From an uncultured bacterium (GTDB lineage Bacteria; Omnitrophota; Gorgyraeia; Zapsychrales; Aceulaceae), in the NCBI GenBank assembly GCA_937930175.1, contig CALGLP010000018.1, positions 14,193-78,192 of the forward strand: a DNA stretch of 64,000 nt. Reading direction: 5' to 3'. The translations under genes were made by a program, and so were the position numbers. Below are positions 1 through 64,000 of the stretch, piece by piece. The first letter of the stretch is position 1, and each line of letters starts with the position of its first letter. The notes below the pieces were generated by a model. The model did not search any database and was not told where the DNA came from. It saw nothing but the letters and a program-made list of their open reading frames with translations.

Positions 1-606
1 TTAGGCTTTACGATTGTTGAAACAATGATTGCGTTGACGATCCTGATCATTATTATGATAGCATTTTTGTTAACGATCAAGGCAGGTGACACAGCGAGAT
101 CTTTTGGCACGGCACAGATTGAAGTTCAGTCGGAGGCAAGACGCGCTATGGATTGGATTGCCAAGGATGTCAGGCAGGCGCGTCGGGTAGATATCGGAAG
201 CAGCGTTAATAATCCCACGGTCTCACACATTAAATTCAACATGGTCATGGGATATAATATTGCTGGGCTCGGGTCTGTTGTGCTAAGCCCCAAGCATGTT
301 GAATACACCTATAACTCTACTGAGAAAACAATTACACGCACGGAAACAACGCCAGTCGCGCCTCCTGGGCCAGATATCACCGTTGTTCGGACCCTCCGTC
401 ATATTATGGAGCCTCCTTTTTATACCAAGATTACAAATGCTGACGGAACGTACAGCATTGTGCCTATTGATCCTGTAGTTGTTGGCGGGGATAGTCCGAT
501 GTTTCAGAGTGGTAATTTAGTGATTAAGATTGTAGGGCAGAAGCAGGTCAAGGATGGATTGACGCCTGCGTATACCCTGATAGAGGAGGTTAAAATAAGA
601 AATTGA
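1..606 (+). CDS. prepilin-type N-terminal cleavage/methylation domain protein (minor pilin / pseudopilin); 5' end cut by window edge
   Basis: Reading frame is open from nt 1: LGFTIVETMIALTILIII = class III prepilin signal (G|FT..E at +5) followed by a hydrophobic helix; remainder is beta-rich. Confidence 0.7.
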   Translation, partial: LGFTIVETMIALTILIIIMIAFLLTIKAGDTARSFGTAQIEVQSEARRAMDWIAKDVRQARRVDIGSSVNNPTVSHIKFNMVMGYNIAGLGSVVLSPKHVEYTYNSTEKTITRTETTPVAPPGPDITVVRTLRHIMEPPFYTKITNADGTYSIVPIDPVVVGGDSPMFQSGNLVIKIVGQKQVKDGLTPAYTLIEEVKIRN

Positions 607-1523
607 ACAAACGCGGCGTAGCAATTATTTTTTCTTTTTTGGCGATCACACTTCTTTTGGGATTTTTAGGGGCACTTTTTGTTCAAGCCATGGGGGAAAC
701 CCGGCTTGTTCAGCGACAAGCCCATTCAGTCAACGCGCTTTGGCTTGCCGAAGCAGGGATTGCTAAAGTCAAGAGCGTTTCTGGCGCACCAGCAAATGCC
801 AGTGGAACGATCGTTAATCCATCTGATCTTACGGATAACGTATATTCTTTCAACGCGGTGGCTACTCAAATAGGTACTTCAGATTATTATACGGTTGTTT
901 CAACAGGAACTGTCACATCTCCTGGGTCCGTCATCCGAAGGGTTGTCAGCGTGACGATGAAAAATATTCCACCGGATGCGTCGAAATTTCAATACTGTGT
1001 CGAAACCACAGGGAATGAAGTTTCTTACAAAGCAAAAAATGTTGTCAACTTGATCAATCCTGCGAATCTCGTTAAGGTTGACTCGACGCAGGCCTTTAGT
1101 GATCTTTTTGGCGTTGATATGTCAGCGATGAAGGCGCAGGCAAACATACAGTTAACGAATCCTACGTCGAATACTATTGATGCTAGTGGCATAACCTGGG
1201 TTGACGTTACCCAAGGGGATCCTCCTTCGCTTTCCATCCAGCATCTAAATGGCAGCGGGATTGTTGTTATCAATGGTAATTTTAGGCTCAATGGTGTTGC
1301 TGGAGGAGGCGGATCGACTTTTAATGGCATCCTCTATGTTGTTGGAAAGTTTTGGATGTCGGGAAATGCAACGGTTAATGGTACCGTGTTTGTTGAAAGC
1401 ACCGCAGATATCGACGATACGGAATTAACTGGTAGTTCGTTAGTTAAGTACAGTCCTCAGTACATTGCCGCGAGCTTGGGAACATTATCAAGCAAAACTG
1501 TTGTATCGTGGAAAGAAAACTAA
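603..1523 (+). CDS. PilX/GspK-like minor pilin (type IV pilus / T2SS pseudopilin)
   Basis: N-terminus MNKRGVAIIFSFLAITLLLG resembles the PilX_N/GspK hydrophobic segment. TTG start overlaps the upstream stop (TTGA). GAGGAGG lies 12 nt upstream. Co-oriented with the preceding pilin gene. Confidence 0.55.
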   Translation: MNKRGVAIIFSFLAITLLLGFLGALFVQAMGETRLVQRQAHSVNALWLAEAGIAKVKSVSGAPANASGTIVNPSDLTDNVYSFNAVATQIGTSDYYTVVSTGTVTSPGSVIRRVVSVTMKNIPPDASKFQYCVETTGNEVSYKAKNVVNLINPANLVKVDSTQAFSDLFGVDMSAMKAQANIQLTNPTSNTIDASGITWVDVTQGDPPSLSIQHLNGSGIVVINGNFRLNGVAGGGGSTFNGILYVVGKFWMSGNATVNGTVFVESTADIDDTELTGSSLVKYSPQYIAASLGTLSSKTVVSWKEN

Positions 1524-1589
1524 CGTTTAACGTTCCCGCAGGTAGGTCTTTCTAGGTCAGCCCTCAGGTTATCAATCAAGAACGAAAAA

Positions 1590-4229
1590 TTATTGGGTAG
1601 GAGCCGCTGATGTTATTAAGAGGCGGAGGTAAGGCTTGCTGCTGATATAGTGGTGGATGATGGCATTGATATCATTTTTGGTAACATTTGCAATATCGTT
1701 TTCATAGTTAAAAAGTCTGCTAAGATCAAGTCCGTAGAGGAGATATTGGGCCGCTCGATGCGCAAGGACATCGTTACGTTGTTTGCGTATCAGATTGCGC
1801 GTGATAAGCTCAGCCTTGGAATCTGCTATTTCTTTGTCCGTCACACCATCCTTTGACAGAAGGCTTAATTGTTCTTCAATGCCTTTGATAAGCTCATCCT
1901 GTTTTTCAACTGATGTTCCTGCGTAAATCCCAAAAAATCCCGTGTCATAGCTCGGTGAAGAAAAAAAGTTTTGGATATAGGTTAGGTTGTTCTGATTGCG
2001 GATGGTGTAGAGGAGTCGTCCGTTGTGGCCAGACATAATGGAACTTAAAATATCAAAGGCAAAGACAGCGTGATCATCTAAACGAATACCATGAAATCCA
2101 AAAAAGACCATCGCGCCTTGACGGTCGATGTTGATGGTGATCTTTTCTTGGGTCTGTAATGGCGTAATACCTTGCGCAGTGATAGGGGGCTTGAGAGTCG
2201 AGGCATGAAATTTTGAGAAGATCTTTTCCATCGTAGTGATCGCCTCAGTGGGATTGATATCGCCGCAAACCGCAACAACCATGTTTGTCGAAACTCCTAA
2301 ACGCTTGTAAAAATCAATAAGGTCTTTTCGCGTCAGAGCGGAAATGCTTTCTTTTGTTCCATTGGCACGTAAGCCGTAGGGGTGATTTTTATAGATCGCC
2401 GCTTTGAACTTTGTGAACCCATGAGCGAACATATTATCGTTTTCTGCTTGGATATCAAGAAGGCAGATCTTTTTGAGCTTGCTAAGCTCATCGTCAGGAA
2501 ATATTGGATCCTCAAGGATGGTAGCAATCGTTTTTAGAGTAAAAGAGAGATCGCTCTTGAGTGCTGTGGCGCCAAGACCAAAGCTGTTGTCATCGGAAAA
2601 GGCGCTGATATGTGCTCCACGATTTTCAAACAGGGAAGAGAGATCCTCGTTGTTGATTTTTGAATGAACAAGCATTTGCGCGCAGATCTTTGACAGGCCG
2701 TTGGTTTGAGGCGTTTCAGCCAAGAGCCCACCTTGAAAAAGGATGGTTGTTGAAAGCATGGGGATGAGGGTGTTTTGAATCGCGATAAGCTTGATACCAT
2801 TTTTTAGGGTTTTACTTTTCCAGGGCAAGCTTTGGGTGCGGACGTCCGTTGTTTGTTTTGCGTCGTCAGCGTGAAAAGTTTTTGGCACGAGAAGAGAATG
2901 ATTGGCGCTCTCAGGAGTTAAATATTTTTTAGCAATGCGTTGAATCTCATGCACGGTAACCTTGTCAACGGCGTCAATGTATTTTTGGGAGAATTGTGCA
3001 TCACCGGTGAGAAGCTTTTCAAGGCTTAACGATCCTGCGATCGCATCGAGGGAGGCATGTGAAGCGATATAGCTGGAGATGAGCAACGTTTTTGCACGTT
3101 TAAGTTCGAGGGATGAAATGGGTTTTTGTTGAAGTGCTGTGATTTCTTTAAAAATAAGGTGTTTAATCTCCCCTAAGCGCTCAGGACTCAAAACAGCGGT
3201 GATGGTAAACACGCCGTGGTTTAAGAGTGTGTCGTTGCCAACACTAATGGATTGGACAAGCTGTAATTCTTTAACAAGTTTTTTGTTAAGACGCGAGGCA
3301 TCGCCTTGGCCAAGAATGACAGCGATCAGATCTAAAGCAAAGATATCAGGATTTAAAATACCTGGGGAATGAAAACCAATCGCCAAGCGGCCCATATCCG
3401 CATCGAATGTTTCCTTTGATGAGCGCGGCATGGTCTGTGGCGGCTCTTCAGGAATATGAATCGGTGTATAGAAAGGAAGGCTCATGTCAGGTATTTTTTT
3501 CTCAATCGCCGTGAAGACATCCACTGCTTTGACATCGCCAGCGACAGCGAGGACCGCTGAGCTTGGGGTAAAGCGCGTGGCATAAGAGTGACGGACATCC
3601 TTGGGGGTGATCGCCTTAAATAAAAGGGGATAGCCAATAACCGGATGCTGATAGGGATGGATGCGAAAGGCTGTTTTCCATAAGAGTTCGTTGACCTTGG
3701 CGTCAGGATTATCATTGTAAAGGATAATTTCTTTGAATACGACATCCTTCTCTTTGATAACATGCTCATCAGAGAAGTTGGGAAAAAAGACCATCTCTTG
3801 AATGAGGTCAAGTGCTTGCAAAAGATTATCTTTGGGAACGGTGATGTAAACAGAAACCGTATCCGCGGAGGTTGAGGCGTTAAAAGTGCCTCCCAGCGTC
3901 TTGAGGATTTTTTCGATAGTGCCTTCTTGTGGATATCGACGTGAAGAGCGGATCATCAAATGCTCGATCAAATGAGAAATACCATAGCCGCAAAGCTCGC
4001 CTTCAGCTGCGCTTCCCGTTTTAAAAGCAATATTGAGCGCGGCTAATCCGCTGCCAGGATATTCTTGAACAACGCAGGTCAAGCCGTTTTCGAACGTTTT
4101 TTCAATAACAGGGACATCGTTGAGCTTGGGCAGGGATCCACACATGGCTGTAGAGGCCAGGGTAAAAATGCCAAAGATAAGGAAGGCCGTTGTTTTTAGC
4201 GCTTGGCGTATTGATCGAAAAAGGAACAT
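1590..4229 (-). CDS. secreted M16 family (pitrilysin/insulinase-like) zinc peptidase, tandem M16 + M16_C domains
   Basis: Inverted zinc motif HLIEH (GISHLIEHLMIRS) near the N-terminus, 879 aa two-lobed length, N-terminal signal peptide MFLFRSIRQALKTTAFLIFGIFTLAS. Confidence 0.8.
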   Translation of the reverse strand: MFLFRSIRQALKTTAFLIFGIFTLASTAMCGSLPKLNDVPVIEKTFENGLTCVVQEYPGSGLAALNIAFKTGSAAEGELCGYGISHLIEHLMIRSSRRYPQEGTIEKILKTLGGTFNASTSADTVSVYITVPKDNLLQALDLIQEMVFFPNFSDEHVIKEKDVVFKEIILYNDNPDAKVNELLWKTAFRIHPYQHPVIGYPLLFKAITPKDVRHSYATRFTPSSAVLAVAGDVKAVDVFTAIEKKIPDMSLPFYTPIHIPEEPPQTMPRSSKETFDADMGRLAIGFHSPGILNPDIFALDLIAVILGQGDASRLNKKLVKELQLVQSISVGNDTLLNHGVFTITAVLSPERLGEIKHLIFKEITALQQKPISSLELKRAKTLLISSYIASHASLDAIAGSLSLEKLLTGDAQFSQKYIDAVDKVTVHEIQRIAKKYLTPESANHSLLVPKTFHADDAKQTTDVRTQSLPWKSKTLKNGIKLIAIQNTLIPMLSTTILFQGGLLAETPQTNGLSKICAQMLVHSKINNEDLSSLFENRGAHISAFSDDNSFGLGATALKSDLSFTLKTIATILEDPIFPDDELSKLKKICLLDIQAENDNMFAHGFTKFKAAIYKNHPYGLRANGTKESISALTRKDLIDFYKRLGVSTNMVVAVCGDINPTEAITTMEKIFSKFHASTLKPPITAQGITPLQTQEKITINIDRQGAMVFFGFHGIRLDDHAVFAFDILSSIMSGHNGRLLYTIRNQNNLTYIQNFFSSPSYDTGFFGIYAGTSVEKQDELIKGIEEQLSLLSKDGVTDKEIADSKAELITRNLIRKQRNDVLAHRAAQYLLYGLDLSRLFNYENDIANVTKNDINAIIHHYISSKPYLRLLITSAAPTQ

Positions 4230-4368
4230 GGCGCCATTTTAACAAGAAAAAACATCGTGTCAATGAGGAAATTATTTTGTGAGTGAGTCTGCGTCTATTT
4301 TTCATGAAAACTCTTGCAACGCAAGCCCTCACCAGGTATCGTAGGATGCAATATATTAAGGAAACTTT

Positions 4369-5100
4369 ATGCGTGTTGACCAAGATCTCTTAGCTATTTC
4401 AAAACGAGCTGGCAAAGCTATCGGAGATTATGCCATGCTTCAAGACGGCGATCGCGTCTTGGTGGCCGTTTCTGGCGGAAAGGATAGCTTAACCCTTTTG
4501 CATGTGCTTTTGTATCGTCAGACATTTATCCCGATCAAGATTAAGCTTACTGCTGTTCATATTGATGCCGGTATTCCTGGATTTCCTTTGGTAAAGCTTG
4601 AAAAGCACTTTCAGAAGCTCGGGGTTGATTACCGTATTGAGCAGATTAATTTTCTAAAAGGTAAAGACTTAAGCGATATTGATTGCTTCTGGTGCTCGTG
4701 GAATCGGCGGAAGGCCCTATTTGAACTAGCACGGAAGATGGGATACAACAAAATAGCTTTTGGCCATCATTTGGATGATATTGCTGAAACGATCTTGCTT
4801 AATCTTTTTTTTCGCGGGGAAATTGGTGCCATGAGGCCCCATCAACCCCTTTTTAATGGCAAAGTCACAGTCATTCGTCCTTTGGCTTATGAAAAAGAGG
4901 CTGTGATTGCAAAATTTGCAACAGCCCATAAATTAAAGAATCTTTGTCGCTGCCTGTGCCCGCATAGTGCTAATTCCAAGCGTGCCACCATGAAAAGGCT
5001 TCTTACCAAGCTTGAGAAGGAAAATCCAGCTGTTAAGATGAATATTTTAAAAAGTTTGCAGAATATCAAAGAAAACTATTTATTGGACTATCTTGGGTAA
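4369..5100 (+). CDS. ttcA: tRNA 2-thiocytidine(32) synthetase TtcA (PP-loop ATPase)
   Basis: PP-loop SGGKDS; CxxCS..RR motif (CFWCSWNRRKALF); FGHHLDDIAETILLNLFF block typical of TtcA. Confidence 0.8.
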   Translation: MRVDQDLLAISKRAGKAIGDYAMLQDGDRVLVAVSGGKDSLTLLHVLLYRQTFIPIKIKLTAVHIDAGIPGFPLVKLEKHFQKLGVDYRIEQINFLKGKDLSDIDCFWCSWNRRKALFELARKMGYNKIAFGHHLDDIAETILLNLFFRGEIGAMRPHQPLFNGKVTVIRPLAYEKEAVIAKFATAHKLKNLCRCLCPHSANSKRATMKRLLTKLEKENPAVKMNILKSLQNIKENYLLDYLG

Positions 5101-5193
5101 AGATTTTTCTAAAAAAGCGTTTACTTTTTATCATTTTTAAGTATACTAAATTATCCAACCGAGTTTTAATCCATCTAACGAAAGGAAAAGACG

Positions 5194-6204
5194 ATGGCTG
5201 TATCCTATAAAAGTTTAGGTTTTGTTAATACAAACGAGATGTTCAAGAAAGCTATGAAGGGTGGCTATGCTGTTCCCGCGTACAATTTTAACAATATGGA
5301 ACAGATCCAGGCGATTATTACCGCATGCCTGGAAACGCAATCGCCGGTGATCCTGCAGGTGTCAAGTGGTGCTCGTAAGTATGCGGATCAGACACTTTTG
5401 CAATTTATGGGTCAAGGTGCTGTGGAGATGATGAAAAGCCATGCCAAGGCCAAGGGCTTAAAAGAAATTCCGATCGCGCTTCATTTAGATCATGGTGATA
5501 CCTTTGAACTTTGCAAATCCTGTATTGAATCAGGGTTTTCATCCGTGATGATCGATGGATCCCACCATCCTTATGATAAAAATGTAGAATTGACTAAGCA
5601 AGTGGTTGATTACGCGCATCAATTTGATGTTACAGTGGAAGGGGAGTTAGGAGTTTTGGCTGGCATTGAAGATGACGTTTCTGCTGCAAAATCAACCTAT
5701 ACCAAGCCGGAAGAGGTGATTGATTTCGTTTCAAAAACAGGTGTTGATTCGTTGGCCATTTCGATTGGGACATCGCACGGTGCTAATAAGTTTAAACCCG
5801 ATCAATGCACTCGCAATGCTGACGGCGTCTTGATTCCACCAGAATTACGATTTGATATCCTGGAAAAAATTCAGAAAGAAATTCCTAATTTTTATATTGT
5901 TCTTCATGGATCTTCTTCAGTTCCTGTGGAGGCTGTTAAGATCATTAACGCCAATGGGGGAGCCTTGAAGGATTCGATCGGGATCCCGGAAGAGCAACTT
6001 CGCAAGGCCTGTCAGTATAATGTTTGCAAGGTTAATATTGATTCGGATGGTCGCCTTTGGATGACCGCAGCGATTCGCAAGGTATTTGTGGAAAAACCCG
6101 CGGAATTTGATCCACGCAAATATTTGGGTCCGGCACGCGATGCCTTGGTTCTTATGTATAAGCATAAAAATCAAAATGTGCTGGGGTCCGCAGGCAAGGC
6201 GTAA
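5194..6204 (+). CDS. fba: fructose-bisphosphate aldolase, class II
   Basis: GYAVPAYNFNNMEQ..AIITACLE..SPVILQVS N-terminal block and HLDHG metal-site motif of class II FBA. RBS AAAGGAAAAG. Upstream TTTACT-16-TATACT promoter-like element. Confidence 0.9.
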   Translation: MAVSYKSLGFVNTNEMFKKAMKGGYAVPAYNFNNMEQIQAIITACLETQSPVILQVSSGARKYADQTLLQFMGQGAVEMMKSHAKAKGLKEIPIALHLDHGDTFELCKSCIESGFSSVMIDGSHHPYDKNVELTKQVVDYAHQFDVTVEGELGVLAGIEDDVSAAKSTYTKPEEVIDFVSKTGVDSLAISIGTSHGANKFKPDQCTRNADGVLIPPELRFDILEKIQKEIPNFYIVLHGSSSVPVEAVKIINANGGALKDSIGIPEEQLRKACQYNVCKVNIDSDGRLWMTAAIRKVFVEKPAEFDPRKYLGPARDALVLMYKHKNQNVLGSAGKA

Positions 6205-6216
6205 GATTTTGGTTAG

Positions 6217-6256
6217 GTGAAAAACCCGCCTTTAAAAGGCGGGTTTTTCACTGAAC
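6217..6256 (+). terminator. Rho-independent terminator after fba
   Basis: gtgaaaaacccgcc / tttaaaa / ggcgggtttttcac: 14-bp GC-containing stem followed by a T-run. Confidence 0.8.
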
Positions 6257-6318
6257 TGAGTTAATTTTTTTTAATTCTAAAAGTTCGATAAAATGGTTTA
6301 TAAAAGTTTCGTGGGGTC

Positions 6319-8001
6319 ATGATGAAAGAAAATTCTTTTTCGAAACACGTTAAGAAGTTTACTTTTCTTTCTCTTCTCTTGTTTTGTGCCCTTTCTTTAA
6401 GCATTCCTAAGACATCTCAAGCCGAAGCATCGTCATCAGATGTTATCTGTGGCGCTTATCTGACAGGTATCGGTTGCAGTAATTGTGCGGTCATCGATCC
6501 CATGTTGTTTCATGAAATTGTGACGAAGTACCCGCAAGCTATTATTTTGGAATACGAAATCTATCATGCAAGCAAAGAAAACGAACAAATCAAAGCAGAT
6601 TATTTTAAAAACTTTTTTCCGGGTCAACCGATTGGTGTTCCTGCGTTTATTTTAAACAATACAACCAAGGCTGTAGGGCGTATTAAGGTAGCAGACCTGT
6701 TGTCGGGTTTTGATAAGATTGTATCAAACGCCTGTCCGATGTCAGATGGGACGGTTAAAGATCTTCAAACGCTTGATTTAACCACGCTTTCGGGAAAGAT
6801 TAATATTTGGACCAAGAACCGTGTTTTATCAACGGATAGAGCCGGCGGAGATAATCGCATCTTAAAAGAACTCTTGCTAGAGACTAATATATGGAAAGTT
6901 TTAAAGGGCATTCCGTATGAAAAAATAGAGCCAGTACCGGTTGAGATTTCGCAAAATGTCATCACTTTTCAATATGCTGTACGTATTGGCAGTTGGACGT
7001 TGCAATGGAATGAATATGCGCCAGGAAGCCCGCAAAATTCATCGAGAAAAGTCGGTGGGGCGATTGTCCAAATATTTTTAGCCCTTGTCGGGATTCTTGT
7101 TCTCGTCGCACTTTTAAAGATTGAAAAAACGTCTAAGGGTTACGGACTTAGGATGCGTAATTTTGGAAAAAAGCAGAAAGATTATGCCTTTGTCGCACTC
7201 GCGGTTGTTGGGCTCGGTGCGTTCTTTATTTTTGCCAAGAGTTTGAATCCTGCGGCCCTTGAAAAAGCAGGTTATTATTTACCTTTGCCCATCTTTACTT
7301 TGATTATTGGCTTCATTGATGGATTTAATCCATGCAACATGTTTGTTCTCACTTGCTTGATGGCGCTTTTGGTTTCAAGTTCTGATTCCAAAATGCGGCT
7401 TTATGTTGTTGGGATCACATTTGTGGGAACAGTGTTTGTGCTTTATTTTCTATTTATGGCAGCCTGGCTGAATGTGTTTCAGTATGTCAATTTTATTACA
7501 CCACTGCGTATTGGCATTGGTCTTTTGTCGCTCATAGCAGGCTTGATTAATTGCAAAGAGCTTTTATTTTTCAAAAAGGGTATTAGCCTGACAATCCCCA
7601 ATGAACAAAAAGGCCCATTGATGAAAAAGATTTATGCCATGAAAGCTGCTATTCAGAAAGGCTCTTTTCCAGTCTTGATTTCCTCCGCGTTTGCCTTGGC
7701 GATCCTGTCGTCCCTTGTTGAAATTCCATGTACCGCGGGATTTCCGATCATTTACACAGGAATTCTTTCGGGCAAAGTTTTTGAAAATTCTTTTGTCTAT
7801 TATGTGTATTTAGCATTTTACAATATTCTTTATGTTCTGCCGCTTTTCGTCATTGTGACCATGTTTATCGTCACTTTTAAAGGCGCGCCGATTTCTCAAC
7901 GACAAATGGAAATCCTAAAATTTATCGGTGGGATCATCATGATCCTTTTAGGTATTGTTCTTTTAGTTAATCCAAGCTTGGTTGGCGTAAATATGGGCTA
8001 A
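6319..8001 (+). CDS. thiol:disulfide interchange membrane protein: N-terminal periplasmic thioredoxin-like CxxC domain fused to a CcdA/DsbD-type transmembrane domain
   Basis: Signal peptide. GIGCSNCAV CxxC in a thioredoxin-like beta-alpha-beta context. C-terminal half is polytopic with FNPCNMFVL and EIPCTAGFP, resembling the two conserved TM cysteines of CcdA/DsbD (xPC motifs). Confidence 0.55.
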   Translation: MMKENSFSKHVKKFTFLSLLLFCALSLSIPKTSQAEASSSDVICGAYLTGIGCSNCAVIDPMLFHEIVTKYPQAIILEYEIYHASKENEQIKADYFKNFFPGQPIGVPAFILNNTTKAVGRIKVADLLSGFDKIVSNACPMSDGTVKDLQTLDLTTLSGKINIWTKNRVLSTDRAGGDNRILKELLLETNIWKVLKGIPYEKIEPVPVEISQNVITFQYAVRIGSWTLQWNEYAPGSPQNSSRKVGGAIVQIFLALVGILVLVALLKIEKTSKGYGLRMRNFGKKQKDYAFVALAVVGLGAFFIFAKSLNPAALEKAGYYLPLPIFTLIIGFIDGFNPCNMFVLTCLMALLVSSSDSKMRLYVVGITFVGTVFVLYFLFMAAWLNVFQYVNFITPLRIGIGLLSLIAGLINCKELLFFKKGISLTIPNEQKGPLMKKIYAMKAAIQKGSFPVLISSAFALAILSSLVEIPCTAGFPIIYTGILSGKVFENSFVYYVYLAFYNILYVLPLFVIVTMFIVTFKGAPISQRQMEILKFIGGIIMILLGIVLLVNPSLVGVNMG

Positions 8002-8102
8002 GGCGCACATGCCTTGAAAGCGCAGAAGCTTCTATACAAGCTTGATAAAATTTGTTATACTCGGATGTTTTTGGCACTTATAAAAAGTTTTTTTGTTCAC
8101 TT

Positions 8103-8232
8103 GATAGGCACCAAGTTTTCTGGAATTTGATAAAGATGTAATTTGGGCCGCCTGAGCTTTTCTGGCAAAATATTTAGAGAGCGCAGATAGGCACCAAGTT
8201 TTTTGGAATTTGATAAAGATGTAATTTGGGCC
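8103..8232 (+). repeat. 47-nt direct repeat (2 copies, 1 mismatch, period 83 nt) comprising the tRNA-Lys upstream region plus the first 5 nt (GGGCC) of the tRNA
   Basis: Copy 1 at 8103-8149, copy 2 at 8186-8232: gataggcaccaagtttt(c/t)tggaatttgataaagatgtaatttgggcc. Copy 2 runs into the mature tRNA 5' end. Confidence 0.85.
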
Positions 8233-8300
8233 ATTAGCTCACATGGTAGAGCAAGTGACTCTTAATCACTGGGTAGCAGGTTCGATTCCTGCATGGCCCA
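8228..8300 (+). tRNA. tRNA-Lys (anticodon CUU)
   Basis: Manual fold gives a 73-nt cloverleaf: acceptor GGGCCAT/ATGGCCC, D-arm GCTC-ACATGGTA-GAGC, anticodon stem AGTGA/TCACT with loop CTCTTAA (anticodon CTT), T-arm GCAGG-TTCGATT-CCTGC, discriminator A. CCA is not encoded. Confidence 0.85.
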
Positions 8301-8352
8301 TGAATATTTTTCATGGTCATCTTTTAAGGGGGAGTTTGTGCAAGATCAAAAA

Positions 8353-9159
8353 ATGGATGTCGCTGCATTTAAAGCTAAGGCAGTAACGTTTCGAAAGCAA
8401 ATTCTTGAAATGACCCATATGGCTGGCTCGGGTCATCCGGGTGGCTCTCTTTCCGCAGTTGAAATTCTCATCAGCCTGTATTGCTATAAAATGCGTCACA
8501 AGCCGCAAGAACCTCATTGGGCCAATCGTGATCGTCTTATTATTTCCAAAGGTCATGCATCACCTGTTGTTTATGTTGCTTTAGCGGATAGTGGCTATTT
8601 TCCCAAAGAAGAGCTTGGTACGTTTCGTAAATTAGGGGCAAGGCTTCAAGGTCATGTTCATCGTAAGGTTCCAGGTGTTGAGCTTAATACCGGTTCCTTA
8701 GGCCATGGTCTTTCCGTTGCCAACGGCATGGCTTTAGCAGCAAGGTTGCAAAATAAAGATTTTAAGGTTTACTGTCTCATGGGCGATGGAGAGATTCAAG
8801 AAGGTTCGGTTTGGGAAGCAGCCATGAGTTCAGCGCATTACAAGCTTCATAATGTCTGTGCAATTATTGATTATAATAAAGTTCAAGAAAACGGTCCTGT
8901 GAGCGAGATCATGAACCTTGAGCCTTTAGCCGATAAATGGAGAAGCTTTGGCTGGGAAGTTATCGAAGCTGATGGCCATGATTTTGATGAGCTTAAAAAA
9001 GCCCTGGATGGATTTGATGCAGCGAAAAAGCCTTATGTGATTATTGCGCACACAGCAAAGGGCAAGGGTATTTCCTTTATGGAAGGGAAATCGAAATGGC
9101 ATGGCAAGGCGCCGAATAAAGAGGAATTATCTACTGCTTTAAAGGAGCTTGAAGGTTAG
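8353..9159 (+). CDS. transketolase, N-terminal (TPP-binding) subunit of a split transketolase
   Basis: HMAGSGHPGGSLS..GHASP..GSLGHGLS..GDGE TPP-binding blocks; about 270 aa. Alternative GTG start at 8338 is closer to the AGGGGGAG SD. Confidence 0.85.
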   Translation: MDVAAFKAKAVTFRKQILEMTHMAGSGHPGGSLSAVEILISLYCYKMRHKPQEPHWANRDRLIISKGHASPVVYVALADSGYFPKEELGTFRKLGARLQGHVHRKVPGVELNTGSLGHGLSVANGMALAARLQNKDFKVYCLMGDGEIQEGSVWEAAMSSAHYKLHNVCAIIDYNKVQENGPVSEIMNLEPLADKWRSFGWEVIEADGHDFDELKKALDGFDAAKKPYVIIAHTAKGKGISFMEGKSKWHGKAPNKEELSTALKELEG

Positions 9160-9169
9160 GAGAAATGAT

Positions 9170-10108
9170 ATGAACGCAACGCCTACCCGAGATGGTTTTG
9201 GAGTGGAATTAACGGCTCTTGGAAATGAGCGTAAAGATATTGTCGTTGTTTCGGCGGATCTCGAGGATGCCACGCGAGCGGAATTCTTTAAAAAAGAATT
9301 CCCTGATCGTTTTTTTACTGTAGGTATCGCAGAGCAGGACATGGTTGGCACCGCGGTAGGGCTAGCGCTGGAAGGATTTGTTGTCTTTGCGTCTTCTTTT
9401 GCTGTGTTTATGACCAATCGTGCTTATGATATGATCCGTATTGATGTTTGTCAAAACAACGCCAATGTGAAGATCGTTTGTTCTCATGCGGGCATCACGG
9501 TTGGGGAAGACGGGTCAACTGCGCAGTGCCTCGAAGATCTTGCGATCATGAGGGTTTTACCTAACATGACGGTCCTGTGTCCTGTGGATACGATTGAAGC
9601 TAAGAAAGCCACGCGATGGATGGCCAACAATTATGGGCCTTTTTATATGCGCACGAGTCGATCCGCAGTTCCTGTGATTACCGCTGAGGCTGATCCTTTC
9701 GTTGTGGGAAAAGCCAACGTAATGCGCGAAGGTAAGGATGTCACGATCATTGCCTGTGGCCTGATGGTTTCTGAATCTTTGCAGGTCGCGGAAATGCTAA
9801 AAAAAGAGGGTATTGATGCCCGCGTTGTGAATATGCATACCATTAAACCGATCGATATTCAAATGATTGTTGAAAGTGCTAAGCAAACGAAAGCGATTGT
9901 GACTGCGGAAGAGCATCAAATCATGGGTGGGCTGGGAAGTGCTGTTTGTGAAGCATTGGCTCAAAATTATCCTGTTCCTGTTGAGATGATCGGCATGAAT
10001 GATGCCTATGGCGAAACAGGGGATCCTGAAGGCTTGCTTAAGAAATATCATATGAAAGATAGGGATATCGCACAAGCTGTTAAAAGGGTGATTAAGCGTA
10101 AGATATAA
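9170..10108 (+). CDS. transketolase, C-terminal (pyrimidine-binding + C-terminal domain) subunit
   Basis: Follows the N-terminal subunit with RBS AGGAGA, 7 nt spacing. FGVEL..GIAEQDMVG..A block typical of transketolase pyrimidine-binding domain; about 313 aa. Confidence 0.85.
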   Translation: MNATPTRDGFGVELTALGNERKDIVVVSADLEDATRAEFFKKEFPDRFFTVGIAEQDMVGTAVGLALEGFVVFASSFAVFMTNRAYDMIRIDVCQNNANVKIVCSHAGITVGEDGSTAQCLEDLAIMRVLPNMTVLCPVDTIEAKKATRWMANNYGPFYMRTSRSAVPVITAEADPFVVGKANVMREGKDVTIIACGLMVSESLQVAEMLKKEGIDARVVNMHTIKPIDIQMIVESAKQTKAIVTAEEHQIMGGLGSAVCEALAQNYPVPVEMIGMNDAYGETGDPEGLLKKYHMKDRDIAQAVKRVIKRKI

Positions 10109-10132
10109 AGATTATTAATCTGCGAAATGATC

Positions 10133-10172
10133 GGGCAGCTTTTTCTAATGAAAAAGCTGCCCTTTTCTATTT
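10133..10172 (+). terminator. Rho-independent terminator after the transketolase genes
   Basis: gggcagcttttt / ctaatg / aaaaagctgccc perfect 12-bp stem followed by ttttctattt. Confidence 0.8.
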
Positions 10173-10249
10173 ACTTCAGCACTTTGAAAACTAAAGAAAA
10201 TCAAAGTAATTTATAAAGGACATGATAAAATAATGCAAAAGGAAATTCA

Positions 10250-10840
10250 ATGAGCAAGAAAATACGATCAATTTATATCTTTTTACTGATTCTTGGTATT
10301 ACATGTTTGGGCTGTGCGGATAAGCGGCCAAAATATAAGAATTTGGAGTTTGAATTCTTTCTTCATTATAATCCAACTTGGGAAATGAAAGAGCGCGTTG
10401 ACTCGGCCGTTGTCGCTTTTCTTGCGCCTCAAGCGGATAAACTTGATTTCTTTCAAGAAACCATGACGATTACCATTGATGATTTGCTTAAGCCCGTTAC
10501 TCTTGCCCAATATACAGAGGCTGTGCAAGCACAAGTTAAAGCTATGGGCACCATGAAGGATGTCACGTTAAATGTGATCGAGACAAAACCACTAAAGATT
10601 TCTGGTAAGGCTGGTCATCAAATCGTTTACACCTTAACGCAATATGGCAATCCGCAAGAGCTTGTGGATCAAGGCCTGGCTCCACGCATTGATGCCCAAG
10701 GGGAAACCATCCAGATCAGGCTAGCTTGGACGATCAGGGAAAATAGGGTCTATCTTTTTACCTACGTAGCGCAAAGGGATAGCTATGCTACGTTTATCAC
10801 TGATGTTGATGCGATGATTCAATCCTTTAGATTTCTCTAG
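10250..10840 (+). CDS. hypothetical lipoprotein
   Basis: Signal peptide with lipobox LGC|ADK (ITCLGCADKRP); no recognisable enzymatic motif. Confidence 0.5.
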   Translation: MSKKIRSIYIFLLILGITCLGCADKRPKYKNLEFEFFLHYNPTWEMKERVDSAVVAFLAPQADKLDFFQETMTITIDDLLKPVTLAQYTEAVQAQVKAMGTMKDVTLNVIETKPLKISGKAGHQIVYTLTQYGNPQELVDQGLAPRIDAQGETIQIRLAWTIRENRVYLFTYVAQRDSYATFITDVDAMIQSFRFL

Positions 10841-10851
10841 GCTTAAACCTT

Positions 10852-11571
10852 ATGAAAGAATGCTCATCCTGCCATATTTTCTTTAAAGAATCTGTGATGC
10901 AATGTCAAGGATGCGGCGAAACGTTGAAAGAGATCACTCTCGGAGAAGCTCTCGAGCATACCCGCAAAAGATTTCTCAAGCATTTTAGTGAAGACAAAAG
11001 TGTTCACATCTTTGATCCGCACACCCAATATGTAGTCAGCAGTTATTTCAATAATCATTCACTTTTTCTTTATTTTGACCTCAGTAAAAATCAGCTTAAA
11101 TACGGTCGTCATTTCGAACGATTTTTTATCCAACCTATTAATCTGACGGCTTTTATCAACATTCCGTGGTTTTTTTATAATCTCCTCTATACTAATTATT
11201 TTCATTTTTTTTATAATCGGTATTGTCCTGTTTGTAATTGCAAGCATCTCGAGGGCCATCATTCGCAAGAGGAATGCGAGTACAACAAGATTTATTTTCA
11301 GATTCTTTGCGATGTCTTAAATGGCGATATTGTGAACACGAAGAAGGTGTACGAGGAGTATTATCAGGAAAATAAAAATTTGCAAATACCTAACGCTTTT
11401 GCGAATTTAAGCAAGCGGCATAAGCGTGCAGAGTTTGCCCTTGACTTATTGTCCATTAGTTTATCGATTTTGGCGTGGATGTATGTGATGGTTTATGTTG
11501 GGTTCCCGATGGGAAAGAGTCTAATGCTCAAATTACAATTTCTGGATGCCTATGAGTGGCGTCTTTTTTAA
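10852..11571 (+). CDS. hypothetical zinc-ribbon protein with C-terminal membrane anchor
   Basis: CSSC..CQGC at the N-terminus and CPVCNC..H in the middle (two putative Zn-ribbons); one hydrophobic helix near the C-terminus (LLSISLSILAWMYVMVYVGF). Confidence 0.45.
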   Translation: MKECSSCHIFFKESVMQCQGCGETLKEITLGEALEHTRKRFLKHFSEDKSVHIFDPHTQYVVSSYFNNHSLFLYFDLSKNQLKYGRHFERFFIQPINLTAFINIPWFFYNLLYTNYFHFFYNRYCPVCNCKHLEGHHSQEECEYNKIYFQILCDVLNGDIVNTKKVYEEYYQENKNLQIPNAFANLSKRHKRAEFALDLLSISLSILAWMYVMVYVGFPMGKSLMLKLQFLDAYEWRLF

Positions 11572-11588
11572 CCTAAAATATTAATACA

Positions 11589-13670
11589 ATGCTCCTGACA
11601 AATTATTACAATAATTTTAATTTCTTGCGCCAGATCCCTCTTTTTTCAAAGTTGAATTGGCTTGAGCTTCATTTTATTTCAAGTAAGGTTGAGTTAAAAG
11701 AATATAAAAAAGGTGATGTTATTTATCGTCAAGGGGAGCCTGCAGACGCGTTTTATTGTTTGGTTTCAGGCCGCCTTCTGGCATATTTAACAAATGCGCA
11801 AGGCCATCATCATCACGTGGAATACCTTTATCGGGGGATGTATTTTGGTATCGTTTCTCTCTTGACGGGTGAGTCACACTCGTTAAATTTTGAAGCCCTC
11901 AATGATTCTTTCATTTTGCGAATCTCCAAAGAGCATTTCGATGCCATTTTAAAAAAGATTCCACGGCTTGGCATTGAGCTTAGTTATAGCCTATCGCGTC
12001 GCATTCGCAAACAAGAGGGACGTGAGAAATTTATTCTGGAAAGTAATATTATTGCTGTCTATAGTCCTTTTCATGGGCTTGGAAGCTCTTTTTACGCGTT
12101 TAATCTTGCCCTGCATCTCAAGCGAGAAACAAAGAAGAAAGTCTTATTTGTCGATTTGTTTCGAACCAACGACGCCAAGACCTTGAAAGAATTTGCTACA
12201 GATTTTTCGCCAGCTTGGAAAAAAGACCCTTTGAGCCTCGACGGAGTTATGGATCATAAAGATTTACTCATGAAATCAATTTCTGTTACTCAAGACGGCC
12301 TGGATCTTTTGAATGTTTATTTTGAATCAAAGACACGTGATCTTGCGACCTATATTAGCGAATTTGTCACTACCTTGGCCCATGACTATCATTATATTAT
12401 TTTGGATTTGCCCAATAGCGCCGATGATCTTGTTTTTAAAACGTTAACTCAATGCGATGATATTCATCTTGTTTTGGGATCTCAGCCCGATGAAATCGTG
12501 GAGGCCAAAGAGATCATTACACGCCTGCAAGGGGCGTTTCCGCAATCGGTGCGTCAAGAGCGCTTAAAACTTCTTGTCCGTGAATTTGATCTTAAATCAA
12601 GCACTACGCTGCAAGAATTAACAAAGATTTTTGATTACCCGATCTATGCGAAATTGCCTCAAGTGATTTCTGGAGAAGGCAAAGAGCTTTTATCCTTGGC
12701 GCAAATGGATATTTTCTTGCCTACGGAAGATACTCTTTATTTTCAGCGCATGCGGCGCCTTGCGCGGGAAGTGGCTAAGACGCAGATTGGCCTTGTTTTA
12801 GGCGGGGGAGCTTCTTTTGGTTTGTCACTGATCGGTGTCTTGCGGGTTTTAGAAAAAGAAAAGATCCCCGTTGATGTTTTGGCTGGAAGCAGTATTGGCG
12901 CCTTGATCGGCGGACTTTGGGCGCTTGGGTTTACGGCGGATGAAATTGCAAAGTTTGCACAAGAGTTTCGATCGAAATTTTATTGTTTAAATCTCTTGGA
13001 CATTGTTTTTCCGCGATCTGGGCTTATTGGCGGTCATAACATTCGTCGGTGGTTGCGTAAACGCATTGGCCGGCGCCAATTTTCAGAAACACGCATTCCT
13101 TTAAAGATCGTGGCGTATGATTTAGCTCGGCGTGAAGATTTGATTATTGACGAGGGGGATGTCGTGGATGCGATTTGCCAGAGTATTGGTATTCCAGGGT
13201 TTATTCGTCCGATCCTGCGTGATGGCCGCGTCATTATTGATGGAGGAATCATTAATCCCTTGCCTACCAATGTGCTAACAGCCCTGGGTATTCAGAAAAT
13301 CATCGCGGTTAACATCATGAAATCTCCTGATGACATTGTCAAAGATATGGCGATTGCACGTCAAGAGCAAGAGGTGCTAGCGAAAACGTGTTTTAAGGAT
13401 TCACCAATTATCTTTCTAAAGAATAAAATGGTTCATTTTTTTCAACATCTCTGGACACCAAACATTTTTGATATTATTGTCAAAAGTCTTCAGGCTGCGG
13501 GTCATGTTTTGGCGGAGCAGAGTGCAGCGCAATCGGATGTCCTCATCCATCCGGACTTAACAGGTATTGATTGGTATGAATTATACAAGGTGGACAAGCT
13601 TATTGAATCAGGAGAGAAGGCCGCGCAAGCCAAGAAAGAAGAACTCGTGGCTCTAATAACACGCACATAG
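11589..13670 (+). CDS. three-domain protein: N-terminal cyclic-nucleotide-binding (CAP effector) domain, central degenerate MinD/ParA-fold domain, C-terminal patatin-like phospholipase
   Basis: cNMP block FYCLVSGRL..GMYFGIVSLLTGESHS. Middle region aligns to MinD (NIIAVYSPFHGLGSS vs IIVVTSGKGGVGKT; YHYIILDLPNSA vs FIVCDSPAG) but Walker-A Lys/Thr are lost. Patatin GGGASFG oxyanion motif and GSSIG nucleophile elbow, plus IDGG (Asp of the dyad). Confidence 0.7.
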   Translation: MLLTNYYNNFNFLRQIPLFSKLNWLELHFISSKVELKEYKKGDVIYRQGEPADAFYCLVSGRLLAYLTNAQGHHHHVEYLYRGMYFGIVSLLTGESHSLNFEALNDSFILRISKEHFDAILKKIPRLGIELSYSLSRRIRKQEGREKFILESNIIAVYSPFHGLGSSFYAFNLALHLKRETKKKVLFVDLFRTNDAKTLKEFATDFSPAWKKDPLSLDGVMDHKDLLMKSISVTQDGLDLLNVYFESKTRDLATYISEFVTTLAHDYHYIILDLPNSADDLVFKTLTQCDDIHLVLGSQPDEIVEAKEIITRLQGAFPQSVRQERLKLLVREFDLKSSTTLQELTKIFDYPIYAKLPQVISGEGKELLSLAQMDIFLPTEDTLYFQRMRRLAREVAKTQIGLVLGGGASFGLSLIGVLRVLEKEKIPVDVLAGSSIGALIGGLWALGFTADEIAKFAQEFRSKFYCLNLLDIVFPRSGLIGGHNIRRWLRKRIGRRQFSETRIPLKIVAYDLARREDLIIDEGDVVDAICQSIGIPGFIRPILRDGRVIIDGGIINPLPTNVLTALGIQKIIAVNIMKSPDDIVKDMAIARQEQEVLAKTCFKDSPIIFLKNKMVHFFQHLWTPNIFDIIVKSLQAAGHVLAEQSAAQSDVLIHPDLTGIDWYELYKVDKLIESGEKAAQAKKEELVALITRT

Positions 13671-13705
13671 TATAAATAAAAATTTGTAACGAGGGAGTGT
13701 CTACG

Positions 13706-14740
13706 ATGAAAAGAGTTCAAACAAAGATTATCTGCACCTTGGGGCCAGCGAGCTCAACACGAGGAATTCTCCTGAAGATGATTCGCTCTGGGATGGATGT
13801 TGCGCGTCTAAATTTTTCTCATGGAACGCATCAGAGCCATGCTGAAAGCATTCGTCTTATCCGCCAGATCAACCAAGCTTATCGACGCAATGTTAAGCTG
13901 CTTCAAGATCTTGAAGGATTTCGTATTCGCATCGGCCATCTTAATCAATGGCCTAATAGTGTTGTTGTTTTGAAAAAACATCAAATCGTCACTCTTTCTA
14001 ATAATCCTAAATATTTTAAGTCGGGTGTTATTCCTTTTGATTACGAGGGAGCGCTTAGGGTGATCACGCCAGGACGTCATATCTATATTGATGATGGCAA
14101 TATCGCTCTTGTCGTGAAGCATACGTTTAAGAATTATTTGCAAGCGTTTGTTGAGGTGGCAGGCACAATCAAGGAGCATAAGGGGATCAATATTCCTGAT
14201 GTTAAGTTACGTTTTACCGGAATGACTTCAAAAGATCAGCAAGATCTTCTTTTTGGTATCGCGAACCATGTTGATTTTATTGCGCAATCATTTGTTCGCA
14301 CTCAACAAGACCTTTTGGCGGTTCGTAAGGTCCTTTTAAAATATCATTCTAAGGCAAAGCTTATTGCTAAGATTGAAAATCAAGAGGGTGTTGATAACAT
14401 CGATTCTATTTTATTAGCTTGTGACGGGGTGATGATCGCGCGAGGGGATCTTGGGGTTTGCTTACCGATTTATGAAATTCCTTTTTTGCAGAAAATGCTT
14501 ATAAAAAAATGTAAAGCGCGAGGCAAATTTGTGATCACCGCAACGCAGATGCTTGAAAGCATGACCGAGCGCTTGAGGCCAACACGTGCCGAAGTGACTG
14601 ATGTTGCCAATGCGATCATTGATGGCACCGATTATACGATGCTTTCGGCCGAGAGCGCGGCCGGACGCTATCCTGTCGAGTCTGTTGAGATGATGAATGA
14701 TATTTGCAAGTACACCGAACAATATTTAGCGAAGACGTAA
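13706..14740 (+). CDS. pyk: pyruvate kinase, catalytic core only (no C-terminal regulatory domain)
   Basis: [45 protein letters not shown] motifs all present. ORF ends about where the A domain ends (about 345 aa) and the next gene starts 20 nt later. RBS GAGGGAG, 8 nt spacing. Confidence 0.8.
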
Positions 14741-14760
14741 TAACTCCAAGAAGGATTCTC

Positions 14761-15123
14761 ATGAACGTCGCTGTCGTTGGAGCCTCCGATAAGACTGATC
14801 GCTATTCTTATCAGGCGTTTAAATTGCTTCAAGAAAAAGGCCACCGCGTCTTTGGCGTTCATCCGCGGATTAAAAATATTGATGGTCAGCGTATTTATTC
14901 TTCGCTTGAGGCGATCACGGAACCTATTGATGTCATTACTTTGTATGTTTCTTCAGATGTTTCTACAAAAATCGCTTTAGCCATTTTGGCTAAATCCCCA
15001 AAGAAGATTATCTTTAATCCAGGAACTGAAAACCTTGTGCTTGAGCGCTTAGGTCATGATAAGGGCATTGATGTCATTCGCGCTTGTACACTAGTTCTCT
15101 TGAAGACAGGACAATTTTCATAG
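14761..15123 (+). CDS. CoA-binding domain protein (YccU-like)
   Basis: MNVAVVGASDKTDRYSYQAFKLL..G..V..V.P N-terminal Rossmann-like CoA-binding signature; about 120 aa. Confidence 0.6.
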   Translation: MNVAVVGASDKTDRYSYQAFKLLQEKGHRVFGVHPRIKNIDGQRIYSSLEAITEPIDVITLYVSSDVSTKIALAILAKSPKKIIFNPGTENLVLERLGHDKGIDVIRACTLVLLKTGQFS

Positions 15124-15171
15124 AAACATATCTATTTTTGTAATAGAATATTCTTAACCAAGGAGGTTAAC

Positions 15172-15576
15172 ATGACAGACGCAATTCTTAGTACGCAGTT
15201 GATGATCAATGTTAATAATAAGGTCGGCACAGTGGCCGAGGTTTCAAGTACCGTCTCTGCATCAGGCATCAATCTTGTGGCGTTTTGTGCGTATGCAGTG
15301 GACAATAATGGTTTCATTATGTTTGTGACCGAAGATAATAAAAAAGCTAAGAAGCTTTTATTAGCGAAGAATTATGATGTGCAAGAAGAAGAAATTATTC
15401 TTTTGACCATGGATAATAAGCCAGGGGCGTTGCATAAAGTAACCCAACGTATTGCGGATTGTGGGATTGATCTAACGCTTGTTTATGGAACCGTTGAGCG
15501 CAAAGGTAAAAAAAGCCAAGTTGTTCTTATTTCTGAGAATAACAATGCTGTCCTTGCAGCGATTAAAACCATGTAG
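15172..15576 (+). CDS. ACT-domain pair protein
   Basis: Two repeats of the beta-alpha-beta-beta-alpha-beta ACT-like pattern (INVNNKVGTVAEVS..; LTMDNKPGALHKVT..); RBS AAGGAGG. Confidence 0.55.
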   Translation: MTDAILSTQLMINVNNKVGTVAEVSSTVSASGINLVAFCAYAVDNNGFIMFVTEDNKKAKKLLLAKNYDVQEEEIILLTMDNKPGALHKVTQRIADCGIDLTLVYGTVERKGKKSQVVLISENNNAVLAAIKTM

Positions 15577-15648
15577 GATGGGTCTGCTTGAGCTGGTAGT
15601 TATCCAACCATTCGTTTTAACCATCAGTTACGAAGTCAGGAGTCTTTT

Positions 15649-16071
15649 ATGGATGCGTATTCATGGGCCATTTTAACTGCCTGTATTTGGGGTGTTGTGC
15701 CGATTTTAGAAAAATTAGGATTGGCGCAGACCGATCCTATTGCCGGAGTCTTTTATCGATGCCTAGGGATTATCGCCGGGTTTGTCATTTTTGGATTTTT
15801 TATTTTTAAACCCGCGGATATTCGTACCGTTGATTTGCGCTCCATTCTTTTTTTAGTGACGGCAGGTTTCTTGGCGAGCTTTCTCGCGCAGCTAACGTTT
15901 TATCAAGGACTCAAGCTTGGGGAAGTTTCTAAGATTGTGCTTATATCCGCAAGCTATCCTTTCATTACCTTTATTATCGGTGTTATCCTTTTTAAAGAAA
16001 ATCTTTCGTTGATAAAATGTCTCGGCGTTTTTTCTGTTATAGCTGGCATTTGGGCCATTAAGGCCGGGTAA
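15649..16071 (+). CDS. EamA-like small membrane transporter (DMT superfamily)
   Basis: 140 aa with 4 predicted TM helices and a single EamA-type repeat. Confidence 0.5.
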   Translation: MDAYSWAILTACIWGVVPILEKLGLAQTDPIAGVFYRCLGIIAGFVIFGFFIFKPADIRTVDLRSILFLVTAGFLASFLAQLTFYQGLKLGEVSKIVLISASYPFITFIIGVILFKENLSLIKCLGVFSVIAGIWAIKAG

Positions 16072-16085
16072 GGCGAGCATTCATT

Positions 16086-16718
16086 ATGAAATCTATTGTG
16101 TTTCCAGCTATGTCGGTTTTACCAAATATCCCTAACATCTATCATGCCTTAGGTTATTTAAAGGAAAAAACGCTTGTTAAAGGTGTTTTAGGCAAAGAGA
16201 TCAATCGCTATATTGAAGAAGCTCAGGGGTTTATTGAGCTTAAAGGGACGGCCTTGCGCTTGAATGTCATAGAGATTGCCCACGAGCAAATTCTTTTAAA
16301 AAATAAAACAATCTTTAAAAGCGCTGCGCTTGCCAAATTTTTAAAGGGCTCAACGCAAGTCCTTTTGTTTGGGGCAACGGCGGGCCAAGCGATTATGGAT
16401 GTCATTGCGCAAAAATCAAAGGAACAAGATTTAACGCGTGCGGTTGTGTACAATGCTGTGGCCGGTGAGATGGCTGACGAGGCGTTGACGTGGATTGGTC
16501 AATATATGCATCAGCAGCTTCTTCGCGAAGGCCTTGCCTTGGATAATCGTCGGTTTTCAGCTGGCTACGGAGATTTTAATATTGAATATCAAAAGGTTTT
16601 TTGGGAGCTTCTCAATTTAAAAGATATTGGCGTTTCGATAACAAAGGCATCTCTTCTTGTCCCGGAAAAATCCGTCACAGCGCTTTCTGGAATCCGCGCA
16701 TCAAAATCATCGCAATGA
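16086..16718 (+). CDS. methionine synthase activation (AdoMet-binding/reactivation) domain, stand-alone
   Basis: About 210 aa protein immediately upstream of, and translationally coupled (ATGA) to, a MetH core that lacks this domain. Length and position are consistent with the Met_synt_B12 activation module being split off. Confidence 0.55.
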   Translation: MKSIVFPAMSVLPNIPNIYHALGYLKEKTLVKGVLGKEINRYIEEAQGFIELKGTALRLNVIEIAHEQILLKNKTIFKSAALAKFLKGSTQVLLFGATAGQAIMDVIAQKSKEQDLTRAVVYNAVAGEMADEALTWIGQYMHQQLLREGLALDNRRFSAGYGDFNIEYQKVFWELLNLKDIGVSITKASLLVPEKSVTALSGIRASKSSQ

Positions 16719-19105
16719 AGAATATAATTAAAAAACGTTTAGCCAAAAAATTCTTGATCCTCGATGGAGCTACAGGAACAGAGCTTCAAAAGCGTGGCAT
16801 GCCTCAGGGTGCCTGTCCCGAAAAATGGTGTCTTGACAACCCTGCGGCCATTGCGCAAGTTTCCAGAGATTACGTCCACAGTGGATCAGATATTATTTAT
16901 ACCTGCACGTTTGGTGGCAATCCTTATAAACTTAAAGAATATGGCATCTTCGATGTCGAAGCGGTGAATGAGCGCCTTGCGCGCATCGCTAAGAAAAGCG
17001 TTGGTCCGTCCATTCTTGTTGCAGGCGATATCGGACCCACAGGAGCGTTTATTGAACCCTTCGGGCCTATAAAATTTGATGATGCCGTTGATTCTTTCAA
17101 GCGTCAGGTCAAGGGGCTTTTAAACGGTGGTGTTGATTTATTTGTGATCGAAACCATGATGGACATCCAGGAAGCCCGCGCTGCGCTTATCGCCGTCAAG
17201 GAAATGACCAACAAGTTTGTTATGGTCACGATGACGATTGAAAAGAATGGTCGCACATTAAACGGCACAGACCCGATCACCGCGCTTATCACGCTACAGA
17301 GTCTTGGTGCGGATGCCGTGGGGTGCAATTGTTCAGCGGGCCCTAAGGAAATGGACCGTTTTATCAAAGCCATGAAGCCTTTTGCCATGGTGCCCATTGT
17401 CGCTAAGCCCAATGCTGGTCTGCCAAAGCTTATCCACGGGTCCACAGTTTTTGATATGACACCACAACAATTTGCTCGACATGCTAAAGATATCGCCAAG
17501 CATGGCGCTAACATTCTTGGCGGTTGTTGCGGAACAACGCCTGAGCATATTCAAGCATTGAAAAAGGTTCTGGCTGACATTAAGCCTCAGCCCGTTCAAA
17601 GAACATCCTTGAGCGCTTTGACATCGGCCAGGGCTTATGTGCTCATTGACAAACATCAAAAACCTTTGATCATTGGCGAATCCATTAATCCCACCCGGCG
17701 AAAGGCCTTGCAGCAGGAACTTTTGGACGAAAAAACCGCGCTTGTTCGCGAACTTGCTAAGACTCAAGAGTTTGATGGGGCAGAACTCCTTGATGTTAAT
17801 GTTGGCGCCCCAGGTGTTGATGAAAAAAAAGCCCTGCCAAAAGTCTTGGGCGCGCTATCTATCTTCTCATCACTTCCGCTTGTTATTGACTCATCAGATA
17901 TAGTCGCTTTGGAAAAGGCACTACGCCTTTATCCGGGCCGCGCGCTTATCAATTCCATTTCGGCGGAAAAGAAAATGCAGCCACTTCTTAAGCTTGCGTC
18001 CCAATATGGCGCTATGTTTATTGCCTTGCCGCTAAGCCATAAAGGGGTCCCTAAAACTTTTCTCGAACGAAAGAAAAATATTTTAACACTCATCCATGCG
18101 GCAAGAAAACAGGGGATCGCAAAAGCAAATATCGTCATTGATGCCTTAACGATGGCTGTGTCTTCGCTTCCCAAGGCAGGCTTTGAGACCCTTCAAACAG
18201 TTCGTTTTTGTTCACATCATTTGAAATGTCCTACGGTCGTCGGGCTTTCTAATATTTCTTTTGGCCTTCCTGAGCGCGCTTTGCTGAATGGGACCTTCTT
18301 TGCTTTATTAAAAAAACAAGGTTTAACGATGGCCATTGCCAATCCAGGACATTTAAAAGAAGCACGAAACAAAGAAGCTCAAAATCTTTTATTAAATCGA
18401 GATAAAGAAGCCAGAGATTATATTGCCTATTGCACTAAAGAAAAACCGCATGCTCCCAATGAAAAGGCGATTGTCTCATCACCCAAGGATTTAGTTTATA
18501 ATGCGGTTCTCGACGGCAATCGTGAACAAATTAAAGAGTTTATCATCATGGCAGAAAACGAGGGGATGAGCGCTGAAAAGATTGTGCATGAGGTCATGAT
18601 CCCAGCGATTAACAAGGTCGGGGAATTCTTTGAACAAAAGCGTTATTTCCTACCTCAACTGGTTGCCAGCGCTGAAGCCATGAATAGGGCCTTTGATTAT
18701 CTGGAGCCTAAACTTGCTAAAAAAGTGATGGGTGATATTCCGAAAACAGTTGTAATTTTGGCAACCGTCAAAGGCGATATCCACGATATCGGCAAAAATA
18801 TTGTTGCGCTGATGCTTAAAAATCATGGATTTCAGGTTGTGGATCTTGGCCGCGATGTTTCAGCGATACGGATTTTACATGCGATCAAGGAACATAAGAG
18901 TCCAATCGTCGGACTCTCAGCCCTCATGACAACAACCATGGTCAATATGCCTGAAGTGATCACCTTAGCTAAGGAACAACATTTACAATGCCGTTTTATG
19001 CTTGGCGGTGCTGTGGTGACCAAAGATTATGCTCAAAGTCTTGGGGCGGAATATTCTAAAGATGGTGTTGAGGCGGTTTCCGTGGCCAAACGGCTTAGCC
19101 AATAA
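16715..19105 (+). CDS. metH: methionine synthase MetH core (Hcy-binding, pterin-binding, B12-binding domains; no activation domain)
   Basis: LILDGATGTELQ (Hcy S-methyltransferase), IIGESINPT (pterin-binding), GDIHDIGKNIV (DxHxxG cobalamin motif) followed by a B12-binding Rossmann domain. ATG overlaps the upstream stop. Confidence 0.9.
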   Translation: MKNIIKKRLAKKFLILDGATGTELQKRGMPQGACPEKWCLDNPAAIAQVSRDYVHSGSDIIYTCTFGGNPYKLKEYGIFDVEAVNERLARIAKKSVGPSILVAGDIGPTGAFIEPFGPIKFDDAVDSFKRQVKGLLNGGVDLFVIETMMDIQEARAALIAVKEMTNKFVMVTMTIEKNGRTLNGTDPITALITLQSLGADAVGCNCSAGPKEMDRFIKAMKPFAMVPIVAKPNAGLPKLIHGSTVFDMTPQQFARHAKDIAKHGANILGGCCGTTPEHIQALKKVLADIKPQPVQRTSLSALTSARAYVLIDKHQKPLIIGESINPTRRKALQQELLDEKTALVRELAKTQEFDGAELLDVNVGAPGVDEKKALPKVLGALSIFSSLPLVIDSSDIVALEKALRLYPGRALINSISAEKKMQPLLKLASQYGAMFIALPLSHKGVPKTFLERKKNILTLIHAARKQGIAKANIVIDALTMAVSSLPKAGFETLQTVRFCSHHLKCPTVVGLSNISFGLPERALLNGTFFALLKKQGLTMAIANPGHLKEARNKEAQNLLLNRDKEARDYIAYCTKEKPHAPNEKAIVSSPKDLVYNAVLDGNREQIKEFIIMAENEGMSAEKIVHEVMIPAINKVGEFFEQKRYFLPQLVASAEAMNRAFDYLEPKLAKKVMGDIPKTVVILATVKGDIHDIGKNIVALMLKNHGFQVVDLGRDVSAIRILHAIKEHKSPIVGLSALMTTTMVNMPEVITLAKEQHLQCRFMLGGAVVTKDYAQSLGAEYSKDGVEAVSVAKRLSQ

Positions 19106-19297
19106 TTGACTGGAATTTTTCTCAATAATCGTTTAGTATTTTAAGAATAAAGAGGTAGCTTTTAAGGGGCAAACAGGAACTTTTTTGACTCAGCGAACGG
19201 TCCTATCGGCTGCGTTCAATTCGTCTCAAAAGCTCATGTTTGCCCCCAGATGATCTAAATGTATAAACGCTAGAAATATTGATGAAAGGACATCACC

Positions 19298-19717
19298 ATG
19301 GAAACCTATATCTCAATTAGTAAAGAATGGACCAAGGAGCAAAAAGAAATCTGGAAGGTACTGGAAGCCCACTGGGATTGCCTGGTCAATGCCAAACCTG
19401 ATGATTTTATCAAATACATCCATCCTGATTTTGTTGGCTTTGGCCACGAAAGCCCGTATCCGGTTGATTATGGCTGGCTCAAAGAGTGGGTCGGATTTTG
19501 GTCCAAGAGCACAACCTTTTTGACCCACGCCCTTAAACCGCAGCATATCGTCATTCACGGTGATATCGCGATTGTCCAGTACTACCTTTTTACGATTACC
19601 AAAAATGATGTCAGTGCCGGCAGCAGTTCCATTCGCCGCTACACCATGACCTGGAAAAAGGAAAAGGGAAGCTGGAAGGTGATTGCAAGCCATAACAATC
19701 TTCAAGGCGCGCATTAA
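19298..19717 (+). CDS. NTF2-like/SnoaL-like small protein (DUF4440-type fold)
   Basis: About 139 aa, alpha+beta cone pattern with conserved W/H/D positions (WDCLVNAKPDDFIKYIHPDF); weak assignment. Confidence 0.4.
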   Translation: METYISISKEWTKEQKEIWKVLEAHWDCLVNAKPDDFIKYIHPDFVGFGHESPYPVDYGWLKEWVGFWSKSTTFLTHALKPQHIVIHGDIAIVQYYLFTITKNDVSAGSSSIRRYTMTWKKEKGSWKVIASHNNLQGAH

Positions 19718-19723
19718 TTTTTT

Positions 19724-20341
19724 ATGGTGAGCTCGCCAGCCATGGAAAATCTAGAGCCTATTCGCGAAAAGCTTGTTTTACCCATTGCGCACGCCAAGGT
19801 GCTTTTGCATTGCTGCTGCGCGACCTGTAGTGGCGATATCATCGAAACTATGTTGGCCTCACGCATCACGCCAACACTATTTTTTTATAATCCCAATATC
19901 GACCTTGAAGAAGAATATACAAAACGCAAGAAAGACGTTGTTGCTTTCGCGACGCGTAAGAATATTTCTTTGATTGATGCTGATTATGACAAAGAAGACT
20001 GGCTTGTGGACATTCAAGGTTTAGAAAACGAGCCTGAAGGCGGCAAGCGTTGCGAAAAGTGTTTTCATTTTCGCCTTAAAAAGACAGCGCAATGTGCTAT
20101 CAGTCATGGCTATAATGTGATGACGACAACACTAGGCATTTCCCGCTATAAAAATTTTGAATTGATCACATCGCTAGGCCAGGCGATTGCTAAGGAATAT
20201 CCTGATCTTTTGTATTGGGATTATAATTGGCGTAAACATGGCGGATCGCAGCGCATGTATAAGATCGCCAAACGAGAAGATTTTTATGTTCAAGATTATT
20301 GCGGATGTATTTTCTCCCGACAGAGCCCTGCTATATCATGA
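19724..20341 (+). CDS. queH: epoxyqueuosine reductase QueH (DUF208)
   Basis: LLHCCCATCS N-terminal Cys cluster and a downstream Cys pair (GGKRCEKCFHFRL) typical of QueH; about 200 aa. True start may be the second ATG (19742). Confidence 0.75.
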   Translation: MVSSPAMENLEPIREKLVLPIAHAKVLLHCCCATCSGDIIETMLASRITPTLFFYNPNIDLEEEYTKRKKDVVAFATRKNISLIDADYDKEDWLVDIQGLENEPEGGKRCEKCFHFRLKKTAQCAISHGYNVMTTTLGISRYKNFELITSLGQAIAKEYPDLLYWDYNWRKHGGSQRMYKIAKREDFYVQDYCGCIFSRQSPAIS

Positions 20342-20444
20342 CCCGACTTCGCCAAATGGCTTTCGCCTGTCTTCATAAATCTAGATTGGACTTCGCGTTT
20401 GGCTTGGCCGGGTTCATCCGCCGTTCTAGAAAAAACAGAGGCGG

Positions 20445-20969
20445 ATGATGAAAAAGCTTACCCATCAAGAGATCTTGGATCGCCAAAAAGAAAAGCAAAT
20501 TCTTGCCCGCTTACCCTTCTGTGCGGTTCTAAACAATATCCGCAGCCTTTACAATGTTGGTTCTATTTTTCGCACCGCTGACGGGGCAGGAGTTGAGAAG
20601 CTATGGCTTTGCGGCATCACAGGCCATCCGCCAAGTGCTATGATCACAAAGACAGCCCTTGGAGCCCAGGACTCTGTAGCTTGGGAGTATCGTGAGGATG
20701 TGCTCACCGTTGTGCGTGAATTAAAGTCGAAGGATTACACCATTGTTTTACTAGAGCAAACAAAGACAAGCATCTCTTTTGAGCACTTTGTTCCAAAGGC
20801 ACCGATATGTTTGATCGTGGGCAATGAGATTTCTGGAGCTTCTGATGAGCTTTTAGCACTTTGTGATTGCGCCATTGAGATCGCCATGCGCGGGTCCAAG
20901 AATTCCTTGAACGTCTCGGTTGCGTTTGGTATTGCCGCGTATCGTATTGCCAATGCGATCGCTTCTTGA
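20445..20969 (+). CDS. SpoU/TrmH-family RNA 2'-O-methyltransferase
   Basis: SPOUT knot motifs: NVGSIFRTADGAG, LIVGNEISG, VSVAFGIAAY; 174 aa. Confidence 0.7.
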   Translation: MMKKLTHQEILDRQKEKQILARLPFCAVLNNIRSLYNVGSIFRTADGAGVEKLWLCGITGHPPSAMITKTALGAQDSVAWEYREDVLTVVRELKSKDYTIVLLEQTKTSISFEHFVPKAPICLIVGNEISGASDELLALCDCAIEIAMRGSKNSLNVSVAFGIAAYRIANAIAS

Positions 20970-21123
20970 CCCAAAGAGCAAAGATTTCGAAGAAAAGGAT
21001 TGCAACGAGGAGCTTTAAAAGTAACAATGTTGTGGCGCTGTTGCGATAACGCAACAGCGCCTGATTAAATCGCTGTAGTCACTCGTTAATCATGGTAATC
21101 TCAATTTAAGAAATGGATCAACA

Positions 21124-21723
21124 ATGAAGATTGTGTTTAATTTTATGCGGCGGCTTTATGACTGGGTGATTGGTTTTGCGGCTAAACCTTACGCGCTTTT
21201 GGTTTTGATGATCGTTGCCTTTGCGGAGTCAAGCTGTTTTATTATTCCACCCGACGTGCTTTTGATCGCCATGGGGCTTGCCAAGCCCAAGAAAGCATTT
21301 TTTTATGCCTTGGTGTGTTCAATTTTTTCTGTCTTAGGCGGGCTTTTGGGTTATTTTATCGGCTATTATCTATGGGTCGCGGTCAAAGGATTTTTTATCC
21401 CGCATATTTTTAGCCAAGGGCTCTTTGACCTTGTGAGCAGCAAGTATAATTTGTATTCTTTCTGGATTGTTTTCGCTGCTGCGTTTACGCCGATTCCGTA
21501 TAAAGTTTTTACCATCACAGGTGGGGTATGTTCAGTTAATCTGATGGGATTTTTTCTTGCGTCCGTGGTTGGCCGATCTCTACGCTTTTTCCTTGTGTCT
21601 GCGATATTTTACTTTTTTGGTGAAAAAGCCAAGAAATTTATCGATGACTATTTTGGCTGGCTTACGCTCGGGCTTACAGCGCTCCTGATTCTAGGATTTT
21701 ACTATATAAAGCGTATGTTTTAG
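21124..21723 (+). CDS. YqaA/DedA-related inner membrane protein
   Basis: Polytopic, about 199 aa, YqaA-like pattern (PPDVLLIAMGLAKPKKAFFYALVCSIFSVLGGLLGYFIGY). Confidence 0.55.
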   Translation: MKIVFNFMRRLYDWVIGFAAKPYALLVLMIVAFAESSCFIIPPDVLLIAMGLAKPKKAFFYALVCSIFSVLGGLLGYFIGYYLWVAVKGFFIPHIFSQGLFDLVSSKYNLYSFWIVFAAAFTPIPYKVFTITGGVCSVNLMGFFLASVVGRSLRFFLVSAIFYFFGEKAKKFIDDYFGWLTLGLTALLILGFYYIKRMF

Positions 21724-21789
21724 GCATTGAAACCCTATTGCCTTGTGATAAAATAAAAATTAATTTAGGTTTGAAGAAATGAAATTTTT

Positions 21790-22188
21790 ATGAAGAAATC
21801 ACAGTATTTACTTTTAATCATAATCACCTGTGTCTTAGCGTTATTTCCGAGCCAATGCTTTGCCAACGCCCTTACCATTACCAATTTTGGCCCTTCGTCG
21901 GTTGACACCACCAATCGCACCATGACCTTTACCTTTGATATTGCCTGGGACAATAGCTGGAAGGATGCGACCAATTATGATGCAGTGTGGATTTTTATGA
22001 AACGAAAGAATACCTCTACAGGCGTTTGGTCCCATGCTACCATGGCTGAAAGCGGGACAAACCCATCAGGCTTTAGCGCACCCACTGATAGCGAGATCAT
22101 TGTTCCAACGGATCTCAAAGGCTTTTTCTTCCAGCGCACAGATACAGGGGCGGATGATGTGTCGTTTGAGGGTGTTCAATTTGTCTAG
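21790..22188 (+). CDS. secreted N-terminal segment of an FGE-domain protein (ends at in-frame TAG 22186-22188)
   Basis: Signal peptide MKKSQYLLLIIITCVLALFPSQCFA. The same frame continues after a single TAG into the FGE domain. Confidence 0.5.
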   Translation: MKKSQYLLLIIITCVLALFPSQCFANALTITNFGPSSVDTTNRTMTFTFDIAWDNSWKDATNYDAVWIFMKRKNTSTGVWSHATMAESGTNPSGFSAPTDSEIIVPTDLKGFFFQRTDTGADDVSFEGVQFV

Positions 22189-22263
22189 GATTATGGGGCT
22201 GATGGCTTTTCAGATACTCAGGCCAACTCCACAACATCAACGTTCAAATTGTTTGGCACAGAG

Positions 22264-23352
22264 ATGGTGTACATTCCAACTGGGAGTTTTTATGTTGGTT
22301 CTGGCGGCACAGAAACTGGTAGCTTTACTGATGGATCATGGTCCTCTGGTGCCACCATTCCTTTGTTGATCACGTCTGAAGCCGAGTTAACAGTAGCGCA
22401 AAGCGCTGGAAACCTTTGGTACACTGCGGCAGGCAACTCCGGCGACCAGACAGGCCCTATTCCTGCGGCATTTCCCAAAGGCTATAGTGCTTTTTATCTG
22501 ATGAAATACGAGATCACTCAAGGTCAATATCGAGATTTTTTAAACACCCTTACCTATGACCAGCAAGAAACAAGAACTGCCAATGCTCCAAGCTCTGCTG
22601 CTAGAACAAATGCATTACCTGGCGCGAGAAATGGAATAGATATACAAACTTCCGGTACGGATAATACAACCCCTGCTGTTTATGCATGTAATTTAGATAA
22701 TGATACGAATTATAATGAAGTAACTGATGGCCAGTGCATTGCCTGTAACAATTTGGCTTGGGATGATCTCGCGGCCTATCTTGATTGGAGCGGTTTGCGG
22801 CCTATGACCGAGCTAGAGTTTGTAAAAGCATGCCGAGGCCCGTTAACACCTGTTGCTGATGAATATGCTTGGGGCAACGCGACTCCTGCGGATGCTGCGT
22901 ATACTCTGGCAAATTCTGGCGCGGTAAATGAAAATACTTCCGCAAATTATAAAACTGATGGTAAGGGTAATTGCTTGTATACAACGACGGAAAATGATTT
23001 TAATGGGCCTTGCCGTGTTGGGATGTTCGCGGGACATGCAAGCAATAACGGCCGTGTTACAGCGGGTTCTGGCTATTATGGCAACATGGAATTGAGCGGT
23101 AATCTTTACGAAAGGCCTGTTACCGTCGGTAATTCGACAGGCAGAGCTTTTACAGGTGTTCATGGCAACGGGGCATTAGACGCAACAGGTGATGCGGATG
23201 CCTCAAATTGGCCAGTAGGCACTGGGTATTATGGTGGCAATTATAACAGTTCTGCAGCGTACACGAAAGTTTCCAACCGCGCTTACGCGTCGGTTATTGT
23301 CGGCGCTCGCTATGGCAGTGACGGTGGCCGTGGAGCCAGAACAGCGCCGTAG
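22264..23352 (+). CDS. formylglycine-generating-enzyme (SUMF1/FGE-sulfatase) domain protein, C-terminal segment
   Basis: YLMKYEITQGQYRDFL and MVYIPTGSFYVGS are characteristic of PF03781 (compare MGKYEVTxxQY, VxIPxGxFxMGS). G/N/T-rich. In frame with 21790-22188 across one stop codon. Start codon uncertain (ATG 22264 or TTG 22249). Confidence 0.6.
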   Translation: MVYIPTGSFYVGSGGTETGSFTDGSWSSGATIPLLITSEAELTVAQSAGNLWYTAAGNSGDQTGPIPAAFPKGYSAFYLMKYEITQGQYRDFLNTLTYDQQETRTANAPSSAARTNALPGARNGIDIQTSGTDNTTPAVYACNLDNDTNYNEVTDGQCIACNNLAWDDLAAYLDWSGLRPMTELEFVKACRGPLTPVADEYAWGNATPADAAYTLANSGAVNENTSANYKTDGKGNCLYTTTENDFNGPCRVGMFAGHASNNGRVTAGSGYYGNMELSGNLYERPVTVGNSTGRAFTGVHGNGALDATGDADASNWPVGTGYYGGNYNSSAAYTKVSNRAYASVIVGARYGSDGGRGARTAP

Positions 23353-23375
23353 ATTTGACGAAAAGGATGTTATTG

Positions 23376-23403
23376 GGGCGCAAGTGCGTTCGCACTTGCG
23401 CCC
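23376..23403 (+). terminator. perfect palindrome / hairpin after the FGE gene
   Basis: gggcgcaagtgcg tt cgcacttgcgccc: 13-bp perfect inverted repeat; no strong T-tract, so it may be a bidirectional or weak terminator. Confidence 0.4.
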
Positions 23404-23431
23404 TTGATACATCAATTGAAATTAAATCAAA

Positions 23432-24109
23432 ATGAAAAAAAAGTTGATTAAAGCAAGTGCGGTTATTTTTGATATGGACGGCGTCATCACTGATACCATG
23501 CGCTATCATTATTTTGCATGGAAGCGCGTGTTTGCGACCGTTGGCGTATGTGTCACGCGACTTGATGTCTATAAGCGTGAAGGCCAACGCGGGATCACAA
23601 GCATTTTAGGCATGTGCAAAGATAAAGGCATTATCATTGACCGCAAAACCGCGCAACGGCTTTTAGATGAGAAAGAAATATTGTTTAAAAAGATTTTTAA
23701 GAAAAGATTTATTTGTGGTTCACGAAGCTTTGTGCGTAGGATTCATCAAAGCGGTTTTCGCTTGGCCCTTGTCACTGGAACATCCTTTCATGAAGTCGAA
23801 AAAATATTACCTAAGGATCTGCGTACAATGTTTGAAATTGTTGTCACAGGTTGTGATGTGCGCCATGGGAAGCCACATCCTGAACCTTTCAAAAAAGCGT
23901 TAAGATTGTTAAAAATAAACGCCAGGGAAGCCATTGTCCTAGAAAATGCGCCCTTGGGTGTCTTGTCAGCCAAGCGTGCGGGCTTGCGGTGTCTAGCGCT
24001 TGAAACATCGTTGCCGCGTAGCTATCTAGGACACGCTGATCAAGTTTTTACCTCATACAAGGAAATGAACCATGGCGTTGATTTTGTCTTAAAAAGAGTA
24101 CAGCTATGA
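23432..24109 (+). CDS. HAD-superfamily hydrolase, subfamily IA (beta-phosphoglucomutase-like)
   Basis: Motif I FDMDGVITDT, motif II LVTGTS, and a lysine/aspartate C-terminal motif (GKPHPEPF..LENAPLG). Confidence 0.7.
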   Translation: MKKKLIKASAVIFDMDGVITDTMRYHYFAWKRVFATVGVCVTRLDVYKREGQRGITSILGMCKDKGIIIDRKTAQRLLDEKEILFKKIFKKRFICGSRSFVRRIHQSGFRLALVTGTSFHEVEKILPKDLRTMFEIVVTGCDVRHGKPHPEPFKKALRLLKINAREAIVLENAPLGVLSAKRAGLRCLALETSLPRSYLGHADQVFTSYKEMNHGVDFVLKRVQL

Positions 24110-24972
24110 TAAAAAATGTGATCGTTGTTAACAAAAAAACGTTTTATGAATTTTGTTTTCTCGATCAGCCTGGCCTTAAGCGGTCAACGCAGATGTCTTT
24201 TTCTCGTCGAGATCTTGCGCGATTTAAAGAGATGCATGCCGCGCATCATACAACGCTCAAAGAAGTCCAACATGTCCTTAACAAATATCGCATGCGCTAT
24301 CGGGTGAGCCATCGCAAGATGCACATTCCTTATGATGCCTACGACCTTGTGATTACGGTTGGGGGAGATGGCACATTTTTGCAGGCTGCGCGCCAACTTT
24401 CTGGGCAGAAAATTTTAGGTGTCAACTCTGATCCTAAGCGCAGTATTGGTAAGTTTTGTGTGGCCCATGCCAAAAACTTTGAAAGAATATTTTCTTTAAT
24501 CTTGTCCGGCCAAACCAAGACAAAGCGCCTGGCACGATTTGCGCTAACGACAAGAAAGCAAAAGAAGCAATTTTTTGTGCTCAATGATATTTTAGTTTGT
24601 GACGCCAATCCCGCAGCTATGAGCCGTTATGTTCTGACCATCGGTAAGGAAAGTGAAGAACAGCGCAGTTCTGGGCTTTGGGTATCAACCGCAAGCGGCT
24701 CCACAGGGGCGATCCATTCATCAGGCGGCCAAATTTTAAAAGATACAAGTAGTAATATTCAATATCGACCGCGCGAACTTTATCATCAGCGTTTACATCC
24801 ATGCCGCTTTACCGGCGACATTCTTTCCCTTAAAAAACCTTTGATGATCCGATCGATGATGCGTAGTGGTGTTATTTATGTTGACGGCGCGCATTTTAAA
24901 ATCTCTTTTTCCTACGGTGATGAGGCCTGTATTGAGCGCTCTCTTTCGCCCATTGAAACTTTTGCCCCGTAA
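24106..24972 (+). CDS. nadK: NAD(+) kinase
   Basis: GGDGT motif (DLVITVGGDGTFLQAAR) and NDILV..A..S ATP-NAD kinase blocks; ATGA overlap with the upstream gene. Confidence 0.8.
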   Translation: MIKNVIVVNKKTFYEFCFLDQPGLKRSTQMSFSRRDLARFKEMHAAHHTTLKEVQHVLNKYRMRYRVSHRKMHIPYDAYDLVITVGGDGTFLQAARQLSGQKILGVNSDPKRSIGKFCVAHAKNFERIFSLILSGQTKTKRLARFALTTRKQKKQFFVLNDILVCDANPAAMSRYVLTIGKESEEQRSSGLWVSTASGSTGAIHSSGGQILKDTSSNIQYRPRELYHQRLHPCRFTGDILSLKKPLMIRSMMRSGVIYVDGAHFKISFSYGDEACIERSLSPIETFAP

Positions 24973-24977
24973 GAGTT

Positions 24978-26030
24978 ATGCCTAAACCTTCTTTTGCCCA
25001 AAAACTTATTGGTTGGTTTGAAAAGAACAAGCGCAGCCTTCCGTGGCGTGAAACATCTGATCCTTATAAGATCTGGATTTCCGAGATCATGTTGCAGCAA
25101 ACAACTGTTAATGCCGTGATTCCTTACTACAAGCGTTGGATTAAGCGCTTTCCAAGTGTCCAGGATTTAGCTCGTGCGCAACTTAAAACGGTTTTAACGT
25201 TGTGGCAAGGGTTGGGGTATTATCGACGCGTTAATAATTTGCATACCACAGCTAAAAAGATTGTTCAAAATTTCCATGGCCAAATTCCACAAGATAGAGA
25301 AACCCTTGAAAAGCTTCCAGGTTTTGGTCCTTATACAACAGGAGCGGTTTTAAGTATTGCTTTTGGCCAGCGTGAACCAATTATTGATGCTAATGTGCGG
25401 CGTGTTTTGATGCGGATTCTAGGCCTGCGCGGGAAAGCTGACACAACTCAAGATAAAACCATCTATGCCTTTTTGCATGAAGCAATGCCGCATCAAAAAA
25501 TGAGTGCATTTAATCAAGGCTTGATGGAGCTGGGGGCAATGATTTGTCAGTCAAGGGACATTCGCTGCGGCGAATGTCCCTTACGTGTTTTTTGCAAAGC
25601 CTATGCCAAAGGAATTCAACAGCTCATTCCCAAGAAGCAAACGAAAAAACTCATTATGAAGAAAGTATGCGTTGGGATCATAGAAAACAAAAAGCGTTTT
25701 TTTATTCAAAAACGCCCATCAGGCGGACTTTTAGGAGATCTCTGGGAATTTCCTGGAGGCCAAAAAGAAAAAGGGGAGACCTTACTTGTTGCGCTTAAAC
25801 GTGAAATTCAGGAAGAACTTGGCGTCGCAGTAACGCAGGCCAAATTATTTTTTAGTACAAAACATTTTTATACACAATTTTGTGCGCATCTTTATGCTTT
25901 TAAGTGTAACGTAGATCCACTACCAAGGTTGGGACAAACAAGAAAATGGGTCACGCTTAAGGATTTCGAGCGTTATCCCATGCCATCAGGGACATGCAAG
26001 ATCGTGGAATACCTTAAAAAAATTACTTAA
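24978..26030 (+). CDS. mutY: A/G-specific adenine DNA glycosylase MutY
   Basis: LPWR..DPYKIWISEIMLQQT HhH-GPD N-terminus, 4Fe-4S cysteine cluster (C..CGEC..C), C-terminal NUDIX-like domain; 350 aa. Confidence 0.85.
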   Translation: MPKPSFAQKLIGWFEKNKRSLPWRETSDPYKIWISEIMLQQTTVNAVIPYYKRWIKRFPSVQDLARAQLKTVLTLWQGLGYYRRVNNLHTTAKKIVQNFHGQIPQDRETLEKLPGFGPYTTGAVLSIAFGQREPIIDANVRRVLMRILGLRGKADTTQDKTIYAFLHEAMPHQKMSAFNQGLMELGAMICQSRDIRCGECPLRVFCKAYAKGIQQLIPKKQTKKLIMKKVCVGIIENKKRFFIQKRPSGGLLGDLWEFPGGQKEKGETLLVALKREIQEELGVAVTQAKLFFSTKHFYTQFCAHLYAFKCNVDPLPRLGQTRKWVTLKDFERYPMPSGTCKIVEYLKKIT

Positions 26031-26043
26031 ACGGAGCAATTTC

Positions 26044-26802
26044 ATGAAAATTCTTTTAACCAATGATGATGGTATTTACGCAGAGGGTCTTTTAGCGCTT
26101 TTTAAGGAAATAAAGACCATGGGCTCTGTGACTGTGGTAGCGCCAGATTCGCAGCGAAGCTCAGTAGGCCACGGGATCACGCTTGGAAGCCCTGTTATTG
26201 CACGTAAAATAACAACGCCTAAGGGAATTTCTGGTATTGGGCTCACAGGAACGCCAGCGGATTGCGTGAAATTTGCCCTCAAAAGAGTCTTGAAATCAAA
26301 ACCTGATATTGTTGTTTCTGGAATCAATCTTGGCCCCAACGACGGATGCAGTGTTTTTTATTCGGGAACAGTGGCCGGGGCCAGGGAAGCATCGCTGTAT
26401 GGAATACCAGCCATTGCTTTCTCGCTTAATACCTTTGTGAATCCTGATTTTCGTTATGCCGCAAGATTTGCCAAGAAAATGATAAAGCAGGTTTTGGTTA
26501 AAGGCTTGCCAAGAGAAACATTTTTAAGCGTCAATGTTCCCGCACTTAAACCAAATAACATCAAAGGCGTTAGGATAACCCGCCAGGGCAAGGTTCCTAT
26601 TGTCACGCGTTTTTTAAAAATAAAACGCTCGAAGGATGACGAATCTTTATCTTTTTGGATGACAGGAGATACGCCAAAGCGTGAGAAGAGTCGAGATATT
26701 GATACCGTTGCGCTTAATCAAGGTTACATCACTGTGACGCCGATTCAAAATGATTTGACTAGCTATCATGCCCTTGCCCAAATGGCGAATTGGCGCCTGT
26801 AA
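26044..26802 (+). CDS. surE: 5'/3'-nucleotidase SurE
   Basis: MKILLTNDDGIYAEGL N-terminus and SGINLGPN block. Confidence 0.85.
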   Translation: MKILLTNDDGIYAEGLLALFKEIKTMGSVTVVAPDSQRSSVGHGITLGSPVIARKITTPKGISGIGLTGTPADCVKFALKRVLKSKPDIVVSGINLGPNDGCSVFYSGTVAGAREASLYGIPAIAFSLNTFVNPDFRYAARFAKKMIKQVLVKGLPRETFLSVNVPALKPNNIKGVRITRQGKVPIVTRFLKIKRSKDDESLSFWMTGDTPKREKSRDIDTVALNQGYITVTPIQNDLTSYHALAQMANWRL

Positions 26803-26830
26803 TCTAAAACCATAATTTCGGTTTTTGTGT

Positions 26831-26858
26831 TTGATTCTTACCCAAAACCCATTAAAAT
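26831..26858 (+). promoter_or_regulatory. sigma70-like promoter upstream of the phosphorelay cluster
   Basis: TTGATT - 16 nt - TAAAAT, 27 nt before ATG 26885 (RBS AAAGGAG). Confidence 0.45.
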
Positions 26859-26884
26859 AGACGTAGCAAAATGATAAAGGAGAA

Positions 26885-27946
26885 ATGGTGCTCCAGGATT
26901 TAATCTTTAAAGCAAAAATTTTGATTATTGATGATCAGAGGCTTCACATTGGCCTTTTGGAGGATATTTTGCGTAAATCTGGGTATCAAAACATTCAAAG
27001 CATCACCAATCCACAGGATGCAATTGAACTTTACAAAGATTATCAACCCGACTTGATCTTACTTGATCTGGAAATGCCTAAAATTGACGGCTTTACCATC
27101 ATGGCACAATTAAAAGAGTTGACGGGTGAGGAGCGCTTGCCGCTTTTGGCTCTATCGCCCAGTCGAAGCCAAGAATTAAAGGCCTTAGAATCTGGGGCAA
27201 CGGATTTTCTAACAAAACCTTATGAAGGTATTGAGGTTTTGGTACGTATTCACAACATTATTGAAACGCGCCTATTAAATAACGCCGTTCGTAATCAGAA
27301 TAAAATCCTTGAAGAAAAAGTGAAAGAACGCACCCAGGAGTTAAGTCAGACGCGCTTGGACATTATTCAACGTTTGGCGCATGCTGCGGAATACCGCGAT
27401 GAGGATACCGGTGTTCACATTGTGCGCATGAGCAAGCTTTGCGCAAAGCTTGGCGCAGCGCTAGGGCTTGATGCCCAGCAGTATGATCTCATTTTAAACG
27501 CAAGCCCTTTACATGATATTGGCAAGCTTGGTGTTCCTGATAGCATTCTTTTAAAGCCAGCCAAATTGACTCCCGAAGAGTGGGAGATCATGAAAAAGCA
27601 CACCACAATTGGCGCAAAACTTCTTTCCGGCAGCGATTCCGATTTTATGAAAATGGCAGAGACGATCGCGCTCACACATCATGAAAAATGGGATGGGACA
27701 GGGTATCCTCAAGGGCTTAAAGGCGAGGCTATTCCCTTAGTGGGTCGCATTGTGGCTATTTGTGATGTTTTTGATGCGCTGATGTCCCGACGTCCGTATA
27801 AAAAAGCCTGGACTTTAGATGAAACTCTCGCGGAAATCAAGCGGACCAGCGGAACACACTTTGATCCTCAAGTCGCGGATGTGTTTTCGCGTGTTGTGCT
27901 TTCCGAGCGTGATGAAATCGCACAGCAATACATGATTGACGAATAG
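26885..27946 (+). CDS. response regulator with HD-GYP output domain (putative c-di-GMP phosphodiesterase, RpfG-like)
   Basis: REC domain (ILIIDDQ..DLILLDLEMPKIDG) plus HD..H..HHEKWDGTGYP (HD-GYP signature). Confidence 0.8.
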   Translation: MVLQDLIFKAKILIIDDQRLHIGLLEDILRKSGYQNIQSITNPQDAIELYKDYQPDLILLDLEMPKIDGFTIMAQLKELTGEERLPLLALSPSRSQELKALESGATDFLTKPYEGIEVLVRIHNIIETRLLNNAVRNQNKILEEKVKERTQELSQTRLDIIQRLAHAAEYRDEDTGVHIVRMSKLCAKLGAALGLDAQQYDLILNASPLHDIGKLGVPDSILLKPAKLTPEEWEIMKKHTTIGAKLLSGSDSDFMKMAETIALTHHEKWDGTGYPQGLKGEAIPLVGRIVAICDVFDALMSRRPYKKAWTLDETLAEIKRTSGTHFDPQVADVFSRVVLSERDEIAQQYMIDE

Positions 27947-27959
27947 AAAAGTTAAAGGC

Positions 27960-30155
27960 ATGAGCCAAGAACACTTTAACGACATATTTTCCCCTAAGAT
28001 TCCTGTCCTTAATCTGGAAGAGCAAGCAGACATGCTCACAGAGTTTACAACCGAAGTCCTAGATCTTTTAATCGAAGCTAAAAATGCTATCCTTGCCCTT
28101 GAAACTGTTTCTAATGATAAAGAAGCTTTAAATAGGGCATTTAAAGTTTTTTATACCATCAAAGGGCTGGCCGCATTTTTAAATTTAGCCGATATTCAGT
28201 TTCTTGCCAGGCAAACCGAAGAGCTTTTTGATGCTTTGCGCAAAGAAACGCTTGCTGTTGATGATGAGGTGATTGAGGTGGCACTTGCGTCCGTAGATCA
28301 ATTACGTATTTTATTGGATTTACTCAATGAACAAATTTCGCATCAAGGTCATTTGACAAGCCCCTATTGCGATGTCAGCACAACAGCCGAACGTATTTTG
28401 ACGCTAAAAGAGCGCGCCATTCCTGGATCCATTAAGAAAGTTATTATCGATAAGCGCCTTGGAAAAATGCCAACGGTGAGCTTGCCGGTTTCAGAACAGG
28501 ATAACCGGGCTAAGATTTTAAAACGTCAGCAAGAGTTAATCAAAGAACGCGAACTTGCTATCCGGTTAGGCCAGCAAGCCCAGCGGCTGGCGGCGGAAAA
28601 AAGTGATATGCTCGCCAGCATGTCCCATGAAATGCGCACGCTGATCAATGCGATCTTAGGTTTTTCTGAACTCCTCATTAAAAGTCCTTTAGAAGAAAAG
28701 CAAAAGATCTTTTTAAGCTCCATTAGTTCCAGCGGCGAGCTTTTACTCGATATTATCAATAATATTCTTGATTTGGCTAAAATTGAGCGTGGAAAGTTAA
28801 AACTTGAAGAATTAAGTTTTAGCCTTCCGGATGTCGTGGAAGATGTTTTTCGTATTATTCGCGCTCGCCTTGAAGGTAAGGCGGTCTCGTTATTTTTTAC
28901 CATTGACGCCAACATCCCTTATGGAATTAAAGGCGATCCAACACGGTTTCGACAAATTCTTCTGAATTTAATTGGCAATGCTGTGAAATTTACAGAAAAA
29001 GGCGAAGTAGGTCTCATTGTTGATCAACTTCCTAGCGAAGAAGCTGTCGCCAATAACGGCAATATTCGTTTGCGCTTTACCGTTTCTGATACCGGTACAG
29101 GCATTCCTGAGTCACGGCTCCATTACATCTTCGAACCCTTTATGCAAGGCGATAAGACGATTGCGCGTGAATATGGTGGAACAGGTCTAGGGCTCGCTAT
29201 TTCAAAAAGCTATGTTGAGCTGATGGGTGGGAAAATATGGGTTGAGTCGCACGTGGGAACGGGAAGCCAGTTTATTTTTGAAGTACCTTTTCCTTATGAT
29301 GAAGCGTTAACTACTAAGGTCGCGACCACGCGCTCCCAGAAGTTAAGCTTTGTCAAGCATAAGTCAGTCATTCTTATTGATAAAGATAGCCGTCAAGAAC
29401 TTCTGAAATATTGCCAAGCCCAAGAAATGAATGTCCAGCTTTTTGATCAATCCGCGGGGGAAATCGCGGAAATATTGCTCAATAGCCGTCCGTTAAATAT
29501 GGCGGCGCCGGACCTTATCTGTATTGACCTTCTTAGCTACAAAGATGAAGCGTATCTTTTGGCAAGTAAATTGCAACAAGCCAAAGCGTTTGAACATACA
29601 AAAATTGTGGCCTTGACATCGGATATCAAGATTGGGTTCTCGAATGAAGCTTATAAGGCGTGCTTTGACGATTACCTTCTGAGACCAATTATCCAGTATG
29701 AATTCTTTTCATTACTTAAAAAAACATTTGGTTATGTCGACGAAGAGGAACAGCGAAAGACGCTTGATATTGATTCCAATTGCGCAGGGATTAAGGTTTT
29801 GATTGTTGATGACAGCATCACTAATATTGAATTGATTAAAGCGTATTTTGAATCGATTGCCTGTGAAGGAGATTTTGCCCTCAACGGCCAAGAAGCCATT
29901 GAAATGATTAAGAAAAAACGTTATGATATATGCTTCATGGATTTGCAAATGCCAGTCATGAATGGTTTTGCAGCTACACAGATTATTCGTCAAGAGATTA
30001 GTCAAGAGCTACCCATCGTCGCCTTAACAGCAGCGGATGCTACTGAAGATAAAGAAAAGTGTAGGGAAATTGGTTTTAATGACTTTTTATCTAAGCCGTT
30101 CAACATGGATGATTTTAAGAAAAAGATACTGACCTATGGCCGAAAATACAACTAA
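27960..30155 (+). CDS. cytoplasmic hybrid sensor histidine kinase: N-terminal HPt-like domain with Tyr in place of the phospho-His, then HisKA, HATPase_c, pseudo-receiver and REC
   Basis: HPt-like FKVFYTIKGLAAF (compare CheA P1 F.ILHTLKGSAGMF); H-box SHEMRTLINAILGFSEL; N/G1/G2 boxes (LIGNAVKFT, DTGTGI, GGTGLGL); C-terminal REC LIVDDS..DICFMDLQMPVMNG. No TM helices. Confidence 0.75.
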   Translation: MSQEHFNDIFSPKIPVLNLEEQADMLTEFTTEVLDLLIEAKNAILALETVSNDKEALNRAFKVFYTIKGLAAFLNLADIQFLARQTEELFDALRKETLAVDDEVIEVALASVDQLRILLDLLNEQISHQGHLTSPYCDVSTTAERILTLKERAIPGSIKKVIIDKRLGKMPTVSLPVSEQDNRAKILKRQQELIKERELAIRLGQQAQRLAAEKSDMLASMSHEMRTLINAILGFSELLIKSPLEEKQKIFLSSISSSGELLLDIINNILDLAKIERGKLKLEELSFSLPDVVEDVFRIIRARLEGKAVSLFFTIDANIPYGIKGDPTRFRQILLNLIGNAVKFTEKGEVGLIVDQLPSEEAVANNGNIRLRFTVSDTGTGIPESRLHYIFEPFMQGDKTIAREYGGTGLGLAISKSYVELMGGKIWVESHVGTGSQFIFEVPFPYDEALTTKVATTRSQKLSFVKHKSVILIDKDSRQELLKYCQAQEMNVQLFDQSAGEIAEILLNSRPLNMAAPDLICIDLLSYKDEAYLLASKLQQAKAFEHTKIVALTSDIKIGFSNEAYKACFDDYLLRPIIQYEFFSLLKKTFGYVDEEEQRKTLDIDSNCAGIKVLIVDDSITNIELIKAYFESIACEGDFALNGQEAIEMIKKKRYDICFMDLQMPVMNGFAATQIIRQEISQELPIVALTAADATEDKEKCREIGFNDFLSKPFNMDDFKKKILTYGRKYN

Positions 30156-30531
30156 GAAAATTCTTGTCGTTGATGATTCAACTCTTGAGCGTGAACTTTT
30201 GATTGAAATTCTCAAAGGCTCGGGGATTAAAAATGATTTTCTTCAGGCCCGCAGCGGAGAACAGGCGATTGAGATCTTGGGACGTTATTACAAAGAGATT
30301 TGTGTTATCTTGCTTGACTGGCAGATGCCTGAAATGTCAGGGATTGAATTTATGGAAGGGGTTGTCAAGGTTCCTGCGGTTGCCAAGATTCCCATTACCA
30401 TGGTTACCGCGTCAGGATCTGAAGACAATAAACGCCAAGCGAAACAGGTTAATCCCAATTTAGCAGGATATGTTGTAAAGCCCTACGAACCTGAGCTTTT
30501 AGTGGCCACTATTAAACCGTTCTTAAGATGA
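30136..30531 (+). CDS. single-domain response regulator (CheY-like)
   Basis: KILVVDDS..ILLDWQMPEMSG..K REC motifs; 131 aa. Confidence 0.8.
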   Translation: MAENTTKKILVVDDSTLERELLIEILKGSGIKNDFLQARSGEQAIEILGRYYKEICVILLDWQMPEMSGIEFMEGVVKVPAVAKIPITMVTASGSEDNKRQAKQVNPNLAGYVVKPYEPELLVATIKPFLR

Positions 30532-31128
30532 TTGCGGTGGTTAAAGATGTTCTTTGGTGGTGCCGTTAATAAAGATTTAGAAAAATTTGCCCAGATTCTT
30601 GCCAAGAGCATTGCAAAGATGTTTTTGGAGCGAAACGCTGTTCATTTTTCACAGGATCCTTCTTGGCAAAAGAAATTGATCATTGAATATGCAGGTTTGA
30701 TGCGTGCTGATGGCATGGAGAAATACAACGAACCGACATTTATTTCATATATCAATTATTTTCTAAATGCCAAGGACATGGAAAGAAATAAAGCGATCGG
30801 TGGGATTGTTGTCTATATTGAGCAAAGTTATGTTGCTGCTCTTTTGAAGCTTTTACGTTATCCTTTAGCCGATGATGAAGATCTGGATGCCCTCGCAGAT
30901 TGCTGTGGAACTCTGTGCAACATTATTGCCGGAGCATTTAAGACGGAAATTTCAAATGCGGGGTACATTGAGCTAGAGATGTCTCATTTTACCAGTTATC
31001 GCAATCGCGCGGTTGTTGGCGTTCCGTTTCATTTTGATGAGCGAGAAAAAATGGAATTGTCTTTTTTTATTCAAAATCAAAAACGTCTTATCGTGGATAT
31101 GACGATGGGCGTTTTGCCTAAGCGATAA
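30532..31128 (+). CDS. hypothetical protein with CheX/CheC-like phosphatase-fold C-terminal half
   Basis: TLCNIIAGAFK resembles the CheX E.GNM.AG motif; N-terminal 100 aa unassigned. TTG at 30532 or ATG at 30547. Confidence 0.35.
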   Translation: MRWLKMFFGGAVNKDLEKFAQILAKSIAKMFLERNAVHFSQDPSWQKKLIIEYAGLMRADGMEKYNEPTFISYINYFLNAKDMERNKAIGGIVVYIEQSYVAALLKLLRYPLADDEDLDALADCCGTLCNIIAGAFKTEISNAGYIELEMSHFTSYRNRAVVGVPFHFDEREKMELSFFIQNQKRLIVDMTMGVLPKR

Positions 31129-31140
31129 GAGAGGTGCTTC

Positions 31141-31497
31141 TTGGATTCGAATACAAATCAAAATGTATTTCAGTACGATGTGGCGACGGTGAGTCTTGAG
31201 CTTCATGTGCGGCCGGAGATTTTAAACAAGTTATTAAAAAGCTTTTCAAACACGCTCGCGCAGAAGATTGCACAACTTGAGGAAGCTACCCTTAAGAATG
31301 ATGTGCTTCAGATTCGCGCGATTATGCATGAAGTCAAAGGGACATCTGGTAATCTTCGTCTAAAGCAAGTTTACGAGACTGCTGACAAAATGCATGTTGC
31401 GGTCAAGGCAGGGGATGCGCCGGAAATCATTGCCCCTCTATTTGAAGCCTTTAAAAAAGCGGCATTTTTGTTTATTGATTACTATAAAAATTTATAA
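31141..31497 (+). CDS. HPt (histidine phosphotransfer) domain protein
   Basis: IMHEVKGTSGNL (HxxKG with His intact) in a four-helix context; TTG start with GAGAGGTG SD. Confidence 0.65.
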   Translation: MDSNTNQNVFQYDVATVSLELHVRPEILNKLLKSFSNTLAQKIAQLEEATLKNDVLQIRAIMHEVKGTSGNLRLKQVYETADKMHVAVKAGDAPEIIAPLFEAFKKAAFLFIDYYKNL

Positions 31498-31511
31498 TAA
31501 GGAGACTCTCT

Positions 31512-31910
31512 ATGTGGAAAATTCTCGTTGTCGATGATAATTATGAAAATCGCGAACTCATTGTCGAGATTTTGCGCGAGCACGCGCGCTGCGATGTTGC
31601 CTCAAGCGGGAAAGAAGCCATTGACGCCTACAATACATCGCTGCATGATAAGCCGTATGATCTTATTTTATTAGATATTGAAATGCCCGAAATTAATGGC
31701 CTTGAGCTTTTGCGTAAAATTCGCCAAAGTGAAGAAGCCGCGGATATTCCTTTGGGGGAGGGTGTTGCCATTATCATGGTTACGGCACATAAAAAACCCT
31801 TCCTAGATGCTTTTTACCAAGGATGTAACGATTATTTTATTAAGCCCATTGATCCTGTTAAGCTCATCCAAAAAATTGAAAAGAAACTGGGCAAGTCGAC
31901 CAAGGAATAA
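31512..31910 (+). CDS. single-domain response regulator
   Basis: KILVVDDN..DLILLDIEMPEINGLELL..K REC motifs; 132 aa. Confidence 0.8.
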   Translation: MWKILVVDDNYENRELIVEILREHARCDVASSGKEAIDAYNTSLHDKPYDLILLDIEMPEINGLELLRKIRQSEEAADIPLGEGVAIIMVTAHKKPFLDAFYQGCNDYFIKPIDPVKLIQKIEKKLGKSTKE

Positions 31911-31948
31911 TAGCATCGCGCCATAACATTTTAAAGCCAGGAGCCCTT

Positions 31949-33241
31949 ATGGAACAAACTGCAAAAATTATTTTAGATGGCAAGACCTACGAATTTCCTA
32001 TTGTGGTAGGCGCGGAAAACGAAAAAGCCATTGACATCCGCACTTTGCGATCACAAACTGGTCACATCACCCTTGATCCTGGTTACGTCAATACGGGTTC
32101 CTGCCAAAGCGCGATTACCTATATAGATGGAGAAAACGGTATCCTGCGTTATCGCGGCATTCCCATTGAGCAGCTAGCAGAGCATTCAACTTTTATCGAA
32201 GTCGCATATCTTTTGATTTATGGGGAATTGCCAACGCATCAACAGCTCGATGAACTCTCAGATAGCTTTACTCAGCACTCTATGTTGCATGAAGATATGA
32301 AGAATTTTTTTGATGGCTATCCTGCCTCAGGACATCCGATGGGTATTCTCTCGGCGATGGTTTGCTCGCTTTCCGCCTATTATCCAGAACTGGAACGAAC
32401 GGAATTAACAACCGTTGATTTTCGACGTATCGCTGTTGAGTTGATTTCCAAGGTACGCACCATCGCAGCGTTTTCTTACAAAAAGAAAATGGGGGAACCT
32501 TTTGTTTATCCGCGTGCAGATCTTAAATTTATTCCTAACTTTCTTAACATGATGTTTTCATCACCCAATCGCGTTTATGAAGTTTCAGATTGTGTTGTTT
32601 CGGCCTTGCAGGCGTTATTTATTTTGCATGCGGATCATGAACAAAATTGCGGAACGTCCACGGTGCGCATGGTAGGAAGTAGTTTGGCCAATCTCTATGC
32701 TTCGGTTTCCTCGGGCATCTGCGCTCTTTGGGGGCCTTTGCATGGTGGCGCCAACCAAGAGGTGACGGCCATGCTCGATGGCATTTATCGCTCAGGGGGT
32801 GATGTAAAGAATTTTATTGACCTTGTTAAAGATCGAAAAAATAATATTCGTTTGATGGGTTTTGGACATCGCGTGTATAAAAATTATGATCCGCGAGCGA
32901 AAATTATTAAGCAGCGAACTGACGCTTTGTTAAAAAAACTCGGGATTCATGATCCTTTGCTTGAGATTGCGGTTAAGCTTGAAGAAGCTGCTCTTCGTGA
33001 TCCTTTCTTTGTTGAGCGCAAACTTTATCCTAATGTTGATTTTTACAGTGGCATTATCTATCGTGCGATTAAAATACCAGCAGATATGGCTCCGGTGATG
33101 TTCGCCATGGCACGTATGGCTGGATGGATTGCGCAATGGAAAGAAATGCGTGATATGTCAGACTTGCGCATCAGTCGTCCGAGGCAAATTTATACAGGAC
33201 ATTGCAAGCGTGATTATATCGCGATCGACCGACGAACATAA
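31949..33241 (+). CDS. gltA: citrate synthase
   Basis: GFGHRVYKNYDPRA signature, HADHEQN, 430 aa. Confidence 0.9.
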   Translation: MEQTAKIILDGKTYEFPIVVGAENEKAIDIRTLRSQTGHITLDPGYVNTGSCQSAITYIDGENGILRYRGIPIEQLAEHSTFIEVAYLLIYGELPTHQQLDELSDSFTQHSMLHEDMKNFFDGYPASGHPMGILSAMVCSLSAYYPELERTELTTVDFRRIAVELISKVRTIAAFSYKKKMGEPFVYPRADLKFIPNFLNMMFSSPNRVYEVSDCVVSALQALFILHADHEQNCGTSTVRMVGSSLANLYASVSSGICALWGPLHGGANQEVTAMLDGIYRSGGDVKNFIDLVKDRKNNIRLMGFGHRVYKNYDPRAKIIKQRTDALLKKLGIHDPLLEIAVKLEEAALRDPFFVERKLYPNVDFYSGIIYRAIKIPADMAPVMFAMARMAGWIAQWKEMRDMSDLRISRPRQIYTGHCKRDYIAIDRRT

Positions 33242-33252
33242 AGGACTCTAAG

Positions 33253-34701
33253 ATGCCCAATATCCAATTTAATCCGAAAATATCGTATTTAAAGAATTCG
33301 AGCATTCTTTTTTTAACAAAAAAACAGATCACGGCCATTAAAACCTTAAAGCTTGACGTATGCCTTAAGGACCAACTTGTCTCCTTGGTGACGCTTCAAC
33401 GATTTTCCGCGGAACAAGGTGAAATAATCCCTCTTTTTATCAAACAAAGCCTTGTTTTAATTGTTGGGCTTGGGGATGATCAGAAAATTTCCAAAACATC
33501 ACTGCGTGTAGCCGTAAAGCAGGCGATTGAGTCACCCCATCTTAAAGGTCTCGCATCGCTTCATGTCTTTCCTCATGCCAACGACGATGAAACGATTTTT
33601 GGCATGATCGAAGGTATCCTTGTCGGTAGTTATACATGGCAGAAATATATTGAGCCCGTCAAGGGTAAGAAATCACTCGCAACCGTTGTCATTGCGGCAT
33701 CGTTTAAAAGTATTTACGCCCAGCGAATCACAATTTGCGGTGGTGTTAATTATACGCGTGATTTGGTTAATGACAACGCAGATGTCGTTCATTCACTCTT
33801 GATGGAGGATGAGCTTAAACGTCTTGTGAAGGGTCAAACGAATATCCGCCTTGAAATTTTAAAAGAAAAAGACCTTAAGAAAAAAGGGCTTAACTTGCTT
33901 CTTGCAGTTAACCGTGCCAGTCAATATCCGCCACGGTTGATGATTGCGCATTATCAAGGAGGAAAAAAAGGCTCTGAAGACCTGGCGATTATTGGCAAAG
34001 GCATTACTTTTGATACGGGAGGGTTAAATTTAAAACCTACGGGAAGTATTGAGAGTATGCGTGAGGATATGGCAGGGGCCGCTGCAGTTTTGGGGATCTT
34101 GAAGAATGTTCTTTCGCTTGGTATTAAAAAGAATATTCTTTTTGTTGTAGCAATTGCGGAGAATGCGATTGGAAAAGCTGCGTATAAGCCAGGGGATGTG
34201 ATTAAAGCTTATAATGGAAAAACTGTTGAGATTGCTAATACCGATGCCGAAGGCCGTCTTGTTTTAGCTGATGCCATTGCGTATGTTGTTAAAAACTATA
34301 AGCCAGCAAGGATGATCGACTTGGCCACGCTAACAGGCGCTTGTCCCGTTGCCCTTGGAAATGATTATACCGGCTTGATGTCCAACGATGATAAGTTTGC
34401 ACAAAAACTTCTTGATGTTGGCCAAAAAACAGACGACCGTACTTGGAGATTACCGCTTTATCCTGAACTGAAGACACATCTTAAAAGTCAATATGCCGAT
34501 TTAAAGAGCACAGGGATTCCTCGAGGCATTGGTGGTACGATTTCAGCTGCAGAGTTTTTACATCAATTTGTCGGTGAGGCCAAATGGGTTCATTTGGATA
34601 TTGCAGGAACAGCCTTTGCGGAAGGACAAGGACGGCTGTATTTTAATTATGGCGCTACGGGATCCGGCGTGCGTCTTGTTACGGAATTTCTACAGGATTA
34701 A
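33253..34701 (+). CDS. pepA: leucyl aminopeptidase (M17)
   Basis: NTDAEGRLVLADA cytosol aminopeptidase signature and GKGITFDTGG block. Confidence 0.9.
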   Translation: MPNIQFNPKISYLKNSSILFLTKKQITAIKTLKLDVCLKDQLVSLVTLQRFSAEQGEIIPLFIKQSLVLIVGLGDDQKISKTSLRVAVKQAIESPHLKGLASLHVFPHANDDETIFGMIEGILVGSYTWQKYIEPVKGKKSLATVVIAASFKSIYAQRITICGGVNYTRDLVNDNADVVHSLLMEDELKRLVKGQTNIRLEILKEKDLKKKGLNLLLAVNRASQYPPRLMIAHYQGGKKGSEDLAIIGKGITFDTGGLNLKPTGSIESMREDMAGAAAVLGILKNVLSLGIKKNILFVVAIAENAIGKAAYKPGDVIKAYNGKTVEIANTDAEGRLVLADAIAYVVKNYKPARMIDLATLTGACPVALGNDYTGLMSNDDKFAQKLLDVGQKTDDRTWRLPLYPELKTHLKSQYADLKSTGIPRGIGGTISAAEFLHQFVGEAKWVHLDIAGTAFAEGQGRLYFNYGATGSGVRLVTEFLQD

Positions 34702-34704
34702 TGA

Positions 34705-36087
34705 TTGATGAAATATCGTGTTGAACATGATAGTTTAGGCGATGTCTACGTTCCTGTGAACAAACTTTATGGCGCGCAAACAGTGCGTTCGATGAAAAAT
34801 TTTGCAATCGGAACAGAACGTTTTACGCCTACTTTTATTTGCGCCATGGTCACTGTTAAAAAAGCCGCAGCTTTGGCTAATCAAGAGCTGAAGGTTTTAT
34901 CTCAAAAAAAAGCAACATTAATCATTCGTGCTTGTGATGAGATTTTCGCAGGATACATGGCTGATCAATTTCCGCTTTCCATTTGGCAAACAGGAAGCGG
35001 CACTCAAACAAATATGAATGTCAATGAAGTTATTGCCAATCGTGCCATTGTCTTGGCCAAAGGCAAAATAGGTAGCAAAACCCCCATTCATCCTAATGAT
35101 GATGTTAATTGCGGACAATCCTCTAATGATGTTTTTCCAACCGCCATGCATATCGCCTCTATGTCGGTGTTGCAAAAAAAATGCATTCCTGCGATTTCTG
35201 GTCTTCGCGATGCTTTTGCTAAAAAGGCTCATGACTATAAAAATATTATCAAAATAGGGCGGACGCATATGATGGATGCAACGCCCGTGACCCTGGGACA
35301 AGAATTTTCTGCGTATGCGCATCAACTTTCATTTGGTCTTGAACGCCTAGCTTTTAGCCTTAAGCACCTTAAAGAGCTTCCCTTGGGTGCGACAGCGGTT
35401 GGAACAGGTCTCAACACGCATCCACGCTTTGCGCAAAAGGCTATTGCCCATATTTCACGCCTAACAGCGCTTTCCTTTAAGAAGGCTCCCAATCCCTTTG
35501 CTGCTATTGCCAGCCATGATGCCATGGTCGAAGCAAGTAGCGCTCTTAAGGGTCTGGCTATCTCTTTGACTAAGATCGCTAATGATATTCGTTTTTTATC
35601 GTCAGGACCACGCTGCGGTATTGGTGAGATCATTTTGCCTTCCAACGAACCTGGAAGCTCTATCATGCCAGGCAAGGTCAATCCTACCCAATGTGAGGCC
35701 ATGCTTATGGTTTGTTCTCAGGTGATTGGCAATGACACGACGATCGCATTAGCGGGAGCAAGTGGAAATTGCGAATTAAACGTACAAAAACCTGTGATTA
35801 TTTATAATTTCCTTCAATCGGCCTTGCTTTTGTCAGAGGCCTGTTATAGCTTCCAAAAGAACTGTATTGAAGGCATCAAGCCAAATAAAAAGAAGATCAA
35901 TGAGCATCTTGAGAAATCCCTTATGCTTGTTACAAGTCTAGTTCCTTTAATAGGTTATGATAAATCAGCGATGATTGCGCATAAGGCTCATCGTGAAAAT
36001 AAGTCGCTTCGTCAAGCTGCGATTGAAAGCGGTTTTGTTTTAGAAAAAAGATTTGATAGGACTGTTAATCCTCGGAAAATGATCTAA
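34705..36087 (+). CDS. fumC: fumarate hydratase, class II
   Basis: GSSIMPGKVNPTQCEAM signature (TQCEA is fumarase-type), 460 aa, lies next to gltA with acnA nearby. Confidence 0.85.
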   Translation: MMKYRVEHDSLGDVYVPVNKLYGAQTVRSMKNFAIGTERFTPTFICAMVTVKKAAALANQELKVLSQKKATLIIRACDEIFAGYMADQFPLSIWQTGSGTQTNMNVNEVIANRAIVLAKGKIGSKTPIHPNDDVNCGQSSNDVFPTAMHIASMSVLQKKCIPAISGLRDAFAKKAHDYKNIIKIGRTHMMDATPVTLGQEFSAYAHQLSFGLERLAFSLKHLKELPLGATAVGTGLNTHPRFAQKAIAHISRLTALSFKKAPNPFAAIASHDAMVEASSALKGLAISLTKIANDIRFLSSGPRCGIGEIILPSNEPGSSIMPGKVNPTQCEAMLMVCSQVIGNDTTIALAGASGNCELNVQKPVIIYNFLQSALLLSEACYSFQKNCIEGIKPNKKKINEHLEKSLMLVTSLVPLIGYDKSAMIAHKAHRENKSLRQAAIESGFVLEKRFDRTVNPRKMI

Positions 36088-36100
36088 CAGGAGATTTGTT

Positions 36101-36208
36101 ATGAAATCACTTATTGAAACACTGTTGACAATTGTTATTCTATTGGTTATTTTCGCCATCCTTGCATATCCTGCCTATATTGCCATTAAAAACATTCGAA
36201 AAAAGTAG
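36101..36208 (+). CDS. 35-aa single-TM peptide (hypothetical)
   Basis: MKSLIETLLTIVILLVIFAILAYPAYIAIKNIRKK; AGGAG SD 9 nt upstream; not in the ORF track because it is under 60 aa. Confidence 0.35.
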   Translation: MKSLIETLLTIVILLVIFAILAYPAYIAIKNIRKK

Positions 36209-36287
36209 GTTTTTGGGCATCTAAGCTGTTGAATTTCATATTAAAAGAGTCTAAAAATAAGTGTAAGACTAATAATCACGAGAAATC

Positions 36288-36316
36288 TTGACATAACCCG
36301 AAGACAGGATTATAGT
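36288..36316 (+). promoter_or_regulatory. consensus sigma70 promoter for rseC-rnf operon
   Basis: TTGACA - 17 nt - TATAGT. Confidence 0.6.
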
Positions 36317-36353
36317 AAATTTTTATTTATTTCTCTTTATCAAGAAATGGTGC

Positions 36354-36776
36354 ATGGTGAATGAATTGCGCAGTTCTATCGAGCATCCTGGTATTGTTAT
36401 TGATACCTTGGGGGACATGGTAACAGTTCAGATTGAGCAGCTTTCAGCCTGTAGTCAGTGTCATGCCAAGCGTGCTTGCTTGTTATCTGATCGCAGTGAA
36501 AAGATTATTGAAATTGCGTGCAACCAGAAAACTTTCAAAAAGGGTGATCAAGTTACTGTTATCTTGGAAGAGCACAAGGGGGTTCTGGCTGTTTTTCTTG
36601 GTTATTTGTTACCTTTTAGTATAGTTTTCTTAACTCTTTTGATCACTCTTTCCATAACAAAAAAAGAGGTTTTTTCAGGGGTTTTAGCCCTTGGGTTTTT
36701 AATTCCGTATTATTTTATTATTTGGCTTCAACAAAATAATATTAAATCTAAGTTTTCATTTCGTATCAAACTATGA
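36354..36776 (+). CDS. rseC: RseC/MucC-family protein (Rnf-associated)
   Basis: GDMVTVQIEQLSACSQCHAKRAC N-terminal Cys motif plus 2 TM helices; immediately upstream of, and ATGA-coupled to, rnfB. Confidence 0.65.
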   Translation: MVNELRSSIEHPGIVIDTLGDMVTVQIEQLSACSQCHAKRACLLSDRSEKIIEIACNQKTFKKGDQVTVILEEHKGVLAVFLGYLLPFSIVFLTLLITLSITKKEVFSGVLALGFLIPYYFIIWLQQNNIKSKFSFRIKL

Positions 36777-37636
36777 TGTATACTGTTTTTACCTCTATTG
36801 TCTTGCTTTCCGTGACTGGAATCCTTTCTGGTGTGATTCTTTTTTTTGTTGCCAAGAAATTTCAAATTACCGAAGATCCCCGTATTGATGCTGTCGAATC
36901 GGTTTTACCTGGAGTTAATTGTGGTGGCTGCGGTTATCCTGGTTGTCGAAAGTTTGCCGAAGCCTGTGTTCGGGCTCAAGATTTTGATAAACTTTTCTGT
37001 CCTGTTGGTGGAAACAAAGGGATGGTGGAGGTATCAAAGATTTTAGGCCTCGAAGTAGCTGAAAAAGAAGTTAAAATTGCCGTTGTGCGCTGTAATGGAT
37101 CGCTTAAAAATCGCCCACGTATCAATGAATATGACGGCCAAGCTCGTTGCAAGATCGTTCATAATCTATATACCGGAGAAACGGGGTGCTCATTTGGTTG
37201 CTTGGGGCTTGGGGACTGCGTTCGTGTTTGTAAATTTGGTGCTATTGAGATTGATGAACAAACACAGCTTCCGATGATTGATGAAGAGAAATGCACAAGC
37301 TGTGGGGCTTGTGTCAAGGCTTGCCCGCGATTTTTAATCGAACTGCGCTATAGAGGTAAAAACCATCAACGCATTTTTGTCGCTTGTTCCAATCCTGAAA
37401 AAGGTAATATTGCAAGAAAAAATTGTTCTGCAGCATGTATTGGCTGCGGGAAATGTTTTAAGGTGTGTTCCTTCGATGCGATTAAAATAGGAGAAAACTT
37501 AGCTTATATCAATTATAAAAAGTGTACGCTTTGCCGCAAGTGTGTGAACGAATGCCCAACGGGGGCTATCCATGAGATTAACTTTAACCTTGTGAGATCA
37601 AGGCAAGCGCAAAACCCAAATGTGAGTATTGTATAA
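36773..37636 (+). CDS. rnfB: Rnf complex subunit B (polyferredoxin)
   Basis: N-terminal TM helix, CGGCGYPGC motif and multiple CxxCxxCxxxCP 4Fe-4S motifs. Confidence 0.85.
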   Translation: MMYTVFTSIVLLSVTGILSGVILFFVAKKFQITEDPRIDAVESVLPGVNCGGCGYPGCRKFAEACVRAQDFDKLFCPVGGNKGMVEVSKILGLEVAEKEVKIAVVRCNGSLKNRPRINEYDGQARCKIVHNLYTGETGCSFGCLGLGDCVRVCKFGAIEIDEQTQLPMIDEEKCTSCGACVKACPRFLIELRYRGKNHQRIFVACSNPEKGNIARKNCSAACIGCGKCFKVCSFDAIKIGENLAYINYKKCTLCRKCVNECPTGAIHEINFNLVRSRQAQNPNVSIV

Positions 37637-38985
37637 TGAAAATCTTTAACGGACTCGCAAGTTTCCCAAGAGGCGGGGTTCATCCTCAAGAATTAAAACT
37701 TTCAGCCAATCGGCCTATTGAATTCTTATCACCACCAAGAATTGTCACTATTCCTGTTTCCCAGCATTTTGGCGCACCAGCTAAGCCTATTGTTAAAGTT
37801 GGTGATAAAGTGAAAATTGGCCAGGTCATTGCAGAGGCCAATGGGTTTGTTTCAACACATATTCATGCTACGGTTTCCGGTACGGTGACAAAGATCGAAA
37901 TGTGCATGGATATGAGCGGGTACAAACGCCTTGCGATTATTTTAAATGCGGAAGGGGAGGAGTGGCTTGAAGGTATTGATTTATCAAGAACTCTTAAAGC
38001 AGAAATTATTTTAACCGGTCCACAAATCATTAAAAAAGTCCAGCAAGATGGTCTTGTCGGCTTAGGCGGGGCAACCTTTCCTTTGCATGTTAAGCTTTCG
38101 CCACCACAAGGTAAGCACGCAGATGTTCTTTTGATCAACGGTGTTGAATGTGAGCCGTATTTAACAGCAGATCATCGCTTGATGCTTGAAAAAGGTCCTG
38201 AAATTATCGTTGGCATCCAAATTCTCATGAAAGCCCTTAATGTAAGCAAGGCCATGATTGGTATCGAGGCAAACAAAACGGATGCCATTGATCATTTATC
38301 AAAACTTACTAAGGATACTCCTGGTATCAAAGTTGTTACGCTTAAAGTTAAATATCCACAAGGCGCGGAAAAACAACTTATTGAAGCTATCATTAAACGA
38401 CAGGTTCCTATCGGGGGATTACCCATTGATGTCGGATGCGTTGTTCAAAACATTGGGACAGCTTTTGCCGTATATGAATCGATTCAAAAGAATAAACCGC
38501 TTGTAGAGCGCGTTGTGACTGTTGCGGGAGAGAGTCTTAATCGATCATCCAATTTCCTTGTTCGCATTGGGACACCTGTTTCTTATTTGATTGAGGTTGC
38601 CGGAGGCCTTCCAGAAGATACAGGAAAGATTATTGGTGGTGGACCCATGATGGGTAAAGCCCTCAATACACCAGAAGTTCCTGTTGTCAAAGGAACATCA
38701 GGTATTCTTGTTCTCCCACGTATGTATGCCAAACGTGATCCTGTTTTGCCCTGTATTCGTTGTGCCAGGTGTGTTTCGCATTGTCCACTAGGTCTCGAGC
38801 CTTATCTATTGATGAATCTTGTTGAAAAAGGGATGTCCGAGGAAGCTGATCGAGAAGCAATTATGAATTGCTGTGAGTGTGGCAGCTGCGCTTATGTCTG
38901 TCCAGCAAAAAGACCGCTCTTGGATTCTATTCGCCTTGGAAAATCATTTATTGCCCAACAGCGTAAAGAGAAAGCAAAGACATGA
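37636..38985 (+). CDS. rnfC: Rnf complex subunit C
   Basis: GLVGLGGATFP NADH/FMN-binding block and C-terminal 2x[4Fe-4S] CxxCxxCxxxCP. Confidence 0.85.
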   Translation: MKIFNGLASFPRGGVHPQELKLSANRPIEFLSPPRIVTIPVSQHFGAPAKPIVKVGDKVKIGQVIAEANGFVSTHIHATVSGTVTKIEMCMDMSGYKRLAIILNAEGEEWLEGIDLSRTLKAEIILTGPQIIKKVQQDGLVGLGGATFPLHVKLSPPQGKHADVLLINGVECEPYLTADHRLMLEKGPEIIVGIQILMKALNVSKAMIGIEANKTDAIDHLSKLTKDTPGIKVVTLKVKYPQGAEKQLIEAIIKRQVPIGGLPIDVGCVVQNIGTAFAVYESIQKNKPLVERVVTVAGESLNRSSNFLVRIGTPVSYLIEVAGGLPEDTGKIIGGGPMMGKALNTPEVPVVKGTSGILVLPRMYAKRDPVLPCIRCARCVSHCPLGLEPYLLMNLVEKGMSEEADREAIMNCCECGSCAYVCPAKRPLLDSIRLGKSFIAQQRKEKAKT

Positions 38986-39983
38986 ATCATCAAAAATTAA
39001 TTGTTTCGCTCTCCCCACATGTTTATGCTCCTGCCAGCGTTCGTTGCATCATGATGGATGTCTTGATCGCGCTGACACCCGCTCTGCTTTGGTCAATTTA
39101 TGTCTTCGGCATTAATGCGTTACGTGTCACACTCTTGGGTGTGGCTTCATGCGTTGTTTTTGAATATCTTTTACAACGATATGTTTTAAAAATTCAGCCA
39201 ACAGTTGATGATGGCTCTGCCGCTGTTACGGGGCTTTTACTTGCGTTTAACTTACCAAGTAATATTCCAAGCTGGATGATAATTCTTGGATGCTTCTTTG
39301 CTATTGCCGTGGCAAAATTAACCTTTGGCGGCTTGGGGAACAATCCTTTTAATCCTGCGCTTGTAGGACGTGTTTTCCTTTTTGTGTCCTTTCCTGTTGC
39401 CATGACAAGTTGGCCTATTCCCTTAACAAATCGCTTTCAATTTATTGATGCGATGACCCAAGCGACTCCGCTTTCAATCGTAAAGGAAGGCCTGAAAAAC
39501 AGAATCCCTGTTGTTGATCTCATGGCAAAAATTCCAAATTATTTTGATTTGTTCATCGGTAATCGCGCAGGATGTATCGGCGAGATATCTGTTTTGCTTC
39601 TTTTCTTGGGTGGACTTTATTTATTGTATCGCAAAGTCATTAGCTGGCAGATCCCTGTTTCGATGATTGGTGCCATTTTTGCGTTTTCAGGTATCTTGTG
39701 GATGATTGATCCAAGCGCCTACATGACACCGTTATTCCAAATCTTGACCGGAGGTGTATTTTTGGGTGCTATTTTTATGGCGACAGATATGGTGACATCA
39801 CCAATGATGCCTTGGGGCATGATCATCTTTGGTGCCTTCATTGGAATTTTAACGGTGATTATTCGTGTCTTTGGGGCCTATCCCGAAGGCGTTTCGTTTG
39901 CTATTTTAATTATGAATGCCTTTGTGCCTCTGATCGATAAATTGACAAAACCAAGAAAATACGGCAAGGTTAAGAATGTCTAA
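38982..39983 (+). CDS. rnfD: Rnf complex subunit D
   Basis: Polytopic NqrB/RnfD-like protein with a conserved FMN-attachment region (GGVFLGAIFMATD); ATGA-coupled to rnfC. Confidence 0.85.
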   Translation: MNHQKLIVSLSPHVYAPASVRCIMMDVLIALTPALLWSIYVFGINALRVTLLGVASCVVFEYLLQRYVLKIQPTVDDGSAAVTGLLLAFNLPSNIPSWMIILGCFFAIAVAKLTFGGLGNNPFNPALVGRVFLFVSFPVAMTSWPIPLTNRFQFIDAMTQATPLSIVKEGLKNRIPVVDLMAKIPNYFDLFIGNRAGCIGEISVLLLFLGGLYLLYRKVISWQIPVSMIGAIFAFSGILWMIDPSAYMTPLFQILTGGVFLGAIFMATDMVTSPMMPWGMIIFGAFIGILTVIIRVFGAYPEGVSFAILIMNAFVPLIDKLTKPRKYGKVKNV

Positions 39984-40554
39984 AAAGCCATCGACTTTTT
40001 TCAACATGGTAGGGACGCTGTTTATTATTTCCTTTTTCTCGTCTGCGGCGCTAGGATTTGTTTATGAAATGACGAAAGGGCCTATTGCCAAAGCAACTCT
40101 TGAAAAAAAGATCAAGGCGATCCAAGAAGTTGTTCCTGCTTTTGACAATCATCCGCTTGATGAAGTTTATAGCGTCGATATTGACGAGGGAACACTCTTT
40201 TTTTATCCTGCCAAAAAAAATAACAAGCTTGTTGGTACAGCTGTTGAAACATTGACCACAAAGGGGTTTTCTGGAATCATCAAGCTCATGGTTGGCCTCT
40301 TGCCAGATGGAACGATTAACAATATTGTTGTTGTTGAGACGCACGAAACGCCAGGGTTAGGCGATAAGATCAAAAAGGAAAAATCTGATTTCTCAAAACA
40401 ATTTACGGGCAAGAATCCATCGTTATTTACACTTAAGGTAAAAAAAGATGGAGGGAGTGTTGATGCGATTACTGCGGCCACAATTAGTTCACGAGCTTTT
40501 TGCGATGCGGTGATAAAAGGTTATCAGGCATATAAAAAGGAAGTCCGAAAATGA
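39976..40554 (+). CDS. rnfG: Rnf complex subunit G (FMN-binding)
   Basis: N-terminal anchor and FMN_bind motif (SGATISSRA-type: AATISSRAF). Confidence 0.8.
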   Translation: MSKKPSTFFNMVGTLFIISFFSSAALGFVYEMTKGPIAKATLEKKIKAIQEVVPAFDNHPLDEVYSVDIDEGTLFFYPAKKNNKLVGTAVETLTTKGFSGIIKLMVGLLPDGTINNIVVVETHETPGLGDKIKKEKSDFSKQFTGKNPSLFTLKVKKDGGSVDAITAATISSRAFCDAVIKGYQAYKKEVRK

Positions 40555-41138
40555 ACCAGTGGCAGAATCTGATCAAAGGTTTGATTAAAGAGAATCCTGT
40601 TTTTGTTTTAATTTTAGGGACCTGTCCAACCCTTGCGGTCACGACATCGGTTGCCAATGCTCTTGGCATGGGGCTCTCAACAACTTTTGTGTTGGTGACT
40701 TCAAACCTTGCGATTTCCGCGCTTAAAGATTTTATTCCTGATAAAGTGCGCATTCCTTGTTTTATCGTCGTTATTGCCTCATTTGTTACTATTGTGGATT
40801 TGGTCATGGCTGGTTATTGCCAGGTGATTCATGCGCAGCTTGGTATCTTTATTCCGTTGATTGTTGTCAACTGCATTGTTTTGGGACGCGCCGAAGCCTT
40901 TGCGGCTAAAAATGGTTTATGGTCGTCCACAGTTGATGGTTTAGGCATGGGATTAGGTTTTACTTTCGCGCTTCTGGTCTTGAGCGCTATCCGTGAAGCT
41001 CTCGGTAGTGGATCATTTTTAGGACACAAGTTTATCCACAGTGACGGTATTTTATTTTTTATTTTAGCACCGGGCGCCTTTATTGTTTTTGGTTATGTAA
41101 TTGCGATCATCAATCGGATGAATCGCGGGACAAAATAA
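40551..41138 (+). CDS. rnfE: Rnf complex subunit E
   Basis: NqrD/RnfE-family 6-TM protein (NPVFVLILGTCPTLAVTTS). Confidence 0.85.
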   Translation: MNQWQNLIKGLIKENPVFVLILGTCPTLAVTTSVANALGMGLSTTFVLVTSNLAISALKDFIPDKVRIPCFIVVIASFVTIVDLVMAGYCQVIHAQLGIFIPLIVVNCIVLGRAEAFAAKNGLWSSTVDGLGMGLGFTFALLVLSAIREALGSGSFLGHKFIHSDGILFFILAPGAFIVFGYVIAIINRMNRGTK

Positions 41139-41162
41139 GCTTATAATTAAGCTTTAGGAGAT

Positions 41163-41744
41163 ATGGCGATGCCCTACGTTTTAATGATTATTTCAGCGGT
41201 TCTCGTCAACAACATTGTCTTGACGCAATTTTTAGGTATTTGTCCATTCCTGGGTGTCTCGAAGCGTTTCTCAACCGCTCTTGGTATGGGAGGGGGCGTT
41301 ATCTTTGTCATGACCCTTTCGACGATCATCACGTACCTTATTCAGACGTATCTCCTTGTTCCTTTTAAAATTGAGTTCATGCAGACAATTATTTACATTT
41401 TAGTTATTGCGGCCTTGGTTCAAATGGTGGAGATCATGCTTAAAAAGGTGAGCCCTGCGCTCTATCAGGCCCTCGGTGTTTATTTACCTCTGATTACAAC
41501 CAATTGCACGATTCTAGGCGTTGCAATCTTGGTTATTCGCAAAGAATTTAATTTAATGGAAAGTACGGTTTTTGCCATTTCCAATTCCATAGGGTTCACG
41601 TTCGCGCTTATTATCTTTTCAGGTATTCGCGAACGATTAGAACTTTTAGAAATTCCTGAGGCCATGAAAGGGATTCCATTAGCCCTCGTTCTTGCAGGGC
41701 TTTTATCTCTTGCGTTTATGGGCTTTTCAGGAATTGTTCATTAA
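41163..41744 (+). CDS. rnfA: Rnf complex subunit A
   Basis: NqrE/RnfA-family 6-TM protein (NNIVLTQFLGICPFLGVS). Confidence 0.85.
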   Translation: MAMPYVLMIISAVLVNNIVLTQFLGICPFLGVSKRFSTALGMGGGVIFVMTLSTIITYLIQTYLLVPFKIEFMQTIIYILVIAALVQMVEIMLKKVSPALYQALGVYLPLITTNCTILGVAILVIRKEFNLMESTVFAISNSIGFTFALIIFSGIRERLELLEIPEAMKGIPLALVLAGLLSLAFMGFSGIVH

Positions 41745-41929
41745 TTTTTTACACAATTGTTATCTTCTGGACGGCAATATTTCATTGACAAAGAGTTTGG
41801 TTATGCTATCCTGAAATAAATTTATTAGGAAGGGAAACGTTAACACTTTCTGGTTTAAAGTCATTAAAAGGTTTGGCTTTTATACTAAAAGTGTTTTTTG
41901 TTTTATCAGATTAGAAAGGAGGTGAAATT

Positions 41930-42325
41930 ATGAAAAAATTCACAAAGATCTCGTTATTATGCATTCTTTCTCTTTGCTTCGTGGCAAGTTTTTCGTTTGC
42001 CCAAGGAGCTGAAGATATGGCCACCGAGGCTGAAATGTATTTTGCCTCTGGGATTGTTACCGAAGTTTCCGAGGCTCAGATCGTTATTTCTGAATACGAT
42101 TTTGATGCTGGTCAAGAAGTCAAGGTTGCCTATCAAGTCAACGCGCAAACCCAACTTGAGGGAGTCGCGGCTATAGTCGATATCAGGCCTGGTGATGATG
42201 TTGAAATTGAGTATCAATTGACTGGGGATCAAAAGATCGCAACCCGTATCGAGAAATACGCTCCAGAAACTGGTGAAGAAGAAATGGAACCGGCTACTCA
42301 AGAAATGGAACCGGTTACTGAATAA
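41930..42325 (+). CDS. secreted acidic protein with C-terminal E-rich tandem motif
   Basis: Perfect SD AAGGAGGTG; signal peptide ..SFSFA|QGAE; mature part strongly acidic with EEMEPATQEMEPVTE repeat. Confidence 0.6.
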   Translation: MKKFTKISLLCILSLCFVASFSFAQGAEDMATEAEMYFASGIVTEVSEAQIVISEYDFDAGQEVKVAYQVNAQTQLEGVAAIVDIRPGDDVEIEYQLTGDQKIATRIEKYAPETGEEEMEPATQEMEPVTE

Positions 42326-42457
42326 ATGATTGAGAAACAAGCGCAGAAACAGTGGGCGCTGGAACTGAGCAGCCAGTGGACGTTATGCAATAAATACTGA
42401 AGCTATGCAATCGCAATGAGCCAGGAAGGCTCAAGGTCTGATTTCGCGAAGTACATG

Positions 42458-42508
42458 AAAAGCGGACTCGAATATTTTCTAATATGTTCGAGCCCGCTTT
42501 TTAATTTG
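42458..42508 (+). terminator. Rho-independent terminator
   Basis: aaaagcggactcgaa / 14-nt loop / ttcgagcccgctttt (15-bp stem, 1 mismatch) followed by ttaatttg. Confidence 0.65.
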
Positions 42509-42541
42509 ACGTTTTAGGCGCACTGATTAGAATATATCTGT

Positions 42542-43567
42542 ATGCCAATCGATAAAAATTTTGCAACTGCGCGATGGTGGAAACCACAAAAAGATAAAAA
42601 GCTTAAATGCTTTTTGTGTCCGCGTGAATGCTTGTTAGAAGATGAACAGCGTGGTTTTTGTTTTTTGCGTCAAAATCAATCAGGCGAGCTTAAAACAAGT
42701 TACGGTGTTATAAGCACGCTTGCGATTGATCCCGTTGAAAAAAAGCCGTTGTATCATTTTTATCCTGGAACGCAAACCTTGTCTTTAGGGACCGTTGGTT
42801 GCAACCTAGGATGTTCTTTTTGCCAAAACTGGCAGATCAGTAAGCCCACAGATCTTTCCTTTCTCAGCAAGCAAGCCTCGCCGTCGATGATCGCGAAAAC
42901 AGCTAAAGAGAGGAGCTGTCAAAGTGTTGCCTTTACCTATAATGAACCAATTATTTCATCTGAATATGTTATCGAAATTGCTCGCGAATGCCATGCCCAA
43001 GGCATCAAAACGATTGCTGTAACCGCCGGATATATTCACTCATTAGCACGCAAAGATTTTTTTGAGTACGTGGACGCCGCGAATGTAGATTTAAAATCCT
43101 TCTCAAATCAATTCTATCAAACTCATTGCAACGCGACTCGAGAGCCGATCTTAGACACATTATGCTTTTTAAAGGAGAAAACTAATGTCTGGCTTGAGTT
43201 GACAAATCTTATCATCCCGGGCGAAAATGATGCGGATGAGGAGATTGGCCAAATGTGTGCGTGGATTGCGCGTTATTTAGGGCTTGATGTTCCCATGCAT
43301 TTTAGCGCCTTTCATCCGGACGATAAAATGTTACAGCAAAAGCAAACATCGAAAGAAGCGCTCGTAAAAGCTCGCGCCATCGCATTTGATCATGGCTTGC
43401 GATACGTCTACACTGGAAATATCTTTGATATAGAAGGATCAACAACATTTTGTTATACTTGCAAGAACGTACTTATTGAACGTCAAGGGTATACAGTTTC
43501 AAGAAAAACTTTTAATGACCACGGACAGTGTCAGTCGTGCCAGGCGACATGTCCTGGTTATTTCTAA
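42542..43567 (+). CDS. AmmeMemoRadiSam-system-type radical SAM enzyme (AmrS; PFL-activase-like)
   Basis: RWWKP..KC.LCPR.C.L.EGQRGFC..R.N..G.L.T..YG....L.IDP.EKKPL.HF.PG...LS.GT.GCNL.C.FCQNW.IS pattern. CNLGCSFC is the CxxxCxxC SAM cluster and the N-terminal CxxCxxxC is an auxiliary motif. TTGACG-16-TAGAAT promoter ends 9 nt before the ATG and there is no SD. Confidence 0.75.
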   Translation: MPIDKNFATARWWKPQKDKKLKCFLCPRECLLEDEQRGFCFLRQNQSGELKTSYGVISTLAIDPVEKKPLYHFYPGTQTLSLGTVGCNLGCSFCQNWQISKPTDLSFLSKQASPSMIAKTAKERSCQSVAFTYNEPIISSEYVIEIARECHAQGIKTIAVTAGYIHSLARKDFFEYVDAANVDLKSFSNQFYQTHCNATREPILDTLCFLKEKTNVWLELTNLIIPGENDADEEIGQMCAWIARYLGLDVPMHFSAFHPDDKMLQQKQTSKEALVKARAIAFDHGLRYVYTGNIFDIEGSTTFCYTCKNVLIERQGYTVSRKTFNDHGQCQSCQATCPGYF

Positions 43568-43579
43568 CCTAAACGAGGA

Positions 43580-44344
43580 TTGATGATTATTTTAAGTTGG
43601 AATGTTAATGGAATTCGTGCAATTGCCAAAAAAGGTTTTTTAGATTGGCTTCAGAAAGTATCTCCGGATATCCTCTGCCTCCAGGAAACTAAGTGCCATC
43701 CCAACCAGCTTGATGAAAGTTTGCTCAAGCCATTTGGCTATAAAAGCTATTGGTCGGCTGCACAGAAAAAAGGTTACAGCGGAGTTGCAGTTTACACGAA
43801 AAAAGAGCCTAAGAGCATTTCTCAAGAGTTAGGAAAGAAAGAATTTGATTCTGAAGGTCGCAACCTGATCCTTGATTTTGAGGATTTCCTGCTTTTCAAC
43901 ATTTATTTCCCTAATGGCAGCTCAGGCAATGTCCGTGTGCCGTACAAAATGGCATTCTATGAACAATTCTTAAAAGTTGTTGAGAAGCATAAAAAAGCTG
44001 GACGCAAAATCATCATTTGTGGCGATGTTAATACCGCGCACGCAGAGATTGATTTGGCTCGACCTAAAGAAAATCAAAAGAATACAGGATTTTTACCAGA
44101 AGAGCGTGCTTGGATGACAAAATTCTTCTCTAAAGGTTACGTCGACACATTCCGTCATTTTCACAAAGAAGGCGGACACTATACCTGGTGGGATTATTTC
44201 ACCGCTGCTCGCTCTAGAGACATTGGCTGGAGAATTGATTATTTCTTTGTAAATGAGAAATTTTTGCCCCAGGTGAAGCGCGCTTTTATTTTAAAAGAGG
44301 TCATGGGCTCCGATCATTGTCCTGTGGGGATCGAGATTAAATAA
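43580..44344 (+). CDS. xth: exodeoxyribonuclease III
   Basis: ILSWNVNGIRA..DILCLQETK N-terminus, GDVNTAH, SDHCPV C-terminus; RBS GAGGA. Confidence 0.9.
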   Translation: MMIILSWNVNGIRAIAKKGFLDWLQKVSPDILCLQETKCHPNQLDESLLKPFGYKSYWSAAQKKGYSGVAVYTKKEPKSISQELGKKEFDSEGRNLILDFEDFLLFNIYFPNGSSGNVRVPYKMAFYEQFLKVVEKHKKAGRKIIICGDVNTAHAEIDLARPKENQKNTGFLPEERAWMTKFFSKGYVDTFRHFHKEGGHYTWWDYFTAARSRDIGWRIDYFFVNEKFLPQVKRAFILKEVMGSDHCPVGIEIK

Positions 44345-44354
44345 GAGCGAGGCC

Positions 44355-44864
44355 ATGATAAAATATCTTTCGTTTTTTCTGCTAACACTAGCGTTGATGA
44401 TCTTGCCTCAAGGAGGACTTGCCATGGAAATAACATCACCTGAATTTCAACACAATACAGACATTCCAAAAAAATTTACTTGTCAGGGAATCGATTGCTC
44501 ACCAACGCTAGAAATTAAAAACGTTCCAGCCAGCGCTAAAAGCCTTGTCTTGATCGTTGACGATCCTGATGCGTCGACGGGAAATTGGGATCATTGGATT
44601 GTCTACAATATTCCCCCTTTGACAGCTACGATTGCAGAAGGGTCTACCCCTGGATTACGGTGCCTCAATGATTTTAGACGCAAAGAATGGGGCGGACCAT
44701 GCCCACCCAGCGGAAGACATCGTTATTTTTTTAAGATTTACGCCCTAGACATCCTTCTTTCGCAACTTCCAGATAATGCTAAGAAAAATGACCTTCTGCG
44801 GGCTATGGATGGTCATATTTTAGAAAAAGCTCAGCTGATAGGCCTATATCAAAAGGTGCATTAA
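44355..44864 (+). CDS. YbhB/YbcL-family PEBP (Raf-kinase-inhibitor-like) protein, secreted
   Basis: Signal peptide; SP.L.I.NVP..A.SL.LIVDDPDA..G.W.HW PEBP core. Confidence 0.8.
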   Translation: MIKYLSFFLLTLALMILPQGGLAMEITSPEFQHNTDIPKKFTCQGIDCSPTLEIKNVPASAKSLVLIVDDPDASTGNWDHWIVYNIPPLTATIAEGSTPGLRCLNDFRRKEWGGPCPPSGRHRYFFKIYALDILLSQLPDNAKKNDLLRAMDGHILEKAQLIGLYQKVH

Positions 44865-45004
44865 CTTTTACCCTTAGATTATATTGATTTTCTCTTGTCT
44901 TAATGTCTCTTTAAGTCGTACGGTATTTTGAAAGGCGATAGCGTTGGGCGCTTTTTTATGTTAAGATTATCAAAATTCTAAAATACCTGATATGTGAGGT
45001 TTCT

Positions 45005-47644
45005 GTGGATTTAGCGTCTATCAAATCAACATTTCGAATCAAAAACAGACAGTTTTCTTATTTTAGTTTGAAAAAGTTCGCAAGCTTAGGTTTTGAAAAT
45101 AGCACAACATTACCTTTTTCTATTAAAGTGCTTCTCGAAAGTGCACTGCGTAATTTTGACAATTACAAAGTAACAGAGAAATTAATTACTACCATTGCTG
45201 GTTGGTCGGCCTACGCTGAAGAAAAAAAAGAAATTGTTTTCATGCCTGGTCGCGTTATCTTGCAGGATTTTACAGGTGTTCCTTGTATTGTTGATTTGGC
45301 CGCCATGCGTGACGGCATGAAAGCCTTAGGCGGGGATGATCAAAAAATCAACCCTAAGGTTCCTTGCGACCTTGTGATTGACCATTCGGTGCAAACGGAT
45401 TTTTATGGAAGTAAAAATGCTTTTGCAAAAAATCTTAAGAAAGAATTTCAGCGTAATTATGAACGTTATGAGTTTCTGAAATGGGGACAAAATACTTTTA
45501 AGAATTTTCGGGTTATTCCACCGGCAACAGGCATTATTCATCAAATTAATCTTGAATATCTTGCCCAAGGCGTTTTAGTATGCCATCTCAACGGTGAGCA
45601 TGTCGTTTATCCGGATAGCCTTGTTGGTACCGATAGCCACACAACCATGATCAATGGCCTGGGCATTGTTGGTTGGGGTGTCGGTGGCATTGAGGCCGAA
45701 GCTGTCATGCTTGGTGAACCCTTGAATATGCTGATACCTGAAGTTATTGGCTTTCATTTAAAAGGAAAACTTGGACATGGTGTGACACCAACAGATCTTG
45801 TTTTAACCATTGTTCAGATGTTGCGCAAAGAAGGCGTCGTTAATAAATTTGTTGAATATTTTGGTGAAGGCGTTCAGAATCTTTCGCTGCCAAGTCGTTC
45901 CATGATCGCCAATATGGCGCCCGAATATGGCGCGACCGTAGGATTTTTCCCAACCGATCAGAAAACACTTGATTACTATCGCTTTACAGGTCGACCCAAG
46001 GCACAGGTTGATTTAGTAGAATATTATTTAAAAGAACAAGGAATGTTTTATGCGCACACGACAGCACATAGTGTGCGCTATACTAAAATCCTAGAACTTA
46101 ATTTAAATTCCGTCGAGCCCTGTTTAGCCGGGCCCAAACGGCCACAAGATAGGGTTTCTTTGCACCAAGTGCCGGAGTCTTTCATCAAAAACTTTCAGGG
46201 CGTACACCCAAGCAATACCACGGGCTTAGTCAATGGGTCTGTTGTCATTGCCTCTATTACAAGTTGTACAAATACGTCAGATCCATTTGTTTTATTGGCT
46301 GCGGGAATGTTGGCCAAAAACGCTGTAAAACGAGGTCTCAAGGTTAAACCTTATGTTAAAACATCTCTTGCTCCAGGTTCCCGCATTGCTACAGAGTATC
46401 TACGGAAAGCTGGTCTTTTGCCCGATCTTGAAAAACTTGGATTCCATGTTGTTGGTTACGGATGCATGACCTGTATTGGTAATAGCGGACCTTTGGATAA
46501 AAATGTCGCAAAGGCGATCGAACAATCCCAATTGATCGTTGCTAGCGTCTTAAGCGGAAACCGAAACTTTGAAGGCCGCGTTAGCCCTTGGGTGAAGGCC
46601 AATTATTTGGCCAGCCCGCCACTGGTCGTTGCTTATGCGTTAGCGGGGAACATTACCGTCGATTTACGTTCCGAGCCTCTTGGGAAAGACCGTCAGGGTC
46701 ACGATGTTTATCTCCATGATCTCTGGCCTAAGGACCACGAAATTGAACTACTGATCCAGAAATGTATAAAACCATCAATGTTTCGTAACGCTTATCAGAA
46801 CGTATTATCAGGCACGACTGAATGGCGCAAAATCAAAGCAAAAGCTTCGGCGTTGTATCCTTGGAACAAACAAAGCACCTATATTCACCAACCACCATTC
46901 TTTATTAACATGAAAAAAAACCCTGAGCCGATTGTGGAGATTAAAGGTGCCCATATTCTGGCGGTCCTAGGTGATAGCATTACCACTGATCATATCTCAC
47001 CCGCGGGAGCCATCGCGATAGCTAGCCCCGCGGGAAAATATCTTCAATCGCTTGGCATTAAAGAAAAAGATTTCAATAGCTATGGTTCACGTCGAGGAAA
47101 TGATGAGATAATGACGCGCGGGACATTCGCCAACATTCGCCTTAAAAATCTTCTTGTGCCAGCCCATGAAGGTTCCTGGACAATTCACTTCCCATCGAAT
47201 CAAGAGATGGATATTTTTTCTGCTGCTAGAAAATATCAAAAACAGCAGATTCCTTTGATCATTTTTGCTGGAAAAGAGTATGGAACAGGTTCATCGCGTG
47301 ATTGGGCAGCCAAAGGAACAGCCCTTTTAGGCGTCAAGGCAGTGATTGCGCAAAGTTTTGAACGCATCCATCGAAGCAATCTTGTTGGCATGGGAATTTT
47401 ACCGCTTCAATTTAAAACAGGTGAATCGTTTATCTCCTTAGGGCTTCGGGGTGATGAGCGCTTTGATCTAGAAGGGCTTAATGCGACCATAAAGCCAAGA
47501 CAATTGATCAAGATGATTGCAATATCTGATCATCATCCATGCAAAGAATTTTCTGTTCAACTGCGTTTAGACACACAGGTTGAGATTGATTATTATGTCA
47601 ACGGTGGCATTTTAAAAACGGTTTTAAGAAATTTCCTAAAATAG
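45005..47644 (+). CDS. acnA: aconitate hydratase A
   Basis: LPFSIKVLLE, MINGLGIVGWGVGGIEAEA, SCTNTS, GCMTCIGNSG (Fe-S ligands), SGNRNFEGR; 879 aa. GTG start with GAGGT SD. Confidence 0.9.
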   Translation: MDLASIKSTFRIKNRQFSYFSLKKFASLGFENSTTLPFSIKVLLESALRNFDNYKVTEKLITTIAGWSAYAEEKKEIVFMPGRVILQDFTGVPCIVDLAAMRDGMKALGGDDQKINPKVPCDLVIDHSVQTDFYGSKNAFAKNLKKEFQRNYERYEFLKWGQNTFKNFRVIPPATGIIHQINLEYLAQGVLVCHLNGEHVVYPDSLVGTDSHTTMINGLGIVGWGVGGIEAEAVMLGEPLNMLIPEVIGFHLKGKLGHGVTPTDLVLTIVQMLRKEGVVNKFVEYFGEGVQNLSLPSRSMIANMAPEYGATVGFFPTDQKTLDYYRFTGRPKAQVDLVEYYLKEQGMFYAHTTAHSVRYTKILELNLNSVEPCLAGPKRPQDRVSLHQVPESFIKNFQGVHPSNTTGLVNGSVVIASITSCTNTSDPFVLLAAGMLAKNAVKRGLKVKPYVKTSLAPGSRIATEYLRKAGLLPDLEKLGFHVVGYGCMTCIGNSGPLDKNVAKAIEQSQLIVASVLSGNRNFEGRVSPWVKANYLASPPLVVAYALAGNITVDLRSEPLGKDRQGHDVYLHDLWPKDHEIELLIQKCIKPSMFRNAYQNVLSGTTEWRKIKAKASALYPWNKQSTYIHQPPFFINMKKNPEPIVEIKGAHILAVLGDSITTDHISPAGAIAIASPAGKYLQSLGIKEKDFNSYGSRRGNDEIMTRGTFANIRLKNLLVPAHEGSWTIHFPSNQEMDIFSAARKYQKQQIPLIIFAGKEYGTGSSRDWAAKGTALLGVKAVIAQSFERIHRSNLVGMGILPLQFKTGESFISLGLRGDERFDLEGLNATIKPRQLIKMIAISDHHPCKEFSVQLRLDTQVEIDYYVNGGILKTVLRNFLK

Positions 47645-47652
47645 GAGGGGGC

Positions 47653-47874
47653 ATGCCCAACAAACACCATTCCGCAGCAACCATCAAAAAGATTCGCTTA
47701 GCACAGATGGGAAAGAATAATTCGTTTTATGGCCGAAAACACACCCGAGAAACATGCAGGCAAATTTCTCGTAAAACATCAGGAAAAAATAATCCGATGT
47801 ACGGCAAAAGACATTCACCAGAAGTGCGACGTAAAATCAGTCTTGCGATTCGACGATCTCGTCTACACAAATAA
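47653..47874 (+). CDS. NUMOD3-repeat-only small DNA-binding protein (homing-endonuclease DNA-binding module without a nuclease domain)
   Basis: Three tandem HS.E.R.KIS..(G) units: HHSAATIKKIRLAQMGKNNSFYG / RKHTRETCRQISRKTSGKNNPMYG / KRHSPEVRRKISLAIRRS. Very strong SD AGGAGGGGG 1 nt before the ATG. Confidence 0.55.
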   Translation: MPNKHHSAATIKKIRLAQMGKNNSFYGRKHTRETCRQISRKTSGKNNPMYGKRHSPEVRRKISLAIRRSRLHK

Positions 47875-47878
47875 GGAA

Positions 47879-48445
47879 ATGAAGAAGAACTTTCCGTTGT
47901 TTGTCTGGCATAAGCGTTCTGGAAGAATGTTGTCCTCTAAAGTTCTTCAGACGAGGGAGAGTCCCCGGGGAGCAGAAAAAAAGAAAAATCTACCCGAAAG
48001 AACTCCCGCAGAACAATTTCTTAAGAAACTTCAGACTCAAATACGCAAGACCTTTATTTTATTTTTATTTTATTTTCTGTGTAGTTCTTATCTTTTAAGT
48101 GCTCAAGGGTGCTCCAAGAAAGAAAAGGTGAAGCCTCCTCTTGGGAAATGGAAAAGAGAAGCAACTTATATTAACGGCAAGTTCAGTCATGAGCGCCGGG
48201 CAACCCTAACGTTAAAGAAAACATTGTTCATCCTTGAAGAATCAACGTGTGAGACGCGAGGAATCGTATCCTACCAATCGCGCGCAATGATTTGGCATGT
48301 TCAAGAAACAGATTGTTATGGAGTGTCTATTCATGATGAAATTGACTATGGCTACACGATCGACCCAGGTGATGGAAGTCTAAAAATCTTCCGTAATAAT
48401 TTTTTTTATGACGAGATCCGCGATGTTTATCGAAGAATTCGATAA
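47879..48445 (+). CDS. hypothetical protein (basic N-terminus, one hydrophobic segment)
   Basis: AAGGA-ATG start directly after the NUMOD3 ORF. The 47729 upstream extension overlaps the NUMOD3 ORF out of frame and is rejected. No recognisable motifs. Confidence 0.35.
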   Translation: MKKNFPLFVWHKRSGRMLSSKVLQTRESPRGAEKKKNLPERTPAEQFLKKLQTQIRKTFILFLFYFLCSSYLLSAQGCSKKEKVKPPLGKWKREATYINGKFSHERRATLTLKKTLFILEESTCETRGIVSYQSRAMIWHVQETDCYGVSIHDEIDYGYTIDPGDGSLKIFRNNFFYDEIRDVYRRIR

Positions 48446-48455
48446 ACACGTTTGA

Positions 48456-48881
48456 ATGATAGGTATGATAAGAAAAATATTATTAATCCCACTCATTGTT
48501 TTTTGCATTAGCAGGGTAAGCGCGGAACAATCCGTTGATGATTTAAAAAATCAAGCCTTCGCAAATATTACCCGTGCAAGACATATTATTGCCTATGCGC
48601 AGAAGCTGATCGAAACTTCTCCTAGCCGTCAGGCCGCAGAACATTGTGTCCAACTTTATCTTGAAGCCGCTCAACTCTACGGCAATGCCGCGCGACTGTT
48701 AAGAGCCATGGGATCCAATTACGTCCCACAAGGCATTATTGATGAATTTGCCAAAGGAGAGAAAAATTGTCTTAAAATAGTCGATGATATTCGACGATTC
48801 TTAAATAGAGGAGAAATCGTTGGCACACATAAAGACACGATGCAATCGCTTTTAAAAAAATTAAAGGAAACATCACCATGA
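48456..48881 (+). CDS. hypothetical secreted/periplasmic helical protein
   Basis: Signal peptide [16 protein letters not shown]|EQ; alpha-helical remainder. Confidence 0.45.
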
Positions 48882-49087
48882 AATGCCCTAATAAAGAAAG
48901 AAATTTAACACTGTGCACCTGCACTTATGCAGGCTGTGAAAAGCATGGCCTATGCTGTGAATGCCTTCATTATCATCGCAAGAAAGGTGCCTTGCCGGCT
49001 TGCTATTTTCCAGCTGATGCAGAAAAAACCTACGATCGATCCATTGAATATTTTATTGAAATCTATCAAAAACGAAAACATTTGTAG
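48878..49087 (+). CDS. small Cys/His-rich protein (putative metal-binding)
   Basis: 69 aa with C.{4}C.C.{4}C.{5}CC.C.H.H.{7}C spacing; ATGA translational coupling to the upstream ORF. Confidence 0.45.
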
Positions 49088-49161
49088 GCTAAGTTAAAAA
49101 AATCTTGAATGCCGTTTTGGCCTATGTTACAGTAAACACTTCAAACAACCTTAAGGTCGCT

Positions 49162-50562
49162 ATGGGAACCACACTCTACGAAAAAATTTGGAACAGTCAT
49201 TTAGTTCATGCCGAAAATGGCCAGGCATCGCTTATTTACGTTGACCGTCATCTCATGCACGAAGTGACATCCCCGCAAGCTTTCGAGGCGTTACGCCTGA
49301 AGGGGCGCCAGGTACGTTCAAGGGCAAGAACCTTTGCGGTTATGGACCACAACGTTCCAACGCGAGCAAAAGATTTAAGCTTTGCTGATGCCATTTCACG
49401 TACACAGATGGAAGCCTTGGCAAAAAATTGTCATGATTTTGGCGTCAAACTCTTTGATTTTATGCATCCTGATCAAGGCGTTATTCATATTATTGGTCCT
49501 GAGCTTGGCATTACCTTGCCAGGGATGGTCATTGTCTGCGGAGATTCACACACCGCGACCCATGGCGCCTTTGGATCTCTAGCTTTTGGGATCGGCACAT
49601 CAGAAGTTGAGCATGTGTTAGCGACGCAAACATTGCAGCAAAATAAATCAAAAACCATGCGCATCACTGTTGATGGTAAGATCTCTAAAGGTGTAACAGC
49701 AAAAGATATTATTTTATATATCATTGGGAAGATAGGGACTGATGGCGCAACAGGATATATTGTTGAATACGACGGTAGCGCGATTAGGCATTTATCCATG
49801 GAAGGACGCATGACCATTTGCAATATGAGTATCGAAGCAGGAGCCAGAGCGGGCATGATCGCGCCAGATGAAACAACCTTCAATTATCTCAAAGGAAAAG
49901 ATTTTGCTCCCACGGAGAGCCACTGGGATAGCGCGTTGGCCTCTTGGAAAACTTTAAAAAGTGATCTTGATGCTAAATTCGACAAAACGGTAAATATCGA
50001 TGCTACAGATATTCGCCCGCAAATTACCTGGGGCACTTCACCTGAGCAAGTTGTTGCGATTGACGCAAGTGTTCCCGATCCAAAAGAGTTTAGCGATCCG
50101 GTGAAGCAAGAAGCTGCCAAAAAGGCCTTAGCCTACACGGGCCTGGTTCCCGGAACGCCCATGACATCAATTAAAATTGATATTGTCTTTATTGGTTCTT
50201 GCACAAATGGAAGGATTGAAGATCTGCGTGCGGCGGCAAGCATTGTGAAAAATCAAAAAGTTGCTAAACATGTTCAGGCGCTAGCTGTTCCAGGATCTGG
50301 ACGTGTCAAACGCCAAGCTGAGCAAGAAGGACTCGACAAGATCTTTAAAGATGCTGGTTTTGAATGGCGCGAGCCTGGTTGTTCGATGTGTTTGGCCATG
50401 AATGAAGACAGGGCCGCTCCTGGCCAACGCTGCATCTCAACAAGTAATCGCAATTTTGAAGGCCGCCAGGGTAAGGATAGTCGAAGCCACCTAGCAAGCC
50501 CTGAAATGGCCGCGATCGCTGCTATCAAAGGCCATGTCGCTGATATACGGGAGTATCTCTAA
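49162..50562 (+). CDS. leuC: 3-isopropylmalate dehydratase large subunit
   Basis: [35 protein letters not shown] aconitase-family Fe-S ligands; about 466 aa from ATG 49162. Confidence 0.9.
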
Positions 50563-51174
50563 ATGGAACCTTTTTCTCTTCATACAGGTATTGTGGTGCC
50601 CATCGATCGCGCGAATATTGATACGGATGCCATAATTCCAAAACAATTTCTTAAAAAAGTGAATCGCACAGGCTTTGGGAAACATCTTTTTCATGATTGG
50701 CGCTACACCGATGAAGATGAGCATAATGAAAATCCTGACTTTATCTTAAACAAATCAACATATCAAAACGCTACAATCCTTTTGGCGCGTGACAATTTTG
50801 GGTGCGGTTCCAGTCGTGAACATGCCCCTTGGGCTCTAGCTGATTTCGGTTTTAAGGTAATTATCGCGCCAAGCTTTGCTGATATCTTTTATAATAATTG
50901 CTTACGTAATGGCTTGCTCCTCGTGAAATTAACGTCAGAAGAAGTAGACGATCTCTTTTTGTTGGCACTTCAAGCAAGTGGCGTTAAAATAACAGCTGAT
51001 TTGAACCGACAAAAGATTCTTACCCCCCGGGGTCAAGAATATTCTTTTCCTATCGATCCCTTTGCCAAAGAATGCCTGATTAAAGGGCTTGATGCGATTG
51101 GTTGGACGGAACAATTTATAGCAAAAATTGATTTATTTGAAAAGAACCTGAAACAAGAAAAGCCTTGGATTTAG
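50563..51174 (+). CDS. leuD: 3-isopropylmalate dehydratase small subunit
   Basis: G..VP.D..NIDTD.IIPKQFLK..R.GFG..LF..WR and GCGSSREHA blocks. Confidence 0.9.
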   Translation: MEPFSLHTGIVVPIDRANIDTDAIIPKQFLKKVNRTGFGKHLFHDWRYTDEDEHNENPDFILNKSTYQNATILLARDNFGCGSSREHAPWALADFGFKVIIAPSFADIFYNNCLRNGLLLVKLTSEEVDDLFLLALQASGVKITADLNRQKILTPRGQEYSFPIDPFAKECLIKGLDAIGWTEQFIAKIDLFEKNLKQEKPWI

Positions 51175-51183
51175 GAGGACGTT

Positions 51184-52251
51184 ATGGCAGGCAATAGTTT
51201 TGGAAACATTTTTAAGGTAACAACATTTGGCGAAAGCCATGGGGTTGCTATTGGTGCGGTCGTCGATGGGGCCTGGCCTGGGCTAAAATTGTGCAAGGAA
51301 GATATTCAAAAAGAACTTAATCGCAGACGACCTGGTCAAAGTAAGGTCACAACACAGCGTCAGGAACTTGATGAAGTCCAGATTCTTTCTGGGGTTTTTG
51401 AAGGCAAGACCACAGGTTGTCCAATTGGACTCTTAATTTATAATAAAGATGCACGTACTCATGATTACAAAGCACTCAAAGATATTTTCCGTCCCGGTCA
51501 TGCAGATTTTGTTTATCAGGAAAAATATGGCATTCGTGACTGGAGAGGCGGGGGGAGAGCCTCTGGTCGCGAAACCGCGATGCGGGTTGCCGCAGGCGCG
51601 ATCGCCAAAAAAATGTTAAATGAAAAAAGGATAACAGTTATCGGGTATACAAAAGAAATTGGGGGTGTTGTCGCACAGAAAATAGATTTTAACATGATTG
51701 AAAAAAACATTGTTCGCTCGCCTGATCGCGTAGCTGCCAATCAAATGATTAAAAAAATTGAAAAAGCACGTCAGGCCGGTGATTCGTTAGGCGGGATTAT
51801 CGAAGTCATCATCAAGGGTTGTCCCATTGGCCTCGGAGATCCAGTTTTTGACAAGCTGGATGCTAGGCTTGCCGCTGCGGTTATGTCAATTGGTGCTATC
51901 AAAGGCGTTGAAATCGGTGCTGGTTTTCAATCCGCATCGATGCTAGGATCAGAATTCAATGATATTCCATTCTTAAAAAACAAATCCGTGAAGTTACGCA
52001 CAAACAATAGTGGTGGCATTTCCGCAGGGATTTCTAATGGGGAAGACATCATTTTACGCGTTGCCGTGCGCCCCACATGTTCCATTGCAAAACCTCAGCA
52101 AGCCCTCACAAAAAATAAAACTTTGAGCATGCTTGAAATCAAGGGCCGCCATGATCCATGCATTTGTCCGCGTGCGGTTGTTGTTGTTGAGGCCATGGTC
52201 GCTTTGACACTCATCGATGCATTATTAACGCATCAAGCCTTGTCGCGTTAA
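51184..52251 (+). CDS. aroC: chorismate synthase
   Basis: [21 protein letters not shown]-terminus, [24 protein letters not shown]. Confidence 0.9.
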
Positions 52252-52266
52252 CATGCTTCTTATCCT

Positions 52267-53154
52267 ATGGTTAAAGATCAAGAAACCAAAGTTATTCTGA
52301 TTACCGGTTGCTCGAGTGGCTTTGGCTTGCGCATCGCCGCACGCCTTTCCACTGGTCTTTATCATGTTGTTGCTTCGATGCGTAATCTTCAAAAGAAAGA
52401 AAATCTTTTAGGTGAAGTTGAACTTCGTAATGGAAAAATTGACTTAGTTTGCCTCGACGTCACTGATGTCGCTACCATTAAAGATGCCATCGCGAAAATC
52501 AAGGCTCAATATGGCCGACTTGATGTTTTGATCAATAACGCAGGCTACGGCATCGGAGGTTTTTTTGAAGATTTAACTCAGGATGAAATTCGCGCGCAAA
52601 TGGAAACAAATTTCTTTGGTGTGCAAAATGTCATCCGCGAAGCCCTTCCGCTGATGCGTGCGCAGACCCAAGGTCTCATCATCAACATCTCGAGCGTTTC
52701 AGGTTTATACGCGTTGCCGTGTTTTGGGGCCTACAATGCGAGCAAGTGGGCCCTGGAAGGTTTTTCCGAAAGCCTTTTTTATGAATTATTGCCGTTTGGC
52801 ATCAGGGTCTGCCTGATCGAGCCTGGACTTTACAAAACAAAGATCTTTTACGAAAATCGCAAATATGCGTCGGGTTTCTTTAACCAAGAAAGCCCTTATT
52901 ATAAAATCTCTCAAATGTTACAGAAACGCACTAATGACCACATCAAATCAGATGATAAAAACCCTGAAGACATTGCGCTCCTGATTGAGGATATCATTAA
53001 TAACGAAAATCCATCCTTTCGCAATATTCCTGATATGCGTAGTCGTGTTTTATACGCATTGAGACGCTTTTTACCATTTAGTCTTTTTAGCTGGGTTGTT
53101 GCAAAAGCGATTTACGTTGACTCTCAATCAACAAAGGATCGGCAAGGAGCTTAA
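52267..53154 (+). CDS. SDR-family oxidoreductase
   Basis: TGCSSGFG Rossmann motif, NNAG, YNASK catalytic tetrad residues. Confidence 0.8.
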   Translation: MVKDQETKVILITGCSSGFGLRIAARLSTGLYHVVASMRNLQKKENLLGEVELRNGKIDLVCLDVTDVATIKDAIAKIKAQYGRLDVLINNAGYGIGGFFEDLTQDEIRAQMETNFFGVQNVIREALPLMRAQTQGLIINISSVSGLYALPCFGAYNASKWALEGFSESLFYELLPFGIRVCLIEPGLYKTKIFYENRKYASGFFNQESPYYKISQMLQKRTNDHIKSDDKNPEDIALLIEDIINNENPSFRNIPDMRSRVLYALRRFLPFSLFSWVVAKAIYVDSQSTKDRQGA

Positions 53155-53261
53155 GCTAAAAAAGAAGAGTTGCAGGGTTACGATTTTTTTGGCATCGATG
53201 AGAAGAGGTTTATCTTTTTCGTAGCTCTCGAGAAGTATCACTTCCAAAATCTCCAGACCTC

Positions 53262-53909
53262 TCAACCCATGCGATTTCGTAAGAAATCCGCTTCACTCAC
53301 ACACGTCAGATACGGATTTGTTTTTCGCTCTTGCCCTAGGGTTGAGGTCAAGCGAGCGCCATAGGCATGTCCTGGATAGATCGTTGTTTGATCAGGAAGT
53401 TTCAAGAGAATATCATAAAGCGTGTGATACATGGTTTTCGCGCTTCCCCCAGGAAGGTCGCAACGCCCGCAAGCATTGACAAAAAGCGTATCGCCGGTGA
53501 GCAGGTGGCCTGGAATATAGAAACATTGACACCCAGGTGTGTGTCCCGGCGTTTGAATGCACTCAATGTCAATCGTTCCGATTTTAATTTTTTGATGATC
53601 TTTGGTTATCTTGAGATTAGGACAACGGGGAAGATAAATTTCAATTTCTTTTTCTGAAATATAGATCGGAATGTTTAGCTCCTTGACAAGCTCGCTTGCC
53701 CCATCGGAATGGTCATAGTGGCCATGGGTCAGAAGCCCGCAAACAATTTCCAATCCAGCTTTTTGAGCTTCCTTGAGAATAGCAGGGATATCCCAGGCCG
53801 GATCTACCACAGCAATTTTTTTTGTTATTTGATCGCCAACAAGATAAACCAAATTACCCATAGGTCCTAAGGGAATTCTCTTGATCAATAACTGTTCAGC
53901 TGTTTTCAT
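53262..53909 (-). CDS. MBL-fold metallo-hydrolase (glyoxalase II-like)
   Basis: THGHYDHSDG (HxHxDH), downstream His/Asp ligands (TPGHTPG, GD), 215 aa. Confidence 0.8.
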   Translation of the reverse strand: MKTAEQLLIKRIPLGPMGNLVYLVGDQITKKIAVVDPAWDIPAILKEAQKAGLEIVCGLLTHGHYDHSDGASELVKELNIPIYISEKEIEIYLPRCPNLKITKDHQKIKIGTIDIECIQTPGHTPGCQCFYIPGHLLTGDTLFVNACGRCDLPGGSAKTMYHTLYDILLKLPDQTTIYPGHAYGARLTSTLGQERKTNPYLTCVSEADFLRNRMG

Positions 53910-53988
53910 GATAGTCTCTAAAAAGTATTTTTCAGCATTATATCGTGTTCAACGTAAAAGACAACTTAAAAACCCTTCTGATTTCACC

Positions 53989-54016
53989 TTGACAGTTAAA
54001 CAGGGGAGCTTATAAT
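53989..54016 (+). promoter_or_regulatory. consensus sigma70 promoter for the trx-like/thiC transcription unit
   Basis: TTGACA - 16 nt - TATAAT; RBS AAAGGAG precedes ATG 54044. Confidence 0.6.
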
Positions 54017-54043
54017 AGATTTTCAAAATCAAAGGAGACGTTT

Positions 54044-54598
54044 ATGTCATTAGCTGCATCAATCAAGATTCCGATGGGGACCCTGATGCCATCTTTTTGC
54101 CTCTCTGATCCCCGCGGTAAAGATTACAGGTCAGAAGATGTAATCGGTGGGCGAGGCCTTTTGGTTCTGTTTACAAGCAATTCTTGTCCGTATACACACG
54201 CGGCTTGGCCACGACTTGTCCGCCTTGCAAAGCATGCCCAATGCCTAGGCATTAATACCGTTGCGATCAGCGCTCGCACGAGCGCTAAAGATCCCAAGGA
54301 TACACCTAAAGAAATGCTCCGGATAATTAAGGAATTCAAGATTTCCTTTCCTTACTTGATTGATGACGGGCAAAAGGTTGCTAAGCATTTCGAGGCTCAG
54401 TGTACTCCGGATATTTTTCTTTATGATCACGATCAAAAGCTCGTCTACCATGGCCGTATCGATGACAATTGGAGAGACGAATCCAAAGCGACCTCTTTTA
54501 ACCTGAAACTCGCGGTTGATGCCTTGGCAGCCGGGGAACCCGTTGAGCGACGCCAGATCTCATCTATGGGTCGTTCCATCAAATGGCGTACGCCATAA
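54044..54598 (+). CDS. thioredoxin-fold (AhpC/TSA / redoxin-family) protein with a single active-site Cys
   Basis: LVLFTSNSCPYTH: C-P-Y-T in place of CxxC; thioredoxin-like beta-alpha-beta core; 12 nt upstream of thiC. Confidence 0.55.
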   Translation: MSLAASIKIPMGTLMPSFCLSDPRGKDYRSEDVIGGRGLLVLFTSNSCPYTHAAWPRLVRLAKHAQCLGINTVAISARTSAKDPKDTPKEMLRIIKEFKISFPYLIDDGQKVAKHFEAQCTPDIFLYDHDQKLVYHGRIDDNWRDESKATSFNLKLAVDALAAGEPVERRQISSMGRSIKWRTP

Positions 54599-56203
<1,605 letters not shown>

Positions 56204-56219
56204 ATTGTCGATTATTTTT

Positions 56220-58043
56220 TTACGCCAGGTGGGATTGATAAAAAGGATTGACCGGCGAGAGCTTTAATGCATGAATCTTCGCGGCAAGATTCTTTAATTC
56301 CCTCAACATCTTGTCTTTTTGTTCTTGAGCTAAAAGCATTTCCTTGCCAAATAATTTCTCATAATAGGCAACGCCGTCCATCATGTTCACCTTAAACTCT
56401 TCAAACTGGTCAAGCTGACTTTCTGTTAACGTGCATTTGCAATGCCGAAGCTGATCAATCAAATTGTTAATATAAATCATTAGTTCTTTAATAAACATAT
56501 GGGGCCGCTCTTTCGCATTTAAAACATTGGCACGTCCGTAAATGTGGTCCACCATCTCTTTGAGGGTCATGACCTTCGAGAAGTACGCAAGATTCGGACC
56601 TGGACAAATCGCTGGAGTGAGTTCTTTGGCTGCGTTCTTAACATTGTGCTTGATCAAAACCGATGCCCCTAGGTCAAAACAAATACAGGTCTTGGCAACA
56701 ACATCTTCAACTTGCAAATTTTTATCGGGATCCGCTGATTGCATAATTTGGTCAAGCTTAAGTTTTTGATATTGACGTGACCCCAAACAGATCGGATGCT
56801 TTGTAAATTCTGCATTAAAAGATAAATGTCCTAAGGGACAAGGGCTTCCAGGACGATTGTCCTTAACGCGCTTTTCTTGAGCCAAATTGCTCGCTGATGT
56901 TCGAAGATTATTAAAAGGGATTCCCATCGGGGAAGAGTTGCTTAAATAAAGATCATCCTCATCAGCGTCCACAAGCTTTTGAAGGGTTTCATCATCGACA
57001 TTCGTCACTTCCGGCACCAAGAGAAAAGGTGTTGCCCAGCCTGTGCCATCCACGCGATAATGCTCCTGCAGAAAACGATCTTCTCCGCAGGTGCAAATCC
57101 CACCTTGAACCGTGATCTTGGGATCAGGAGGGGTGCGTGTCATCAATTTATCTTTTATCTTGATAGCTTCGTTGTAAATGGCGCGAATACTACCGATAAA
57201 CTCGTGTTTTTTTGAACGCATTTCCTCAAGGATGGGCCCTAAAAGATGGCCGTTCGATGTAAAGGCATGTCCACCACAGTTCAAGCCCGATTCAATACGA
57301 AATTCCGAGACCCACAGCCCCTTTTTGGCAAGAAATTTCCCTTGGGTAATGCAGGAGCGGTAGTCGCTAACCTTCAAAACAATTTTCTTCTTAATTTCGC
57401 CTGTCTTATCGGCGTAAAAATCTTTAAACTGTTCAAGATAGGCATATAGCTTACGGTTAAACCCTGCAGACAGGATAAGGGCTGAATTTAGAGTACTCGA
57501 GGCGTACCCACGCAGGGCCGAAAGAGCATCGGAAAATTCATCAGGCAAAGGCTCACCATCCGGTGCAAAATTTGTCCGATCAAGCTTTGTCATGATATTC
57601 ACATCAATGGTGCCTGGCTTTATTTTTGCGCGCAATTCATCTTGAAGTTTCTGCTTCGTCGTGGCATCCGCTGCAGAAAGCATAGTGGCGTAGAGTTTCT
57701 TAACCGGCGACGTATCAGGCAAAAGTTCAAAATATTTTGTGATCTCTGTTCCTTTTTCAAAAGCGGATGCCTTGAGATCGTCAAATTGTTTGCGGACAAT
57801 GCGATCAAGAAGGTTGAGGTATTCGGTAATGCGCCGCGCTCGATGATCATGTTCCGTGCTTTTGATTTCTCGATATTCGAGGTGGTAAGCATCGCAATAA
57901 TACTTGCGCATATGCTCAATCAAGGTATCATCCACCAAAGAAATGACCGAAGACAGCCCGTAGCGGGCAACCTTGACTGGGGTATCGATGGAAAAACCTA
58001 TCCCCATAACCGGGATATGAAAGGTGTGGAGGTCTTTAAACAT
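56220..58043 (-). CDS. large Cys-rich cytoplasmic protein of unknown function; weak resemblance to NMO/IMPDH-like FMN TIM-barrel enzymes
   Basis: HIPVMGIGFS (compare P.I.APMAGVS), ESGLNCGGHAF (compare EAGGH), VQGGICTCGE (compare AAGGI/GSICTT). About 607 aa, far larger than canonical NMO. ATG 58043 preferred over TTG 58079. Confidence 0.35.
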   Translation of the reverse strand: MFKDLHTFHIPVMGIGFSIDTPVKVARYGLSSVISLVDDTLIEHMRKYYCDAYHLEYREIKSTEHDHRARRITEYLNLLDRIVRKQFDDLKASAFEKGTEITKYFELLPDTSPVKKLYATMLSAADATTKQKLQDELRAKIKPGTIDVNIMTKLDRTNFAPDGEPLPDEFSDALSALRGYASSTLNSALILSAGFNRKLYAYLEQFKDFYADKTGEIKKKIVLKVSDYRSCITQGKFLAKKGLWVSEFRIESGLNCGGHAFTSNGHLLGPILEEMRSKKHEFIGSIRAIYNEAIKIKDKLMTRTPPDPKITVQGGICTCGEDRFLQEHYRVDGTGWATPFLLVPEVTNVDDETLQKLVDADEDDLYLSNSSPMGIPFNNLRTSASNLAQEKRVKDNRPGSPCPLGHLSFNAEFTKHPICLGSRQYQKLKLDQIMQSADPDKNLQVEDVVAKTCICFDLGASVLIKHNVKNAAKELTPAICPGPNLAYFSKVMTLKEMVDHIYGRANVLNAKERPHMFIKELMIYINNLIDQLRHCKCTLTESQLDQFEEFKVNMMDGVAYYEKLFGKEMLLAQEQKDKMLRELKNLAAKIHALKLSPVNPFYQSHLA

Positions 58044-58146
58044 ATCGAATAATATACTCAATATTAATATATAAATCAAGGGCTTTCTGGAGACATTTTA
58101 TTGATTATTTGATTTTTAGTGAGCATTCCTTTACAATACAAAGGTC

Positions 58147-59283
58147 ATGAACGATTCTTTTTATCAAATGCTTAAACAGCAAGCGCTAGACGGCAAATCG
58201 ATCTCTAAAAAAGATTGTCGTCTGGTGCTTCAATCAAAGACCATCGATCTGCTGCTCCTTTTAAATGCTGCGTTTCATGTCCGCCAAAAGTATTGGGGTA
58301 AGGAAGTCACGATCCACATCCTTAACAATGTGCAAAATGGTCACTGCTCGGAAAACTGCCATTATTGCGCTCAATCAAAATCTTCAAGGGCTGCTATTGA
58401 ATCTTACCCGATGAAATCTGACCAAGCCATTCTTAACGAAGCCAAAATGGCCTACAACTCGGGCGCTTTCCGCTACTGCATGGTTTTTTCTGGCAAAGAA
58501 CAAGGCCTCAAGCGCATTGAGCATTTAAAACGTATCATTGAGTCCATCAAAAGAAAATATCCCATCGAAGTTTGTGTCTCGCCGGGATTTATTAACGCAC
58601 AACAAGCGCGTATCCTTAAAGAGGCAGGACTTGATCGACTTAATCACAATATCAACACCTCCAAGCGCTATTACGCAAGCATCTGCACAACACACACCTT
58701 TGATAAACGCCTCGAAACATTACGGGCAGCCCAAGACGTTGGCCTTGAGATGTGCTCAGGTGTTATTGTTGGCATGGGAGAAACGCCACGCGATGTGATT
58801 GATGCTGCCTTAACGCTACGAACGTTTAAAAATGTCAAATCCATTCCGATCAATTTCTTTCTTCCGATTCAAGGTACAAAACTCTCCCCAAAATCAAATC
58901 TTTCGCCGGAATACTGCCTAAGAGTTTTATGCCTATATCGCTTTTTACATCCAAGGGCAGAAATTCGCATGGCTGCTGGACGAGAATATCATTTGCGTGA
59001 TCTACAAGTTTTAGGCCTTTATCCCGCCAATTCGCTTTTCTTGGATGGGTATCTTAACGTCAAAGGCACGTCGCGCTTTCAAACGCTTCAGATGATCAAG
59101 GATGCTGGTTTCTCAATCAAGTCTGAACAAAATCTCGATACCCTTATTCAGAAAGAGCGGCAATGCTATACTAAAAACAATCACGACAATACTCCATTGA
59201 CTTTGAAACAATTATCAGACTTACATCCTGGACATAAGAAAAATTCCTGGCACTTTGGGTCCAAGGATCCTTTTGCCTTATAA
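58147..59283 (+). CDS. BioB-family radical SAM enzyme (biotin synthase-like)
   Basis: CSENCHYCAQS (CxxxCxxC plus QS as in BioB CPEDCKYCPQS), LNHNINTS (BioB YNHNLDTS), 378 aa with about 40 aa C-terminal extension; no other bio genes adjacent. Confidence 0.6.
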   Translation: MNDSFYQMLKQQALDGKSISKKDCRLVLQSKTIDLLLLLNAAFHVRQKYWGKEVTIHILNNVQNGHCSENCHYCAQSKSSRAAIESYPMKSDQAILNEAKMAYNSGAFRYCMVFSGKEQGLKRIEHLKRIIESIKRKYPIEVCVSPGFINAQQARILKEAGLDRLNHNINTSKRYYASICTTHTFDKRLETLRAAQDVGLEMCSGVIVGMGETPRDVIDAALTLRTFKNVKSIPINFFLPIQGTKLSPKSNLSPEYCLRVLCLYRFLHPRAEIRMAAGREYHLRDLQVLGLYPANSLFLDGYLNVKGTSRFQTLQMIKDAGFSIKSEQNLDTLIQKERQCYTKNNHDNTPLTLKQLSDLHPGHKKNSWHFGSKDPFAL

Positions 59284-59309
59284 ATTTTAAATTTACGTTA
59301 GGAGAGATT

Positions 59310-60254
59310 ATGGATATTGAAAACGTCATCATCATTGGTTCTGGCCCAGCAGGGCACACAGCAGCGATTTATGCCGCTCGCGCGCAACTTGAGCCCCTCA
59401 TGTTTGAAGGTATGATGGCTGGTGGCGTATCCGCTGGAGGCCAGCTCACCACCACAACACATATTGAAAATTTTCCCGGATTCCCCGAATCCATCCTTGG
59501 TTTTGACCTTATGGATCGCATGCGAAAACAATCAGCCCTGTCAGGAACAAGGATCGAAACAAAAACAGTTGAAAAAGTCGATCTGGCGTCAAAACCTTTC
59601 AAAGTCTTTTTTGATGGTGGCATTGCTCAGGCCCAAGCGCTTATTATCGCAACTGGTGCCACAGCCAAAAGACTTGGCATTAAAGGTGAGGAGCAATTCT
59701 GGCAAAAAGGAATATCGGCCTGCGCGGTTTGTGACGGTGGCTTGCCAGTTTTTCGCAACAAAATTCTTGCGGTGATCGGCGGAGGCGATACAGCCTGCGA
59801 AGAAACCCTTTATTTGACCAAATTTGCGAGCAAGGTATTGCTTTTTGTTCGACGCCATGTTTTGCGCGCTTCCCAGGCCATGCAAAACAAGATCCTGCAC
59901 CACCCTAAGGTTGAGATTATTTGGGAAACTCATGTGGTTGAGGCGTCAGGCGATCGCATGCTTTCAAAAATAAAAACACGTCACGCCAAAACAAACGAAG
60001 AGCGTCTTATTGATGTTAGCGGCCTTTTTTATGCTGTTGGCCACAAACCCAATACCGATTTTCTAGGCGGACAGCTCACGCTTGATACCGATGGATATGT
60101 TCAAACAAAGCCAGGAACAACGCAAACCAATATTCCCGGTGTTTTTGCTTGCGGTGATGTCCAAGATAAGCATTATCGTCAAGCCATCACCGCGGCCGGT
60201 TCCGGTTGCATGGCCGCGATGGAAGTGGATCGGTATTTAAAAGAAAATGAATAA
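59310..60254 (+). CDS. trxB: thioredoxin-disulfide reductase
   Basis: IIIGSGPAG, redox-active CAVCDG, second GGGDTA NADPH motif; 314 aa. Confidence 0.9.
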   Translation: MDIENVIIIGSGPAGHTAAIYAARAQLEPLMFEGMMAGGVSAGGQLTTTTHIENFPGFPESILGFDLMDRMRKQSALSGTRIETKTVEKVDLASKPFKVFFDGGIAQAQALIIATGATAKRLGIKGEEQFWQKGISACAVCDGGLPVFRNKILAVIGGGDTACEETLYLTKFASKVLLFVRRHVLRASQAMQNKILHHPKVEIIWETHVVEASGDRMLSKIKTRHAKTNEERLIDVSGLFYAVGHKPNTDFLGGQLTLDTDGYVQTKPGTTQTNIPGVFACGDVQDKHYRQAITAAGSGCMAAMEVDRYLKENE

Positions 60255-61140
60255 AAAAACCTTATCTTTTTTTAAAAAATGGGCGATGGCGATACGGCCA
60301 AGCTCGCTTTTGCTTTCTTCATCATCCGTGATCATCGGTATCGGCATGGCCTTTGGCGACGGTATTGGGCATTGGCCCTCAGCTATTTGCGCACTTGTTG
60401 GCGCATGGCTTTTGCAGATGTTAGTCAATCTCGTCAACGATCATGGTGATCTTGAAAAAGGCGCGGATAAAGAAGGGGATTTTGATCCCATGAGGGGTAT
60501 TTTGGTTGGCGTGATCAGCCTCAAAGAAATGCGTCAAGCCATTTTGATCGTTATCTTTCTGTTACTTTTTCCTTGTGCATACCTTATTTCCCGTGCAAGC
60601 TGGCCCATTTTGCTTGTTGCACTTTGTTCAGTCGCCGCGGCGATCTTTTACACCGCAGGAAAAAAACCTCTTGGCTACATAGGATTGGGTGATCTTCTTG
60701 TTTTTATTTTCTTTGGGCCGGTTGCTGTTGCAGGGACCTATTTTGTTCAAACCCACGAAATGAATCTCGCCGTTGTGCTCGCTGGCATTGCGCCGGGACT
60801 CTTAGCCGTCGGTGTTTTGACCATCAATAATATCCGTGATCATGCGCGCGACCAAAGCGTGAACAAGAAAACCCTAGTGGTGCGACTTGGAAAAGATTTT
60901 GGCCGCAGGGAATATGTGTTTTCAGTTTTTATCGCTTGCATTATGCCATTTATCATTTTTATTCTTACGCGACAACACCTAGGGACCGTTTTGGCCTCTG
61001 GAGCTTATTTTCTTGCTTTTCCCGCCATATCAATTGTGCTACGGGATTCCGAAACACAAATCATGAACCAAGCCATCGGCATCACGGTTCAAGTGTGTCT
61101 CATCTATAGTGTGATTTTTTCTGCAGGATGGTTTTTCTAA
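60247..61140 (+). CDS. menA: UbiA-family polyprenyltransferase, MenA-like (1,4-dihydroxy-2-naphthoate prenyltransferase)
   Basis: 8-9 TM helices; NDxxDxxxGxD-like motif (NLVNDHGDLEKGAD) and second Asp-rich motif (NNIRDHARD). Confidence 0.6.
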   Translation: MNKKTLSFFKKWAMAIRPSSLLLSSSSVIIGIGMAFGDGIGHWPSAICALVGAWLLQMLVNLVNDHGDLEKGADKEGDFDPMRGILVGVISLKEMRQAILIVIFLLLFPCAYLISRASWPILLVALCSVAAAIFYTAGKKPLGYIGLGDLLVFIFFGPVAVAGTYFVQTHEMNLAVVLAGIAPGLLAVGVLTINNIRDHARDQSVNKKTLVVRLGKDFGRREYVFSVFIACIMPFIIFILTRQHLGTVLASGAYFLAFPAISIVLRDSETQIMNQAIGITVQVCLIYSVIFSAGWFF

Positions 61141-61248
61141 ATCTACTTTGGTTCACCCCTTAAGAAAAGAGCGCCAGCAATAGCGTTTCCAAAACGCAAG
61201 GCGAACGGTGTCTCTTTTCTATTGCATGACTGTGAGTGTTCAGTTTTC

Positions 61249-61761
61249 TTACGTAGGTTCATTGCCACGGGCGATGAGGATTTTGCCCGTGCGTACAAGC
61301 TCGATCAAGCCAAGAACTTTAAGCGCAGCTTCTAGACCATCAATTTCTTCGGTTGTTCCTGTCTGCTCAACAACTAACGATTCGCTTGTTTTCTCAAGAA
61401 TAGAAGCATGAAATTTCTTCAAAAGCTTGGCAAGCGCAGCTTTTGATTTTGCCTTGTTGCTCACCTTAAAAAGCGCAAGCTCCTTTTCAATGCTTTTGCA
61501 TGCGTCATGCTCCTCAACGTTCAAGACATCAATGAGTTTTCCCGTTTGTTTGATGATTTGTTCAAGGGTTGCGGGATCGCCTTGGGCAGTGATCGTCATG
61601 CGTGAAAACCGCTCATCAAACGAAGGGGAGACCGTCAGAGAATCAATGTTAAATCCTCGACGGGCAAAGGCAAGCGCGATACGCACCAAAACGCCTGGTT
61701 TATTAGCTACAAGCAAACTAATCGTGTGCTGATTTTTTATTTTAGGTAATACTTTAGTCAT
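61249..61761 (-). CDS. ilvH: acetolactate synthase small (regulatory) subunit
   Basis: ISLLVANKPGVLVRIALAFARRGFNIDSLTV ACT domain of IlvH/IlvN; ATG 2 nt after the ilvB stop; AGGAG SD inside the ilvB 3' end. Confidence 0.85.
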   Translation of the reverse strand: MTKVLPKIKNQHTISLLVANKPGVLVRIALAFARRGFNIDSLTVSPSFDERFSRMTITAQGDPATLEQIIKQTGKLIDVLNVEEHDACKSIEKELALFKVSNKAKSKAALAKLLKKFHASILEKTSESLVVEQTGTTEEIDGLEAALKVLGLIELVRTGKILIARGNEPT

Positions 61762-61762
61762 A

Positions 61763-63472
61763 TTAGGCTCCTGCCTTGCTGGGAGGCTCAATGATCATAT
61801 GGTTAGCAGCTTTGCCCGCGGGAATCATCGGAAACACATTGTGCTCGCGAATAACATCCGCCTGGATCACCACAGGGCCATGATGTGCGATCGCTTCGGC
61901 TAAAACTTTTTGAATATCGTTGACATGGGTCAAATGAAGACCCTTGACGCCATAGGCTTCCGCAAGTTTCACAAAATCTGGATTGCCTTTAAGCTCAACG
62001 CCGGAAATACGATTATCAAAGAAAAGTTCTTGCCACTGTCTCACCATCCCAAGATATCGATTGGCCATGATGATCACCTTAACCGGCAATTTGTGCACCG
62101 CAGCTGTGGCCAGCTCGCAAAAAGTCATTTGAAATCCACCATCGCCGCAAATAGCAAAAACAAGATCTTGAGGCCGCCCAAATTGAGCGCCAATAGCTGA
62201 AGGAAATCCAAAGCCCATTGTTCCCAACCCTCCTGACGAAACCCATTGATCTGGCGCGTCACATTTATAAAACTGCGCGCTCCACATTTGATGCTGACCA
62301 ACGTCGGTGGCAACAATCGCTTTACCTTGGGTCATTTTATACATCTCATCAATGATCACAGGTGGTGTCAGGCCCCTAGCCACATCATAATGCAACGGAA
62401 ATTCTTTTTTCAAGGATTCAATTTCGTTAATCCATTCATTCGTGTCCATCGGGCTCACGAGATCTAACAGATCTTCAAGGACCGTTTTAGCGTCACCCAC
62501 ACAGAAGGCATCAGGAACAACGATTTTCCTGATTTCTGCAGGATCAATATCGATATGGATTTTCTTAGCGCCAACGCAAAATTCTGTATTATTGCCATTA
62601 ATGCGATCATCCCAGCGAGAACCAATAGAAAAAATAAGATCACAACGCGTCAAGGCTTTATTTGCGTAGGCCGTTCCATGCATCCCTACCATCCCCAACG
62701 ATAGGGGATGAGTTTCAGGAAAGCTACCTTTGCCAAGAAGCGTGCTCACCACCGGGGCTTGTAATTTTTCTGCCAATTGACGCATCTGGGCACTAGCTTT
62801 GGAAATTACAACGCCGTGGCCAGCCAACAGCAGAGGACGCTTTGACGTTTTCAAAAGCTTGGCGATTTTAAGGATATCTTCTTTTTTGCCCTTGGTTGGA
62901 AAGGTATATCCTGGAATATCCATCTTCTGTTCAAGGGACCCGGTAAAACTGCCCGCAGAAATATCTTTAGGCAAATCTAAAAGCACAGGGCCTGGACGTC
63001 CGGTATTGGCAATATGAAAAGATTCTTTAATAATACGAGGAATGTCACCGGTTGATTTAATAAGATAGCTGTGTTTAACAATCGGCATGGTGATGCCCGT
63101 AATATCCGCTTCTTGAAAAGCGTCTTTGCCAAGCAAATGCGTCACGCTTTGGCCGCACAAGATGATCATAGGCACAGAATCCATGTGAGCATTCGCGATA
63201 CCGGTGACGGTATTGGTAGCCCCTGGACCGCTTGTGACAAGCACTACACCAGGTTTTCCAGTCGCGCGGGCATAACCATCAGCAATATGCGTGGCCCCTT
63301 GTTCATGCCGGGTCAGGATAAATTTGATCTTTGAGGTTAACAGCGCATCAAAGATTGGGATCGAAACACCACCTGGGATGCCAAAAATATATTCCACGCC
63401 TTGCTGTTCAAGGCATTGGATCAGGATTTCTGCGCCTGTTAAAACTTTAAGATTCTTTGTTTGTTTAGTCAT
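61763..63472 (-). CDS. ilvB: acetolactate synthase large subunit (TPP enzyme)
   Basis: [21 protein letters not shown]-terminus, GDG..MT TPP motif ([10 protein letters not shown]), 569 aa. Confidence 0.9.
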
Positions 63473-63800
63473 AAGTCATCCTTCGCGATTAAATTTTAGA
63501 TTTATTCTTATACCATAAAATAAATCCCCAAGCAAACATTAAATCATCGTTTGATCAACTTCATTGACATTCCCGTATCCGCCGAGATTGTCTTCTTTGG
63601 CAGTCGTCTTGAAAAGCGTACTGGCATTGTCCTCTCGCGAGCTCCCTAGGCCTCAAATTTCCTCCGTTCCTTTTTAATCAGATCTGGGGTCTAGGACTGA
63701 CTCGATTTTCCTTAGTCTAAGATTAGAGGAAATCGAGACGTCTTAATTTCATCAAAACTTACATTTGGGATAATTACGGCGTCTGAACGAAGGGTAAGGC
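63473..63800 (-). promoter_or_regulatory. structured 5' leader of ilvBH (class undetermined)
   Basis: About 300 nt non-coding, on the minus strand upstream of ilvB. Contains a perfect 11-12 bp hairpin (ctcgattttcct / 14-nt loop / aggaaatcgag at about 63700-63738) and RBS AAGGATG before the ATG. No T-box consensus found. Confidence 0.3.
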
Positions 63801-64000
63801 CAACACGCCTCATGTAAACATGGAATTGTTCAACAACCTTATAATAATAAAGGCAAGGGTTAACATAGAATCGCCTATTTCGAAGTAATTATTGCCTATT
63901 TTTTCTTATCTTATTTCTCACCGTCGATGAAAGCGCTTTCCCCAAATGCCCCAAACCCCCTTGTTTTCTCTTATATATATTACATACTTTAAGTATAAGA

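What the first reader, a model, noticed from the sequence alone, without database searches (positions are those of the whole stretch)
56220..58079. About 600-aa Cys-rich unknown protein divergent from a BioB-like radical SAM gene and next to thiC
This is the only large ORF in the window I cannot place. It carries three short motifs reminiscent of the FMN-binding TIM barrel of nitronate monooxygenase / IMPDH-like enzymes (P.MGIGFS, E.G..CGGH, GGICTCG). It is nearly twice their length, has many extra cysteines (C..C, CPLGH, CICFD, CPGPN, CKC) and has no signal peptide. It sits in a cofactor-biosynthesis neighbourhood (thiC, BioB-like radical SAM, trxB, menA). It is a candidate novel flavoenzyme or Fe-S enzyme of cofactor metabolism.
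Basis: inference. Interest (0 to 1): 0.5.

Follow-up and report, generated by a model that had tools for sequence, protein, structure and literature searches.

The report
Uncharacterised FabX-like FMN/Fe-S oxidoreductase family
The ORF is a real, soluble 607-aa enzyme from a large, strongly conserved and still unnamed bacterial family whose core is an FMN-binding barrel closest to the fatty-acid enzyme FabX, extended by a domain with five conserved cysteines (probably an iron-sulfur cluster) and fed electrons by flavodoxin-type partners; its substrate is unknown.

Summary
The ORF is real, but its start is most likely the ATG at 58043 (607 aa), not the TTG at 58079. It has no Pfam, NCBIfam or PDB sequence match. 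Members occur in at least ten phyla and share about 50% identity across phyla. Every named member seen is called 'hypothetical'.

Six cysteines are conserved: C256, C402, C419, C453, C455 and C480. Their spacing differs from FabX's cluster motif.

A CysJ-like NADPH diflavin reductase is fused to the family in at least 13 clusters. One lineage has a PlsB-like acyltransferase fused or adjacent. The bioB/thiC neighbourhood is confined to Omnitrophota.

Best reading: a ferredoxin/flavodoxin-linked FMN/[4Fe-4S] oxidoreductase, with an acyl thioester weakly favoured as substrate. This is a new variant of a known kind.

The parts
56220..58043 (-). Coding sequence of the 607-aa protein (stop codon 56220-56222). 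The most likely start is the ATG at 58041-58043.
   Evidence: ORF list. An identical 607-aa database protein P0001 and homologs starting at the same Met. Soluble, 68.9 kDa, pI 8.1.
58051..58079 (-). Sigma-70-like promoter TTGATT-17-TATATT ending 8 nt upstream of the ATG.
   Evidence: Consensus scan and sequence. This is a pattern match only and has not been shown to function.
57882..58043 (-). aa 1-54: first strands and helices of the TIM barrel, with the motif HIPVMG(T/I)GFS. This corresponds by pattern to the G22-G23-M24-G25 flavin-contact segment of FabX.
   Evidence: Model secondary structure. Conservation: G14 41/43, G16 35/43. FabX residues from PMC8626469. The correspondence was not aligned by any tool.
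57624..57881 (-). aa 55-140: helical insertion between barrel elements (helices 67-92, 100-106, 113-123, 127-140), absent from the roughly 320-366-aa NMO/FabK/FabX enzymes. It carries near-invariant R68 and R71.
   Evidence: Model, alignments A1 and A2, mean column conservation 0.44.
56844..57623 (-). aa 141-400: barrel core and post-barrel strands. Contains invariant N149-x-M151, K224, D227, S230, Q234, E247, R249, E251, and the motifs QGG(I/V)GT (313-318) and G-W-A-T-P-F (335-340).
57267..57293 (-). aa 251-259: active-site loop E-S-G-L-N-C-G-G-H. His259 aligns with the catalytic His of the NMO/FabK 'EAGGH' motif. Cys256 (42/43) replaces the Ala of that motif, next to the flavin.
   Evidence: hhalign alignment. 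Conservation. Role of His182 in FabX from PMC8626469.
56529..56843 (-). aa 401-505: Cys-bearing subdomain with C402 (43/43), C419 (43/43), C453 (42/43), C455 (43/43) and C480 (41/43), plus the HIYGR motif. Proposed metal or [4Fe-4S] site for electron entry or exit.
   Evidence: Conservation. Its position after the barrel is where FabX carries its [4Fe-4S] subdomain. No independent fold match. Metal binding is inferred, not shown.
56223..56528 (-). aa 506-607: C-terminal three-helix bundle, the least conserved part (0.36), with invariant E520.
58147..59283 (+). bioB (biotin synthase), divergent neighbour. This pairing is conserved in about 15 Omnitrophota loci only.
   Evidence: TIGR00433 350 bits against cut-off 225. 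Synteny.
54611..56203 (+). thiC, convergent neighbour. Conserved next to the gene in about 13-16 Omnitrophota loci only.
   Evidence: NF006763 899 bits. Synteny.

Best explanation
The gene encodes a soluble redox enzyme of the NMO/FabK/FabX flavoenzyme superfamily and founds a separate, uncharacterised family.

Proposed working:
- FMN sits in the TIM barrel, next to invariant His259 and near-invariant Cys256.
- A C-terminal subdomain holds a metal centre on C402, C419, C453/C455 and C480, most likely a [4Fe-4S] cluster. It occupies the place of FabX's cluster subdomain and of FabK's NAD(P)H site.
- Single electrons pass between an external flavodoxin or ferredoxin and the flavin through this centre. 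In one lineage the donor is built in as a fused CysJ-like NADPH-FAD-FMN reductase.
- The flavin, with His259 and Cys256 as acid/base, then reduces (or, as in FabX, dehydrogenates) a C=C/C-C bond conjugated to a carbonyl.
- The weakly favoured substrate is an acyl or enoyl thioester, meaning acyl-chain or lipid metabolism.

Shown here: fold, motif conservation, fusions, distribution.
Inferred: FMN and Fe-S binding, direction of electron flow, substrate class.

My sub-confidences:
- NMO/FabX-type flavin barrel: 0.9
- Fe-S or other metal centre on the conserved Cys: 0.7
- Flavodoxin/ferredoxin-type electron supply: 0.65
- Acyl-thioester or lipid substrate: 0.3
For: Fold and sequence:
- Best model pLDDT 82.9, pTM 0.87.
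- Next come NMO 3bo9 and 2gjn (20.9), PfaD (19.8), DfnA enoyl reductase (18.4) and fungal FAS (17.6). Apart from the NMOs and the putative nitroalkane dioxygenase 3bo9 (3bo9, 2gjn, 6bka, 5lsm), the top hits are fatty-acid or polyketide synthase enzymes. IMPDH/GMPR score about 13.
- hhalign against FabK/NMO gives E 9.5e-5. It aligns NCGGH to EAGGH, QGG to AGG and GWATPF to QVGTRF.
- The divergent member P0253 hits FabK/NMO/FabX chains and Pfam NMO directly.

Conserved residues:
- N149, K224, E251, G258 and H259 are invariant.
- Cys conservation: C256 42/43, C402 43/43, C419 43/43, C453 42/43, C455 43/43, C480 41/43.
- FabX is an FMN + [4Fe-4S] enzyme whose cluster subdomain follows the barrel (PMC8626469).

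Electron supply:
- The fusion X + Flavodoxin_1 + FAD_binding_1 + NAD_binding_1 (548 bits to the CysJ model, below its 668-bit cut-off, so CysJ-like) occurs in at least 13 clusters of 1158-1177 aa at 57-100% identity. These genes are monocistronic.
- 2-oxoacid:ferredoxin oxidoreductase genes lie within two genes of X in Omnitrophota and directly upstream in two Cytophagales loci, L027 and L036.

Lipid hints:
- A PlsB-like acyltransferase with an intact HX4D motif is fused in two proteins that are 69% identical. It is a separate adjacent gene in a 75%-identical relative.
- The TetR-X fusion recurs.
- The conserved basic helix 228-241 (R229, K240, K241) lies where FabX's ACP-binding helix alpha7 sits. 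This is inferred from spacing to the active-site loop.
- Cold-shock-domain and DEAD-box helicase genes lie upstream in several loci.
Against: - No cofactor or metal was observed, and I could not inspect model coordinates. Spatial clustering of the five Cys is therefore untested.
- The Cys spacing (C-X16-C-X33-C-X-C-X24-C) is unlike FabX's C-X3-C-X3-C-X11-C.
- The Cys-bearing half modelled alone finds no Fe-S domain, and FabX is not among its top 60 hits.
- hhalign probability is only 58.6% and covers the second half of the barrel only.
- No fatty-acid synthesis genes (acpP, fab, plsX) recur next to X in about 170 loci. No ferredoxin-like small ORF lies within 3 kb.
- The acyltransferase link is confined to one lineage.
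- The many invariant charged residues (R68, R71, K153, D155, K224, D227, R249, E247, E251) and about 50% identity across phyla would suit a small polar metabolite at least as well as an acyl chain.
- A fused NADPH reductase fits reduction but not a FabX-type dehydrogenation. The acyl/enoyl-thioester couple, near -10 mV from my own knowledge, cannot reduce NADP+.
Confidence: 0.4

Rival explanations
1. Cofactor-biosynthesis enzyme. The protein would catalyse a missing or alternative redox step in the biotin, thiamine, NAD, queuosine/pterin or PLP pathways, using ferredoxin or flavodoxin electrons.
For: - bioB and thiC flank the gene in about 15 Omnitrophota loci.
- An X-nadA-nadB operon with gaps of -3 to 33 nt occurs in Flavobacteriales.
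- A PTPS/QueD-like gene lies 1-8 nt downstream in Hymenobacteraceae. aroC lies 4 nt downstream in L050.
- Omnitrophota have reported gaps: PLP pathway M00124 missing or incomplete (PMC10066038); thiG in 38/176 genomes, thiD in 3/176, bio genes partial (bioRxiv 10.64898/2026.06.07.730766).
- The many invariant charged residues would suit a phosphorylated or carboxylated small substrate.
Against: - Each association is confined to one clade and points to a different pathway.
- Most loci show no same-strand partner at all.
- The self-sufficient CysJ fusions are monocistronic and not next to cofactor genes.
- The family is present in Bacteroidota, which I assume have complete standard vitamin pathways (not checked here), so it is not simply filling the Omnitrophota gaps.
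Confidence: 0.2
2. Stress, detoxification or Fe-S maintenance redox enzyme. It would be a ferredoxin- or NADPH-driven reductase for a reactive small molecule (nitronate or nitro compound, quinone, NO- or O2-derived species), or a supplier of electrons to damaged or radical-SAM Fe-S enzymes.
For: - NMO-fold relatives detoxify nitronates, as their PDB names indicate. FabX reduces O2 to superoxide (PMC8626469).
- An Rrf2-family regulator lies next to X in five Flavobacteriales loci (divergent from X in L075) and in three metagenome loci (convergent).
- The TetR-X fusion recurs.
- A norCB-like cytochrome c plus heme-copper oxidase pair sits in the Flavobacteriales cluster.
- Redox-defence neighbours occur: an AhpC-type redoxin and trxB in the window, and MsrA and UvdE next to a fusion gene.
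- Many neighbours are Fe-S enzymes (BioB, ThiC, NadA, 2-oxoacid:ferredoxin oxidoreductase).
Against: - Detoxifying flavoreductases, from my general knowledge, are usually small, fast-evolving, NAD(P)H-direct enzymes. This family is 600 aa and about 50% identical across phyla. It was recovered from many Omnitrophota loci and MAGs, a phylum reported to have reduced genomes (PMC10066038).
- The regulators differ between clades.
- A catalytic barrel with invariant His and Cys argues against a pure electron carrier.
Confidence: 0.15
3. The conserved C-terminal cysteines bind structural zinc or form disulfides rather than an Fe-S cluster, and the flavin is reduced directly by a partner flavodoxin or by NAD(P)H. 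This rival concerns one step of the mechanism and is compatible with any substrate.
For: - The Cys spacing matches no canonical [4Fe-4S] motif and differs from FabX.
- The subdomain has no Fe-S fold match.
- There are five conserved Cys rather than four.
Against: - The subdomain occupies the position of FabX's cluster domain.
- The fused partner is a CysJ-type module. From general knowledge, such modules hand single electrons to metal centres.
- The protein is cytoplasmic, which makes disulfides unlikely.
Confidence: 0.2
4. It is simply a divergent ortholog of a known enzyme: nitronate monooxygenase, FabK enoyl-ACP reductase, FabX or IMPDH/GMP reductase.
For: The barrel fold and flavin or catalytic motifs are shared.
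Against: - No hit to Pfam NMO, or to any Pfam or NCBIfam model, even at E = 1.
- 20% identity to FabX, against the roughly 36-40% reported for recognised FabX orthologs.
- Nearly double the length, with a helical insertion, a different Cys pattern and an extra helical bundle.
- Some Bacteroidales carry a separate, genuine FabX of the normal kind.
Confidence: 0.03

Closest known systems
FabX (HP0773) of Helicobacter pylori: FMN/[4Fe-4S] decanoyl-ACP dehydrogenase/isomerase (PDB 7e1q; PMC8626469)
   Same: - NMO-type FMN barrel, with the catalytic His in a GGH loop.
- An extra Cys-bearing subdomain directly after the barrel, in place of FabK's NAD(P)H site.
- A conserved basic helix where FabX binds ACP (inferred).
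   Different: - 607 aa against 363 aa.
- An 86-residue helical insertion and a 100-residue C-terminal three-helix bundle.
- Cys pattern C-X16-C-X33-C-X-C-X24-C instead of C-X3-C-X3-C-X11-C.
- Cys256 next to the catalytic His, and Lys224 on the strand where, by order in the sequence, FabX has Ile147 (not aligned by any tool).
- No Pfam NMO hit.
- Fused to an NADPH diflavin reductase in some lineages, which suggests reduction rather than O2-linked dehydrogenation.
- A different phyletic range (Omnitrophota, environmental Bacteroidota, PVC and FCB groups).
FabK / NMO family (Pfam PF03060): FMN enoyl-ACP reductase II and nitronate monooxygenases. Also the PfaD and trans-AT PKS enoyl reductases.
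   Same: - hhalign E 9.5e-5 over 130 columns, with the EAGGH, AGG and GT.F motifs aligned.
   Different: - These enzymes take hydride directly from NAD(P)H or use O2, and have no conserved Cys domain.
- The family falls below every Pfam and NCBIfam threshold.
FMN + [4Fe-4S] + NADPH/FAD multi-centre reductases, such as 2,4-dienoyl-CoA reductase FadH (1ps9) and 2-naphthoyl-CoA reductase (6qkg)
   Same: The logic of the electron path in the fused form is the same: NADPH, then FAD, then an Fe-S centre, then FMN in a TIM barrel, then a C=C bond of a thioester.
   Different: - Their reductase domains are of another type, not CysJ-like.
Sulfite reductase CysJ-CysI, and PFO-CPR fusions (pyruvate:NADP+ oxidoreductase)
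   Same: A CysJ-type diflavin module passes electrons to, or takes them from, a metal-cluster enzyme. The C-terminal half of P0121 scores 548 bits on the cysJ model.
   Different: The catalytic partner here is a flavin barrel, not a siroheme or TPP enzyme. The PNO comparison comes from my own knowledge and shows only that such a fusion does not by itself fix the direction of electron flow.

Membership tests
NMO/FabK/FabX structural superfamily (FMN TIM barrel) | (beta/alpha)8 barrel superposable on NMO-family structures | tested here: met
   [not shown]
NMO/FabK/FabX structural superfamily (FMN TIM barrel) | Flavin-phosphate and flavin-ring motifs and the catalytic His (EAGGH, AGGI, GT.F) | tested here: met
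   hhalign aligns NCGGH to EAGGH, QGG to AGG and GWATPF to QVGTRF (E 9.5e-5, probability 58.6%). H259 43/43, G258 43/43, G314 42/43, G335 42/43. The N-terminal motifs (MG.G; N149-x-M151) match FabX residues by pattern only.
NMO/FabK/FabX structural superfamily (FMN TIM barrel) | Actual binding of FMN | not testable with these tools
   No ligand modelling or biochemistry was available.
Pfam PF03060 (NMO) sequence family | Score above the Pfam gathering threshold (28 bits) | tested here: not met
   No Pfam family at E up to 1 for the window protein. Only the divergent member P0253 reaches 31.5 bits.
FabX (dehydrogenase/isomerase) | C-terminal [4Fe-4S] subdomain with ligands C300, C304, C308, C320 (C-X3-C-X3-C-X11-C) | tested here: not met
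   The conserved Cys are C402, C419, C453, C455 and C480, with quite different spacing. The C-terminal half alone does not retrieve FabX.
FabX (dehydrogenase/isomerase) | Orthology-level similarity (about 36-40% identity or more to HP0773; about 363 aa) | tested here: not met
   20% identity in the structural alignment. Length 607 aa. Identity levels of recognised FabX orthologs from PMC11300592.
FabX (dehydrogenase/isomerase) | Acyl-ACP binding and decanoyl-ACP dehydrogenation/isomerisation | not testable with these tools
   There are only indirect hints: the basic helix 228-241 and the acyltransferase fusion or adjacency in one lineage.
FabK (enoyl-ACP reductase II) | Direct NAD(P)H use, and location in fab gene clusters | tested here: not met
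   The post-barrel region is a Cys-bearing subdomain instead. No fab genes recur next to X in about 170 loci. By contrast, the plasmid FabK control lies between fabH and fabD. NAD(P)H binding itself cannot be tested here.
IMPDH / GMP reductase | Close barrel similarity, the catalytic Cys loop, and nucleotide-binding motifs | tested here: not met
   [not shown]
Iron-sulfur flavoproteins in general | Four Cys ligands held close together around a cluster | tested here: inconclusive
   Five conserved Cys lie in one subdomain: three invariant, C453 42/43 and C480 41/43. Model coordinates could not be inspected and no Fe-S fold match was found.

The most novel reading that the evidence does not exclude
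The family is an unrecognised, widespread ferredoxin/flavodoxin-driven enzyme of acyl-chain chemistry. It would be an oxygen-independent counterpart of FabX or FabK that sets double bonds, or reduces enoyl intermediates, in the membrane lipids of Omnitrophota, environmental Bacteroidota, Planctomycetota/Kiritimatiellia, Ignavibacteria, Zixibacteria, Desulfobacterota and Myxococcota. It would fill a still-open step of fatty-acid synthesis in these lineages. The natural NADPH-reductase fusion would be a ready-made self-sufficient form for biochemistry.
Probability: 0.2. Interest if true: 0.8.

Novelty: new variant of a known kind. Interest (0 to 1): 0.55.

Why it matters
- **Size of the blind spot.** The family has thousands of members and is conserved at about 50% identity across phyla. 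It was recovered from many Omnitrophota genomes and occurs in cultured Bacteroidota (Pontibacter, Runella, Chitinophaga, Gillisia). It has no Pfam or NCBIfam model, no solved structure and no name. That is a large annotation gap for what is clearly an enzyme.
- **A testable architecture.** Placing it next to FabX, and showing that evolution has repeatedly attached an NADPH diflavin reductase to it, gives a concrete hypothesis: FMN barrel plus a metal or Fe-S relay plus a flavodoxin-type donor.
- **An easy experimental handle.** The self-sufficient fusion protein can be used directly for substrate screening.
- **Possible payoffs.** If the substrate is an acyl thioester, it would add a new enzyme to bacterial fatty-acid or lipid metabolism. 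If it is a cofactor intermediate, it could close a pathway gap in Omnitrophota.

Tried and rejected
1. Sequence annotation. Pfam, NCBIfam and PDB searches with the single sequence and with profiles A1 and A2 gave nothing except compositional apolipoprotein-like hits to the C-terminal helices.
2. The AFDB50 fold library was unavailable.
3. Modelling the C-terminal half alone to identify the Cys domain returned only generic three-helix bundles.
4. Universal gene-neighbourhood partner. Clustering ORFs from 174-177 loci, plus three pooled Pfam surveys, found none. Associations are clade-specific.
5. Small ferredoxin genes (CxxCxxCxxxC) within 3 kb of X: none.
6. Riboswitch or other Rfam element near the gene: none. 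The only hit in the window is a tRNA at 8228-8300.
7. Plasmid-borne homologs that might carry annotation: none.
8. Literature. No paper was found describing a long NMO/FabX-like Fe-S family. The Omnitrophota papers do not mention it.
9. Considered and rejected:
   - Membrane or secreted protein.
   - ThiG or NadC replacement. It has flavin motifs, and I assume the Bacteroidota that carry it have complete standard pathways (not checked here).
   - FabX-type dehydrogenation feeding NADP+ in the fusion proteins, which is thermodynamically implausible.
10. The L146 context (B12-radical SAM, O-methyltransferase, ABC-2 transporter, BtrH_N) looks like a natural-product cluster, but it is a single case.
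Full report

An ORF runs on the minus strand from 58079 to 56220 (619 aa from a TTG). The real start is almost certainly the ATG at 58043. An identical 607-aa protein (P0001) exists in public assemblies, and homologs begin at the same Met. The TTG at 58079 is the first hexamer of a sigma-70-like site, TTGATT-17-TATATT, which ends 8 nt before the ATG.

The protein is 68.9 kDa with pI 8.1. It has no signal peptide or membrane segment (maximum KD19 1.28).

thiC (54611-56203) is convergent. The divergent radical SAM gene (58147-59283) is a genuine BioB by the TIGR00433 equivalog model (350 bits against 225). trxB and menA follow.

**2. Annotation status and family size**

The protein has no Pfam family even at E = 1. 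Its NCBIfam hits are only noise, and it has no PDB sequence match, whether searched as a single sequence or as a profile.

It is nevertheless far from an orphan:
The best 120 were all 596-643 aa (apart from one 486-aa partial protein) and 57-100% identical.
- The exhaustive search of 50%-identity representatives found 981 proteins (220 at E ≤ 1e-30).

Records are labelled Omnitrophota, Bacteroidota (Pontibacter, Runella, Emticicia, Chitinophaga, Parapedobacter, Gillisia, Maribacter), Ignavibacteria, Zixibacteria, Planctomycetota, Kiritimatiellia, Desulfobacterota, Myxococcota, Acidobacteriota, Gemmatimonadota, Latescibacterota, Sumerlaeota and Elusimicrobia. Identity between phyla is still about 50%.

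Every named member seen is called 'hypothetical protein', including RefSeq WP_198012168.1 of Desulfosarcina sp. BuS5. The only exceptions are the fusion proteins, which take their name from the fused reductase or TetR domain.

**3. Anatomy**

Alignments A1 (45 close sequences) and A2 (43 divergent sequences), together with an AlphaFold2 model (pLDDT 82.9, pTM 0.87), give five parts:
- aa 1-54: the first barrel elements, with HIPVMG(T/I)GFS.
- aa 55-140: a helical insertion carrying near-invariant R68 and R71.
- aa 141-400: the barrel core and two post-barrel strands.
- aa 401-505: a Cys-bearing subdomain.
- aa 506-607: a three-helix bundle, the least conserved part.

Invariant residues in A2 include N149, M151, K224, D227, S230, Q234, E247, R249, E251, S252, G258, H259, C402, C419, C455 and E520.

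Of the 12 cysteines, six are conserved: C256 (42/43), C402 (43/43), C419 (43/43), C453 (42/43), C455 (43/43) and C480 (41/43). C50, C231, C317, C319, C535 and C537 are not.

**4. Fold and homology**

- NMO-family proteins 3bo9 and 2gjn (20.9)
- PfaD (19.8)
- the DfnA trans-AT enoyl reductase (18.4)
- NMO 6bka (18.3)
- the fungal FAS enoyl reductase region (17.6)

IMPDH/GMP reductases score 11.6-13.9, and other flavin barrels about 10.

To test the motif correspondence rather than recall it, I fetched eight annotated FabK/NMO genes from plasmid records and ran hhalign against A2. The result was E 9.5e-5, probability 58.6% and 130 aligned columns, covering X 223-386 against FabK/NMO 110-237. In that alignment:
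- ESGLNCGGH lies on AEGTEAGGH, so His259 is the family's catalytic His and Cys256 replaces the Ala.
- QGG lies on AGG.
- GWATPF lies on QVGTRF.

A divergent member, P0253, also hits FabK, NMO and FabX chains directly (best E 0.0013) and reaches Pfam NMO at 31.5 bits.

The N-terminal motifs (M13-G14-x-G16 and N149-x-M151) match the FabX flavin contacts G22-G25 and N99/L101 listed in PMC8626469. That match is by pattern only.

NMO-type is closer than IMPDH-type.

**5. The extra parts**

FabX is an FMN enzyme with a small C-terminal [4Fe-4S] subdomain. The ligands are C300, C304, C308 and C320, the cluster lies 13.4 Å from the flavin, and the subdomain replaces FabK's NAD(P)H site (PMC8626469).

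The window protein places its conserved cysteines in the same topological position, after the barrel and two short strands. The spacing, however, is quite different: C-X16-C-X33-C-X-C-X24-C.

Modelled alone (aa 381-607; pLDDT 86.5), the C-terminal half retrieves only generic helical bundles through its last 100 residues, and FabX is not in the top 60. I could not inspect coordinates. A [4Fe-4S] or other metal site is therefore an inference from conservation and position. It has not been shown.

**6. Fusions**

- **CysJ-like reductase.** X followed by Flavodoxin_1, FAD_binding_1 and NAD_binding_1 occurs in at least 13 clusters of 1158-1177 aa. The C-terminal half scores 548 bits on the CysJ model, below its 668-bit cut-off. 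The clusters are 57-100% identical to one another. One is labelled Kiritimatiellia, and one comes from a MAG labelled Omnitrophica (L025). These genes stand alone. This is a maintained fusion. It shows that the enzyme exchanges electrons with a flavodoxin-type FMN domain.
- **TetR.** A TetR-X fusion of about 812 aa recurs in four clusters.
- **Acyltransferase.** X followed by a distant PlsB-like acyltransferase with an intact HX4D motif occurs in two proteins that are 69% identical. A 75%-identical unfused relative has the same acyltransferase as the next gene on the same strand. This partner appears in no other locus.

**7. Genomic context**

I clustered ORFs from 86 loci, and later from 174. 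I also annotated neighbours, partly by pooling them into mock alignments for Pfam counting.

The bioB/X/thiC arrangement holds in about 15 Omnitrophota loci where X is 52-72% identical. trxB is usually nearby, and often a 2-oxoacid:ferredoxin oxidoreductase too.

Elsewhere the gene is usually monocistronic. Clade-specific partners are:
- X-nadA-nadB, with gaps of -3 to 33 nt, within a larger Flavobacteriales cluster. That cluster also holds an Rrf2 regulator, a tryptophanase-like gene, a cytochrome c plus heme-copper-oxidase pair in norCB-like order, and proline dehydrogenase.
- proDH-X-PTPS/QueD-like in Hymenobacteraceae.
- KorA-KorB-X in two Cytophagales loci (L027, L036).
- aroC directly downstream in one Omnitrophota locus.
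- Aspartokinase-like genes upstream in a marine lineage.
- Cold-shock-domain and DEAD-box helicase genes upstream in several Desulfobacterota-like and Flavobacteriaceae loci.
- An Rrf2 gene convergent in three further loci.

No fab, acpP or pls genes recur, and no ferredoxin-like small ORF lies within 3 kb. No Rfam element lies nearby.

**8. Interpretation**

The shown facts support a redox enzyme with a flavin barrel. It has a His/Cys active-site loop and a conserved Cys subdomain where FabX holds its cluster. A flavodoxin-type donor is hard-wired as an NADPH reductase in one lineage. Ferredoxin-generating oxidoreductases lie nearby in others.

I therefore propose this electron path: donor (ferredoxin, flavodoxin, or NADPH through FAD and FMN), then the Cys-bound centre, then barrel FMN, then substrate. 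His259 and Cys256 would act as acid/base.

The fused NADPH module argues for substrate reduction. From my own knowledge, a FabX-type acyl dehydrogenation (couple near -10 mV) could not drive NADP+ reduction. PFO-CPR fusions do show that direction is not fixed by architecture alone.

For the substrate I weakly favour an acyl or enoyl thioester, for these reasons:
- Apart from the NMOs and the putative nitroalkane dioxygenase 3bo9 (3bo9, 2gjn, 6bka, 5lsm), the closest structural relatives are fatty-acid or polyketide synthase enzymes.
- An acyltransferase is fused or adjacent in one lineage.
- A conserved basic helix lies where FabX binds ACP.
- TetR fusions and cold-shock neighbours occur.

This is inference, with about 0.3 confidence. 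The many invariant charged residues and the scattered cofactor-gene contexts keep a small polar substrate in play.

**9. Comparison with known families**

The protein works like FabX or FabK, but it is not a member of either:
- It fails the Pfam NMO threshold.
- It has 20% identity to FabX, against about 36-40% for recognised orthologs (PMC11300592).
- It lacks FabX's Cys motif and is nearly twice the size.

Some gut Bacteroidales carry a separate, ordinary FabX. I found no paper on this family.

It is best described as a new family, a new variant, within the NMO/FabK/FabX flavoenzyme superfamily.

**10. Verdict**

Function remains open but is now well framed. Interest is moderate to fairly high because of the family's size, its conservation and its complete lack of annotation, not because the chemistry is unprecedented.

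Noticed in passing
window 57620-57919 (-) and 57642-58052 (+): Two ORFs of 99 and 136 aa lie entirely inside the 607-aa gene, in other frames or on the other strand. They are almost certainly shadow ORFs, not genes.
   Followed up: no
window 49105-63472, compared with L005-L009: The window's gene order (leuC, leuD, aroC, SDR, MBL-fold hydrolase, AhpC-type redoxin, thiC, X, bioB, trxB, menA, ilvN, ilvB) matches Omnitrophota MAGs such as Candidatus Aceula lacicola (L007) and USMO_maxbin.079 (L009), with neighbour proteins 54-78% identical. The window therefore most likely comes from an Omnitrophota genome.
   Followed up: partly
L075, L080, L081, L082 (Flavobacteriales genome loci): A conserved cluster reads Rrf2 regulator / X-nadA-nadB-(tryptophanase-like)-cytochrome c (140 aa)-heme-copper oxidase subunit I-like (about 450 aa)-proline dehydrogenase. 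The cytochrome c plus HCO pair has the size and order of norC-norB. I could not explain why de novo NAD genes sit with a possible NO reductase and X.
   Followed up: partly
L087, L090-L092 and L025 (fusion loci); proteins P0121, P0271-P0283: A natural X-CysJ-like fusion of about 1167 aa is annotated in public records, when named at all, only as 'sulfite reductase flavoprotein alpha-component'. Its N-terminal 590 residues go unrecognised, so this is a systematic mis-annotation.
   Followed up: yes
L146 7998-9806 and flanks (metagenome contig Ga0268283_1000028): Here X sits in a tight same-strand cluster with a B12-binding radical SAM protein, an O-methyltransferase, an ABC-2 transporter and a BtrH_N/DUF4872 protein. 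It looks like a natural-product or RiPP-type cluster. This is a single case.
   Followed up: no
L005/L006 1-2207: A GltD-like (Fer4_20 + Pyr_redox_2, 479 aa) and PyrK-like (289 aa) gene pair with NfnAB-type architecture lies about 6 kb from X in Aceula-like Omnitrophota. It is a further ferredoxin-linked redox system in the same region.
   Followed up: no
window 8228-8300 (+): A tRNA gene (Rfam RF00005, 67.4 bits) is the only Rfam match in the whole window. No TPP riboswitch was detected upstream of thiC, which starts 12 nt after the preceding redoxin gene.
   Followed up: no
P0253 (500 aa, from the representative library): This divergent, N-terminally shorter family member has long Ala/Thr/Ser-rich low-complexity inserts but keeps all the C-terminal Cys motifs. 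It is the only member that reaches the Pfam NMO threshold. Its origin is unknown.
   Followed up: partly
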